NCBI GenBank assembly: GCA_014905635.1
Contig: JABVCE010000022.1
Location: 620,001 to 684,000, forward strand
From: Scenedesmus sp. PABB004
Lineage: Eukaryota
Direction: 5' to 3'
Length of the DNA stretch: 64,000 nucleotides
Shown one piece after another: positions 1 through 64,000 of this stretch. The notes under the pieces were generated by a model. That model did no database searches. It was given only the letters and a program-made list of their open reading frames with translations, and was not told where the DNA came from. The number at the start of each line of letters is the position of its first letter. Position 1 is the first letter of the stretch. The position numbers and the translations under genes were made by a program.

Positions 1-351
1 TGCGAGGGCTGGGCGCTGGGCGTGGAGGGGGAGAGGCAGGGCGCTGCTGCTGAAGGTGCCGAAGCTGGCGCGGAGGCCTGGCCCCGATGGTCGTGGCCCG
101 GGCTCGGCTGGCGAGGAACGGAGAGGCCGGCGCAGGCAGCAGGGCAAGCACCAGGCCAGTTTTTTTTGTCCCCTGCTTGCGCCCTGCGCCCGCGCTCTAT
201 GGCGGCGTGTCCGTGTGCTGGCATCTCATCGCAGAGCTCGCAGAGCGAACTGGATCGCTGCACCGAGCACCGCTGCTGCGCGCCCTCATCTCGACAGCAG
301 CTGCCGCCAGGTCCAGCTCGGGCGCGCATTGGCCACCGTCCCGCTTCCGAC

Positions 352-1986
352 ATGCTGCACAGCCGCGCACCCGCAGCCGCGCGGCGCGGCGCCGGCGGGC
401 GCAGCGCCGCCGCTCCCGTCGCTGCCGCCGCCCGCGCGCCGGCAGCGCTGCGCCGCCGCCGGCCCGCGCCCGCGGGAGCAGGCCGGGAGCCGGCAGGGGC
501 GGGCGGCGAGGGGGAGCAGGCGCCGCCGCCTGCTCCCCCTGGCGCGGCGCCCGCCGCCGCGGCGCAGCAGCCGCCGCCGCCGCTGCCCGAGCCGCTCGCG
601 GCGGCGCTGGCCGGCGCCGGCGGCGGCGGGCGGGGCGTCGCCGCGGTTTACTACGCAGCGGCGGGCGGCATGGCGGCTGCGGGGCTGCTGGCGGCGGCGC
701 AGGCGGGCCCGCTGGCGGGCGCGTGCCTGCGGCTCGGGCCGGCGCTGCCGGCCGCGCAGGCGGCGGCGCTCGTGGGCTGCGGCGCCGCGGCGCTGCTGCG
801 CGCGGCGTCGCTGGCGGCGTTTGTCGCGGTGCGCGCGGCGCTGCGGAGCGGCGCGGCTGCGCAGGGGCGGCGCGCGCCCATCGCCCCTCGCCGACCCCCG
901 CGCCGCCCGCGGCGCGCGCAGGAGGGAGCCGCGGCGGGGCAGCTGGGCAGCTGGCGCGTCCAGGTCGCCAACGTCGGCCTCGCCGCGTGCGCCGCCGCGA
1001 CCGCGCTGCTGCAGCCGCTGTCGCTCGGCGCCGCGCAGCCGTGGCTCGCGCTGCCGCTGGCGGCCGGCGGCGCCGCGGGCGCCGCGCTCTGCGGCGCCGT
1101 GTTTGTCGCGCAGGCGCGCGCGGGCGCGCTGCGCCTGCCGTCGGGGCTGGACGAGTGGGCAGCAGGTGCGCGGCCGCGCCGGCGCCGCGCGGGGCCCCCG
1201 GGGCGCGCGGCTCCGCCGCCCGCGCAGCACGCCGCCCGGGCTGACCGACCTCCCCGCCGCCGCCGCCGCCGCCGCCGGGCGCTGCTGCCGCCGCGCCCCG
1301 CCGCCGCTCGTGCAGCCGCCGAGGCGGCGTGGCTGCGCCTGCTGCTCACGCTCACCACGCTGTCGGGCTGCATCACACTCGGTCTCGGCGCCTTTGCGGC
1401 CGCGGCCGGCGCGCAGGCGCTGCTCGGCGGCGCCCCGCCGCCGGCGCTGCCCTGGGCCGTCGGCGGCGGCGCCGCCGGCGCCGGCGGCGGCGCGATGGCG
1501 TACCTGTGCCGCCTGTCGGGCGTGGGCCTGCTGCTGACGGCGCTGCAGTGCGCCGCGCTGTCCGAGGTCGCGTCGCGCGCGCGGCGGCTCTCGCCCGACA
1601 CGGCGGTCAAGCTGCTGCTGCTGGCGCGCGTGCGCGCCGACGACGGCGACGCGGGCCCGCCGCTGGGGCGCTTCGACCTGCTCACGGCCGGCTTTGTCGC
1701 CGCCGCGGTGGTGCAGGGCGCCGCGCTCGCGGGCGCCGGCGGCGCGGGCGCGGGCGCGGGCGGGCCGCTGGGCCTCTGCGCCGGCGGCGCGCTGCTGTGG
1801 CCGGGGCTCTACTGGGGCGTCCTCGCCACCGCCGCCTACGGCGTGTCGCTCCTCGCGGCGTGGGACTGGCGCGACGTCGCGGCCGGGGTGGCCGGGCTCG
1901 CGAGCGCGGCGTCGGGCTGGGTGTCGGCGGTCATGGTCGCGCTCTTCGTCGACTGGACCTGGCTGCAGGACAGCCGGCGGCGGTGA
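352..1986 (+). CDS. Hypothetical multi-pass membrane protein, possibly plastid-targeted; contains short in-frame introns
   Basis: ATG at 352 is followed by an Ala/Arg/Ser-rich leader and several hydrophobic segments (LRLLLTLTTLSGCITLGLGAF, VSAVMVALFVDWTW). Intron-like stretches at ~863-921 and ~1166-1314. TGTAA at 2137. Confidence 0.55.
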   Translation: MLHSRAPAAARRGAGGRSAAAPVAAAARAPAALRRRRPAPAGAGREPAGAGGEGEQAPPPAPPGAAPAAAAQQPPPPLPEPLAAALAGAGGGGRGVAAVYYAAAGGMAAAGLLAAAQAGPLAGACLRLGPALPAAQAAALVGCGAAALLRAASLAAFVAVRAALRSGAAAQGRRAPIAPRRPPRRPRRAQEGAAAGQLGSWRVQVANVGLAACAAATALLQPLSLGAAQPWLALPLAAGGAAGAALCGAVFVAQARAGALRLPSGLDEWAAGARPRRRRAGPPGRAAPPPAQHAARADRPPRRRRRRRRALLPPRPAAARAAAEAAWLRLLLTLTTLSGCITLGLGAFAAAAGAQALLGGAPPPALPWAVGGGAAGAGGGAMAYLCRLSGVGLLLTALQCAALSEVASRARRLSPDTAVKLLLLARVRADDGDAGPPLGRFDLLTAGFVAAAVVQGAALAGAGGAGAGAGGPLGLCAGGALLWPGLYWGVLATAAYGVSLLAAWDWRDVAAGVAGLASAASGWVSAVMVALFVDWTWLQDSRRR

Positions 1987-2136
1987 CGGCGCGCGCAGCG
2001 GGCGGGTCGCACGCGGCGGCGGCTTTGCGGCGGGGCGTGCGCGGGTGGTCGGCACGCTCCTGCCTCGCTTTGCGTAACGGGCGCCCCTTGCTTGCAAGGG
2101 ATCAGCGCTAGCGTTTGTCCGGCCGCTGGCAGGCCG

Positions 2137-2141
2137 TGTAA
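2137..2141 (+). promoter_or_regulatory. TGTAA polyadenylation signal (chlorophyte type)
   Basis: TGTAA ~150 nt downstream of the stop at 1986. Confidence 0.5.
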
Positions 2142-2324
2142 TGCCTCGCTTTGCCGTCTCGCCGCCCGCCCGCTCAGGCCCGCCTGATCAGCAGCAGGCG
2201 CCGCCCTCGCGCCCGCCGCCTTGCTGTCCAGCGCCGCGCTGCCGCCCGCGGCAGCTCACGCCACCCGCAGGCCTGCGAAGGCGCTTGTACGGATAGCTTC
2301 TCGCGCACCTGAGGCTTTTCCAGC

Positions 2325-3521
2325 ATGTTTCGACCGCAGCGGGGTCGGCGGCGAGACCCATACGCCGCGCTGCTCGCGGCGCAGCTGGCGCAGCAGATCG
2401 CGGCGCTGCCCCACAAGCCCGTAGTGACGCTGTCTGTGATGGCAGGTGCGCTGCCAGGATCACCCGCGCGCGGCGTGGCCGGCGGTGCCGCCCGCCATGC
2501 GCTGCCGCGCCGCGCGCTGCTGCCCGCCCGCGCGCCACCACCCGCCCGCGCGCTGCCGCCGCCCGCGCAGCCTGCGGGCTCGCGTTCTTTGCGGACGCGC
2601 TGCCGCCGCGGCTGGCCGCCCTGGTGCCGAGCATCTCGCGCGGCTGCCTGCAGCCGCGCGGCGTGCTGCGCGGCGAGTGGGGCCGGCTGGTCTGGGCGGC
2701 GCTGCTGCACGCGGACGAGCTGCACCTGGCCTACAACGCCAGCTCATTGCTGGTCAAGGGCGCGCAGCTCGAGCCGCGCCTCGGCGCGCCGCGCTTTGCG
2801 GCGCTGCTCGCCGAGCTGCTTTTGCTCGCGCACGGCCTGTACGTGGCGGCCGCGGCGGTCGCGGCGCACTGCGTGCCCGAGTATCGGTGCGCGCCGCGGC
2901 CGCCGGCCGCCCTTTCCGCTGCCGCCCCGGCCGCGGCCGGCCGCGCCGACAGGCGCCGCGGCGGCCGCGCGTGCAGGTACCTGTACGACTCCTGCGCCGT
3001 CGGCATCTCTGCCGTGCTGTTCGCGCTGAAGGTCGTGCTGCACGCCGGCGCGCCCGGGCACAGCGAGGTGCTCGGCGTGCGGCTCCCGACAAAGGTGCGC
3101 GGCGCTGGGCAAAGCGCACGCCGGCGGCGCCCCGGCCGTCACAAGTGGCGTGACCGCGCGCGCGCGAACCCCGCGCCCGCAGCACCTGGCGTGGGCGGAG
3201 CTCGTGCTCGCGTCGCTCGTCAACCCGCACGCGTCGTTCCTCGGCCACCTCGCCGGCATCGCCGCGGGCCTGCTGCACGTGCGCCTCGTCGCGCCCGCGC
3301 TGCCCGCCGCGCGGCGCGCGTGGCGGCGCGCCGCCCTGCGCGTGCGCCTGTGGGCGCGGCCGGGCGCGCCGCGGTTTGCGGTGGCGGAGCCGGCGCCGGC
3401 GCGGGCGGCAGCGGCCGCGCGCGAGCCGGAGCGGCCGGAGCCCGGCGGCCGGCGGCTGGGCGGCCAGGCGGTGAGCGCCGAGGAGCTGCGGCGACGGCGG
3501 CTCGCGCGCCTGGGCGGCTGA
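2325..3521 (+). CDS. Rhomboid-family intramembrane serine protease (RBL14/RHBDD1-like), multi-exon
   Basis: Spliced exons give WGRLVWAALLHADELHLAYN, catalytic GxS (AVGISAVLF) and the catalytic His motif SFLGHLAG. Confidence 0.85.
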
Positions 3522-3537
3522 GCTGCGCAGTCGAGGC

Positions 3538-3595
3538 GCGCGCCCGCGATTGAACGCCCCGCGGATCGCGCGCCCGCGATTGAACGCCCTGCGGA
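3538..3595. repeat. Two tandem copies of a 30-bp unit (gcgcgcccgcgattgaacgccc...)
   Basis: Direct duplication visible between the rhomboid stop and the EF-Tu start. Confidence 0.8.
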
Positions 3596-3780
3596 CTAAA
3601 GCGCGCGTGACGCCCGCGTGCGTGCGAGACCGTGCCGCAGTGGTCAGCGCGCTCCACCGCTCGCGCAGTCCGAATCCCAGCATCCCCTGGCAGCGAGCGC
3701 GACTCGTGGCTGGCGGGCAGCGCGCCGTGTGGTGGTGTGGCGCAGCCCGAGCAGCGCAGCAGCGCGGCGGCGGAGCAGCC

Positions 3781-6283
3781 ATGGCCTTCGCGGCCCTGCT
3801 GGCCCGGCGGGCCTGGGGGAGCGGGCGCAGCGCGGTGCCGCTGCTGCAGGGCGCCCTGGCCAGGTGCGGCGCGGCGCGGTGCGCGCGCGGCGGCGGGGGA
3901 ATGGCGCGACAGCAGCCGACCCCTCCCGGCGCGCAGGAGCGCCGGCGCGGAGCCTGGCGCAGCGCGGTGGGGGCTGAGGAGCCTGAGCTATGACATCAAC
4001 TCCCGCACCAAGCCCCACGTCAACGTGGGCACGATCGGGCACGTCGATCATGGCAAGACGACGCTCACGGCCGCCATCACCAAGGCGCGCGGGGTGCCGC
4101 ACGGCGCCAACGCCGCATGGAGGCGTGGCGCAGCGCCCCAGCGGCCCTGCGCCGCCCGCGGCCACCGCGCCGCGCGGCGCACCACACCGGCGCCGGCGCC
4201 GCCGCTGCTGCCGCCGCCGCGCAGGTGCTCGCGGAGAGCCAGGGCAGCACGACGGCGGTGCCGTTCGACCAGATCGACAAGGCGCCGGAGGAGAAGGCGC
4301 GCGGCATCACAATCAGCGCGTCGCATGGTGCGGCGGCGGCCGGCGCTGGCAGCGCAGCCGCGCCTGGCGCCCGCCGCCGCCGCAGCCGCGGCCCCCGACG
4401 GCGGACCGCCGGCGCCCCCGCCGCCGCCCCGCCCCGTGCGCCAGTTGAGTACGAGACCGACAAGCGCCACTACGCGCACGTCGACTGCCCGGGGCACGCG
4501 GACTATGTGAAAAACATGATCACCGGCGCCGCGCAGGCGAGCGGCGGCAGCGCGAGCGGCGGCAGCGCGAGCGGCAGCGCGCGCGGTGGCAGCTGCCACC
4601 ACAGCGCGAGCGGCGGCGGCGAGCAGTGCCAGCGGCAGCAGCCGCGGCGCCGAGCCGCGCCCGCAGCGGCGCGGCGCGCCACGCGCCCCACGCACGTGCC
4701 GCGCGTCGCCGCCCACCGCCACGCCGCCGCGGCGCGCAGATGGACGGCGGTATCCTGGTCGTGTCTGCGACGGACGGCCCGATGCCGCAGACGCGGGAGC
4801 ACATCCTGCTCGCGCGCCAGGTGGGCGTGCCGGGGCTGGTGGTGTTTCTGAACAAGGTCGACGCGGTGGAGGACGAGGAGCTGGTGGACCTGGTGGAGAT
4901 GGAGGTCCGGGACCTGCTCTCATTCTACAAGTGAGGGGGCAGGGTGGACGGGGCAGAGGGGGCAGAGGGCGCGGGGCGGGGAGGGATGGTGGGGCGGCGG
5001 CCAGGCCGGGAGCTCGCCCGCGCCGCGCCGCGCCGCGCCGCGCCGCGCCGCGCCGCGCCGCGCCGCGCCGCGCCGCGCCGCGCCGCGCCGTGCGCGCCGG
5101 GGGCTCGCCCAGAGCGCCGCGCCCGCCGCCTCACGCCGCCGCCTCACGCCGCCGCCGCGCCCGGCCCAGGTTTCCCGGCGACACCATCCCCGTCATCCGC
5201 GGCAGCGCGCTCTGCGCCCTCAACGGCGAGCGACCCGACATCGGCCGCGACGCGGTGCGCCGCCGCTGCCGCGCGCCGCCGCCGCCTCCCTTGCCCTGCT
5301 CCCCGCACGCGCGGGAGCGCGGGCGTACGCGCCCACGCTCCCGTTCCCGCTCCCTCAACCCTCCTTTTCCCTTCAGATCCTGAAGCTCATGGCCGCGGTG
5401 GACGAGTCCATCGCCCTGCCCCCGCGCGCGCTCGACAAGCCCTTTGCCATGCCCGTGGAGGACGTGTTCTCCATCAGCGGCCGCGGCACCGTCGTCACGG
5501 GGCGCATCGAGCAGGGTGCGCCGCCCGCGCGTGCGCGCGCGCGTGCGCCACGCCGCCGCGCCCGCGCCCGCGCGCCCTGCTGCGTCCTCCCGCCGCCGCC
5601 TCGCGCGCCCCCTCAAAAGCCCCCGTGCTCCCCGCCAACCCCCGCCCCCGCCCCCGCCCACACACACACACACACCCACACACACCACCACCACCAGGCG
5701 TGGTGAAGACGGGGGAGGACGTCGAGATTGTTGGCATGCGCGAGGGCGGGACCAAGAGCACCGTCACGGGGGTGGAGATGTTCAAGAAGCTCCTCAACCA
5801 GGGCCAGGCGGGCGACAACGTCGGCCTCCTCCTGCGCGGCATCAAGCGCGAGGACGTGCAGCGCGGACAGGCGCGGCGGCGGGGCCGCGCGGCGGCGCGG
5901 CGGGGCCGCGCGGCGGCGCGGCGGGGCCGCGCGGCGCGCGCGCGCGCGTGCGCCTCCCGCTCCGCCCTCCTGGTGCCGCCGACGGTCCCTCTCCCTCCCT
6001 GAACCCGCACCGTGCGCCGCGTCACGCGCGCGCGCAGGTCGTGTGCAAGCCGGGCAGCACCAAGGTGTACAGCGAGTTTGAGGGGGAGGTCTATGCGCTG
6101 ACCAAGGAGGAGGGCGGGCGGCACACGCCGTTCACCAACAACTACCGCCCCCAGTTTTACTTCCGCACCGCCGACATCACCGGCGTCGTCAGCCTGCCGG
6201 CCGAGACGCCGATGGTGATGCCGGGGGACAGCTTCGCGGGGCGGTTCAAGCTGCTCACGCCCGTCGCGATGGAGCCGGGGCTG

Positions 6284-6315
<32 letters not shown>

Positions 6316-6349
6316 GGGCGCGGGCGTGGTGTCCAAGGTGCTCAGCTGA
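3781..6349 (+). CDS. TUFM: Elongation factor Tu, nuclear-encoded mitochondrial; 9 exons
   Basis: N-terminal presequence, then [62 protein letters not shown] and [17 protein letters not shown]. Intron donors at 3864, 4085(GC), 4328, 4537(GC), 4931, 5255, 5516, 5871(GC). Confidence 0.96.
5017..5090. repeat. (CGCCG)n microsatellite in an EF-Tu intron
   Basis: Perfect pentamer run visible. Confidence 0.9.
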
Positions 6350-6729
6350 GCCCAACGGCGCGCACGCGCACGCACGCGGCGGCGGCGCGCCGCGGCGCGC
6401 CGCGGCGGTGGTGTGTTTGCGGGGAGGGGCTGCAGCGTTGCACGCTGCAGCGTGCGAGGGGGGGAGGGGCGTGACTGCGAGCGAGCTGTTTCGGGGCCGC
6501 GGGCCGAGCGAGCGTGCCGGCGGCCAGTGCCGCCCAGCGAGTAACGCGTTGGCACTCTCAGCGCGGCCGGCCGGCCGGCCGCGAGTCGCCGGGCAGCTCC
6601 AGGAAAATCAATAAAACAATGGTTCCTTTCAGCGTTGGGCTAGCCGCGAGCACGGTCGCTCGGATCCTGTGCAGCGGCGACCTGCCCGGAAGGTCAAGAG
6701 ACGCACGCGGCAGCGCCCGGACTGTCCCG

Positions 6730-7835
6730 CAGTCTGCACTCGGCAACTGTGGTCCCAGGTCTCTGCAGGGCCCACCGCCGCGGCCAGCGGCGGGTCAACA
6801 TGTGCAGGGCCCACCGCCGCGGCGCGCAATTCAACTCGACAATCAGCGCCCGCGAGCTTGGGTCAGGTGTTGGGTGGGTTGGGCAGGTGCAAACGAGACG
6901 AGACGAGACGCAGCGGGTCCAACGCCCGCCGCCGGTTGTTAACGCCGTGGTCTGGCAGCCCGCCAGACCTGCTGCCCCGCGCGGCCAGCCCCGCCCGTGG
7001 TGCTCCTCGCTTCAAGGCAGGCAAGGAAGGATGCTCACAGCCCCGCCCTGGCGCGCCGCGCAGCCATGCGAAAACGCGCTCCGCACGCACGGCGCCCGCT
7101 GCGTGGCGCGCGCGCACGTGCCGCGGGTATGCCGCGCTGGCGCTCCCCTGAACCTGGTCACAGTGCTCTCGAGCAGCGCTTGTCGCTGTTGGTTGGTTGG
7201 GATGCACGCGTCGCAGACGGGCGAGGCACGAGGGACATTTAGGTTGGGTGGGTGGATGTGTGTGAGGTGGATGGGCAGCCTGAGGCGCACATAGACTCGG
7301 CAAGTGTTGCAGAGGGGCCCGCAGTCCAGCCACAGGTGCAGGGTCGCAGAGGAACAGTTCAGACCAACATTCGGTGCAGTGCCCGCACGGCAAGCGCGGG
7401 CGGCGTGTTAGGCAAGTGCGTGCCAGAAGCGCGACCAGGCGGGGCGCCAGGCCCGCCAAGAAACAATCGACTCTCGCATCAATTCAATGCGCTGGCGGCA
7501 GACCTGCTGCCGCTCGGCCACCGACACGTGACGTGTGGTTGTTGGGGAGCCACCGACCGTGACGTCTGTTGTGGGGAGCGAGCGCTCCATGTCCAGTCTA
7601 GGCATGTCCAGTCTAGGAAGCATGAGGGGCGATTGCCAAGGTGCCACAGCGGCACACAGACTCGGCAAGTGCCGCAGGGTGGTGCCGGCCCAACAGGTGC
7701 AGGCCCCACAGCCGTGGAGCCACGAGGCAAAAGTCAGCCAGCGTTGCGCGTGGGTCGCCCACGGCGAGGCAAGTGCGCCAGACCAGGCCGGGCGGCAGGG
7801 CCGCCAAAACCGACTCTCTCATCAATTCCGCGCCG
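6730..7835. repeat. Degenerate repeat island of lower GC (decayed satellite or TE remnant)
   Basis: The motifs actcggcaa(g/c)tg (~6738, ~7295, ~7660), ggcaagtgcg..gaccaggc and cgactctc.catcaattc (~7468, ~7811) recur in the same order. Local tandem duplications at ~6765-6822 and ~7588-7617. Confidence 0.55.
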
Positions 7836-8077
7836 TCAGGGCGCGGCGCTTTGGCCGCGCCGGCCGCGTGCCCAGCTGCTGCCGCGCTCAGCCCGCCCCG
7901 GCTGTGTTGCTCGCTCCAGGCAGGTCCGGGTTGCTCGCAGCTTCCCGCCCCTCCTCTGGCGGGCGCGCGCCGCTGTGGCAGCGACGCCAGCCCCGCGCAC
8001 GCGCGGCAGCTCTCTCGGGTGTCAGGGCGCGGGCCCGGGGGGTGTTATCTTGGTCTAAAGAAGGAACTCTTTGCCTG

Positions 8078-11000
8078 TCAGGGCGCGTAGACCTCCACGA
8101 AGCTCGCGGCGCAGAGCATGGCGAGCAGCAAGAAGTTGACGATGAAAAACGTCCAGCTGCTGCCCGGGACGGCGCGCTCGTGAAAGTTGGGCACGGCCGC
8201 GATGGTGTGGTCGTAGATATTCTGTGGCGGCGGTGGTGCGGCGGGGGGTCAGGGCTGGCCGCGCGGCGACAGCGCAGGTCGGCGCCCGCGTGCGCGCCGC
8301 CGAGGCCGCGGCGTCACCTCTGGCAGCGTGGGGATGACGGCGCACTGCGTGCCGCAGATGCTGCCCCAGTCGTTGGTCGCGGCGGTGCCGCCGCCGAGGG
8401 CGGAGCCCCCGAGCGTCCAGTGCGCGGTGCTCTGCGCAGGGCCGCCGGCCTCCAGGGCGGCCTGCAGCCGGCTGAACGTGAAGCTGCCCGCGCCGCTCGA
8501 GCCCGACCCGGCGCGCACGCAGCCGTCGGGCGCTCCGTGCGGGTCGACCGACAGCCGCCCCACCGCGGCGGCGAGGCTCGAGAGCTGGCCGTACACGTGC
8601 GGCACAAACGTGGCCTGGTGGTGCGCGTCGTCGCCCGGCTCCAGCACCATCGCGCCGCAGTCGTTGCTGCCGGCGCTGTCCTCGCTGCTGCGCTGCTCGC
8701 TGCCGGCGCCCAGGTACCACGCGGGCACGCCCGACACCACGGTCGGCAGCTGGCCCGAGTGGATGACGGGGAGGCGCCCCACCGGCTCGCCGCCCGCGCG
8801 CCGCCGCGCGGGCTGCGGCGACGACGGCGGCGCGGGCGCGGGCGGCGCGCGGTGCTCGTCGGGCGCCGCCGCCGCGAGCGAGGCGGCGAGGTCGGCGACC
8901 ACCGCGCCGGGCAGGAGGCTCCCGTCGACGCCGACCGCGAGCAGGCGGGCGCTGCCGCCGGCGCGGCCGGGCCCCGCGCTGGGCCCGGGCTCAGGGAGAA
9001 TCACATGCGTCAGCAGGCTGGCCGCCTCCATCACGCTCGCGGTGCGCCCCGGCAGGCTGATGCGGCCAAAGCTCGACGGCCCCACCGCGCGCACGCACTC
9101 GCCCGCCGCGCTCAGCGGCAGGACCGGCGCCGGCGGCGGCAGGTGGAGCGACGCGCGCCGCCAGCCCCCGGTGAGGCGGCTGACGTCCAGCGACATGCGC
9201 CGCGGCGCCGCCGGCGCGCCGTCCGCCTCGCCCTCGGCAGCATTGAACGAGCGCACGCGGCGGGGCGCGCGGCGCACGGCCGCCGGCGCCGCCGGCACGG
9301 GCGCGGGCGCCGGCACGGCGTACAGGTCGCTGGCCAGCACGCTGGCCAGCGGCAGCCTGGGCGGCGCCGGCGCCTCCGCCACCAGCTCCAGGCTCGGCCG
9401 CGCCGACGGCGCGGGGCTGCCCAGCTCCGCGAGTGCGGCGCGCGCCGCGGCGTCGTCGGCGGAGCTCGCCACGCTCGCGGTGTCGCAGTGGCTCGCGCCG
9501 CCGGCGCCACGCGCGCCGCCGCGCTCCTCGACCACCACCTCCAGCGCGGACGCGCCGGCGGCGCGCGCGTGCCAGGCGGCGTGGTCGAGCGAGAGCCGGC
9601 GGCCGGCCTCGAGGGAGCGGCGCACGAGGCCCGTGTGCGCCCCCGCGTGCGCCCCCGCGTGCGCCCCCGCGTGCGCCTCGGGGTGCAGCGCGTGATCCAG
9701 CGCGCCCACGCCCGTCAGCGGCAGCGCCGCGCCGGGCCAGGCGGGCGCGCCGACGTCGAGCGCCGCACGCGGCCGCCAGCGCGCGGTGGCGTCGAGACCC
9801 GCGCCCGGGCGGGGCGCGGCGCCGCCGCTGGTGAACGAGGCGCTGCTCCGCTGATCCGAGCTCGCCGACGCCCGGCTCGTGCGGCTGCCCGCGGCTCCCG
9901 CCAGGGCGTCGGGCAGCGAGTGGACCCGGCCGTCGGGCAGCGAGTGGACCCGGCCGTCGGGCAGCGAGTGGACCCGGCCGGCAGGCGGCTCGTGGTGCGG
10001 CGCCCAGCGGTCGATGGACAGCCGGCGCAGCACGCCGGCCCACACCGAGCCGCCATGCCCCGAGCCGCCCTGCTCGCCGTCCGAGTGCTTGGTCGCGCCG
10101 GCGTGCTGGTCGTCGGCGCCGTCGTCGGGCACGACGTCGCAGACCACCTCGTGCTCCTCCGCCGGCGCGGCCTTGCCCGACGCCGCCGCGAGCAGGTCGC
10201 GCGGGTGCACGCTGCGCTCCAGCAGCGCGGCGCGCTGCTGCGCGCGCTCCTCGCGCGAGGGCAGGTGGAGCAGCGTGTCCCAGCGGATGCGCCACCCCTC
10301 GGCCGTCTCCTCCCTGGCGCGGCGCGGGCGGCGCGGCGCGGCCGCGGCGTGGGCGCGGCGCGGCACGACCGAGGCGCGGCGCAGCACAGCACGCGGCGCG
10401 CGGCGCGCGCGGCGCGCGCGCGGGCCGCGCGCGCAGGCCGGTGCGCGTGCACGCGCACCTGGGCAGGAGCGTGGAGAGGGGCGGCCAGATGCTGAGCACC
10501 ACGAGGCCGCCCCACATGATACTGATGAGGTAGACCACGATCTCCCAGGGCCCGTACATGCCGCGGCAGGCCTGCACCAGGAAGTAAGTCACGCCCGCGG
10601 CAAAGCCGGCCAGCCAGACCAGGTACGGCCACGTCACCGACAGTGTCGCGCGCAGCGCGTCCCACTGCCGCGGCGCGCAGCCGCACGCGGCGGTGTCCTT
10701 GGACGTCACGGTGAAGCCGATCTGGGCGCGTCAAGGGGGCGGGACGGGGGGGGGGGGTGAGCGGGTGAGAGCGGGCGCGCGCGGAGGGACGGCGGCGCGC
10801 AGAGCTCCCACGCAACGCGTCGCGCGGCCGCCTCTCCCTCACCTCAAAGTTGAAGAGCCGCTTGAGCAGCCAGTTCTCGGCGACCAGGACCTTCCAGATC
10901 GCCTTGATGTGGTTGGGCGAGATCCACACCCACATCTGGCTGCCGCGCCACATCTCCTGACTCCCGCCCTCCACGCTGCGGTGCACCCACCAGAGCATCA

Positions 11001-14000
11001 CCCGGTTGAGCAGGTAAAAGCTCCCAAACGCGAGCGTGAACTCCCTGCGCGGCGCGAACGGCGGCGCGTGGGGCGGCGGCGTGAGGCTGGCCTCACGGCA
11101 GGTCGGGCCCCGGCGCGGCAGGGCGCCCGCGGCGCAGTGGCGGCGGCGTCGGCGGCGGGTCGCACCACATCGCGGGCGCGACCACGGGGGAGTAGCCGGT
11201 GAAGAGGAAGGGAATGGGCAGCAGCGCGAGCGCGACGGTGGCGATGGCGAGCCAGTGGTGGGCGAGGGCCTCAAAGAACAGCAGCGCCTGCGTCGCCGTC
11301 AGGCCCGGGACGTTCAGGGGGTTTGTGCGGCTCAGGATCTGCGGCGCCAGGCGGCGGGCGGGACGGCACGCAGGTCAGCAGGTCCGCACACAGGTCAGCG
11401 CGCGGGTCAGCGCGCCCGGCGCCCTGGAGCAGCCGCGCAGGAGGGCGGCGGCGCGCACCTGCAGCGCGCCCATGGCCCAGCGCAGGCGCTGCGTGAGCGC
11501 GTCCTGCAGGTCGTCGGGCGCCATGCCAAACACGAGGCGCTCGTTGAGGAACCTGGAGGGGGCAGTGGGTGGCGGCGGCGGTGTCAGGTCGGCGCGGCAG
11601 ACGGGGCGCGCGCCCGCCAGCGGCCCCCGCGCCGCGCCCGCGCACGGCCCCCGCGGCGCCGCCGCCCGCACAGGCGCCGCCGCGCTCCGCACATTGTCGC
11701 GAAGCCGGCGCCGAGCATGTTCATGGCTGTGTTGTAGTCCTCAGTGATGCTGCCGTAGCTCTGGCCGCCCAGGCTGACGAGCACGTCGCGCCGGAAGACC
11801 ACGCCCGTGCCGCAGCAGGGGCAGGCCCCGATGCCGTCGCGGCCCTGGAGCATGGGGCCGTAGAAGAACCGCGCGCTGTGCACGAGCGGGTCGGACGCGT
11901 CCACGTTCCTGCGCGACAGCGGCAGCGCAGCGGAGCATGTCGGCGCGGCGGCGCTGCCGGCGGTCGGCGGGCCCGCGCGTGCGAGGCAGGGCGCAGCCGA
12001 GCCGTGCCGAGCTGAGCCGCGCGGGTGGGAGCTGAGCCGCGCAGCCGCGCCGCGCACCAGAAGTCCTGCGGCGTCTGGACGAAGCCGGCCTTGGGCTTGA
12101 GCCCCCACCGCCCGTCGGCGCCCTCCTGCGTGTAAAAGTGGCCAAGGATGTTCTGGAGAAACTCAGGATGCACGATCATGTCTGAGCGCGAGGACGAGGG
12201 CGGCGGCGGTGGAGGTGGCGGTGGCGGCCGGTGAGGCGGCGCGCGGGTCGCGGCGGGCCGCGCGGCGCCACGTTCAGGTCCAGCCCTAAGCCCTTAACCG
12301 CTGCCTGCCGCCCGGGCGCGTGTCGCCGCTGCGCACCGCAGTCGAGGACGAGGCAGAAGGTGCCGCGGCCGCCGCTGGCCTTGAGCAGGGCGTTGTTGAT
12401 GTTGCCCGCCTTGGCGTGGTGCGGCACGCCGCGCACCTTGGTGCGGCGCACGTACAGCAGCTCGGCCTCGCGGCCCATGTACCTGCGGCGGGGCATGGGG
12501 GGCGGGCGTGGGCGTGGGCGCCCGAGCCAGAGCGCCTGCGCCGCCGCGTCGCGGGCCGCCCCCCGGCCCGGCGGCGCCGCGCCGCCTGCGCGCGCGCCGC
12601 GCGCGCCGGCCGCGCGCGCCGCGCCCGCCCGTGCCGCCGCACTCACGTGAGCTGGAAGCGCAGGCGGCGGACCATCTCTTCCACCTCGGGTCGCGCGCCG
12701 TCGTCGAGCACGTGCACCGCGAGCTTGGTGCCGGGCCAGGCCATGTTGAGCGCGGCGATGACGGTCGGCTCGACCACGCCGACCGGCTCGCTGTAGGTCG
12801 GCACAAAGACGTCCACGGCCGGCAGCTCCTCCTGGGGCAGCATGTCGCACACGCGGCGGCGCGGGCGCACGATCTGGAACCACAGGCTCGCGACAAAGGC
12901 GTTGGACAGCACAAAGCCGGCAAACTCGCAGGCCCAGATCGGAACGCTCAGAAAGTAGGACCAGCCCGGGTTGAGCGTGCGCAGCGCGCGCCACGCAATG
13001 TAGCCCGCCATGGCCAGCTGGGGCAGCAAGGAGGGAGCAGGGCGGCGGCGGCGGGGCGCGGCGGCGTCGGCGTCGGCGTCGCTGGCCCATCAGGGCGTGG
13101 GCTCGCGGCGGCGGCCGCGGGCCAGCGCGCCGCGCCAGCGCCCGCGCAGCCGCACGGCGGCGGCGGCGCCGCACCTGCGTGACCAGTGCCAGCACGCGGA
13201 AGACGCGGACGCCGCGCGCGAGCTCGGTGCCGGGGCTGCCCGCGCCCTCCCAGCCGCGCGCGGCGGCTGCGCGCGCGAGGCGGCGCGCCGCGGCGAGCGC
13301 GGCGCGCGCGACCGCGGCGGGCTCGGGCCCGCCGACGCCGCCCGACGCCTTGGCCGCGACCGCCGCGCCGGCGGCCGCGCGGTTCGCGACCGCGGCGGCG
13401 CTCAGCCGGCGTGCGCGCGCGCCGCCCGCCGTGAGCGGCGCCGCCGCGGCCGCGCCGTCGGCGACGGCCGGCGGCGCGCCGCCCGCGAGCGCCGCGTCGC
13501 GCACGGCGGCCTGGTGCGCGCCGATTGCCGCGGCGAGCTGGCGGCGCAGCGCCGAGGGCAGCGCCTTGGCGCAGGGCCGCGGCGCCTTGCCGGCCGCGAG
13601 GCGGGCCAGGTAGTCAGCCAGGCGGCGGTGGCCGCGCGACGCCGCGCAGTCGGCGGGCGTCTGGCCCGCGTAGTTGGCCGCGCCCAGGTCGGCGCCGTGC
13701 GCGAGCAGCACCTGGCAGGCGGTCGTGTGGCCGCGCGACGCGGCGTAGTGGAGCGGCGTGTCGAGCCAGCCGTCGTCCTTGACCGCACCGACGTCGGCGC
13801 CCGCCTGGCAGAGCCAGAGTGCCGCGGCTGCGGCGGTGGGTGTGGGGGGCGGGCAGAGGGTGTGGGCGGGGCGGGGCGGGCGCAGGGCGACGCAGTCGGC
13901 GCGCGCGGCGCCGCCCGCCCGGCGCCGGCCCGTGTCCACGCGCCCCGCGCACCGGCCTGGCCCTCCGCCGCCGCTGCGTGGAGGGCCGTGAAGCCCTCGT

Positions 14001-14958
14001 GGGCCGCGTCGACGTGGAAGCGGTCCGCGCCGTCGGCGAGCGCGGCCATCGCGCCGACGTCGCCGCGCGCGGCCGCGAGGCGCAGCGCGCCCGCGTCGCA
14101 GGGGTGCATCTTGAGGCGCGCCGTCGCGCGCGCCTTGGCCAGCGCGTGACCGGCGAGGTAGGCTGCGACGAGCAGCAGGGAGAGGCCCAGCAGCAGCAGG
14201 CCCCACCAGTCCACGCCCGGCAGCAGCACCAGGTTTTTGCCGCCCAGGGTGCCCGCGCCGCTGGCCGCCTGCGCGGTCGCCTGCGCTGCCCAGGTCGCGC
14301 GAAAGTCAGACCCCGCCAGGCCGCCCGCCGACGCGGGCGGGCCCGTCACCGTCGCGACCGCGCCCGCCGACACGCCGCCGGCGAGCTGCAGCAGGCCTCG
14401 AGCGGCGCCCGCGAGCCCGGCGTCGGGCGGCGGCGCGCCGCCCGCGAGCAGCAGCCGCCCGCGGCCGCCCCGGCCGCCGCCGCCGCCATCGCCGCCGCCG
14501 CCGCCGCGGCCGCCGCCGCCGGCGCCGCGGCCGCCGCCGGAGCCGCCGCCGCGCCGCGCCGAGGCGCCCGCACCGCGGCTCGCGCCGGTGACGCCGCCGC
14601 CCGCGCTGCCGCGCGCGCCAGCCGCCGCGGCGCCAGCGCGGCCGCCGCCCCAGCCGGAGCCGCGGTCGCCGGTGACGCCGCCGCCCGCCGCCCGCCGCCC
14701 GCCGCCCGCCGCCCGCCGCCCGCCGCCCGCCGCGCTCGCGCCGGCGTCACTGCGCCGGCCGTCCCCCGCAGCGGCGCCCCAGCCCCCGCTGCGCATGCCG
14801 CCCCAGGCGCTGGTGGCTGCGGGGGCGGGCGCCGCGGCATCGCTCGCGGCGGCGGCGACCGCGCTCCCCGCGGGCGCATGGCGGGTGCTGAACTTGGAGT
14901 TGGCCGGCCCCTGCACCACCGCGGTGCCCGCGAACGCGGTGCCCAGCGAGTAGCTCAT
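8078..14958 (-). CDS. Cellulose-synthase-like processive GT2 (BcsA-type) with N-terminal ankyrin repeats, multi-exon
   Basis: Spliced exons give DVFVPTYSEP, LDDG, HHAKAGNINNAL, LDCD, FVQTPQDF, CCGTG, ITED and QRLRW plus TM helices. Ankyrin motifs GFTALHAAA, DTPLHYAASRGH and GQTPADCAASRGH lie at ~13600-14100. Last exon NIYDHT...EVYAP*. The 5' start is uncertain. Confidence 0.88.
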
Positions 14959-15917
14959 TCTCAGCGAGTAGTAGCTCGCGATGCCCGGCGGGCGTCAATC
15001 GTGCCGCTAGGCGCCGAGCGCCGGCGAGCCACGCCCCAATCGCGCCCTCGCGCCGCGCGAGCTCGTCAGCGCCGACGGGCGTGTGGCCGGAGGTTTCGGG
15101 ACGCGCGACGTGGGGCGCGCGGCCGGTCTGGCGGGGCCTGTGCGTGCTGTGAGTCGTAGCTGCGCGGCGCGCGCAGCTCGTGTGCGCCCGCGCGTGCGCG
15201 CGCTAGGCGCGTTTCAATCTATCGCGTTGAGAGGACGTCTGAATGCGGCGGCGCGGCAGCGGGGGAACTGCCGCGTTCCTTTCCTGGGAGGCGTGAGGCC
15301 GGGTTTCGGAGCGCGGGCGGACCGCCCGCGGCCCCGGCGCCGCCCGGCGCTTGCCGCGCGCTCGGCCGGTCCCGAAGCAACACCACCAGCTCACCGGGGC
15401 ACCCGCGCCGTCCGGACGCGCGCGGCGCGCCAGCACACCGGCGGCGGCGTCAGCGGCCCGCGGGTGACGCCTGCGGCCGACAGCCCGGCGGCGGCTCCGG
15501 GGCGCGGCTGGGACGCAACTTTGCAGCCTCGGCGTGGCTGGAGCGGCTCGGGCGTCGCGGGGTGTGCCGCGGCCGGGCGCGATCATCGCCCGGCGCGGCG
15601 CGCGGCGCGTGACCTGCGGCGCCGCCGCGGGCTGCCCTGCCGGCGCAGCTGCGCCCGCCGCTGCCCGCACCCGCTCGGTGGGCAGCTGTGCCAACCTCAC
15701 AGCACGCTGCCGGGCGCATGGGCGTTGCGGCCGAAGAACCGCCCGCTGGGACGACGCGCGCCGTCTCGGCGCGGCGGCGCCGGCAGCCCGCGGGCCGCGC
15801 GCGCGCGGGTCGCCAGTCTGCGCTGCGTGCCGGTCGGCGGAGCTGCGCCACCGCCGTGCCCTGCGCTGCTGACCCTGCGTGCTGCTGCGCCTTGGTGCTG
15901 CTGCTGCCGCGGCCGGC

Positions 15918-16396
15918 ATGCCCGGGCCGGACGACCCGGAGCGGATCATCGACGTCAAGCCCCTGCACGTCCTCCTGCTCGGCGCGGGCGTGCTGGGCTC
16001 GGGTGCGCGCCGCCCGCCGCCGCCGCTGCCCGACCGCCGCCGCCGCTGCTGCTGCCGCTGCTGCGCTCAGGAGCGCTGCTGCTGCTGCCCACCCCGCGCA
16101 GGCGTGCTGCTGACGGCGTCGCTGTCGTACAAGCAGGCCGGCAAGCAGTGAGCGGCCGCCGCCGGGACGCAGCCGAGCGAATTCAGCGGCGCGGGCGCTG
16201 CTGCTGCCGCGCGCTCACGCCGCCCGCATCGCGGGTGCAGGCTGGCGGCGGAGGGCATCGACGCCAGCGTGCGGCGCCGCGTCCTGCCGCATGCGGTGGG
16301 CGCGCCGCGCGGCGGCAGCAGCGCTGCACTGCACCGCTCCACGCCGCGTGGCGCGCCGGGGCAGCGGCGGCCGCCGCTGACCGGCGTGCGCGCCCT

Positions 16397-16428
<32 letters not shown>

Positions 16429-16775
16429 TGCCTGCCTGCGCGCAGCTCAAGGCGCTCGCCGGCAGCCTGCTGCTGACGGGGCTGGCGGCGGCGGGCGGGT
16501 TTGCGGTCATGGAGGCGGCCGGCCTGGTGCAGCACGAGGCGCCCACGAGCGTGTCGGCCTTCCGGCGCGCCTGGGAGATGGTCGGCCGGCCGCTGCCGCC
16601 GAGGGAGGTGGAGGCCGGCGGCGGCGAAGGCGGCGGCAGCGGCGCGTGCGGCGCGGCGGCGCAGCGGCAGCGGCAGCAGGCGGGCGCGCGACTAGCGGGG
16701 CAGCAGGCGGAGCCGCCGCAGCGGCGGCAGGAGCAGCGGCAGGAGCAGGCGGGGCGCTGGGCCGGGCGCTGGTAG
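15918..16775 (+). CDS. Small hypothetical membrane protein (2 TM segments), 4 exons
   Basis: Exons joined by GT-AG introns read MPGPDDPERIIDVKPLHVLLLGAGVLG / VLLTASLSYKQAGKQ / LAAEGIDASVRRRVLPHA / LKALAGSLLLTGLAAAGGFAVMEAAG. Confidence 0.6.
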
Positions 16776-17038
16776 CCGAGGCGCAGGCCGCGGCGGCGCG
16801 CCGAGCTCGGCGTGACCGCGTCCGAGTCGAGGCAGCCGGGCGGCCAGCGGCGGCCGCGCGAGTCCCCGAACGCTCGCCCCCAGCTCGCGTCTGTCGGGCC
16901 CGACTTCCCTCCGCTGCCGTGCGAGCTCACCGCGGCCGGTCCGCGTGTTTGTCGCGAGCGCCCGCGTTTGCTGTACAGGCCTCGCGCCCGCCACCGGCTC
17001 GGCAGCGCGCCATGCTGTGAGACGCAGTGCCACACGCC

Positions 17039-18886
17039 ATGGCGGCACGCACAAAGAGCCTAGCGCGGGCGCTGTGCCTCTGCCTGCTGGCCGGCGCAGC
17101 GCTGGGCAGCAAGCGCGCGATGCGGGTGCGCGCCGCGCGGTGTGGGCGCCGGCAGCTCCGCGGCAGCGGCTGGAGGGCCGTAGCGCTGGCCTCAATCTCT
17201 CCAGCAGCTGCCAGCCCTGCCAGCACGCGCCAGCGCGGCGCAGCGCCGGGCGCAGTAACGCGCCACCCGCGCCCGCCCCGCGCGGCGCCGGCCGCAGCAA
17301 TACGACTGGGGCGACCCGCCGGAGGAGGACCTGGCGGCCTCTTGCAACTGCCCGCCCGCGCCAAACTGCACGGCGGCGGCCGCGGCGGCGCCGCCGGCAG
17401 CGCTCCCGGGCGTGGTGCCGCTGCTGCCGCCGTCGTCGCCCGCGGGGGCGCCGCCGCTCTCGCTCTGGCCCAAGGGCCCCCGGGCGCCGGTGTTCGACGA
17501 CCCGTGGACCAAGAAGAACATCGCGCTGGTGTACGCGCACCAGCTCAAGGACGGCGTCGGCGCGCAGACGATGCGCATGCTGGAGATCTACGCCGTCGCC
17601 AACAGCCTCGGCATCGGCTACCTGCACCGCCCCATCTCCTGCGTCGGCCACATCGGCGACGTGGTGCACTACCGCGACACCGCGTGCAACCTCACGCGCG
17701 AGGCGGACGTGCGGCTGCTGGCCAAGATCCGGCGCATGATCATGCTCCCCTCGACCGTGAGCGAGGAGCAGGTCGCGACGTGGGAGCAGAAGCGCGTGAG
17801 CGAGTTTGGGTGGTGGAAGTTTGTCGGCCTCGCGAACGAGGCGCTGCGCCAGAAGCGGCCCACGCTCTACATCATCGAGTTTGCCACCAGCGTCGCGCAC
17901 CAGTACCCCAACGTCTTCCTCAGCGTCCCCGCGTTCAGGCCCAGCGCGCCCGAGGTGCGCGGCGCGCGCGCGCGCGCGCGCGCGCGTCCTGAGGCGGCGG
18001 GGCGGCGGGGCGGCGGGGCGGCGGGGCGGCGGGGCGGCGCGGCCTGCCGGCGGCTCGCAGCTCGCCAGCGCGTCAGACGGGAAGGCCACAGCAGGCCGGG
18101 GCAGGTGCCCGCCGGCGGGCTGCGCGCCGCCTGCTGACGCCGCCGCCCGCTGGCGGCGCGCCCCGTCAGACGCGGCTGGTGTGCAAGAAGCCCACCTCGG
18201 CGGACCACTTCACGCCGGGCAAGCCCTGGCTGCTGAGCTCGCTGCGCGTCGCGATCCACTTCAGGCGCGGCGACATCGCGACCAACCTGCGCTGGAGCCA
18301 CCGCATGCTGCCGACGTCATACTACGTAAACCTGGCGCGGCAGATCACGGACGTGCGTGGCGCTGCTGCCAGCGGCAGCAGCGGCAGAGGGGCAGAGGGG
18401 CAGCAGCGGCGCGCCGGCGCGGCCGCGGCCGCGGCCCGCTGACCGGCAGCGCGCGCGTCGCCGCCGCCGCCGCCGCCGCCGCCGCGTCAGGTGCTGGACG
18501 GCGCGGGGTGCGACTACAGCGTGGAGGTGTACACCGAGGCGCCGACGACGGTGGCGGGCAAGGAGGAGCTGGACGCGCTCGTGGCGGCCATCCCCAACGC
18601 GGTGCTGCAGGCGTCGACCGACATGGTGTGGAGCTGGCAGCAGATGGCGACGTGCGACGTGCTCGTCATGTCCAACTCTGCCTTCTCCATCTCCGCCGCG
18701 CTGCTCAACCCCAACGCGTTCAGCGTCTTCTTCCCCGGCGCCCAGGTGCACCAGAGCCGCATCGAGCTGCGCCACTGGCACACGCCGCTCGACCGCAACG
18801 GCACGCTCAGCCCAAACAGCCTCGAGGTGCTGCGCCGCCGCACCGCGCCGGACGCGGTGTTCGGCTTCCTCCCCCGCACGCGCTGA
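17039..18886 (+). CDS. Putative GT11-like (alpha-1,2-fucosyltransferase-fold) glycosyltransferase with signal/anchor
   Basis: N-terminal hydrophobic helix (ALCLCLLAGAAL). DGVGAQ, VAIHFRRGD and CDVLVMSNSAFS..AALLN parallel the GT11 motifs GLGNQ, H(I/V)RRGD and ANSTFSWW..LN. Confidence 0.6.
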
Positions 18887-19967
18887 CGCCGGCCGGCGCC
18901 GGCGCCGGCGGAGGGAGGCGCGCGGCGCGCGGCTGGCGCACGGCGGCTGCAGCGGCAGCGGGCGGCGCCACGCACGTGCGTCGCGGCGCCGGCGCGGCGG
19001 CGGAATGTACAGGCCGGCGCTCGCAGAGCGGAGCACCCCGCAGCGGCTGGGTGCGGAGCTCGGGCGGAGCGGCGGCGGCGCGAGGGGCGCTGCAGCTGCA
19101 GCCGTGCACGCGCGCAGGACTCGCGCGGCTCAATGCACGGGGAGGGGCGCGGGGGCGGAGCGACGGCGGGCGGCGAGCGGCGCGCGCGCGTTTTTGGCGG
19201 CGGCGGCCGTGGCTGCTCCGTCTGAACTGGGAAGCAACGAGGTGTTGGCGCCCGTGCCGCCACGACGCACCGGCCGCGCTCCGGTGCCGCCGCCGGGCTG
19301 GCAGCAGGCGCGTCGGCGGGCCCGCCGGTGGCGCGCGCTGAACGTGTCGTCTGAGCAGCTCCAGCGACATCAGTGATGTCGCTGCACCGCCACCGGCGGT
19401 GCTGCCCTCAGACGCGGGCGGCGGCGGGCGCAGCGGGCATGCCGGGGCTCTGGCGCCGGGGCCCCGACTCCGCCGCCGCCGTGCGTGCGTGCGTGCGCGG
19501 GCGGCGCGGCGCCGCTGACGCTCGCTGCTGCCAGACGCCGACCAGCCGTGCCGCACGCGCGCGCCCTCACTCGCGCCGACCGCGTCTTGCTGCTGCGCCA
19601 GCGTGTGGCGCAGCCGTCCGCCCCCGCGACCCGGCTGCCCCCCTCGCAGCCGTCGCGCGCCCGCGCACCTCCGCCTATCTGCCAGGTGCGGGCGCGCGGG
19701 CGCGCGAGGACGCGCGGCCCGCAGCGGCCGGCGGGCGGACCGGCATCGATGCGCGCCCCTGCCGGCGCAGCGCGGCAGCGTTCCCGCGCGCCCTCGCGGC
19801 CTCGGCGCCACGCCGCCGTGCGGCAGCCTGGGGGCCGCTCAAGGCCGGCGGGCGGCGCTCGTGCGCGGCAGGAGCAGCAGCAGCAGCGCCGGCGCGCAAC
19901 CCTAGCGGCCACGCCGGCACCGCCGCCGCGCCCCCACGCCGCCCGCCGCCCGCCCGCAGCGCCCCGC

Positions 19968-22413
<2,446 letters not shown>

Positions 22414-22735
22414 GCGCGGCGGCCAGGCGGCTGCCAGGCGGCTGCCGGGCGCGCCGCGGCGCGGCGCGGCGGAGGTCGCGGCCATCGGCGGCGGCGGCGG
22501 CGGCAAGGAGGGCGGCGGAGCGCGGCCTGGGGTGGGAAGGGTGGGCAGTCGGGCAGTGGGGCAGTCGGGGCGCGCGCGACCTGAGCGGGCGGGCCATGCA
22601 CATGCACTGGCGGGCGGTCTGGCGGCGGCGGCGGGCACACAAAATGTATCATCGCCGCGGCCCGGCGGCGCTGCGCGGCACTTGGTCAACCGATTCGCTT
22701 GTCTCGCTCCCCTCTGCGCTCGACAACCTCCCGCG

Positions 22736-23569
22736 TCACCAGAGATAAGGAATAAAGGCGCGCCGGTCGCGCGGATACGCAGGAATGCGCGCCCGCAGCC
22801 ACGCGTGGTGGCTCCGCGCCCTCGGGGCCAGGTTGGCCACCGTCGCGACCGCAAAGGCGGCAGGCGCGAGGCCCCCCGGGCGCGCGGTGCACGCCGCGAG
22901 CGCCCAGCCCGCCCACTCCACGCTCTCCGCGAGGTAGTTGGCCGCCGTGACCAGCTCAAACAGCCCGCCGCGCGGGACGCCGTAGCCGCCGCCGCCCCCG
23001 CCGCCGCCGCCGCCGCGCGGCCGCAGCGCGCGCAGCGTCGCGTCCGCGCGCAGGTTGGCCAGCCACCCCGCCGCCCAGAGGCCGAGCCCGACGACGTGCC
23101 GCGGCGCCCAGCGCGCGTCGTCGGGCATGCTCAGCACGTGCGCCGCCTGGGTGAGGCCGTTGGCTGCGCAGAAGAGGGCCGCGAGGGCCCACACCGTCAC
23201 CGCGGTCGGCTTGGGCGCGCGCATGAGCAGCGGGTACACCAGCGCGCGGTGGGCATAGTGCAGGGCAAAGGCGCAGGCCACGGCGCCGCGCGGCGTGAGC
23301 GGCGCGAGGCCCGCCGCGGCCTCGGGGCGCGCCGCCATGAGCGCCAGCGGCGCGAGCAGCGAGGGGAGCTCCTGCGTCGCCCAGGCCAGCCGGCCGTTGA
23401 GGCTGGGGCCCCACAGCCGTGACCGCGGCGCCGCGGCTGGCGAGTACCTGCCGTAGGGGGCGACCAGGCCGGGGAAGAAGCTGAGCAGCGCGCAGGAGAC
23501 CGCTGCGAACAGCAGCAGCGCCGCGGCGCCCCCGGCCGCCACGGCCTCCAGGGGCCCGTCTGGCCGCAT
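22736..23569 (-). CDS. 3-oxo-5-alpha-steroid 4-dehydrogenase (DET2/SRD5A-like), intronless
   Basis: APYGRY, AWATQELPS, HYAHRALVYP, NLRADATLRALR, YGVPRGGLFELVTAANYLAESVEW, NLAPRARSHHAW and YPRDRRAFIPYLW. Confidence 0.92.
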   Translation of the reverse strand: MRPDGPLEAVAAGGAAALLLFAAVSCALLSFFPGLVAPYGRYSPAAAPRSRLWGPSLNGRLAWATQELPSLLAPLALMAARPEAAAGLAPLTPRGAVACAFALHYAHRALVYPLLMRAPKPTAVTVWALAALFCAANGLTQAAHVLSMPDDARWAPRHVVGLGLWAAGWLANLRADATLRALRPRGGGGGGGGGGYGVPRGGLFELVTAANYLAESVEWAGWALAACTARPGGLAPAAFAVATVANLAPRARSHHAWLRARIPAYPRDRRAFIPYLW

Positions 23570-23783
23570 CTGCAGGCCCTCCGATCAGGTTTCACGCCCC
23601 CCGCAGCACATGAGCCAGCCGGCAGCGAGCTTCCTCACTGCGCCGAGCCGCGGCGGCGGTCGCCGCTGTCACCGGGCGCCACGCTGCCGGCGGCGCGCGC
23701 GCCCGCGCGTGCGCGCAAGGTGCTGCTGCTGCTGCTCCTGCGACGCCGCGCAGCCTGGAGCGGGAGCAGCAGGCCAGCCTGTG

Positions 23784-23788
23784 GTTAC
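23784..23788 (-). promoter_or_regulatory. TGTAA poly(A) signal of the mTERF-like gene
   Basis: ttaca on the + strand, ~75 nt past the minus-strand stop at 23861. Confidence 0.55.
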
Positions 23789-23860
23789 ACGGCGGCGCGG
23801 CCAGAACCGCGCGCCCAGAACCGCTGAGGAGAGCCGCCAGCGCGGGCCGCCGCAGCTGCC

Positions 23861-24973
23861 TCACTCCGCGATGCGTCCGGTCGGCTGGCGCAGCATCGCG
23901 AGGTGCGCGATGTCGGCGACGCTGAGGTGCATCTGGCGGCCGTGCAGCACGCTCTGGTGCCGCGTGATGAGCGTGACGACCTCCGCCTTGGGCGCCTGCA
24001 GCTCGTAGCAGATCGCGCGGATGCCCGCCGCGAGCGCCTCGGCGTTCTTCTGCGCGCGCGCGAGGCGGCGCGGGCGGGCGCGGGCGGGCGTCAGCACAGG
24101 CGCGCGGGGCGTCGGCGCGGGCGCGCGCGCCGCCCAGGTGCGGCCGCCGCCGCCCCTGCGTCGCCGCCGCGGCGCGCCGCGCCTGTGTGTCGAAGAGCAG
24201 GCCCGGCTGGATGGTGACCATCTCGATCGCCTGGTCGGTCGTGACGCCCACGACGTCGGCGACCGTGCGCACGCGGTCGAGCAGCTCGTCGGGCGTCAGC
24301 CCCAGCAGCGCGCGCTTGCGGAAGACCATCGTCTTGGCGGTGCCCAGCGGCACGCCCAGCGTGTTGGTCAGCACCTCCAGGCTCATGCGCTCTGGCGCGC
24401 GCGCGGCGGCGGCGCACGGTGAGGAGCACAGTGAGGCGCGCCGCGCCCGCGAGCGCCGCGCGCGGGGCGCCGCGGCGGCGCGGCACATGCATGCGGGGCC
24501 GACGCGCGCGCTGCGGTGGCGCGCGCTGGCGCGGGCGCTGCGCCGCTCACGCGCGTCGTCCAGCGGCTGCGCGGCGATCATGTCCGCCACCTGCTCCGCG
24601 TTGACGTCCACGCTCTCCGGCGCCGCGCGCGCCGCCAGCGCCGCGCCGCGCCGCGCCGCTCTGCTGCCGCTGCTGCTGCCGCACCGCGCGGGCTGCCGCG
24701 CGCCTGCGGGGCGGCGGCAGGGGCAGCGCGGCGCATGGACCGTCGGCGCAGGCCCGAGAACCACGCACAGGCGGGGATCGGGACCGCCGGCCCCGGTGCA
24801 CGCGGCTGGGGCCCCGCACCTGCTGCTGCCCTGGCGGGCTGCCTGCTCGCGCCAGCACAGGCCGCCTGCGAGCGTGCGGGCGCGCGCGAGGCTGAGGCCG
24901 ACCGGGAGCAGCGGGGAGGCCACGCGCCAGGCGCCCTCCTCGCCTGAACGCGGCACGGGAGGGCGAGCTGCAT
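23861..24973 (-). CDS. Organelle-targeted helical-repeat protein, mTERF-like; 4 exons
   Basis: Transit-like N-terminus (MQLALPCRVQARR...). ~35-aa repeats with an mTERF-like pattern: LGVPLGTAKTMVFRKRALL; VGVTTDQAIEMVTIQPGLL; LQAPKAEVVTLITRHQSVL. Confidence 0.55.
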
Positions 24974-25231
24974 CTTGCGTGGAGGTTGGCCCGCGCGTGG
25001 GTGCAAGGAGGGGCGGGGCGGTCGCTGGCTGGGCAGGCTGCTGCGACGGGACTGCAGGCGCGGCCGCGAGCGGCCGCGCTGGTGCGGCGCTGCGGCGGCG
25101 CAGGGGCTTTGTGGCGCCCGCCGCGCGCTTCGCGCCGGCTCGGCCACGGCGGTGTTGCACTGTCCCTGGGTCACGCAGGCCAACACAGTAACACTCCCCT
25201 CCTTCCTCCCCCTCCCCAAACAAGCACACGC

Positions 25232-30233
<5,002 letters not shown>

Positions 30234-30588
30234 CTTGGCGCCGGTGTCGGTGCTTGCGGCGGACGAGCCGGCGCGCTTGGGGCGGGCGCCTGGCGCAGGT
30301 GCCTGGGCGGCTGGGGCGCCCTGCGGCGTGCCCGGGCGGCGTCAGCGAGCCGGCAGCGTGTACAGGGGTTCGCGAGGAACGCGATCAGGCCCGCACCTGG
30401 GCAACGTCGGCCATGGCGGGGCGGGGACGCGGGCGGGCAGCCCTCGGCCTGCGCGCGCTGAGCACGGCGCGAGGCAGGCCTGGCAGCAACTCTGCGGGCG
30501 CTTTTCAGGTGCCTGGAGGCCTCAGGAACGTAAGAGGCCCGCGTGCGGGACGCGTGGGCGCCTGGCTGCGACGGAGGGGACGGGGGGC

Positions 30589-30920
30589 TGGCTGTGATGC
30601 CGCGCCGCTCGCTGCGCACGCGTGCTGCGGGGGCGGTGGGGCGAGCCTGCGCACGGTCGGCGCGGCGGCTGTGCCTGGGCGGGCGGGCGGCGCGCGATGG
30701 CGGGCGGGCGGAGGCGGTTGGCTCAAAAAACACCGCCAAAATTGAAACCCGTCACCCGCAGCCTCGCTGCCGGGCGGCGCCGGGCGGCGCGCCGGGCGCG
30801 GCGGTGCACGACAACGCGCGCCACACGCGGCAGCACACCGCCCAGCCCGCGCCCAGCCCGCGCCGCGGCCTGTCCGCGCACGCAACGCACTCCGCCAGCG
30901 CTGCGCACCACGCACGCCCC
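30589..30920. repeat. ~330-bp dispersed repeat, copy 1 (direct repeat with 32631-32966)
   Basis: Near-identical to the second copy, including the core ggcggttggctcaaaaaacaccgccaaaattgaaacccgtcacc. Confidence 0.92.
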
Positions 30921-31114
30921 TGCCCGTGTCCCGGCTGGCGCAGTGTTTGCATCGGTTGGGGGAACGCAAGCGCGCGCGAGCGCCGCGTGGAGGCAGCCAG
31001 CGGCGCGCGGCAGCAGCAGCGCCGCCGCGCTGCGGGCGCCGCCGCGGGCGGCAGGCGCCTGAGGCGGTCCTGTCGCGTGGCGCGACGTGGAGCGTGAAGA
31101 GAAGAACCAGCAGC

Positions 31115-32339
31115 ATGCGTGACCCGCAGCAGGCGCATGCGGGCTGCGAGGCAGCGCCGGCAGAGGGCGCCGCGGATGACAGCGGCGACGAGCACGAGGA
31201 CGGCGACGAGCTGGAGGACGGCGGCAGTGACGCCACGCCCGGCAACAGCGAGGCCGGCAGCAGCGAGGCCGCGCCCGACAGCGAGGACGCGGCCAGCAGC
31301 GCGGACTCGCTGCCGCTCGGCGGCGGCCCGCCGTGGCGGCCGGACCACACGTTCAAGGTGCTGCTCATCGGCGACAGCGGCGTCGGCAAGACCTGCCTCG
31401 TCACTCGCTTCATACGCGACTCCTTCGCGGAGCACCTGCCCTCCACCGTCGGTGCGCGCCCCGCCGCGCGGCAGCGCGCCGCCCCCCGCTCGCCGCGGAG
31501 CGCGCGCCGCGAGCGCCAGGGGCGCGCTGCCGAAGTGCCCGGCGCCCGTGCCCGCCGCGCCGCGCCCTCCAGGCGTTGACTACGCGGTGAAGCGCATGTC
31601 GCTGCACGGCGCGGAGGTCAAGGTCACGATCTGGGACACCGCGGGCCAGGAGCGCTTTCGCGCGCTCACCTCGACCTTTTACCGCGGCGCCAAAGGCATC
31701 ATCTTTGGTGCGACGCCTGCGCCGCCTGCCGCCCGCGGCGGCAGCGGCCGCGCGGCGGGGGCGGCGAGGCTCACCCCGTGCCGCGCGCTGTGCCCCCCCC
31801 CCCCCACACACACACACACAGTCTATGACGTCACGCGGCGCGAGACGCTTGCGAGCCTGGCCGAGTCGTGGATGGATGAGCTGGCCCGCTACGCGCCCCA
31901 CCCCGACGTCGCGCGCATGGTGGTCGCCAACAAGGTCGACCAGGTGCGCGCGCCCAGCCCCCGGGGGCAGCAACAGGGCCGCCGCGCGGGGCGCGGCGCG
32001 CGACACGGGCGGCGGCGAGCGTGCAGCACGCAGCGGCGGCGCCCGCGCGCGGCCGCCGAGCGCCGCGCGCCGCCGCCGCGCCGCGCCCCGCAGCACGAGC
32101 GCCGGCAGGTGAGCTGGGCGGAGGGCGCCGCGTTTGCGCAGGCGCAGGGCTGCCTCTTTGTGGAGACGAGCGCGGCGCAGAACATCGCGGTGGGCGTGGC
32201 GTTTGAGGAGCTCGTGCTGCGCATCCTCGAGACGCCCAGCCTGCTCGTCGGCGCGGACGAGGGCCCCGCGGGCGACGCGCTGCGCCTGGGCGCGCCGCCG
32301 CCGCGCGGCGGGGGCTACGCGCTCTCGTGCAGCTGCTAG
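31115..32339 (+). CDS. Rab GTPase, Rab18/RabC-like, with acidic N-terminal extension; 4 exons
   Basis: [56 protein letters not shown] and the C-terminal CxC prenylation motif (SCSC*). Confidence 0.9.
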
Positions 32340-32630
32340 CTGCAGCAGCGAGCCTGGCCGCGCCGGCGCCGCAGCCTGCGCGCGGGGCGCATGCCCCCGC
32401 CGGCGGCGCCGGGGGCCTGCGCACCCGCCGTGTACAGTACGAGCGAGCACCTGTTTTGGGCGTCGACGCCGCAGCTGCCCCTGTGAACTGAGCAGCGCGC
32501 CGCCGCATTGGCGACTGTCGCGGGTCTGCGGCCTGTCTGTGGGCGCGCTGCGCCGGGCTGATGATGATGACGCTGCGTCCCCTGACGCAGCAGGGGGCTG
32601 GGTGCGGGGTGACAAAAGGGGGCGGGGGCG

Positions 32631-32966
32631 TGGCTGTGATGCCGCGCCGCTGCCTGCGCGCGCGTGCTGCGGGGGCGGTGGGGCGAGCCTGCGCACGGTC
32701 GGCGCGGGGGCTGTGCCTGGGCGGGCGGGCGGCGCGCGACGGCGGGCGGGCGGAGGCGGTTGGCTCAAAAAACACCGCCAAAAATTGAAACCCGTCACCC
32801 GCAGCCTCGCTGCCGGGCGGCGCCGGGCGGCGCGCCGGGCGCGGCGGTGCACGACAACGCGGCCACACGCGGCAGCACACCGCCCAGCCGGCCCGCGCCC
32901 AGCCCGCGCCGCGCGGCCTGTCTGCGCATGCAACGCACTCCGCCAGCGCCGCGCCACGCACGCCCC
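32631..32966. repeat. ~330-bp dispersed repeat, copy 2
   Basis: Near-identical to 30589-30920 in the same orientation. Confidence 0.92.
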
Positions 32967-33174
32967 GTCCTCGCCCGCGCCGTGGCTGGCGCCTCGCCGC
33001 CCGCCGCCAGCCTTCCTACCCTTGGCAGCACTTCCCCCGCCGCAGGTGTTGTGTGGAGGGGTTCACAAGAGATCGTCTGCCAGCGCATCCATGCGGCCTG
33101 CATGCTATGCTCACAGCGCCTTTCCACGCTTCTCTCAACTCGTCCGCCGCTCCTCATTCCGCCAACCTGCAAGG

Positions 33175-34620
33175 TCACGGCCACGCCGCCGCCGCCCGCG
33201 CGCCCAGCGCGCGCGCCCACGGCGGCAGCGCAGCGCGCAGCGTGTCGAGCAGCGCCAGGAGGTCGGGCCAGAACCACAGGTCGGCCGTGGTGCCCAGGCA
33301 GAGCAGCACCGCAAGCAGCGCCACGCGCGGGTGCAGGGCCAGGCCCGCCGCCGCCGCGCGGCGGCGCAGCGCGCCCTCGGCCGCCAGCAGCGCGCCCTGG
33401 GCGCTGAAGAACAGCAGCCAGCGCCCGCCGGGGCGGCGCAGCACGTAGAACAGAAACAGCTCGTGCTCCAGGCCGCTCCAGATAAACGTGGCGGCCGCGG
33501 CCGCCTGGCGGCGCCAGCGCGGCGGCGCCGCGCCGGCGCCGCCGCGCTCGTCGGCCGTGCGCACGAGGCGGCCGGTGGCGATGGGCTCGTACACCAGCGC
33601 GCGCAGCACCAGGCCCTGCGTGATGTTCCAGCTGCGAGGCGGCGGCGGGCGGCGCGCGCGTGGGCGCCCGCTGACCAGCTGGTCAGGCCGGCCCCGCCGG
33701 CCCCGGCACTCACCGCCGCGCCCAAAAGTCTGTCAGGGAGGTCGCGGCCAAGGGGTTGACAAAGTGTGGCGCGAGCGGCAGCCCCAGGCGCGCCGCGGGT
33801 TCCGACACGGCGCGCATGACGCAGCTGCGGGGGGCGGGGGGGGGGGGGGGCACGGCGTGCGCGTTGGCCGCCCGCGGGCGCCCGACGCGGCGCGCGGGGG
33901 TGGTCAGCGGGCGCGCGCGCGCGCGTCACCTCATGCCCGCCCACATCGCCGTCAGGCCGCCGAGCTGCGCCGCGACGACCGCCGTGCGGTGCGGCGAGCG
34001 CGCGCTGTGCGCCGCAAACGCCAGCACGACGGCGGCGTTGAGCGCGGCGTTGGCCGCCCGCCGGCGCCGCGGCCCGCCTGGCGGCTGCCGCGCTGGCGCG
34101 CCACTGGTGCTGCCGCCCGCGCCCGGCCGCGGCACGCCGTCCAGCGAGCTGCGCGGAGCCTCGGGCGCGGTCGCTTGCCAGCGCGCCGAGCCGCCCGCGC
34201 GCTGCGCCTCGGGCACGAACGGCGAGAGCGCCACCAGCACGAACTGGACAGCGCTCAGCGGCAGCGTCAGCGCGCCGCGGCCGAGCGCGAAGGCCAGGAC
34301 CTGCGCGCGCAGCGGGCGGCGGCGGGCAGCGCGCGACCGGTCGCGCGCTGCGGCGCAGCGCCCGCCTGCGCGTGCCGCGCCTGGCCGCGCGCCTTGGCCG
34401 AGGTCAGGCGCACGGTCATGAAAGCGGCGACGAGCACCGCGAGCGGCTCCGACGCGGCGTCACACAGCAGCGGCACGGCGTGCACGAGGAGCAGCGCCGG
34501 CAAGCACGCCGCGAGCCGCGCGCCGCCGGGCGCGAGCTGCCGCGCCACGGCCCACAGGTACACGGCTGCCGCGTCACAGAGGAGCACCGCGGCGGCGCCG
34601 CGCAGCGCCCAGTGCAGCAT
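33175..34620 (-). CDS. MBOAT wax-synthase-like acyltransferase, multi-exon
   Basis: PHFVNPLAATSLTDFWARR|WNITQGLVLRALVYEP, ATFIWSGLEHELFLFY (catalytic His) and multiple TM helices. Confidence 0.85.
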
Positions 34621-34868
34621 CGCCGCGATCAGCGCGTGCTGATGTCGCGGCCGGCGGCGCGCGTCGGCGCGGCCGTCCCAGAGCGCGGGCTGGACTCGAG
34701 ACTGAGCGGAGGGGACTCGAGGGAGGGCGGACAAGGGCGAGGACCATGTGTTACGCGCGGCTCAACGCGCCCGACCGCTCGCTCGCCCGCCCGGGCCGCC
34801 GGCGGCGCGCGGCGCGCGGCGCGCGGCGCGGGCGCGGGACGTGCGGGCCGGGCAACAGGGGCCAGCAG

Positions 34869-37061
34869 CTAGCGGCGCGCCCCCGCCGGCGCCTCGTCCT
34901 GCTCGTCGTAGCTCGGGTCCACCGCGCCGAGCATGAGCTTGACCAGCCACATCTCGGGCGACAGCACCACGCCCTTGGCCGCGTACTCGGCCGCCTCCAG
35001 CTCAAAGTAGCTGCGAGCCGGCGGCGGCGGCGGCGCGCGTGTGTGGGGCGGCGGCGTGGGGCGGTGGCGCCGCCCGACCTGCGCGCGCCGCGCATGCGCG
35101 CCCTCTCGCGCGGCAGCCCGCACCTCGTGCAGTCAATCATGCCGCCCACGACGGGGTGCGCGTCGAGCGCCGCGAGGAACGCCTGCGCGCGGGCGTCCTT
35201 GCCGACCTGCGGCGGCGACACACGCGCGTCGCGGGCAGCGCGCGGCTTGGTGAGCGCGGTGAGCGCGGTGAGCGAGACCGCGGCGGCACCGCCACAGCCG
35301 CGCGGGCCGGCGCATGTGTGTGTGCAGGCGGCAGCCGCGCGCGCCTGCGCAAACTCAAAGGCCACCGCCTTGGGGCCGTGCGACGCCGCCAGGCGCGCGC
35401 GGCAGTCCTTGATCACCTGCGGCGGGCGCACAGCCCTCAGCTGCGCCGCGCGTGCGCTGGCCGCCCGCCGGCGGCCGGCTCGGCGCCCGCGGGCGCTCCC
35501 CCCGCGCCGCCGCGGCGCGCCGCACCGAGGCGACCGCGTCGCGGGGGTTGTCGGTCGGCTCGCCGTCAGTGATGACGATCACCAGCACCGGCTTGGCCAG
35601 GCCCCCGGTGCTGGCCAGCGCGTACACGATCGGCGACAGCACCTTGGACTCGAGCGCGGCCGCGAGGGGCGTGAGGCCCGCGTAGCTCACGCCCGCGAGC
35701 AGCGCCGACACGTCCGCCGCGGAGCTGCGCCGGTCGGTCACCGGCGCGGCGCGGGGGCGGGTGGGCCGGCGCGCGGGTGGGCCGGCGGTGGCTCGCGGCC
35801 GTGGCGGCGCGGCGCCGCATGCGCAGCTGCCGCAGCCCCCTCCCCGCGCACCGCACGGCGTTGCCCTGCAGGGGGCTGTTGAGGAAGCGCACGAGGATGC
35901 CGTCCTCGTCAAACAGCGTGGCCACCTCGGACACCTGCGCGCAGGCGGCGCGGCACGCGGGCAGACAGGGCGGGCGGGCGGGTGGCGCGTGGTCATGCGG
36001 CCGCGCTGCGTGCACGCTGCGTGTGGGGCTGTGTTGCCCGTGCTGCGCGTGCGCTGCGCTGTGTGCGCGCTGTGCTGCGCGCGCTGTGTGCGCTGTGGAC
36101 CTTGGCGGCGATGAGCTTCAGGTCCTCGATGCGCTCCCCGCCCTCCTCAAACGCCATCGACCCTGCCGCGCGGGCCGGCGCGCGCGCGCGGCGCGGGGTG
36201 TGACGCACGGGCCGCGCGGGCGGGCGGGGCGGCGCGCGGCTCCGCGCGGCCGGGCGGTGCGGCCGCCTGGCCCTCCGGCGGGCGGGTTGGCGGGCGAGCG
36301 CCGCGCGCACCCGAGTCGTCGGCGAGCAGCACCACGTCGTACAGCGCCAGCGCCGACAGGTCGAGCGCGAGCTCCACCGGCATGCGCCAGCGCGCGGCGA
36401 GCGCGCGAAAGTCGACGCGCGCGTCGAGGCGCGCCGCGACCTCGGCCACGCGAGCAGGGGGGTAGAAGCGGTGAAGCTCATTGGCCGCCACGATCGACGT
36501 CAGGCGGGCCTGGATGGCGCCGCCCATGCCGCCGGGCGCGCCGCCGGGCGCGCCGCCGGGCGGCGCGGGCTGCTGCTGGAGCGGCGGCGCCTGCGCCGGC
36601 GGCGCCGCGCCGGGGAAGCCGCCCCCGCCAGAGGCCTGGCCGTAGGTCGGCGGCGCGCCCTGGGCGGGCGGGTAGGTTGGCGGCGCCTGGCCGTATGCGG
36701 CCTGGCCGTGCGGCGCGCCCTGGGCGGGCGGGTAGGCCGGAGGCGCCTGACCGTATGCAGGCGCCTGGCCCGGCGCCGGCGCGCCCTGGAAGGCCTGCGG
36801 CGCCTGGCCGTAGGGCGCGGGCAGCGCCTGGCCGTAGGGCGCGGGTGGCGCCTGGCCGTGCAGCGCGCCCTGGGCCGGCGGGTAGGCCGGGGGCGCCTGA
36901 CCGTACGGCGCGGGCGGCGGCGGCGCGCCCTGGAAGGTCTGCGGCGCCTGGCCGTAGGGCGCGGGCGGTGCCGGCGCGCCGCCGGGCGCGGCGCCAAGCG
37001 GCGGCGCTGACGGCAACGGGCCGCCGGCACCGGCGGCCTGGAGCTTGGAGGCGAGGCCCAT
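34869..37061 (-). CDS. vWA-domain protein with Pro/Gln/Tyr-repeat N-terminus, paralog A
   Basis: MGLASKL start, APYGQAPP repeats, YDVVLLADDSGSM (MIDAS DxSxS), VIVITDGEP and FAQVGKD..AQAFL. Confidence 0.85.
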
Positions 37062-37494
37062 TCTGCAGCCGGCCGAGCGGAGCGTGCCTGCTCGGCGCAT
37101 GCGCGAGGAAGCAGCGGCGCAGCAGCAGCGGCTGTCAGCGCGGCCGCTCCGTCCCTGCCAGCTTGCGTTTTGCGCCACGGGCGCCGCCTCGACCGCACCT
37201 GGCGGGCGCTGGGGGCTCGTCGGTGGCGCCGCTGCAGCGGCGGGCTGCGGCGTGCGCTGGCGCTGCTGCGCGGTGCGGGCTGGCGGCGGGCGCGGGGCAG
37301 AGGAGCGTGTGGCGTGGAGAGGCGCGCCTCGCGGGCGCCTCGCGAGCTGCAGCTGAAGCGCGGCAGCTGCGCCGCATGAGCCCAAGAGTTTGGCTCGCAG
37401 CTCCCCGCGCCCATGCGCACGTCCCACGCCGACGCCTCGCCGCACCCCGGGCACGCCTCGCGCCGCACCCCGGGCACGCCTCGCGCCAGCAGCC

Positions 37495-39203
37495 ATGGGC
37501 CTCGCGTCGGCGCTCGCGGCGCAGCAGGCGGGCGCGCCGCCTCCGGCGCAGGCGCCGCCGCCGCAGGGCTACGGCTACGCCCAGCAGCAGCAGCCCCAAC
37601 AGGGCTACGCCTACCAGCAGCCGCCGCAGGGCTACGCGCCAGCGCCAGCGGCAGCAGCAGCGGAGGCTGCGGTCGCGGCCAAGCTCGCCAGCATCGTGTC
37701 GGCCAATGAGCTTCACCGCTTCTACTCCCCTGCTCGCGTGGCCGAGGTCGCGGCGCGCCTCGACGCGCGCGTCGACTTTCGTGCGCTCGCCGCGCGCTGG
37801 CGCATGCCGGTGGAGCTCGCGCTCGACCTGTCGGCGCTGGCGCTGTACGACGTGGTTGTCTTCGCCGACGACTCAGGTGGGGTGCCAGGGTGGTGCAGCG
37901 CTCAGGCGCCGCGCCGCGCGCGCGCACGCCTGTCGACGCCAGGCGGAGGGGCGCGGCGCGCCGCGCGCCCACGCGCCGCGCGCACACCACGCCAGGGTCG
38001 ATGGAGAGCGACGGCGGCGAGCGCATCGCCGACCTGAAGCTCATCCTGGGCAAGGTCGCCGAGGTGGCCACACTGTTTGACGACGACGGCATCGCGCTGC
38101 GCTTCATCAACAGCAACGCACAGGGCGACGGCCTGCGCGACGCGGCGGCCGCGGCCGCGCTGCTGGACCGCCTCGAGTACCGCTGGGACACCAAGGCGCG
38201 CGGGGGGGGGGGGGGGGGGGAGCAGCAGACAAGGGCGCTGTGCGCGGCCGGCAGAGACGCGGGGCGCGGCGGCGCCGCGCGCGCGCCGCGGCGCCGCACG
38301 CGGCCGAGGCGCCGCCGCCCGCCGCCCGCACACGCGCGCACACACACGCGCGCGCACACTTGTCAGATCGCGGCCAACATGGAGGCCAAGGTGCTGCGCC
38401 CGTTCACGTACGACGTGGCGATGGCCAAGCCGCTGCTCGTCATCACCATCACCGACGGCGAGCCGAGCGATAACCCGCGCGACGCGATCGTGGGGACCAT
38501 CCTCGCCGCGCGGCGCCGCCTCGAGCCGCGCTACGGCCCCGGCGCGGTCGCCTTTGCGTTTGCGCAGGCGCGGCGCACAGCGCGCACCCGCAGCGCGCGG
38601 TGCGCCGGCGCGGCCGCCCGCCCGGCGCCTGCGGCTGCGCGGCCGCTGCCGCGCTCACGGCGCGCTGCCCGCGATGCGCGACGCATTGCCGCAGGTCGGT
38701 AAGGACCGTGACGCGCAGGCGTTCCTCGCGGCGCTCGACGCGCACCCCGTCGTGGGCGGCATGATCGACTGCACGAGGTGCGCGCTGCCGCGCGAGAGGG
38801 CGCGCATGCGCCGCGCGCGCAGGTCGGGCGGCGCCACCACCACCCCACGCCGCCGCCCCCACGCGCGCCGCCGCCGCCGGCTCGCAGCTACTTTGAGCTG
38901 GAGGCGGCCGAGTACGCGGCCAAGGGCGTGGTGCTGTCGCCCGAGATGTGGCTGGTCAAGCTCATGCTCGGCGCGGTGGACCCGAGCTACGACGAGCAGG
39001 ACGAGGCGCCGGCGGCGGCGGGGCAGCACCACGCCGCTCCAGCTGGCGGCGCGCCCGGCTGGCCGCCGCAGCGCCACGCTGCCGCTGGCGGCGCGCAGGG
39101 CTGGCCGCACCACGCCGCCGCGCCGCCCGGCGGCGGCTACTACGCGGCGGCGGCCCAGGGCCAGAAGAAGAAGAAGGGCTTCCTGAAGTCGCTGTTCAGC
39201 TGA
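37495..39203 (+). CDS. vWA-domain protein, paralog B (divergently oriented duplicate)
   Basis: MGLASAL start, QGY repeats, YDVVVFADDSGSM, ITITDGEP, FAQVGKD and C-terminal KKKKGFLKSLFS. GC donors at 38196 and 38568. Confidence 0.85.
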
Positions 39204-39443
39204 GCGCCAGGAGAGGGGCTGCGCGTCGGCGGCGCGCTGCGCACCGCGGGGCGCGTGTCAAGTTGAACCGCTGGGACTGCGCCGCCACGCCCAGGCGCTC
39301 CGACACGTCGTTACAGTGTCGCCGCCCCTCCCGCACGGCCCCCGCACAGCTCCGCGCGGCGCAGCGACGCGGCAGCAGCGACTCGCGGCTGCAGCGCCGC
39401 GGCCGCTGGCGCCGCTGCCGCGACCGCGGAGCGCGTGCACACC

Positions 39444-42400
39444 ATGCGCGCACGGCTGTCGCACTCTCGCGGCCGCGACGGCGCGGCCGGCCGCCCGGCG
39501 CCCGCGCGCCGGGCGCGGCAGCAGCGCGGCGCGCGGCGGACGGTGCTGCTGCGCGCGGCGTCGCGTGAGCCGCCGCCGCGCGATGACGCGCTCGCCGCGC
39601 TGGGCCAGCGTGCAGCGGCGGGAGCGGCGGCGGCGGTGGTGGGCCTGTCGGCGCTGCTGGCGCCGCCGGCGCTGGGCCACGAGGCGCACGCGCCGGAGCG
39701 CCTCGGCGCCGCGCCCGGCACGGCGGCGAGCCGCTTCCACTGCACGCCGCTCACGTCGCAGCAGCGGGCCGACTACTTTGACCTGCGCGGCTTCACGCAC
39801 CCGTGCGCGGGGGACGGGCGCGCGCACCCACCGGGCCCCGCGGCGCGGCCCCAGTGCACGCGCGTGCCGGTCGCGCGCGTGCGGCCTCGCGCGCACGACA
39901 TGCGGCGCCGCCGCTCACGCCGGCGGCACCGCGGGGCCCGCCCCGCAGGATCCGGACGTCGTCGCCCCTCGCGCAGCGCCTGTTTGACCAGGGCCTGCTG
40001 CTGGCGTGGGACTTCAACCACCCCGAGGCGCTGCGGGCGTTCCGGGCGGGGCTGGAGGCCGACCCGCACGCGCCGATGCTGCACTTCGGCGTGGTGCGCG
40101 CGCGGGCTGGCGCCGCCGGCGGCGCCGGCGTCGGCACGCGCGGCGCGCTGCCGGCCGCCCGCGCGGACGCCGGCGCGCGGCGCGCGGCCCGCTGAGCACA
40201 CCGTCCCCGCCCGCCGCGGCGCGCCGCGCCAGGCGCTGTCGCTGGGGCCATACGCCAACGTCGTGTGGGGCGCCGCGCCGCCCGACGGCTCCTTCCCGGT
40301 CGTAACGCCCAGCGAGCTGGCGGCCGCGCAGGCGGCGGCTGCGGCGGGCGGCGCCGAGGCGCGCGCCGCGGCCGCCGCGGCGCCCGGCGACCCGCGCGCC
40401 GCGGCCGAGGCGGCGTACCTGGCCGCGGCGGAGCGGCTCTGGGGCAGCGTGGCGTCGTCGGACGACCCCGCCTTCACGCCCGCGCTGGCGCGGTACGCGG
40501 AGGACCTGGAGGTGCGCGGGGGCGGGGGAGGGGGGAGGGGCCGGGCGGGGCCCGCGGGGGCGGGAGAAGGGCCGGCAGGCCAGGCCGCGTGGCGCTGATG
40601 CTGCGCACGCGCGCGCAGGCCATCGCGGCGGCGGCGCAGCCGGGCGGCGACGCGGACGCGTGGGCGCTCGCTGCCGAGGCGCGCATGAACACAAGCCCCT
40701 GGGAACACTGGGCGGGTGCGGCGCGCTGCGCTGCGCCCCCGCCGCGCGCGCGCCGGCCCGCCACACCCCGCGCCCGCCAGCGCGCCGACCCGCCCGCGGC
40801 CCCCGCCCCGCCCGCGCCCGCCGACCCGCCCACGGCCCGCGCCCGCGCCCGCGCCGGCGCAGGCCCGCTCGGCCGGCGCCGGCCGCTGCACCCCGACAGC
40901 GTGGAGCTGCCCGCGCTGCGCGACATCGCGGCCGCGCTCGCGGCGCGGCCGGGGCACCCGCTCGCGGCGCACCTGCTGATCCACCTCACAGAGGGCGGCA
41001 CGCCCGGCAGCGCGCGCGACGTGCCCGCGCTCCCCGGCTTTGCAGGTGGGGCAGCGCGCGGCGCCGTGCCCGCCCGCACCGCGGCCCGCGCCGCCGCCCG
41101 GCCCGGCCTCACGGCCCCGCCCGCGCCGCAGCGGCCGGCGAGCCGGGTGCGGACGCGCTCGCGGGGCCGCCGGTGGGCCCCGGCGGCGACCGCACCTCGC
41201 CGGCATGGCCCGGCATGGGACACCTGATCCACATGCCCAGCCACACCTTTCTGCGCGTGGGACGCTGGCACGACGCCGTGGTCAGCAACAGCCTGGCGCT
41301 GGCAGCGGACGAGGCACAGGCAGGCGTGTGTGTCGCTCCGTACATGCCCGGTGCGAGCGCGCGGCCGCGGGGCGCGCGCCCACCGGCCAGCCGCCGCCCT
41401 CACCCCTCTCCCCCGCCCCTTGCGCTGCCGCGCCGCGCGCCCGCTCCGCCAGGCCACAACGCCGCGCTGCTCCAGTTTGCTGCGGGCATGAGCGGCGAGC
41501 TGGACGCGGCGCGCGCGCTCGCGCGCCGCATGGTGGACTTCCCAGAGACCTTCGGCCCCGACAACATGAGCGACGGTGACTCACGCCCCCACGCCCCCGC
41601 GCGCGCGCCGCGCCGCGCGCGCGTGCGCTGCCGCCGCCGGCGGCCGCCGAGGCGAGGCGCCGCGCGCCGCCGCACGCAGGGCGCGAGCGCGCGACGCTGC
41701 CCCTGCTGCTCGCCCGCTTTGCGCGCTGGGACGAGCTCGCCGCGGCGGCCGTGCCGGATGCGTTTGACTACACACGCGACGGCGTGATGCTCCCGCCCGG
41801 CGCCGACACGTTCAACGACGGCGTCCTGCACTACAGCCGCGCGCTGGTCGCGGCCGCGCGCGCCGCGCGCGCCCCCGACGGTGCGGGTGCGTGCTGCGCG
41901 CGGGCGCCGCCGCCGCCGCCGCCGCGGCCGGCCCGCGCGCCGGCGCCGCCCGGCCGAGCAGCGCCCGCCCCCGGCCGGCCCAGGCGCGGCGCGCGACGCG
42001 CTGGAGCGTGAGCTTGCGGCCGAGGCGCGCGCGCTGGCCGCCGCGGTGGCGGCCACGCCGCCCGACCCCGTCACGCGCCCCGGGCCGGGCCTGGGCATCT
42101 ACTCGCCTGGCTTCAACGCCCTCGGCCGCATTGAGCTGCAGGTCGGCGGCGCACGGCGAGCGCGCGGCGCCCCCGCGGCGCCCCCGCCGCCAGCGGCTGT
42201 GAGCGGCTCGCCGCCCGCGCCGCCGCCCCTGCCGCCTCCGCCAGGTCGTGCGCGCGCGGCAGGCGGTGCTGCGGCGCGACTGGGGCGGCGCGGCGGCCGC
42301 GCTGCGCGCAGCTGTGGCGGTCGACGACGGCCTGGGCTACACAGAGCCTCCCAGGCAGACGCAGCCCCTTCGGCAGTGCCTCGGCTGGGTGCTCCTGCAG

Positions 42401-42702
42401 GCCGGCCGCCTGGGCGAGGCGGAGCAGGCGTACCGCGCGGACCTGGCGGAGCTGCCGCGCAACCCCTGGTCCCTGCGGGGGCTGCAGCAGGTGTACAGCA
42501 GGCAGGGCCCGGCGTCGGCCGCCAAGCTGCAGCAGGTGCGGCGCGCGCGTGCTCGCGGCGCGGCGGGCGGCTGGTCTGCGTCGCCGGTTGGGAGGCTGAC
42601 GGCTGCCGCCGGCCGCAGGTCACGGCCGACCTGGCGGAGGCGTGGGCACACGCAGACGAGGGGCTGCCGCTCAACACCAGCTGCCCCGCGCTGTCCGACT
42701 GA
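39444..42702 (+). CDS. TPR-repeat protein of a bacterial/fungal-type family, with plastid-like targeting leader; multi-exon
   Basis: PIRTSSPLAQRLFDQGLLLAWDFNHPEALRAF, HLLIHL, GHLIHMPSHTFLRVGRWHDAV, YTEPP and EAEQAYRADL..PRNPWSLRGL. Confidence 0.75.
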
Positions 42703-43630
42703 GGTTGCGGCAAGTTGGCTCGTAATCGCTTACAATTTGAGCCGCCGCTGCCGCCGCACGCACCAGCGGCAGCCTCCGCCCGCCGCCACCTGCCGCAGGG
42801 CTCCGCCCCGATCCTCGAGGGCTATCCCGGCGTGCCGCCGCGTGTCATGTCGGCGCGCGCCCTGCCAGTCTGTCCATCGATGTGACGCGGGCGATTGCCA
42901 ACAACACAACACGTCTCTCGATCCCAAAAACAAAACTTTGCACAGAGCTTTATTTGGTGGCGCGCGCAGGGCACAGGGCGCGGTCGGCCGTGAATTTGGC
43001 CGCCGCGCCGCCGCGCGTCCGCGCGCGCCACAAGAGACTCCAACCGCAGCAGGCGCGGTGCCGCGCCGCCGCTTCTTTAGGGGGAGGGGTGCAATGCTTG
43101 GCTCGCGGCAGCACATGGTGATGGGCTGGGAGTGGCATGACGACGACCGGCCGGCACGGCGCAACGCAAACTTCGCTCGCTCGCTCACTCTCCGACCAGC
43201 CGCACCAGCAGCGGCAGCAAGAAAGCCAGGCGCAGGCCGCGCTGCACGCCGCCGCGCTTGTGTACAGTGGCGCCAGCGCGCAGCCGCGGCGCGCGCGAGG
43301 CGAGGCGGGGCGAGGCAGGCGCCCGGCGCCGCCGCCGCAGGCTGAGCGCGCCAGCGCACTGCGGCGGCGGTGCGCGCCGCCCCATCCCGGCATCCATCCA
43401 GATTGCGTTAGAAGTGGGATTCAGTGCGCCCTCGGCCCTCCCGGGCGGCGCGCCGGCAGGCACATGGCCTGCCCGCCGCCGCCCGCCGGCCCCCACCCAG
43501 CCCGCCCCCGCCCGCCCACCCAGCCCAGACGCGCAACCCAGGCGGCGGTGGCAAAAAAGCAAAGGAAAAAGAGGAGGCAAGTGCGGGCGGCGCGCGCGCG
43601 GCCGCGCGGCCGCGCGGGGGCGGGGCCCGC

Positions 43631-45149
43631 TCACATGCAGGGCACCGCGAGGTCGGCGGCGAGGCCCGCGTGCAGCGCGCCGCCGCCCGCGGCCGCGCGC
43701 ATCGCCTCCTCCGCCGCGCGCCAGGCGTCGAGCTCCTCCTTCTTGGCGAAGCGCCCCTTGATGCGCGGGCGCACCTCCGCGTACGCCTTGCGCGACGCGT
43801 AGCGGATCGTCTTCTCGTAGCGCCGGTTCTTGCGCTTCTCGCGGTACCGTGCGACGCGCTCCGCGCGGCTCAGGCTCTCGCCCGCCGCGTCGCCATACTT
43901 GACCAGCCGCACGCCGCCGGGCGCCGGCGCGGCGGCCGCCGCGGCCGCCGCGCGCGAGCGCGGCGCCGGCGCGGGCGGCGGCGCCGCCACGGGCGCGGGC
44001 GCGACGACGGCCGGCGACGGCGCGGCGTAGTGCGCGGCGGCCGCGGCGTACGCGAGGTGGGCGTAGGTCGAGTCGTAGGGCGCGGCCATGTAGGCCGCCG
44101 GCGCCGCGAGCGCGGCCGGCTGCCAGGCGCCGAGGTGCGGCAGCGTCGGGCTCACGGTCGGCACCATCGCCGGCATGGCCGCGGGTGCGGGCGCCTCGGG
44201 CGCCTCGGCGTTGAGCGGGACCATCGCGGGCACGGCCGCGGGCTCCTCCGCGCGCAGCGGCGCGGGGAGGTCGGGCAGGGTGAAGCCGGGGAAGCTGTCG
44301 TCCTCCCAGCAGGGCACCGCGAGGGCGTCGAGCTCGGCGGCGCTGGGCTCGGGGTCGCTCACGGTCGGCACGAGGCCGTCGCTGGGCGCGTCGCTGAGGA
44401 TGTCGGTGAAGTCAAAGCCCATGTCCAGGCGGTCCAGCCACGTCGCGTCCATCTCGAGGCCCTGGCGGCCGGGCGGACGGACGGGGCGGCGGCAGCGCGT
44501 GAGCGCCGGGGGAGCGCGGACGCCGGAGGAGCGCGGCGGCCGCGGGCCGAGGCGCTGCTGCTGCTGCTGCGGGGTGCGGGCGCGCACCTCGAACTCCTTG
44601 CCAAACACGGTCTTGGTCAGCGCGTCGTTGTCCAGCACGGGCGCCGCCGCCGGCGCAGCCTCGGCCGCGGGCGTGGCGGGCTGCGCGTGGCTCTCGCTCG
44701 CGCTGTCGGCGGCGTGGGGCACGTCCATCGCGGCCTCCTGCGCGCGTGCGCGGGCAGGAGCGCAGGGGGGCCAGGGTCAGGGAGCGCCGCCACTGCGGCC
44801 GCCGGCGGGAACGCGCGCCGACCGACCCCGCTCGCTCAGCGGCGCGCCGCGCGGCGCGCACCTGCTCGGCGGCCGCCTCCGCGGCGGGCACGATGGTGTG
44901 GCGCGCGGCCAGGGGCGTGCTGTGCGCGGTGGCGTTGCAGCCGTTGCAGAGGAAGGCGGCGTCGTTCTTGCAGAACACGGCCGATGGCTTGGCGTGGCAG
45001 AGCTCGCACACGCGCACGCGCGCGTGGCGCCCGGCGAGCGCGTTGGAGCTGTGCACCGTCACGTCGCACGCCTTGCAGAGGAAGGCGTCATCCGCGGCGC
45101 AGAAGAGCAGCGCCGGGCCCGCGCACACGACGCAGGATGGCGCTGCCAT
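43631..45149 (-). CDS. CO: CONSTANS-like B-box/CCT transcription factor; 3 exons
   Basis: Two B-boxes (CVVC...[30 protein letters not shown]...[12 protein letters not shown]) and the CCT domain [42 protein letters not shown]. Confidence 0.93.
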
Positions 45150-45631
45150 GCCGATAGGGCGCGGCGGGGGTCTCCGCGGGGCTCAGGCGACGGTGGTGGG
45201 GCCGCTGCGCCGACTCGGGCGCTGCAGGGCCTCGCGGCGGCGACGGGCGAGGCGCGGCGGGCGTGGTAGCGTCCTGGCCACTCGCTGGGTCGAGGCGCGC
45301 GCGCGGCTCCGGCGTGCCGCTGACAGCGTCCAGGGAGCGTGCTGGGCGCGGGGGAAGCGGCGAGAGTGCGCGCGGCGGACCCGGCGCGCAGCGAAGGCCG
45401 CAATAAGTGCCCACCGCGCTGAGACCGCGTCTCAGCGCCGTAGCCGCTGCCGCCGCCCCCGCGCGCAGTCCCTGGCCAGGAACGAGGGTGGATTGTCGCC
45501 AATAGCGCATGTTGATCTGGCGGCGGCGGCGGCTGGGCGGCACCTGGGGGCTGGCGGCCAAGTGGGGTCAAGCGCAGCCGCAGACAACTTTGCACCTCAC
45601 TCGCAACACGATCCGCTGACCAGGCAGGCGC

Positions 45632-45864
45632 TCAGCGCTTGGGCAGCGGGCCCACCTGCGGCGCCGTCGGTGGAGCGCCGCACGTGTGCGCAACGCGCAC
45701 CACCACCTCGCTGACGCCGAGGTGGTTGGACTCGACCTCCACCTCGCCCTGGCAGCTCGGGCACGAGCACCGCAGGACGGTGCGGCGCAACGGGCCCTCC
45801 TTGACATGGGAGTGCGCCACTATCCAGCCGTCAAACATGCGGCCGATGCCCGGCGGGTGCGCGC

Positions 45865-45896
<32 letters not shown>

Positions 45897-46205
45897 ACCG
45901 CCGCCGCCCACGCCGCCGCCGCCGCCCACGTCGCCCCCGCCGCCGCCGCCTGCTGCGGCTGCAGCAGCCCCGGCGCGGGGGCCCGGGCAGCCCGCCCAGG
46001 TGCGCCGGCACCGGCGCCGGCGTGGGCGGACTGGGCGCGCGCGGCGTGGCGGGGGCGGCAGCTGCTGGCACGCCGCCCGCCTGCTGCGGCGCGCCGCCCG
46101 CCTGCTGCAGGTGCGGCGGCAGCAGCTGCGGCTGCGGCTGTGCGCCGAGATCGAACGCGGGCAGGCCGCTGGGCCAATTGCGCGCCAGAAGCAGCTGCGC
46201 ACCGC
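45632..46205 (-). CDS. Exon encoding a Q/P-rich region and a WRKY/GCM1-like C2HC zinc finger; gene ends unresolved
   Basis: A poly-Q tract precedes FDGWIVAHSHVKEGPLRRTVLRC-SCPS-C-X21-H-T-C. Apparent frameshift near 45980. No clear 5' exon. Confidence 0.45.
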
Positions 46206-46335
46206 CTGAACCGCAGCGCGCCCGGCGCCGGGTTTGCGCACGCCGCCGCCGCGGCGCCCAGCACGGCGCGCTGCGCGCCGCAGGCGAGGCCTTCTCACCG
46301 AGGGCCTCGGCCTGATCGGGAGAACACCCGCGCTG

Positions 46336-46604
46336 GGCGGCCTGGCCAGCTCGCGGCCGGCGGCGGCGGCGCGGGTGCGCCGCGCGCGCAGCGCCGACCG
46401 GCGAGCGGTGGCGGCGGCGGAGGCGGCGGCGCGCGCGGTGCCCCCGCGCCGGCGGGGCGCCGGGGAGTCGGCCCGGCGGGCGCCGGCGGTGCGCGTGAAC
46501 CGCCGGCGTCTGGCGGCGCGGTTCGCGGTGGCGCCCACTGCAGTCTCCGTTGGCCCGCCCGGCTGCTCGAGCGCCCCGGCCGGCTCGGGTGCAGATCGCT
46601 CGCC
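46336..46604. repeat. ~265-bp repeat, left arm (inverted relative to 51557-51817)
   Basis: Shares, in order, the blocks ggcggcctggccagctcg, gcgcgcggtgcccc, ccggggagtc, gcgtgaaccgccggcgt, actgcagtctccgt and cccggctgctcgagcgccc with the reverse complement of the right arm. Confidence 0.9.
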
Positions 46605-46887
46605 TCTCCGGCCCGCCCGCCCTCCCTCGTCCCCGGAGGCCGTGCCGCAGGTGACCGGGGGCAGTACCGCCGCTCAGGAGGCCTGATCGCCGGCATTGCC
46701 GGCCCGCTGCGCGCCCGTGGGCGGCGAATGCGCGGCTCGTAGGCTGGCCGCGCCCGCCCTCGCTCCTGCGCGGGGCATGCGCGCCCTGGATCACGCTCCC
46801 ACACGCACAGCTCCCTGACAGACCCGCCGCGCCGTGTGTGGCCGTGTGCGCCCGCAGGCCGCGCGCTGCCGGGGGGAGCAGCAGCAG

Positions 46888-49800
46888 ATGGCCGACCGGG
46901 GGCGGGGCCGGGGGCCGCCGCGGGGCCTCGACTTCCCGGGGCGGCCGCTGGGGCGCATGCAGGACTTTGGCGGCCGCGCCATGGGCCGTGGTCCTGGACC
47001 GGGCAACCGACGTGAGCGCCGCGCGCGCGGCAGCGGCGCGTGCAGCGCAGGCCGGGCGCGCGCCCGGCACGCGGTCCGCGCCGACGCCGCGCGCCGCCGC
47101 CCGCCCGCCCGCGCGCCGCCGCCGCAGCCCTGGGCAGCCTGCCCCTGCGCAGCAGCAGCGGCGGCCTGGCGGGCATGGCCGGCGGCGCGCTCGGCGCCGC
47201 GCTCGCCGGCGGCGCGGGCGGGGGCGCCGGCGCGTCGGCGGCGGGCGGGCGCGGCGCGGGGCCGGACCACCGCGAGGTGCGCTACGCCGACGGCGTGCTG
47301 GCGATGATCAACGTGCTGCGCCTGCTCACGCTCGGCGGGCCGCGCACGTGGGACGCGGCGCTGCACAAGGCGGTGCGGGCGCGCGGGCGCAAACGTGGCG
47401 GCGCGCGCGCGGCGCGGGCGCCGGGGCGGCGTGGGCGCCGGGGCGGCGGCCGCCAGGGGAGCGCCCCCGCGCGCCGCCTGGCCGCGGCCGACCCGCGCCG
47501 CCGCTCACGCGGCCGCCGCAGGTGGGCATGCAGGTGGCGCCGCGGCCCGCGCCCGGGTGTGCGGGGCGTGAGGTCAACCTGCTGGTCAACCACTTTGCGC
47601 TGGGCCTGCCGCCGGGCGGCGCGGCGGCGGCCGTGTATGCGCTGAACGTGGCGCCCGCCGCCGCGGCGGACGCCGGCGGCGCCGACGACGGGGCGCGGCG
47701 CGTGCCGCGCGCGCTCGCGGCGCGCGCTGTGGCGGCGCTCGCGGCGCAGGCGGGCTGGCCGGCCAGCAGCTGGGTGCTCGTGGGCGACGACCGCCTGGCG
47801 GCGGCGCCGCCGCTGGCGGCGTTGCTGGGCGCCGCGGGCGTGCCGGGCGCGGACGTGGCGCTGGAGCAGCTGGCGCCGGCCGAGGGCGGCGCGCCGCTGT
47901 GCAGTCCCACTGGCGGCGGCGCCTTCACGGTGCGCCTGACGCACCTGGGCAGCCACGACCTGGCCGACCTGCGCGCGGCGGCGGCGGTCGACGCGTCCGG
48001 CAGCCCGCCGCTGCTGGACGGCGTGCGGCTGCTGGAGGCGCTGCTGGTCGCGGCCGCGCTGCAGCCGCCGCCCCCGGGCAGCGCCAGGGCGGCGACGCCG
48101 GCGGCCGCGGCGGGCCCCGCGGCGCCCGGCGCGCCGGCGCCGACGCCGCCGGTGCCCGTCCCCTCGCCGCCCGGCGGCAGCGGGCTCATGGGCCTCGCGG
48201 GCGCGGCGCCGCCGCCCGGCAGCGGCGCCGCGCCGGCGGGGCTGCTCGGCTTTGGCGGCAGCGGCAGCGCGCCGTCCGCGCAGACGCTTGGCGTCGGCTC
48301 GCCCGCGGCCGGCGGCGCGCTGGCCGCGGCGGCGGCGGGCGCGTCGCTGTCGCCGGCCGGCACGCCCGCCCCCGGCGGCGCGAGCGCGGGCGGCGCGCCC
48401 GCGGGCGGCGCGCTGGCGAGCGCGGCGCGCGTGGCGCGTGGCGACGCGGTGTACTGGCACGCGCCGGGCAACGCCGAGCTGCACGCGCCGCTGGGCGGCG
48501 GCGTGGAGGCCTGGCTCGGCGTGCGCCTGTGCGCGGCGGGCGCGCAGGCGGGCCCCGCGGCGGTGGTCGACCTCACCGCGGCGCCGTTCTTCGAGCCCGG
48601 CCCGCTGCCGCGCAGCCTGCCCGCGCTGCTGGGCCGCCCGGGCGGCCTGCTGCCCGGCGGCGAGCCCGGCGCCGACGCGGGCGCGGCCGGCCTCGCGGCG
48701 CTGAGCGAGGGCGAGGCGCGCCGGCTCGCGCAGCTGCTCACGGGCGTGACGGTGGAGGTCGCCCTGCCCGGCCGGCCGCCGCGGCACGCGCGCGTGCGGT
48801 CGCTGTCGCCCGGGGCGCGGGTGACACGTGGCTCACGCTCGACGGCTCGGCGGGGCCCGCGGCGGGGCCGCCCGGCGCGCGGGTCGACGTGGCGTCCTAC
48901 TTTGCCGCCGCGCACGGCGTGGCGCTGTCGGCGCCGCAGCTGCCCTGCCTCGACCTGGCGCGCCCGGGGCAGGCGGACAGCCGCTGGTACCCGCTGGAGC
49001 TGTGCAGGTGGGAGCTTGCTGCCGAGGGGATGGGGGGGGGGGTGGCAGGCAGGCCGCGGCGTGCCGCCGCGCCCGCCCGCAGCGCCCTCTGCTCACCCGC
49101 GCGCGCCGCGCCGCGCCGCGCAGCCTGCCGCCGGGGCAGCGCTACCGGGCGCCGCTGGACGCGGCGCAGCTCGCCGCGCTGGCGCGCCTCGGCGCCAAAA
49201 AGTCGACCGACCGCAAGGCCTGGCTGGAGGCGGTGCTCGCGCCGCTCGCGGCGGCCAGCGCCGGCGGCGGCGGCGGCGCCGCACCCGACGCGCCGGCGGC
49301 GCTGCTCGGGCAGGGCCCCGACGCGGCGGCGGCAGGCGCGGCGCCGGCGTCGCCCGGAGGCGGCGGCGGCGCGCCGAGCCCGCTCGCGGTCGCGGGCGTG
49401 GAGGTGGCGGGCGGGCTCGGCATCGTGCGCGGGCGCGTGCTGCCCGCGCCGCACCTCGCGTACGCGACGCCCGAGTGCTGCTACCCGGGCAGCCAGGGGC
49501 AGTGGAACGTCAAGACGCCCTGCCGCCTGCCCGGCTGCGCGCGCGTGTCGAGCTGGGCGCTGGTCGTGCTGCTGCCGCAGGCGTCGGTCGACGTGGAGGG
49601 CCCGTCGGGGGTGCTGCCCTTCCTGGCCGACCTGCTCGCCAGCCTCGGCGCGCTGGGGATCGACGCCGCGCTGCCGCCGATCGTGTACGAGCAGCCGGGG
49701 CGCAGCGTGCTGCAGCACCTGCGCGCCGGCGTCGACGCCGCGCAGAAGCACTTTGGCGCCAGGTGCGGGGCGGCGCGGCGCGCGCGCGAGGCCTCGCAGC

Positions 49801-51513
49801 GGCGCGCGGCGGCCGCGGCCGCGGTCGGCGCCGCGCTGACGCGCCCCTGCCGCCGCGCTGACGCGCCCCCGCCGCCGCACCCGCGCCCGGCCAGCGCGGA
49901 GCTGCTCCTGGTGATGCTGCCGGCGCGCAGCCCCGCGCTGTACCAGGAGGTCAAGCTCGCCAGCGACGGCGTGCTGGGGCTGCCCAGCCAGGTGCTCGTC
50001 GCGCCCGTGGCGGGCGTGGGCCGCGGCGCGGTGCCGCGCGGGCGGCTGCAGTACTGCGCCAACCTGGGGCTCAAGGTGCGGCGCGCGCGGCGGTGGCGGC
50101 GGTGGCGGCGCCAGCGGCTGCAGCGGCCCCGCCGCGCGCCGCGCCTCGCACTGCGGCTGCGCGGGGGACTGCGGCGGGCGGGCGGGCTGCGGCGCGTCAC
50201 GCGCGTGCGCGGCGCCTGACACACGTGTGCACGCCGCCTGCGTCGACGTCTGCGTGCCGCAGATCAACGCCAAGCTGGGCGGCATCAACATGCGCCTCGC
50301 GGGCAACCCCGACCAGGTCATCCCCGTCGTCGGCGGCCGGCCGTTCATCCTGGTCGGCGTCGCGCTCGCGCCGCCGCCGCTCAACGCGCCGCCCGGCACG
50401 CCCGCGGTCGCGGCGGTCGTCGCGAGCCGGGACCGCAGCCTCGGGCGCTACAGCAGCCGCGTGCTGCTGCAGCCCGGCGGCGGCGGCGGCGGCGCGGCCG
50501 TGGCGGGGCTGCGCGGCGCGGCCAAGGAGCTGCTCATCGACTTTTACCGCTCCAACGGCGGCCGCAAGCCCGAGGCGCTCATCGTGTACCGCGCGGCGCC
50601 CCGCGGCGGCGTGGACGCGTCGCTGCTGGCCGCCGAGTACGAGGCGCTGCGCGGGTGAGCCGCGCGGCGCGCGCGGGCGGGATAGGGGCGAGCGGCGGCG
50701 CGCGCGGCGGCGGGCGCTGCCAGCCAGCCCTCGGCGCGCGCGCCGGTCCCACGCGCGCCGGTCCCGCGCGCCGCCGCCGCGCCCCTTGACCCCCCGCCGC
50801 CGTTGCCGCAGCGCGTGCGTGGACCTGGAGGAGGGGTACTGCCCGCCCATCACGTTTGTGGGCGTCACGCGCGCGCACGGCACGCGGCTCTTCCCCGCCG
50901 ACCGGGACAACCAGGACAAGGCGGGCAACTGCCTGCCCGGCACGGTCGTGGACAGCGGCATCTGCCACCCCACGCAGTTTGACTTTTACCTCAACAGCCA
51001 CGCCGGCCTGCAGGGCCACAACAAGCCCGCGCACTACCACGTGCTGGTCGACGAGAACGGCTTCAGCGCCGACGGCCTCCAGCTGCTGACCTACTGGCTC
51101 TGCTACCTCTACTGCCGCTGCACGCGGTGCGCGCGCACGCACCCGCCACCGCCGCGGCGCCGGCGGGGAGCGCGGCGGCCGCAGCGCCCCGGCCGCCCGC
51201 GCGCGCGCGACCCCACGCGGCCACGTGCCGCCCCGCACGCGGTCGCAGGTCTGTGTCGGTCGTGCCGCCCGCGTACTACGCGCAGCTCGCGGCCGAGCGC
51301 GGCCGCCTCATCGCGACGGGGCGCGACCGCCTGTCCGGCGAGGACGCCGCGGCCGCGGCGGCAGCGGCGGGCGCGGCGGCGGTCGAGGCCGCGGCGGCGG
51401 GCGACGACGGCGGCGCCGCCGCCACCAACGGCCTCGAGCCGGGCGGCGAGGGCGAGCTCGAGCTCGAGCTGCGCGTGCACGCGCGCCTCGGCGGCAGCAT
51501 GTATTACGTCTGA
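46888..51513 (+). CDS. Divergent Argonaute (AGO-A), predicted slicer-dead
   Basis: MADRGRGRG start, LLVNHF (N domain), PAZ end VDVASYF...LPCLD...WYPLELC, GQWN, MID YQEVK...SQV...[14 protein letters not shown] and [39 protein letters not shown]. Catalytic positions are altered. 1-nt frameshift at ~48812. Confidence 0.88.
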
Positions 51514-51556
51514 GCACGGGCTGCACAGCCCGCGATCGGGCGGTAACTCGGACGCT

Positions 51557-51817
51557 GGCGAGGCGATCTGCGCGCGACGCGCAGCCGGCCGGGCGCTCGA
51601 GCAGCCGGGCGGCGGGCCACGGAGACTGCAGTCGGCGCCACTTCGAACCGAGCCGCCAAACGCCGGCGGTTCACGCGTGCCTCGGTCGCCGCCCGCCGGG
51701 CTGACTCCCCGGCGGCCCGCCGGCGCGGGGCACCGCGCGCGCCGCCGCCGCCGCCGCTGTGCTGCGCGCGCTGCGCGACCGCGCCGCCGCCGCGGGCCAC
51801 GAGCTGGCCAGGCCGCC
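51557..51817. repeat. ~260-bp repeat, right arm (inverted copy of 46336-46604)
   Basis: Its reverse complement aligns by eye along the length of the left arm, with small indels. Confidence 0.9.
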
Positions 51818-52223
51818 GCCGAGCGGTGACCCTGGCAGCAGGCGGCGCGTCCCATGCCCGCTCCGCGCGCCGCGCTGGCACGCGTGGCTGCGCGCGGGCG
51901 GCAGCGGACACTGAGCGGCGCCGCACCAGACGCGGCGCGTCCCTGGCGCAAGCGCGTTTGCGGACGGCCGGCGGTGACCAGGGAAACCGCAGGGGCGGGC
52001 TGTCGCGCGCCCACGCGCGCCACCGTCCCGTTCCGCAGGGCTCTCCGCGCTCGCGCGCCCGCTCGGTGGCGGGCGCGCCCGGCGCGCCTCGGCGGCACGC
52101 ACGCGGCGCAGCGGCATCGCACAGCCCACACTGAGGCGCCGCCGGCACGCCGCGCGCGCGCATGTGAGGCGCCGGCCCCCCGACCCGTCGCGCCGGCGCG
52201 AGCAGGCGGGACCTACGCGCAGG

Positions 52224-55200
52224 ATGGACCGCGGGCGCGGCCGCGGCGGCTACGGCGGCGGCCCGGGGCGCGGCGAGGGCGGTGCGCGGCGCGCTCGCGC
52301 GGGGCGCATCCCGCTCGCCTCTCCGTGGCACGGAGGGGCGTGGGCCGTCCCAGGCCGGCGCTGCCGCGCCCCGACCGTGCCCCGAGACGGCCCAGGCGGC
52401 GCGCGCGCGTCGCGGCGGCCCGCGCGCCCCGATCTCGGCGCTGAGCAGCGGCGCCGCCGCTGCTGTCGCGCGCAGGCTACGGCGGTGGCTACGGCGGCCC
52501 GCCCGGCGGCCGCGGCGGTGGCAGAGGTGAGCGAGGCGCCTGGGACGGGGACGCGCAGCGCCGTGGCGCGGCGGGCAGGGGCGAACTGGCGCGCGGCGCG
52601 CGGCGCGCCGCTCAGCAGCAAGCTGGCGCCCGCGCGGCGCGCCCCGCGCGCAGGCTACGAGGGCGGCGGCGGCCGCGGCGGCTACGGCGGCAGCGGCGGC
52701 GGCGGCTACGAGGGCGGCGGGGGCCGCGGCGGCGGCTACGAGGGCGGCCGCGGCGGCGGCTACGAGGGCGGCGGGGCCGCGGCGGCGGCTACGAGGGCGG
52801 CGGGGGCGCGGCGGCGGCTACGAGGGCGGCCGCGGCGGCGGCTACGAGGGCGGCGGGGGCCGCGGCGGCGGCTACGAGGGCGGCGGCGGCCGCGGCGGCG
52901 GCGGCTACGGCGGCGGCGGCCGCGGCGGAGGTGCGGCGCGCGGCAGAGCCGGTGGCGGTGGCGGCGGCGGCGGCGGCGACGGCGCGGGGGCGGCCGCGCC
53001 AGGCCGCTGCGCCCGGCCCCACGCTGCGCCCGCCGCCCCCGCTCCCCCCTGCGCGCACAGGCGGCTACGAGGGCGGCCGCGGCGGTGAGCGGCCGCAGCG
53101 CGCTGCGGGGCCCGCCAGCTTGCCGCCAGCCTGCCTGGCGCGGCCAGAGCCGCCGACCCGCGCTGGCCCGCTGCCACCCCCTCCTCTCTCTCCCCCCCTC
53201 CGCAGGCGGCGGCTACGGCGGCGGCGGCGGCGGCGACTATGGTGGCGGCCGGGGCGGCGGCGGCCGCGGCGACTTTGGCGGCGGCGGCCGGGGCGGCGGG
53301 CGCGACTTTGGCGGCGGCGGCCGGGGCGGCGGGCGCGACTTTGGCGGCGGCGGCCGCGGCGGCGGGCGCGACTTTGGCGGCGGCCGCGGCCGCGGCGGCG
53401 GCCGCGTGTCGGGCGGCGACATGCAGCTGCCCCTCGACCGCGCGCTGTCGGAGCTCTCGGCCGCGTTCTCGCGCGTCAGCGTGCGCGGCCCCGAGGTCGT
53501 GCGCTGCGCGCGCGGCAGCGTCGTGCCGACGCGCGCGCTGCGCTCGCGCGCGGGCGGCGAGGGCACCGCGGGCACGTCCATCGCGGTGCGCGCCAACCAC
53601 TTTTCGCTGAGCCTCAACGCCAGCCAGGCCTTCCACTACGACGTCAGCATCGACCGCCTGCTCAGCGAGGAGGAGGCGGCGCGCGCCTCGCGCCGCAAGG
53701 CGCCCGCGCGCGCGGGTGAGGCCCGCCGGCCTGGCGTCCGTGGGAGGGGGGGGGGCGCACGCCCCGAGGGGCGCGCAGGCCCGCCTGCGGCGCGCGCCGA
53801 GCCGCGCCCCGCCGCCCCGCCCCGCGCCGGCCGCCGCCGCGGCGCGCCCCGCAGGCCCCGACCGCGGGCTGCCGCGCCCGATGGTGCGGCGCGTGCTGCT
53901 CGCGCTGAGCGCGCAGGAGGGCTGGGGCAGCGTCGGGTGGGCGAGCGACTGGGGCAAGAACATCTACGCGCCGTCCGCCTTCCTCGGCGTCGGCGGCGGC
54001 GAGCCGCGGCTCTACACCGTGCGCACCCAGTTCACCGCGCCCGACGGCAGCGCCGTGGACAAGACCTGGACGGTCGCGATCAAGTACGCCGCGACGGTCG
54101 ACCTCAGCGCGCTGTCCGCCTACATGGCCGGCACCGAGGCGGACGAGGAGATGCCGCGCGCGGCCATCCAGGTGCTCGAGGTCGTCATGCGCTCCGGCGT
54201 CAGCGGTGAGACCCACACCCGCGCCGCGCGCGCAGCGCGGCGCGCCGGCCGCCTCGCCGCCGGGCCTGCGCAGGCGCCGACGCCCGCCCGCTGCCCGCCC
54301 GCCTCGCGCCCGCCGCGCGCGCCGCGCGGTGCGCTGCAGCGCGTGAGAACGCGCTGGTGATCGGGTCGAGCGTGTTCTTCCACGTCCCGCGCGACCCCAA
54401 CCTCTACATGGCCCTCCCCGGCGGCGCCGAGGCGTGGGCGGGGTACCGCCAGGCGGTCAAGCCGTGCCAGGGCGGGCTGACGCTCAACATCGACCTCGCC
54501 GCGACCGCCTTTCTCACCAGCGGCCCGCTCCTGCGCGTCATCTGCAGCGTGCTCAACCTGCGCAACCCCGGCGAGCTCATCGGCCCGCAAGGCCTGCCGC
54601 CGCGCGCGATGCGCCAGCTCAAGGAGACCGTGCGCGGCGTGCGGGTGCGCCCCGCGCGCGCCCGTTCCTGCGCGCCCGCTCGAGCCCCTCGCGCCCGCGC
54701 GCCCGTGCTGCGCGCCGGTGCTGCCGCCGCCGACGCGGCGCCGCCTGCCCGCCGCGGTCAGGTCGCGTACCACTGCCCCACGGGCGTCATCCGCAACAAG
54801 CTCGTGCGCGAGATCGGCAGCCGCGGCGCGGCGCAGACGATGTTCAAGCTCGACGACGGCCGCGAGGTGCCGCGCGCGCCGCGCCGCTCGCAGCGCGCCC
54901 CCCGCTCACGCGCGCCCCCGTCCGCGCACCGCCCGCGCCGCCGCAGGTGAGCGTGGCGGCCTACTTTTCTGTCACGTACAAGCTGCAGCTCCAGTTCCCC
55001 GGCCTGCCCCCGCTCAACGTGTCGAGCCAGCCCGGGCGCAAGGTCTGGGTGCCCATGGAGCTCTGCCAGTGAGGCGGCGCGCGCGCGGCGGCGGGAGGCG
55101 CGGCGCGGCGGGAGGGCTGCGGCGGCCGGGCGACGCGCGCGCGGCGGCGCGGCCGTGCGGGCGGGCGCCGCCGCGCCGCGCCGACGCCGCCGCGCGCGCC

Positions 55201-57714
55201 GCCGCGCAGCGTCGTCGCGGGGCAGCGCCGGCGCATGCTGAACGAGGCGCAGACGACGGGCATGCTGCGCTTTGCGGGGCTGCGCCCCGACGAGCGCGGG
55301 GCGTACCTCACGCAGGTCATCTCGCGCGACGACCTCGGCGGCTTCAACAGCGGTGAGCCACCGCGCCCCCCGCCCGCCCGCCGCGCCGCGCGGCCGGCCG
55401 CGCCGTGGGGCACGCCGCGCTCACGCCGCTGCCGCCGTGCCGCGCGCGCGCGCGCGCCAGACCCCGCGGTGCGCGCGTTTGGCATCCAGGTCGAGACGGC
55501 GATGAAGACGGTGCAGGCGCGCGTGCTCAACCCGCCCCTGCTCGCGTACGGCAAGCCCGAGGCGCTCACGCCCGGCACGCGGGTGCGCCGCGCCGCCGCC
55601 TGTGTGCGGCCGCCTCGCCACCCGCGCTGCTGCGCGCGCCGCTCGCGCCGCCGCCCTCGCCGCCGCCCGCGCCGCCCGGGTCGCCGCCCGCGCCGCCGCT
55701 CCGCCGACGCCGCCCCGCGCCGCTGCGTGCGGCAGGGGTCGTGGAACCTGCGCGAGGTGCGCTTCCCTGCGGGCGTGGTCATCAGCAGCTGGGCGTTCTG
55801 CAGCCTTGTCGACCCGCAGTACCTCGTGCCGGACGGCGAGACGGGGACGCAGACCTTCCTGCGCGACCTCGTGCGCATGTGCAACAGCACCGGCGTCGAG
55901 TGCCCGCCGCCGGCTATGGGCCCCTGGATCCCGCGCGCCGACCCCGAGAGCCTCATCCGCGCCGCCGCCGAGGCCGCGACGGCGCACTTTGGCAGCAAGT
56001 GCGGCGCGGCGCGGCGCGGCGCGCGCGCGGCGGGGCGCCGACGCCCGCGCGGCGCGCGGCGGGGCGCCGACGCCCGCGCGGCGCGCGGCGCGGCCGGCGC
56101 GCAGGTGCCAGATGGTGCTGGTGCTGCTTGAGCGCAAGCAGACGAGCGGGTCGAGCCCCTACGCGTTTGTGAAGCAGGCGGGCGACAGCGTGATGGGCCT
56201 GCGCACACAGTGCTTTGCCGCCGACAAGGCGGGCGTGGGCCGCAACGCGCGCCCCCCGCGCGGGCGCCAGCAGTACTGCGCCAACCTCGCCATGAAGGCG
56301 CGCGCGCGCGCGCCGCGGGGGCAGGGGCGCTGCGGGCACCGGGGGCGGCGCGCGCGGCAGCAGACGGCTGCTGCGCCTGGCGCTCACCGCGCGCGCATGC
56401 GGGGCGCGCCGCCCGCCGCCAGATCAACACCAAGATGGGCGGCGTCAACGTCAAGCTCGTCGACGACCCCGCCGCCGTGAGCGCCCGCGCCCCGCTCGCA
56501 CGCGCCGGGCAGCGCGCGCCGCGCGCCGCCGCGCGCCTCCGCGCCTCCGCTCCGCCGCGCGCCCACGCCCCGCGCGCGCCGCCGCGGCCGCGCGCCGCAG
56601 CCCAAGGCGGTGCCCGTGGTGGGCACTGTGCCGTTCATGATCTTTGGCGCCGACGTGACGCACCCGACCTCGTTCAACCCCGACGACCCCTCCATCGCCG
56701 CCGTGTGCGCGAGCTACGACCGCACGCTCGGGCGCTACATGAGCCGCGTGCTGCGCCAGGCGCGGCCGCGCCGCCGCGCGCGCCCCGCGCGCGCCGCCCG
56801 GCCCGCCGCGCGCCGCCCGCCCGGCCCGCCCCGCGCGCGCCCGGCGCTCCTCCCCCGAGCGCCGCCCGCCCCGCCCCGCCCCGTGCTTTGCAGGGCCACC
56901 GGCAGGAGGTGATCGGCGCGCTGAAGGACGTCGTCGCCGACATGCTCAAGGAGTTTCACCGCCGCAACCGGGGCCACAAGCCCGAGGCGATCATCTACTA
57001 CCGCGACGGCGTCGCCGACAGCCAGTTCCCGGCCGTGCTGGAGCACGAGTACACCGCGTTCCGCCAGGCGCGCCCGCACGCGCAGCCGCGCGCGCAGCCA
57101 CGCGCGCGCGCGCGCGCGGCCGCGCTGCGCACGACGCACGCGCAACGCGCGCGCCCGCGCCGCTCGGCCGCGCCGCGCCCGCGCCGCTGACCGCCCCCCG
57201 CCGCGCCCGCGCCCCATGCGCGCAGGCGTGCTACAGCCTGGAGGAGGGCTACTGCCCGCCCATCACGTTTGTGGTGGTGCAGAAGCGCCACAACACGCGG
57301 CTCTTCCCCGCCGACCGCGCGGGCGCGGACAACAGCGGCAACTGCCTGCCCGGCACGGTCGTGGACAGCGGCATCTGCCACCCCACGCAGTTTGACTTTT
57401 ACCTCAACAGCCACGCCGGCCTGCAGGGCCACAACAAGCCCGCGCACTACCACGTGCTGGTCGACGAGAACGGCTTCAGCGCCGACGCGCTGCAGCTCTT
57501 CACCTACTGGCAGTGCTACCTCTACTGCCGCTGCACGCGCAGCGTGAGCTACGTCCCCGCCGCCTACTACGCCCACCTCGCCGCGTTCCGCGGCCGCCTT
57601 ATGAAGCGCGAGGGCGAGGAGGGCAGCGTCGTGTCGAGCGGCAGCGGCGAGCGCGCGCTCGAGGTGCTGCCGATCCGGGACGACTACGCCAACCAGTGCA
57701 TGTTCTTCGCATGA
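52224..57714 (+). CDS. Argonaute (AGO-B) with intact DEDH tetrad and long RGG/GY N-terminus; multi-exon
   Basis: [53 protein letters not shown] (D 56652), HRQE (E 56906), YYRDGV (D 57005), [17 protein letters not shown] (H 57574) and C-terminal MFFA*. Confidence 0.96.
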
Positions 57715-58064
57715 GCGCGGCGGCGGCGCCGCGGCGGCAGCGGGATGCGTCGCGGGCGGGGCAGGGCGGGGCGGGGCGGGACGGGCCGCGCCGTGTGTGC
57801 GGCCGGCGCCCGCGCGGGGAGGGAGCAGGGGACGCACAAGCCGGAGCCCGGGGCGGGGGGACACTGACCAAGCCTGCACCACTCACGCCCCCTGGTGAGG
57901 CGAGCACTTTTTCACGCAGCACACGCAGCCTCACTCCCCACTGCCACTCCACTCCCGCCGGCCGGCGGCGGGCGCCGCGCGGCCGGGCGCCTTCAAACGC
58001 ACGCAGCGGGCGGGGACCGGGTCGGGGGGGGGGGGGGGGGTCGGGCGTACACCTAAACTAGAGT

Positions 58065-58069
58065 TGTAA
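58065..58069 (+). promoter_or_regulatory. TGTAA, candidate poly(A) signal of AGO-B
   Basis: First TGTAA seen downstream of the stop at 57714. Confidence 0.45.
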
Positions 58070-58211
58070 CGCCACCAAGTTGCGGCTCAGGCTCAGTGGC
58101 TGGTCGGCGCCCGCCCGGCAGCAGCCCCCCGGGCCCAGCCGCCCTCGCCTGCGCCGCCGGGCGGCCCTGGTGCGGGTTGACCGGGCTCCGCAGTCGCCGC
58201 GCTGTTGCCAG

Positions 58212-59664
58212 CGCACGCCGTCTTCGGCGGCGCCGAGGACGACGGCGCCGGCGCGGCGGCTGCTGGCATCAACACGGGCGACCCCGCCGCCGCTGTGGCG
58301 GAGCTGCCCGAGGACGTGGAGCAGGCCAAGGGTGCGCTGAGCGCGCACGCGCCCCGGCACCGAGCACAGCACGCGCTATGCGCGGCCAGCCGCCCCGGCC
58401 CCCGCGCCCGCACACCGCGCCCGACCCCCCGCACGCGCGCCCGGCCGCGTGCAGCCGAGGTGCTGCCTGGCAGCGACGCGGAGATCACCGACTGGATGGC
58501 CGACACGCTTGACGCCGCAGCCGGCGCCGCCGCGGAGGGCGGGGGCGGCAGTGGCGGTGGCGTTGGCGGGCTGCGGTTCATCAACTTCAACACCGCCTCG
58601 ACCTACAACCCAGGGCTGGGCTTTTTCGTCGCGCTCGACGGCGCGGCGCGGCTCGCACGCCTGCTGCCCGCGGCGGGCCTGGTGTCGCTGAGCCCGCCGG
58701 GCAGCCTCTACGCCGACACGCCGGTCGTGGACGACGTGAAGGTCACGCTCGACTTTGACCTCTCCGCGCCCCTCGCAGCGCCGGTGGGGGGTTAGGCGCC
58801 CTTCTCGCGGCGCCGCCCGCGCAGGCCCCGCCGCCGCAGCGCGCGCCGCCCCACCCCTCGCCCCCCTCGCCCCCTCGCCCCCCGGCCCCGGGCCCCCCGC
58901 GCCGCCCCGCTGCCGCTGTCAGTGCTGGCTGGACGGCTACCAGCAGTTTGCCGGCGTCCCCTACGCGCCCAGCCTGGTCGCCATCATCGACGTTCGCGCG
59001 GTGCTCCCAGGCAGCGCCAGCAGCGCGCCCGTGGGCTGGGCGTGCCTGCCCGTGTTTGAGCGCGCCGGGCGCCACGTCGCGAGCGGGACGCACCACCTGC
59101 CCCTCTTCCAGGGCGTGCCCAGCGCGCAGCTGCTCGCCGACCTGGCAGCCGGCGACCCCGACGAGGCCATGGCCGCCGCCATCCGGGTGCGCCGGCGCAG
59201 CTGCCCGCGCGCCGGGCGCCCGCGCGCGCGCGGCGCGCGCCACCCCCGCGGTGACCTCTGCCGCCGCCGCCGCCGCCGCCGCCGCTGCCGCGCGCGGCGC
59301 GCAGGCGGGGCGCGTGCGCCCGAGCCTGGAGTGCTCCAGCGTGCTGGCGCGGCTCATGTGCGGCACGCGCCAGGGGCAGCTCGAGGCGCCGGCCTGGAGC
59401 CTGCCGCTGGCGGAGCTGCGGCTGCCGCGCTACGTGGCGAGCGAGCTGGGGCCGCGCTTTGTGGGCGAGGCGCGCAAGGCCATGCGCAACAAGACCTACG
59501 CGCAGGCCAAGCCCCCGGCCCTGAGCGACGCGGCGTGGGTCGACAGCATCGCCGACACGCTCATCAAGGTCGCCGGCCTCGACGCGGCGCTGCCGGGCGG
59601 CGGCGCGGACAGCGGCGACGAGGGCGAGGGCGAGGGCGGGCGCGAGGCAGGCGGCGCGGCCTAG
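58212..59664 (+). CDS. Hypothetical protein with C2-like beta domain; 5' end unresolved
   Basis: Coding-like exons with GT-AG boundaries: YNPGLGFFVALDGA...SLSPPGSLY, WLDGYQQF...IIDVRAV...VGWACLPVF...SGTHHLPLFQG. Stop at 59664. Confidence 0.6.
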
Positions 59665-60370
59665 GCGGCACCTGCGACCGGTGACTCGGCGGCAAACGTG
59701 CGGCGGCGCCCGCGTCCCTGCGTCCGCGCTGTGCACGGCGGCTGCGGCGCCGCCTCCTCGAGCGAGCTCGCGCGGCTGCGCGTGCGACCACCGCTTGCCG
59801 TCGGGTTGGTTCGTTTACTCCGTAAACTGTGTGTTGCTAAAAACTTGACTGACGCACAGGCGCCTTTGCCTGCCTGGTATGCGCACAGGCGCTGCAAGTT
59901 CCGGGGACACACACGCTCGTCGGCCGTGGCAGGGCCGCTCGCGCTCATGCGTTGAGGGTGCGAGCCTGGGGGCCGGCCCCGTTCGCTGCTGCGCGCAGGC
60001 GCAGCAGCCGGGGCCGGCGCGCCGCCGCCCACGGGCGAGGCGGCGCGCACCGGGCAAGTGCTCAGTGCGGGCGCGCCTCTGCGCGAATCCGGATGCGGCC
60101 ACCGGGCGCGCAGGCAGCTAAGCTATGTCGTCAGCCGCGGCAGCTTGCAGTGGTGCATCCCTGCTGCGCCGCGCGGCGGCGCGCCGCCGCGCGCGCTGCA
60201 GCCAACAAGAGCCCCCGACCGCACACAAAACAGGACACGACGCGCCACCCGAGGCAGGCCGGCGGCGTGAGATGCACGCCGCGCACGCCCAGCGGGCCTC
60301 AACACGCAACCAGCAACTAAGAGTCATTCTTTGGGGGCGGGGGGCCGGCGTCGCGCCGGCGCGGCACACG

Positions 60371-61885
60371 TCACACAGCCACCGCGCTGATGTTGATGGC
60401 GGCCAGCGCGGCGCACGCGGCGGGCTTGCCGGCGCCGGCGGCCGCAGCGCTCTGCAGCTCCGGCGCGGGCGCCGCGTCGGCCGCGTCGCGCTCCTCCTGC
60501 CGCGCGTGCTTGCGCCAGCCGGCCTCCACCTGAGCGAGGCGCTGTGCGCGGCGCTCCGCCTGCAGGGCCTTGAGCTTCTCGCGCCAGTCCAGCACGAGCG
60601 GCTGCGTCCCCAGCAGCTTGCCCACCAGGCCGGCGCCGGCGCCCGCCGCGGCGGGCCTGGCCGCGGCGGCCGCGGCGGCCGCTGCCGCCGCGGCCGCCTC
60701 CTCGGCGGCCTCGCGCCGCGCGCCCGGGCGCTCGGGCCAGGTGTCGCGGCGCACCGCGCGCATCTCGGGGCTGTCCTCCAGCACCACCACGGCGGCGAGC
60801 GCGCGCCCGCCCGCCTCGGCCTCGGCGCAGCCGTCCCGCCACGTGACGCGCTTGCTGAACCTCGGGCTGCTGCCCGCCGAGCTCGCGCTCCCCGCGCGGC
60901 TGACGAGGATGCTGCGCGGCCGCCCGCTGCTGCTCGCCACGCTCAGCACGCTGCTGTTCACCGACGCCGCGCTGCACAGGCTGCTGCTGCTCGCGCTGCT
61001 CGTCAGGCTCGCGTCGCAGGGCGGCAGCCCGTCGTCGCTGCCGCAGTCGCTGCCGCCGCTGCCCACGCGCGCCAGCGGGTGCGCGAGCGGCCCGTCCGCC
61101 GCCGGCGCGCCCGCGGCGCACGGCCGCGCGGGCACGGGCGACGCCGGCGGCGGCGTGGGCGGCTTGGCCGGCGGCGGCGAGCGCGGCGACGGCGGCGCGG
61201 CCGCCGCCGCCGGCGCCTGCGCCGGCGCGCTGTGCGCCCGCGGCGCGAGTGGCGGCCGCTGCGCGCCGCCCGCGGCGGGGCGCTCGGGCGCGCGCGGCGG
61301 GCGGCGCTGCTTGTCGCCGGGGCTCGCCGCCTCCGGCGCGGCGCGCGGCGTGCCCGGCGCGCTGCCGGCGGCCGCCGCCGCGGCGCGGCGCGCGGCGGCC
61401 TCCGCGTCCGCCTGCCGCGCTGCCTGGGCCACCAGCTCCATGAGCGATAGCGGGGCGCCGCCGCCGCGGGCCTCGCCGCCGCCGGCGCGCGGCGCGCCCG
61501 CGCCGACAGTTGGGGCGCCCGCGCCTGGCGCGCCCGGCGCGCGCGGGGAGGGCATGTCCGGCGTCCCCGGCGTCGCCGGCGGGCTCTGGCCCGCCAGCGG
61601 CGCGCCTCGGGGCGGGGCACCCGGCGCGCGGGGGGATGGCCCAGCGCCTCCGCTGGCCGGTGCGGCGCCGTCTGCGCCGCTGCGCCGGCCCGATCGTTCA
61701 CCGGTCTTGGGTCGGGGCGGTGGGAGGCCAATCATGTGCGCCGGCGCCTCCTCGCGGCCGCAGTGCGAGGCCGGCCAGGCTGGCGCTGGCGCGTCCGCCT
61801 CCACGCCGCCCCGGAAGCGCCGCGGCGGCCCCGCAGAAACGACCGCCGCCTCCCAGGCCGGCCGCGCCGGCGTGCCTCGCGACAT
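60371..61885 (-). CDS. Hypothetical low-complexity protein
   Basis: 504-aa ATG-initiated ORF with protein-like islands (PRFSKRVTWRD, LVLDWREKLKALQAERRAQR). No recognisable domain. Confidence 0.5.
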   Translation of the reverse strand: MSRGTPARPAWEAAVVSAGPPRRFRGGVEADAPAPAWPASHCGREEAPAHMIGLPPPRPKTGERSGRRSGADGAAPASGGAGPSPRAPGAPPRGAPLAGQSPPATPGTPDMPSPRAPGAPGAGAPTVGAGAPRAGGGEARGGGAPLSLMELVAQAARQADAEAAARRAAAAAAGSAPGTPRAAPEAASPGDKQRRPPRAPERPAAGGAQRPPLAPRAHSAPAQAPAAAAAPPSPRSPPPAKPPTPPPASPVPARPCAAGAPAADGPLAHPLARVGSGGSDCGSDDGLPPCDASLTSSASSSSLCSAASVNSSVLSVASSSGRPRSILVSRAGSASSAGSSPRFSKRVTWRDGCAEAEAGGRALAAVVVLEDSPEMRAVRRDTWPERPGARREAAEEAAAAAAAAAAAAARPAAAGAGAGLVGKLLGTQPLVLDWREKLKALQAERRAQRLAQVEAGWRKHARQEERDAADAAPAPELQSAAAAGAGKPAACAALAAINISAVAV

Positions 61886-62344
61886 TGCCTCGGCGAGGCG
61901 TGCGCCAACGCCTAGCGGCCGGGCCCGGCGCGGGGCGTGCGGGAGCCCATGAGGGGCGGTGTGCTTGGGGGACCGTCTCTGCGGGCGCGCGGGGGCAGCG
62001 GGGCACCTGGCGACGCGCGAGGCGGTGCGCGCGCAGTCGCCTCAACCATGTCGCGACTGGCTGTCAGGCGCGAGGCGACGCCTGGCCTCGCCAAAAACTG
62101 CGCGGCCAGGGTGGCGGGGCGCGCGCAGCTGCTTGGCGCGCGGCGGCGGCCGCCGACGGCCGCGCGCGCCGGCCTCATCCACAGCCAGGCACCAGCAACC
62201 CACCACCGCCAACGCGCCGCCCCTGCCAGCGCTGCGCAGCAGCAAGCCATGCGCACCTGCCAGCCCGCCGAGCGGGGCGGCGAGCTGTGGCGCGCGCGCC
62301 CGCCTGAGCTCGCGCCGCCCCGCGCGCTGCCGCGCAGGACGCAG

Positions 62345-62422
62345 CGCGGCGCCTGGTCGCGCGAGCGGCGTGGTGGAGCTCAACCTCATCGCGGAGGACA
62401 CAAACCAGTACGGCCAGCACAG
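62345..62422 (+). pseudogene. Orphan exon fragment resembling RimO/MiaB radical-SAM methylthiotransferase
   Basis: Reads ARRLVA[+2 nt]SGVVELNLIAEDTNQYGQH, followed by AG|GTGCG. No other methylthiotransferase exon seen nearby. Confidence 0.55.
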
Positions 62423-62655
62423 GTGCGGCCGCGCGGGGCAGCCGGCTTGCTGGCCGAGGCGTCGTTGCCGCTGTGCGCGTCGGAGCACGCACCCGTGCAG
62501 GCGCGCGACGGCCGCGGCGACCGATCGGCAAGCAAGAGTTCCAGCATTGCAACAGCAACTCCGGAGCACGCCCGGCGGCGCGACGGCGCCCTGCGCGCCC
62601 ACCTGCCAGCCACGCGCGCGCCGCTCGCCCCGCTCGCGCGCCCACTCTGCCGCCC

Positions 62656-63726
62656 TCACTCCGACGTGACGTCGATGGCCGGCCCCTCGCCGGCCTGCTG
62701 CTGCCGCTGCTGTGCGCCGCGGCGCCAGCTGCCCTCGCCGGCGGCGAGGCGGCCGGGGCCGCCCGGCTGCCGGCCCGGCGCCGGCTTGCGGGCGCGAAGC
62801 TTCGCGGCCGCCACGGCCTGCCCGTCGCCCCGGGGCACGCCGGCTGCGGCCTCCGCTGCGTCGCCGGTCGGCTGCTGCGGCTTGGGGTCGGGGCTGGCCG
62901 CGTCGTCGGCGCCCGCGCGCTCGGCGCCGTGCGCGCCGTCGCCGCTGGTGGCCGCCGAGCCGCTGGCGCCGCCGTAGGGCATGAGCACCTCCTCCAGCCG
63001 CGCCGGCGGCGCACCCGCGCCACACCCCCACCCGGCGCCCGGGCTGATCAGCTGGCCCACGCTCTTGAGCGTGCCCAGGAACAGCTTGGAGCCGGCCTCG
63101 CCCGCCCCCGCCGGCGCCGGGGGCGGCGCCGCCTGCTGCGCTTGCTGCCGCTGGGGCCGCGCCGCCGTCTGCCCCGTCGCGCGCGCAAACGCCGCCTTGC
63201 CCCGCTCGACTGCGCTCCCCACGGCGCTGCCCAGCATCGCCTCCACCTGCCGCGCAACGTTCGGCCTGACGGCCTCCGCGCGCGCGCGCTGCGCCGCCTG
63301 CGCGTCGCGCCCCTGTGCCAGCGCGGCGCGCGGCGGCGCTGGCCGCGGCGCCAGCTGCTCGCCGCCGCGCGGTGCGCCCCCGCTGCTGTCGTCGCTGCCG
63401 CTGCTCAGCAGGTCGCACGTCTCCGGGGGCGGCCTGCCCGCCTGCTGTGGGCTCAGCTCCAGCTCCAGCTGGGAGCGCCCGCCCTCGCCCGCGCTGCCGC
63501 CGCCCTCGCTGGCGCTCTGCGCGGCCTCCTCCTCCAAGCAGCGCCGCGCCAGCTGCGCCTGCTCCTCCTCTGTGGGGGGCCGCGGCGCCTCGCCGGGCCG
63601 GAGCACGACGCCGCGCGCTTGCGCCGGCCGCTCCGGCCCGCCCTCGCCGCCGCGCGCCCCAGCTGCTGCGCCGCCGCCGCGCCGCCTGCCCTGGCGGCCC
63701 TGCTGCTGCTGCTGCTGCTGCTGTTG

Positions 63727-63773
<47 letters not shown>

Positions 63774-63854
63774 GCTGGCCCCGCTCGCGCTGCTCCATGT
63801 GCGCGCCCAGGACCTGCTCGAGCCCCCGCTGGGCGACGTCCTTGATCGCCGCCT
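62656..63854 (-). CDS. Terminal exon of a hypothetical poly-Q protein (gene continues beyond the window)
   Basis: Acceptor cag at ~63855, then AAIKDVAQRGLEQVLGAHMEQ, poly-Q, and an open frame to the stop at 62656. Confidence 0.55.
63701..63771. repeat. (CTG/CAG)n trinucleotide repeat encoding poly-Q
   Basis: Direct inspection. Confidence 0.9.
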
Positions 63855-64000
63855 GCCCGCCGCGAGCGGGTCAGCAGTGTCGCGCGGCGCGGCGTGAGAG
63901 GGCGGCGGCAGCAGCGCAGAGCTCGCAGCAGGCAGCCCTGCTGGCTTGGGAGCAGCCCCGCGCAGGCGTGCAGGGCAGCAAGCTGCGTGCGGCGCGGGCG

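Follow-up and report, generated by a model that had tools for sequence, protein, structure and literature searches.

The window analysed here, a 64,000-nucleotide stretch of green-algal DNA with a GC content of 79% from Scenedesmus sp. PABB004, carries two adjacent Argonaute genes, and the first of them, AGO-A, is predicted from its sequence to be a slicer-dead Argonaute specific to its lineage. Proteins of this kind are known; of the clade that AGO-A belongs to we found no description. We put at roughly 70% the probability that AGO-A is intact and belongs to a lineage-specific clade of catalytically dead Argonautes from Scenedesmaceae-related green algae. A preliminary description of this DNA had placed the pair at 46888..57714, and these bounds held: both genes are on the forward strand, with the AGO-A start codon at 46888 and the AGO-B stop codon ending at 57714. 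Table 1 lists the features of the locus.

Table 1. Features of the AGO-A/AGO-B locus, in window coordinates.
Feature	Position	Strand	Remarks
CONSTANS-like gene, two B-boxes and CCT motif	43721..45140	-	divergent from AGO-A; Pfam zf-B_box 55.5 bits, CCT 60.3 bits
Inverted repeat, left arm, ~260 nt	46336..46604		brackets AGO-A; blastn E 6.5e-71
AGO-A gene, ATG to stop	46888..51513	+	8 exons; spliced model 1215 aa, X at frame break
AGO-A exons 1-4	46888-47011, 47128-47372, 47522-49007, 49124-49762	+	spliced model
AGO-A exons 5-8	49895-50075, 50263-50654, 50812-51126, 51249-51513	+	spliced model
Pro/Ala/Gly-rich insertion, between N domain and linker 1 of AGO-A	48060..48430	+	absent from 13 canonical sequences
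G-run, AGO-A frame 2 to frame 1	48812..48815	+	one base short of open frame; exon 47522-49007
Gly/Ala/Pro-rich insertion, linker 2 of AGO-A	49250..49400	+	multiple alignment
Retained MID 5'-phosphate pocket codons, AGO-A	49941..50274	+	Y 49941, K 49953, Q 49989, K 50073, K 50272
Ala codon at catalytic D597 (human AGO2) position	50362..50364	+	GVALAP replaces GADVTHP; HMMER and multiple alignment
Poly-Gly/Ala loop in place of glutamate-finger segment	50473..50499	+	Ala 50494-50496 aligned with E637
Ala codon at catalytic D669 position	50593..50595	+	YRAAP replaces YRDGV
151-nt tract, AGO-A exon 7	50924..51074	+	100% DNA identity to 57337-57487; AGO-B-like residues
Gln codon at catalytic H807 position	51283..51285	+	YYAQ replaces YYAH
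Inverted repeat, right arm	51557..51817		44 nt past AGO-A stop; ends ~400 nt upstream of AGO-B ATG
AGO-B gene, canonical DEDH tetrad	52224..57714	+	stop ends at 57714
AGO-B N-terminal RGG/YEGG exons	52224-52281, 52476-52526, 52654-52930, 53061-53084, 53206-53715	+	sequence reading; less certain
Two 29-nt units in 30-nt [10 protein letters not shown] repeat, AGO-B exon 3	52770..52815	+	repeat spacings 29, 29
AGO-B core exons 1-6	53855-54205, 54340-54644, 54762-54866, 54947-55068, 55210-55352, 55461-55582	+
AGO-B core exons 7-12	55736-55998, 56105-56297, 56423-56476, 56601-56759, 56894-57067, 57226-57714	+
AGO-B copy of the 151-nt tract	57337..57487	+

All seven AGO-A introns are of the GT-AG type and measure 116-187 nt. 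Their junctions are the in-frame GT/GC..AG pairs that gave the best alignment to a Tetradesmus obliquus protein (A0A383VYD8, here P0001), apart from junction 49007/49124, which was taken from reading the sequence. The spliced model contains no in-frame stop. Open frames carry little weight as coding evidence at 79% GC; GC3 is 0.97 across the AGO-A coding sequence versus 0.88 in its introns, and lies between 0.94 and 1.00 in all 12 coding blocks of 300 nt. Three AGO-B introns have GC donors, and at least three intron positions are common to the two genes (K/IN.K, R./AC and LELC./, the slash marking the intron).

The slicer-competent DEDH/DEDD tetrad is absent from AGO-A and present in AGO-B as D, E, D, H, in the motifs GADVTHP (D 56652), RQE (E 56906), YRDGV (D 57005) and YYAH (H 57574). 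AGO-A also has TRAH where canonical Argonautes have QKRH. Residues were placed using HMMER alignments to the human AGO2 and Arabidopsis AGO10 chains; for H807 the window's own exon aligns weakly (E 0.58), and this placement comes mainly from the alignment of the ortholog P0001 and the multiple alignment. The preliminary description had reported these AGO-A replacements and the complete AGO-B motifs, and we recovered every one at its claimed position, by codon check in both genes and by HMMER alignment in AGO-A. It had also proposed an alignment to human AGO2, which puts no acidic residue at the AGO-A catalytic positions (A, A, A, Q).

The guide-binding side of the protein looks different. In Argonautes the pocket residues Y, K, Q, K and K bind the guide 5' phosphate, and the AGO-A MID codons are the equivalents of AGO2 Y529, K533, Q545, K566 and K570, with an intron (50076-50262) falling inside the pocket span; the R at 51298, in the last exon, is equivalent to R812. 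The MID exons align weakly to solved structures when taken alone (E 0.08-0.9), but the coordinates of the AGO2 match (E about 0.1-0.9) agree with the multiple alignment. All eight MID columns that are invariant in 13 canonical sequences are kept in the dead-type proteins, as are six of seven invariant PAZ columns, and the conserved C-terminal end is retained. On AGO-A the Pfam Piwi model reaches 116 bits at 50816-51124 and 35.5 bits at 50263-50655, against a cut-off of 28.9; on P0001 it reaches 228 bits. For PAZ, which the frame break splits, the piece at 48817-49005 reaches 21.2 bits (cut-off 28.8) and the domain in P0001 49.6 bits. The N-L1-PAZ-L2-MID-PIWI order is seen in P0001 as four collinear HMMER stretches against Arabidopsis AGO10 (E 6.9e-102), and the spliced AGO-A model is collinear with the 13 Argonautes in the multiple alignment. 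Both insertions are genuine relative to these 13 and occur at the same sites in P0001, the 48060-48430 insertion with a different sequence. The retained pocket (six residues at aligned positions by HMMER, multiple alignment and codon check) and the two insertions of the preliminary description stood up, and the PAZ core is probably retained as it said.

Relatives of AGO-A carry the same losses. P0001 and 11 fragmentary proteins share them, so that the dead-type set has 13 rows, two of them full length and 11 fragments. At the D597 position 10 of the 11 sequences that cover it have Ala and one has Ser; none of the 11 covering D669 has Asp there; both that reach H807 have Gln; and the loop replacing the finger is of variable length and low complexity across the clade. 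All 13 rows form one clade (SH-aLRT 100) with a single change of state, and in a more careful tree this clade is sister to a canonical clade containing AGO-B (support 97/96). The protein from CHLRE_04g214250 belongs to the group that is sister to the clade of AGO-A and AGO-B, and the motifs of Chlamydomonas P0040 read GADVTHP, RQE, YRDGV and YYAD. A placement with the PIWI clade or the worm WAGO proteins was rejected: AGO-A nests within chlorophycean AGO-clade sequences with the same 97/96 support, and in the HMMER comparison solved PIWI-clade proteins match at E 1e-13 or weaker, whereas the AGO10 chain matches at 5.5e-40 and the AGO2 chain at about 6e-35.

The stem of the dead clade measures 1.16 changes per site versus 0.11 for its sister, and from the split between the window and T. 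obliquus onward the path is 0.42 long in AGO-A and 0.26 in AGO-B. AGO-A and P0001 are 70-73% identical over kept alignment columns, and AGO-B and T. obliquus OEZ86_005871 (P0022) 79-80%. Ortholog identity in the AGO-A pair versus the AGO-B pair is 72% vs 65% in MID, 85% vs 90% in PIWI, 69% vs 72% in L2, 60% vs 72% in PAZ and 48% vs 77% in N, and the N and L1 domains are far less conserved in AGO-A than in AGO-B. Among 74 PIWI columns invariant in the 13 canonical Argonautes, 62 are kept in both full-length dead-type proteins, and the 12 that changed fall within the GADVTHP, YRDGV and QKRH motifs or next to them. The ortholog search and tree called for by the preliminary description support its proposal of selective catalytic loss over random decay, with conserved orthologs in a single clade, MID and PIWI identity near the AGO-B level and changes clustered at the catalytic motifs.

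One feature that the preliminary description did not mention is a frameshift (-1) in AGO-A at 48812-48815. An intron is ruled out as its cause because there is no AG between 48757 and 48938. A 252-nt freshwater metagenome contig (X3 record 23) spanning 48684-48934 has an additional G behind 48811 that puts the sequence back in frame, and no other difference; this is a single contig with a depth of 4.3. In AGO-B, which is clearly functional, exon 3 is 277 nt long where a multiple of three is needed, which implies two further apparent single-base homopolymer losses, in its repeat. Given these two similar missing bases, the AGO-A break is probably an assembly error; overall, an assembly homopolymer error or a strain variant is most likely.

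We considered whether AGO-A could be a decaying duplicate of AGO-B. The frameshift, the loss of every catalytic residue, the long stem branch and the chance open frames expected at this GC content would all fit a pseudogene, yet orthologs in other species carry the same substitutions with the PIWI and MID identities given above, the changes are concentrated at the active site, the splice sites are all intact, codon periodicity is strong, the frame is open in the otherwise identical metagenome contig and AGO-B has the same type of single-base losses. This makes decay very improbable, and because the losses are common to related algae it seems that AGO-A is a non-cutting variant rather than a decaying copy. 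Improbable to the same degree is a protein scaffold that binds no small RNA: the large low-complexity insertions, the poorly conserved N and L1 domains and the sub-threshold Pfam scores of P0001 for ArgoN, L1, L2 and MID could be read in this way, but the complete pocket (Y, K, Q, K, K, R), the invariant MID and PAZ columns (8/8 and 6/7) and the conserved C-terminal end argue against it.

Least probable of all is that AGO-A still cleaves RNA through acidic residues recruited elsewhere. A few positions past the lost D669 the window has a D in [10 protein letters not shown] and T. obliquus an EE in YRAASEEG, but these positions are not conserved across the dead-type clade, Ala, Gly or Gln now stand in place of the first Asp strand, of the glutamate finger and of the His, and the adjoining invariant residues (V, H, G, V) have changed as well. 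More plausible than any of these, though still unlikely, is a decoy or buffer that loads small RNAs chiefly so that the slicer AGO-B cannot use them, or so that they are stabilised. In Arabidopsis, AGO10 sequesters miR165/166 from AGO1 in this manner. Guide-anchoring residues kept while catalysis is lost, the adjacency of AGO-B and the fact that AGO-A is least conserved in its N domain, a domain required for duplex unwinding, are all consistent with a decoy; however, the sequence has no feature that tells a decoy from an effector, and adjacency is expected of duplicated paralogs and implies no joint function.

The reading that we prefer, a conserved non-cutting Argonaute, would have begun with duplication of an intron-containing canonical Argonaute whose lineage AGO-B continues. 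Very fast change on the AGO-A stem branch would then have removed all four RNase-H-like DEDH residues and turned the finger loop into a variable low-complexity loop, and purifying selection appears to have acted since that burst. Since AGO-A retains the MID pocket, the PAZ core and the C-terminal end, together with nearly all of the remaining invariant PIWI positions, it most likely loads 5'-phosphorylated small RNA. Once loaded it could bind targets without cutting them and bring about repression or destabilisation through partners, or alternatively it might hold small RNAs.

Slicer-dead Argonaute paralogs are well known from animals and some grasses, and slicer-independent repression is known in Chlamydomonas. 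To our knowledge the cutting centre is kept in almost all green-lineage Argonautes. Human AGO1 and AGO4 and the worm-specific WAGO proteins have kept guide binding, lost a working DEDH centre and silence without cutting; these are independent losses in animals, and human AGO1 and AGO4 retain part of the tetrad, whereas AGO-A lost all four residues along with the finger loop. The animal non-slicers work via GW182 or worm-specific partners, of which we know none in green algae.

The closest comparison is P0001, annotated at its source simply as 'Piwi domain-containing protein', with no name or function. Like AGO-A it has an N-terminal RG motif and both insertion sites, and each of its four catalytic positions is replaced (GLALAP, a poly-Gln loop, YRAAS and YYAQ); unlike AGO-A, its insertions are Gln-rich instead of Gly/Ala/Pro-rich. 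Within Viridiplantae, the accessible part of a study of grass AGO18 describes a paralog clade without a conserved catalytic triad, read as a new non-cleavage function (bioRxiv 10.1101/2022.01.18.476847). That clade is likewise a lineage-specific catalytic loss, but it belongs to the land-plant AGO1/5/10/18 subclade, unrelated to the chlorophycean AGO-A clade, and that study covered four chlorophytes only. The tetrads of Chlamydomonas reinhardtii AGO1 and AGO2/AGO3 are called putatively functional in the portion available of a Plant Cell 2023 article (PMC10226591); like the window pair these are chlorophycean Argonautes with RGG-rich N-termini. The accessible supplementary tree of that article includes Chromochloris and Raphidocelis Argonautes, and no Tetradesmus Argonaute was found in it. 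Our literature search found no published description of the dead-type clade. A conserved paralog without a single catalytic residue, beside a canonical AGO, would be a convenient entry point for studying how green algae silence genes without cutting, and AGO-A may be relevant to transgene silencing in Tetradesmus and Scenedesmus production strains.

The 151-nt tract shared by the two genes suggests gene conversion of AGO-A from the AGO-B type, with the direction indicated by the T. obliquus and other orthologs; P0001 lacks the converted tract. Each arm of the inverted repeat has the other as its only further copy within the window. It is tempting to speculate, though we consider it doubtful, that AGO-A is an obligately slicer-independent Argonaute kept probably since before the split of Scenedesmaceae and Selenastraceae, whose low-complexity (Gly, Gln or Ala) finger loop serves partner recruitment or condensates, and that the 260-nt repeats could invert the cassette with respect to the neighbouring CONSTANS-like and AGO-B genes or, in the case of co-transcription, pair the two ends of the transcript to form a Dicer substrate through which the gene would regulate itself. 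The CONSTANS-like gene is orthologous to the B-box/CCT portion of the fused model P0003.

We placed the residues of AGO-A, the slicer-dead Argonaute gene, by HMMER alignment to the chains of human AGO2 and Arabidopsis AGO10. Alanine stands at the positions of D597 (50362), E637 (50494, within a poly-Gly loop) and D669 (50593). Glutamine stands at that of H807 (51283), where the window exon's own match is weak and the placement leans mainly on the ortholog alignment and the multiple alignment. A codon check showed that the motifs and coordinates in the preliminary description were all correct, including TRAH where QKRH is expected, and the tetrad of AGO-B, the canonical neighbour, is complete, with D, E, D and H present. 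The guide 5' phosphate is anchored in AGO2 by Y529, K533, Q545, K566, K570 and R812. The alignments place all six equivalent residues in AGO-A, so the proposed retention of the MID 5'-phosphate residues stands. Searched exon by exon against solved structures, MID and L2 gave weak matches. The two low-complexity insertions described earlier are genuine, and in the multiple alignment the T. obliquus ortholog has insertions at matching sites.

The alterations in AGO-A are concentrated. Thirteen canonical sequences share 74 invariant PIWI columns; 62 of these are kept in both dead-type proteins (dead-type denotes Argonautes with catalytic positions replaced as in AGO-A), and the 12 altered columns lie within or beside GADVTHP, YRDGV and QKRH. 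Invariant MID columns are kept without exception (8/8). At the level of sequence, AGO-A shows a loss specific to catalysis in an otherwise constrained Argonaute. We infer that it would still bind a 5'-phosphorylated guide and act without slicing, as an effector or a decoy. Adjacency is the sole link that would tie it functionally to AGO-B.

Non-slicing Argonautes are familiar from human AGO1 and AGO4 and the worm WAGOs, and AGO-A belongs to this already known kind. One grass AGO18 clade is also of the non-slicing type (bioRxiv 10.1101/2022.01.18.476847). Full-text literature searches turned up no account of a chlorophyte Argonaute that is slicer-dead; tables of relevance may lie in bioRxiv supplements. 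The supplementary Argonaute tree of PMC10226591 includes Chromochloris and Raphidocelis proteins and no Tetradesmus Argonaute.

The coordinates of the locus are collected below.

Features of the Argonaute pair and its surroundings (window coordinates)
Feature	Coordinates	Strand	Remark
CONSTANS-like gene (B-box + CCT)	43721-45140	-	upstream of AGO-A, head to head
Inverted repeat, left arm	46336-46604		~260 nt; arms bracket exactly AGO-A; blastn E 6.5e-71
AGO-A exons 1-4	46888-47011, 47128-47372, 47522-49007, 49124-49762	+	
AGO-A exons 5-8	49895-50075, 50263-50654, 50812-51126, 51249-51513	+	
Identical tract in AGO-A	50924-51074	+	151 nt
Inverted repeat, right arm	51557-51817		
AGO-B	52224-57714	+	candidate ATG to stop
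AGO-B exon 3	52654-52930	+	277 nt
Identical tract in AGO-B	57337-57487	+	151 nt

AGO-A has relatives that share its losses. The exon at 50263-50654, used as a query, matched A0A383VYD8 (P0001, 1294 aa, the T. obliquus ortholog; P-numbers denote homologous proteins) and three fragments at 61-72% identity, with the next match at 46%. When 1.84 billion representatives were searched exhaustively with HMMER, 183 matches reached E <= 0.001, and 13 of these, plus P0002-P0004, were inspected for catalytic residues. Losses were found in 11 fragments (P0002, P0003, P0004, P0134, P0135, P0136, P0138, P0139, P0145, P0154 and P0178), and the first Asp is retained in five of the sequences inspected (P0137, P0140, P0141, P0143 and P0144). 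In the dead-type sequences covering each site, the D597 position is Ala in 10 of 11 and Ser in the other, and Asp is found at the D669 position in none of 11. In these sequences the finger segment is a loop whose length varies widely and whose composition is rich in Gly, Gln, Ala or Ser. A MID-PIWI tree of 30 author-chosen rows, built by a quick method with the catalytic columns left in, unites all 13 dead-type rows in a single clade (SH-aLRT 100). The earlier argument against random decay of AGO-A is borne out, since the losses are common to P0001 and the 11 fragments, which fall in one clade. In the sister group, P0137 (533 aa) has D, D and H intact (GIDVYHP, YRDGV, YYAH) with HRTP replacing the RQE finger, and may represent a separate, partial tetrad loss. 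A metagenome scan for ortholog DNA returned three loci that belong to an unrelated organism (31% GC) and encode a distant Argonaute.

A more careful tree used 26 author-chosen rows from the fetched proteins, with the conversion tract described below masked. Here the pair of AGO-A and its T. obliquus ortholog is sister to a canonical clade containing AGO-B, P0022 (OEZ86_005871, the T. obliquus ortholog of AGO-B), P0024, P0020, Raphidocelis and P0141 (support 97/96), and a 40-row quick tree concurs. In the careful tree, the AGO-A stem measures 1.16 changes per site compared to 0.11 for the sister stem; the path since the split between the window alga and T. obliquus is 0.42 for AGO-A and 0.26 for AGO-B. 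The tempo read from these sequences is a burst, then constraint. Identity between AGO-A orthologs, with that between AGO-B orthologs in brackets, is 48% (77%) in the N domain, 52% (81%) in L1, 60% (72%) in PAZ, 69% (72%) in L2, 72% (65%) in MID and 85% (90%) in PIWI. At least three intron positions are common to AGO-A and AGO-B (K|IN.K, R.|AC, LELC.|), so AGO-A arose by duplication at the DNA level from a gene with introns and is not a retrocopy.

Sequence also appears to have passed between the two genes more recently. One tract is 100% identical between them at the DNA level while its flanks are diverged, and comparison with the T. obliquus orthologs shows its residues to be AGO-B-like. In two genes so deeply diverged, this identity together with the AGO-B-like residues indicates a recent gene conversion from AGO-B to AGO-A. 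The tract ends before the TRAH and YYAQ sites.

The reading frames of both genes are broken as assembled. In AGO-A, exon 3 is open in frame 2 up to the G-run 48812-48815 and in frame 1 beyond it, a break that the preliminary description missed. An intron as its cause was rejected because there is no AG within 48757-48938 and a conserved ten-residue segment would be lost. A contig of 252 nt from X3, one of three freshwater metagenome runs (X1-X3), spans 48684-48934 and carries one extra G at 48812-48815 that restores the frame, being otherwise identical. This contig is single, with a depth of 4.3, and the AGO-A break may be a strain variant. In AGO-B, the length of exon 3 conflicts with the multiple of three demanded by its flanking phase-1 introns, and two of its 30-nt repeat units, each coding for ten residues, measure 29 nt, each short unit missing a single base from a homopolymer of G or C. 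AGO-B is clearly functional and canonical, and the three breaks, one in AGO-A and two in AGO-B, are therefore most simply explained as homopolymer errors of the assembly.

The arms of the inverted repeat are ~80% identical (blastn, one 18-nt indel counted), with higher identity in the gap-free core, and the right arm begins 44 nt past the AGO-A stop. No further copies were found in the 64-kb window, and Rfam yielded nothing within 43000-59000 at an E cut-off of 0.1, for the repeat or otherwise. The repeat could have mediated an inversion or be left over from one; given co-transcribed arms, it could form a hairpin. In another alga, a gene model represented by the fragment P0003 joins a dead-type Argonaute PIWI to the ortholog of the CONSTANS-like gene (51-86% identity), and the neighbourhood of AGO-A and the CONSTANS-like gene is thus common to another species. 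If that model reflects two genes lying on one strand, the Argonaute in that alga is apparently reversed relative to the CONSTANS-like gene; an inversion between the repeats, we infer, would explain the reversal.

The window is eukaryotic, with a G+C content of ~79% along its whole length, and the named proteins closest to AGO-A and AGO-B come from the chlorophycean alga Tetradesmus obliquus. Splice joins were set at the in-frame GT/GC..AG pair aligning best to P0001 (AGO-A) or P0022 (AGO-B), except that the AGO-A junction 49007/49124 was taken from the sequence itself. The seven AGO-A introns are all GT-AG and 116-187 nt long, and GC3 of the coding sequence is 0.94-1.00 in every 300-nt block compared to 0.88 G+C in introns. 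Searches with the N-terminal exon of AGO-A (47129-47371) found no homologs, as low-complexity words swamp the search, and no usable match in the ESM Atlas. A conserved N-terminal helix was set aside as a unique feature of AGO-A because counterparts are present in canonical algal Argonautes. AGO-B comprises five Gly/Arg/Tyr-rich exons followed by twelve core exons. GC-AG ends fit best for 3 of its 12 core introns (56298, 56760 and 57068; donors GCGCGC or GCGCGG), these junctions being placed by homology only; so high a share of GC donors is unusual and may reflect the extreme G+C content.

A scan for the poly(A) signal TGTAA was uninformative: the stretch from AGO-A to AGO-B contains none, the six in the window are not above chance (3.75 expected), and the only one near the pair is at 58065-58069, ~350 nt past the AGO-B stop. 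Three metagenome runs, all freshwater DNA, match the locus in short contigs that cover small parts of it with few or no differences, so the alga or a close strain occurs in fresh water. The runs listed as matching the locus include no RNA run. Against 46800-51600, the X1-X3 contigs show 0-1 differences (e.g., 49446-49718, 50392-50460 and 50538-50688), and the only one that falls in AGO-A codons, 49637 C>G, leaves the amino acid unchanged.
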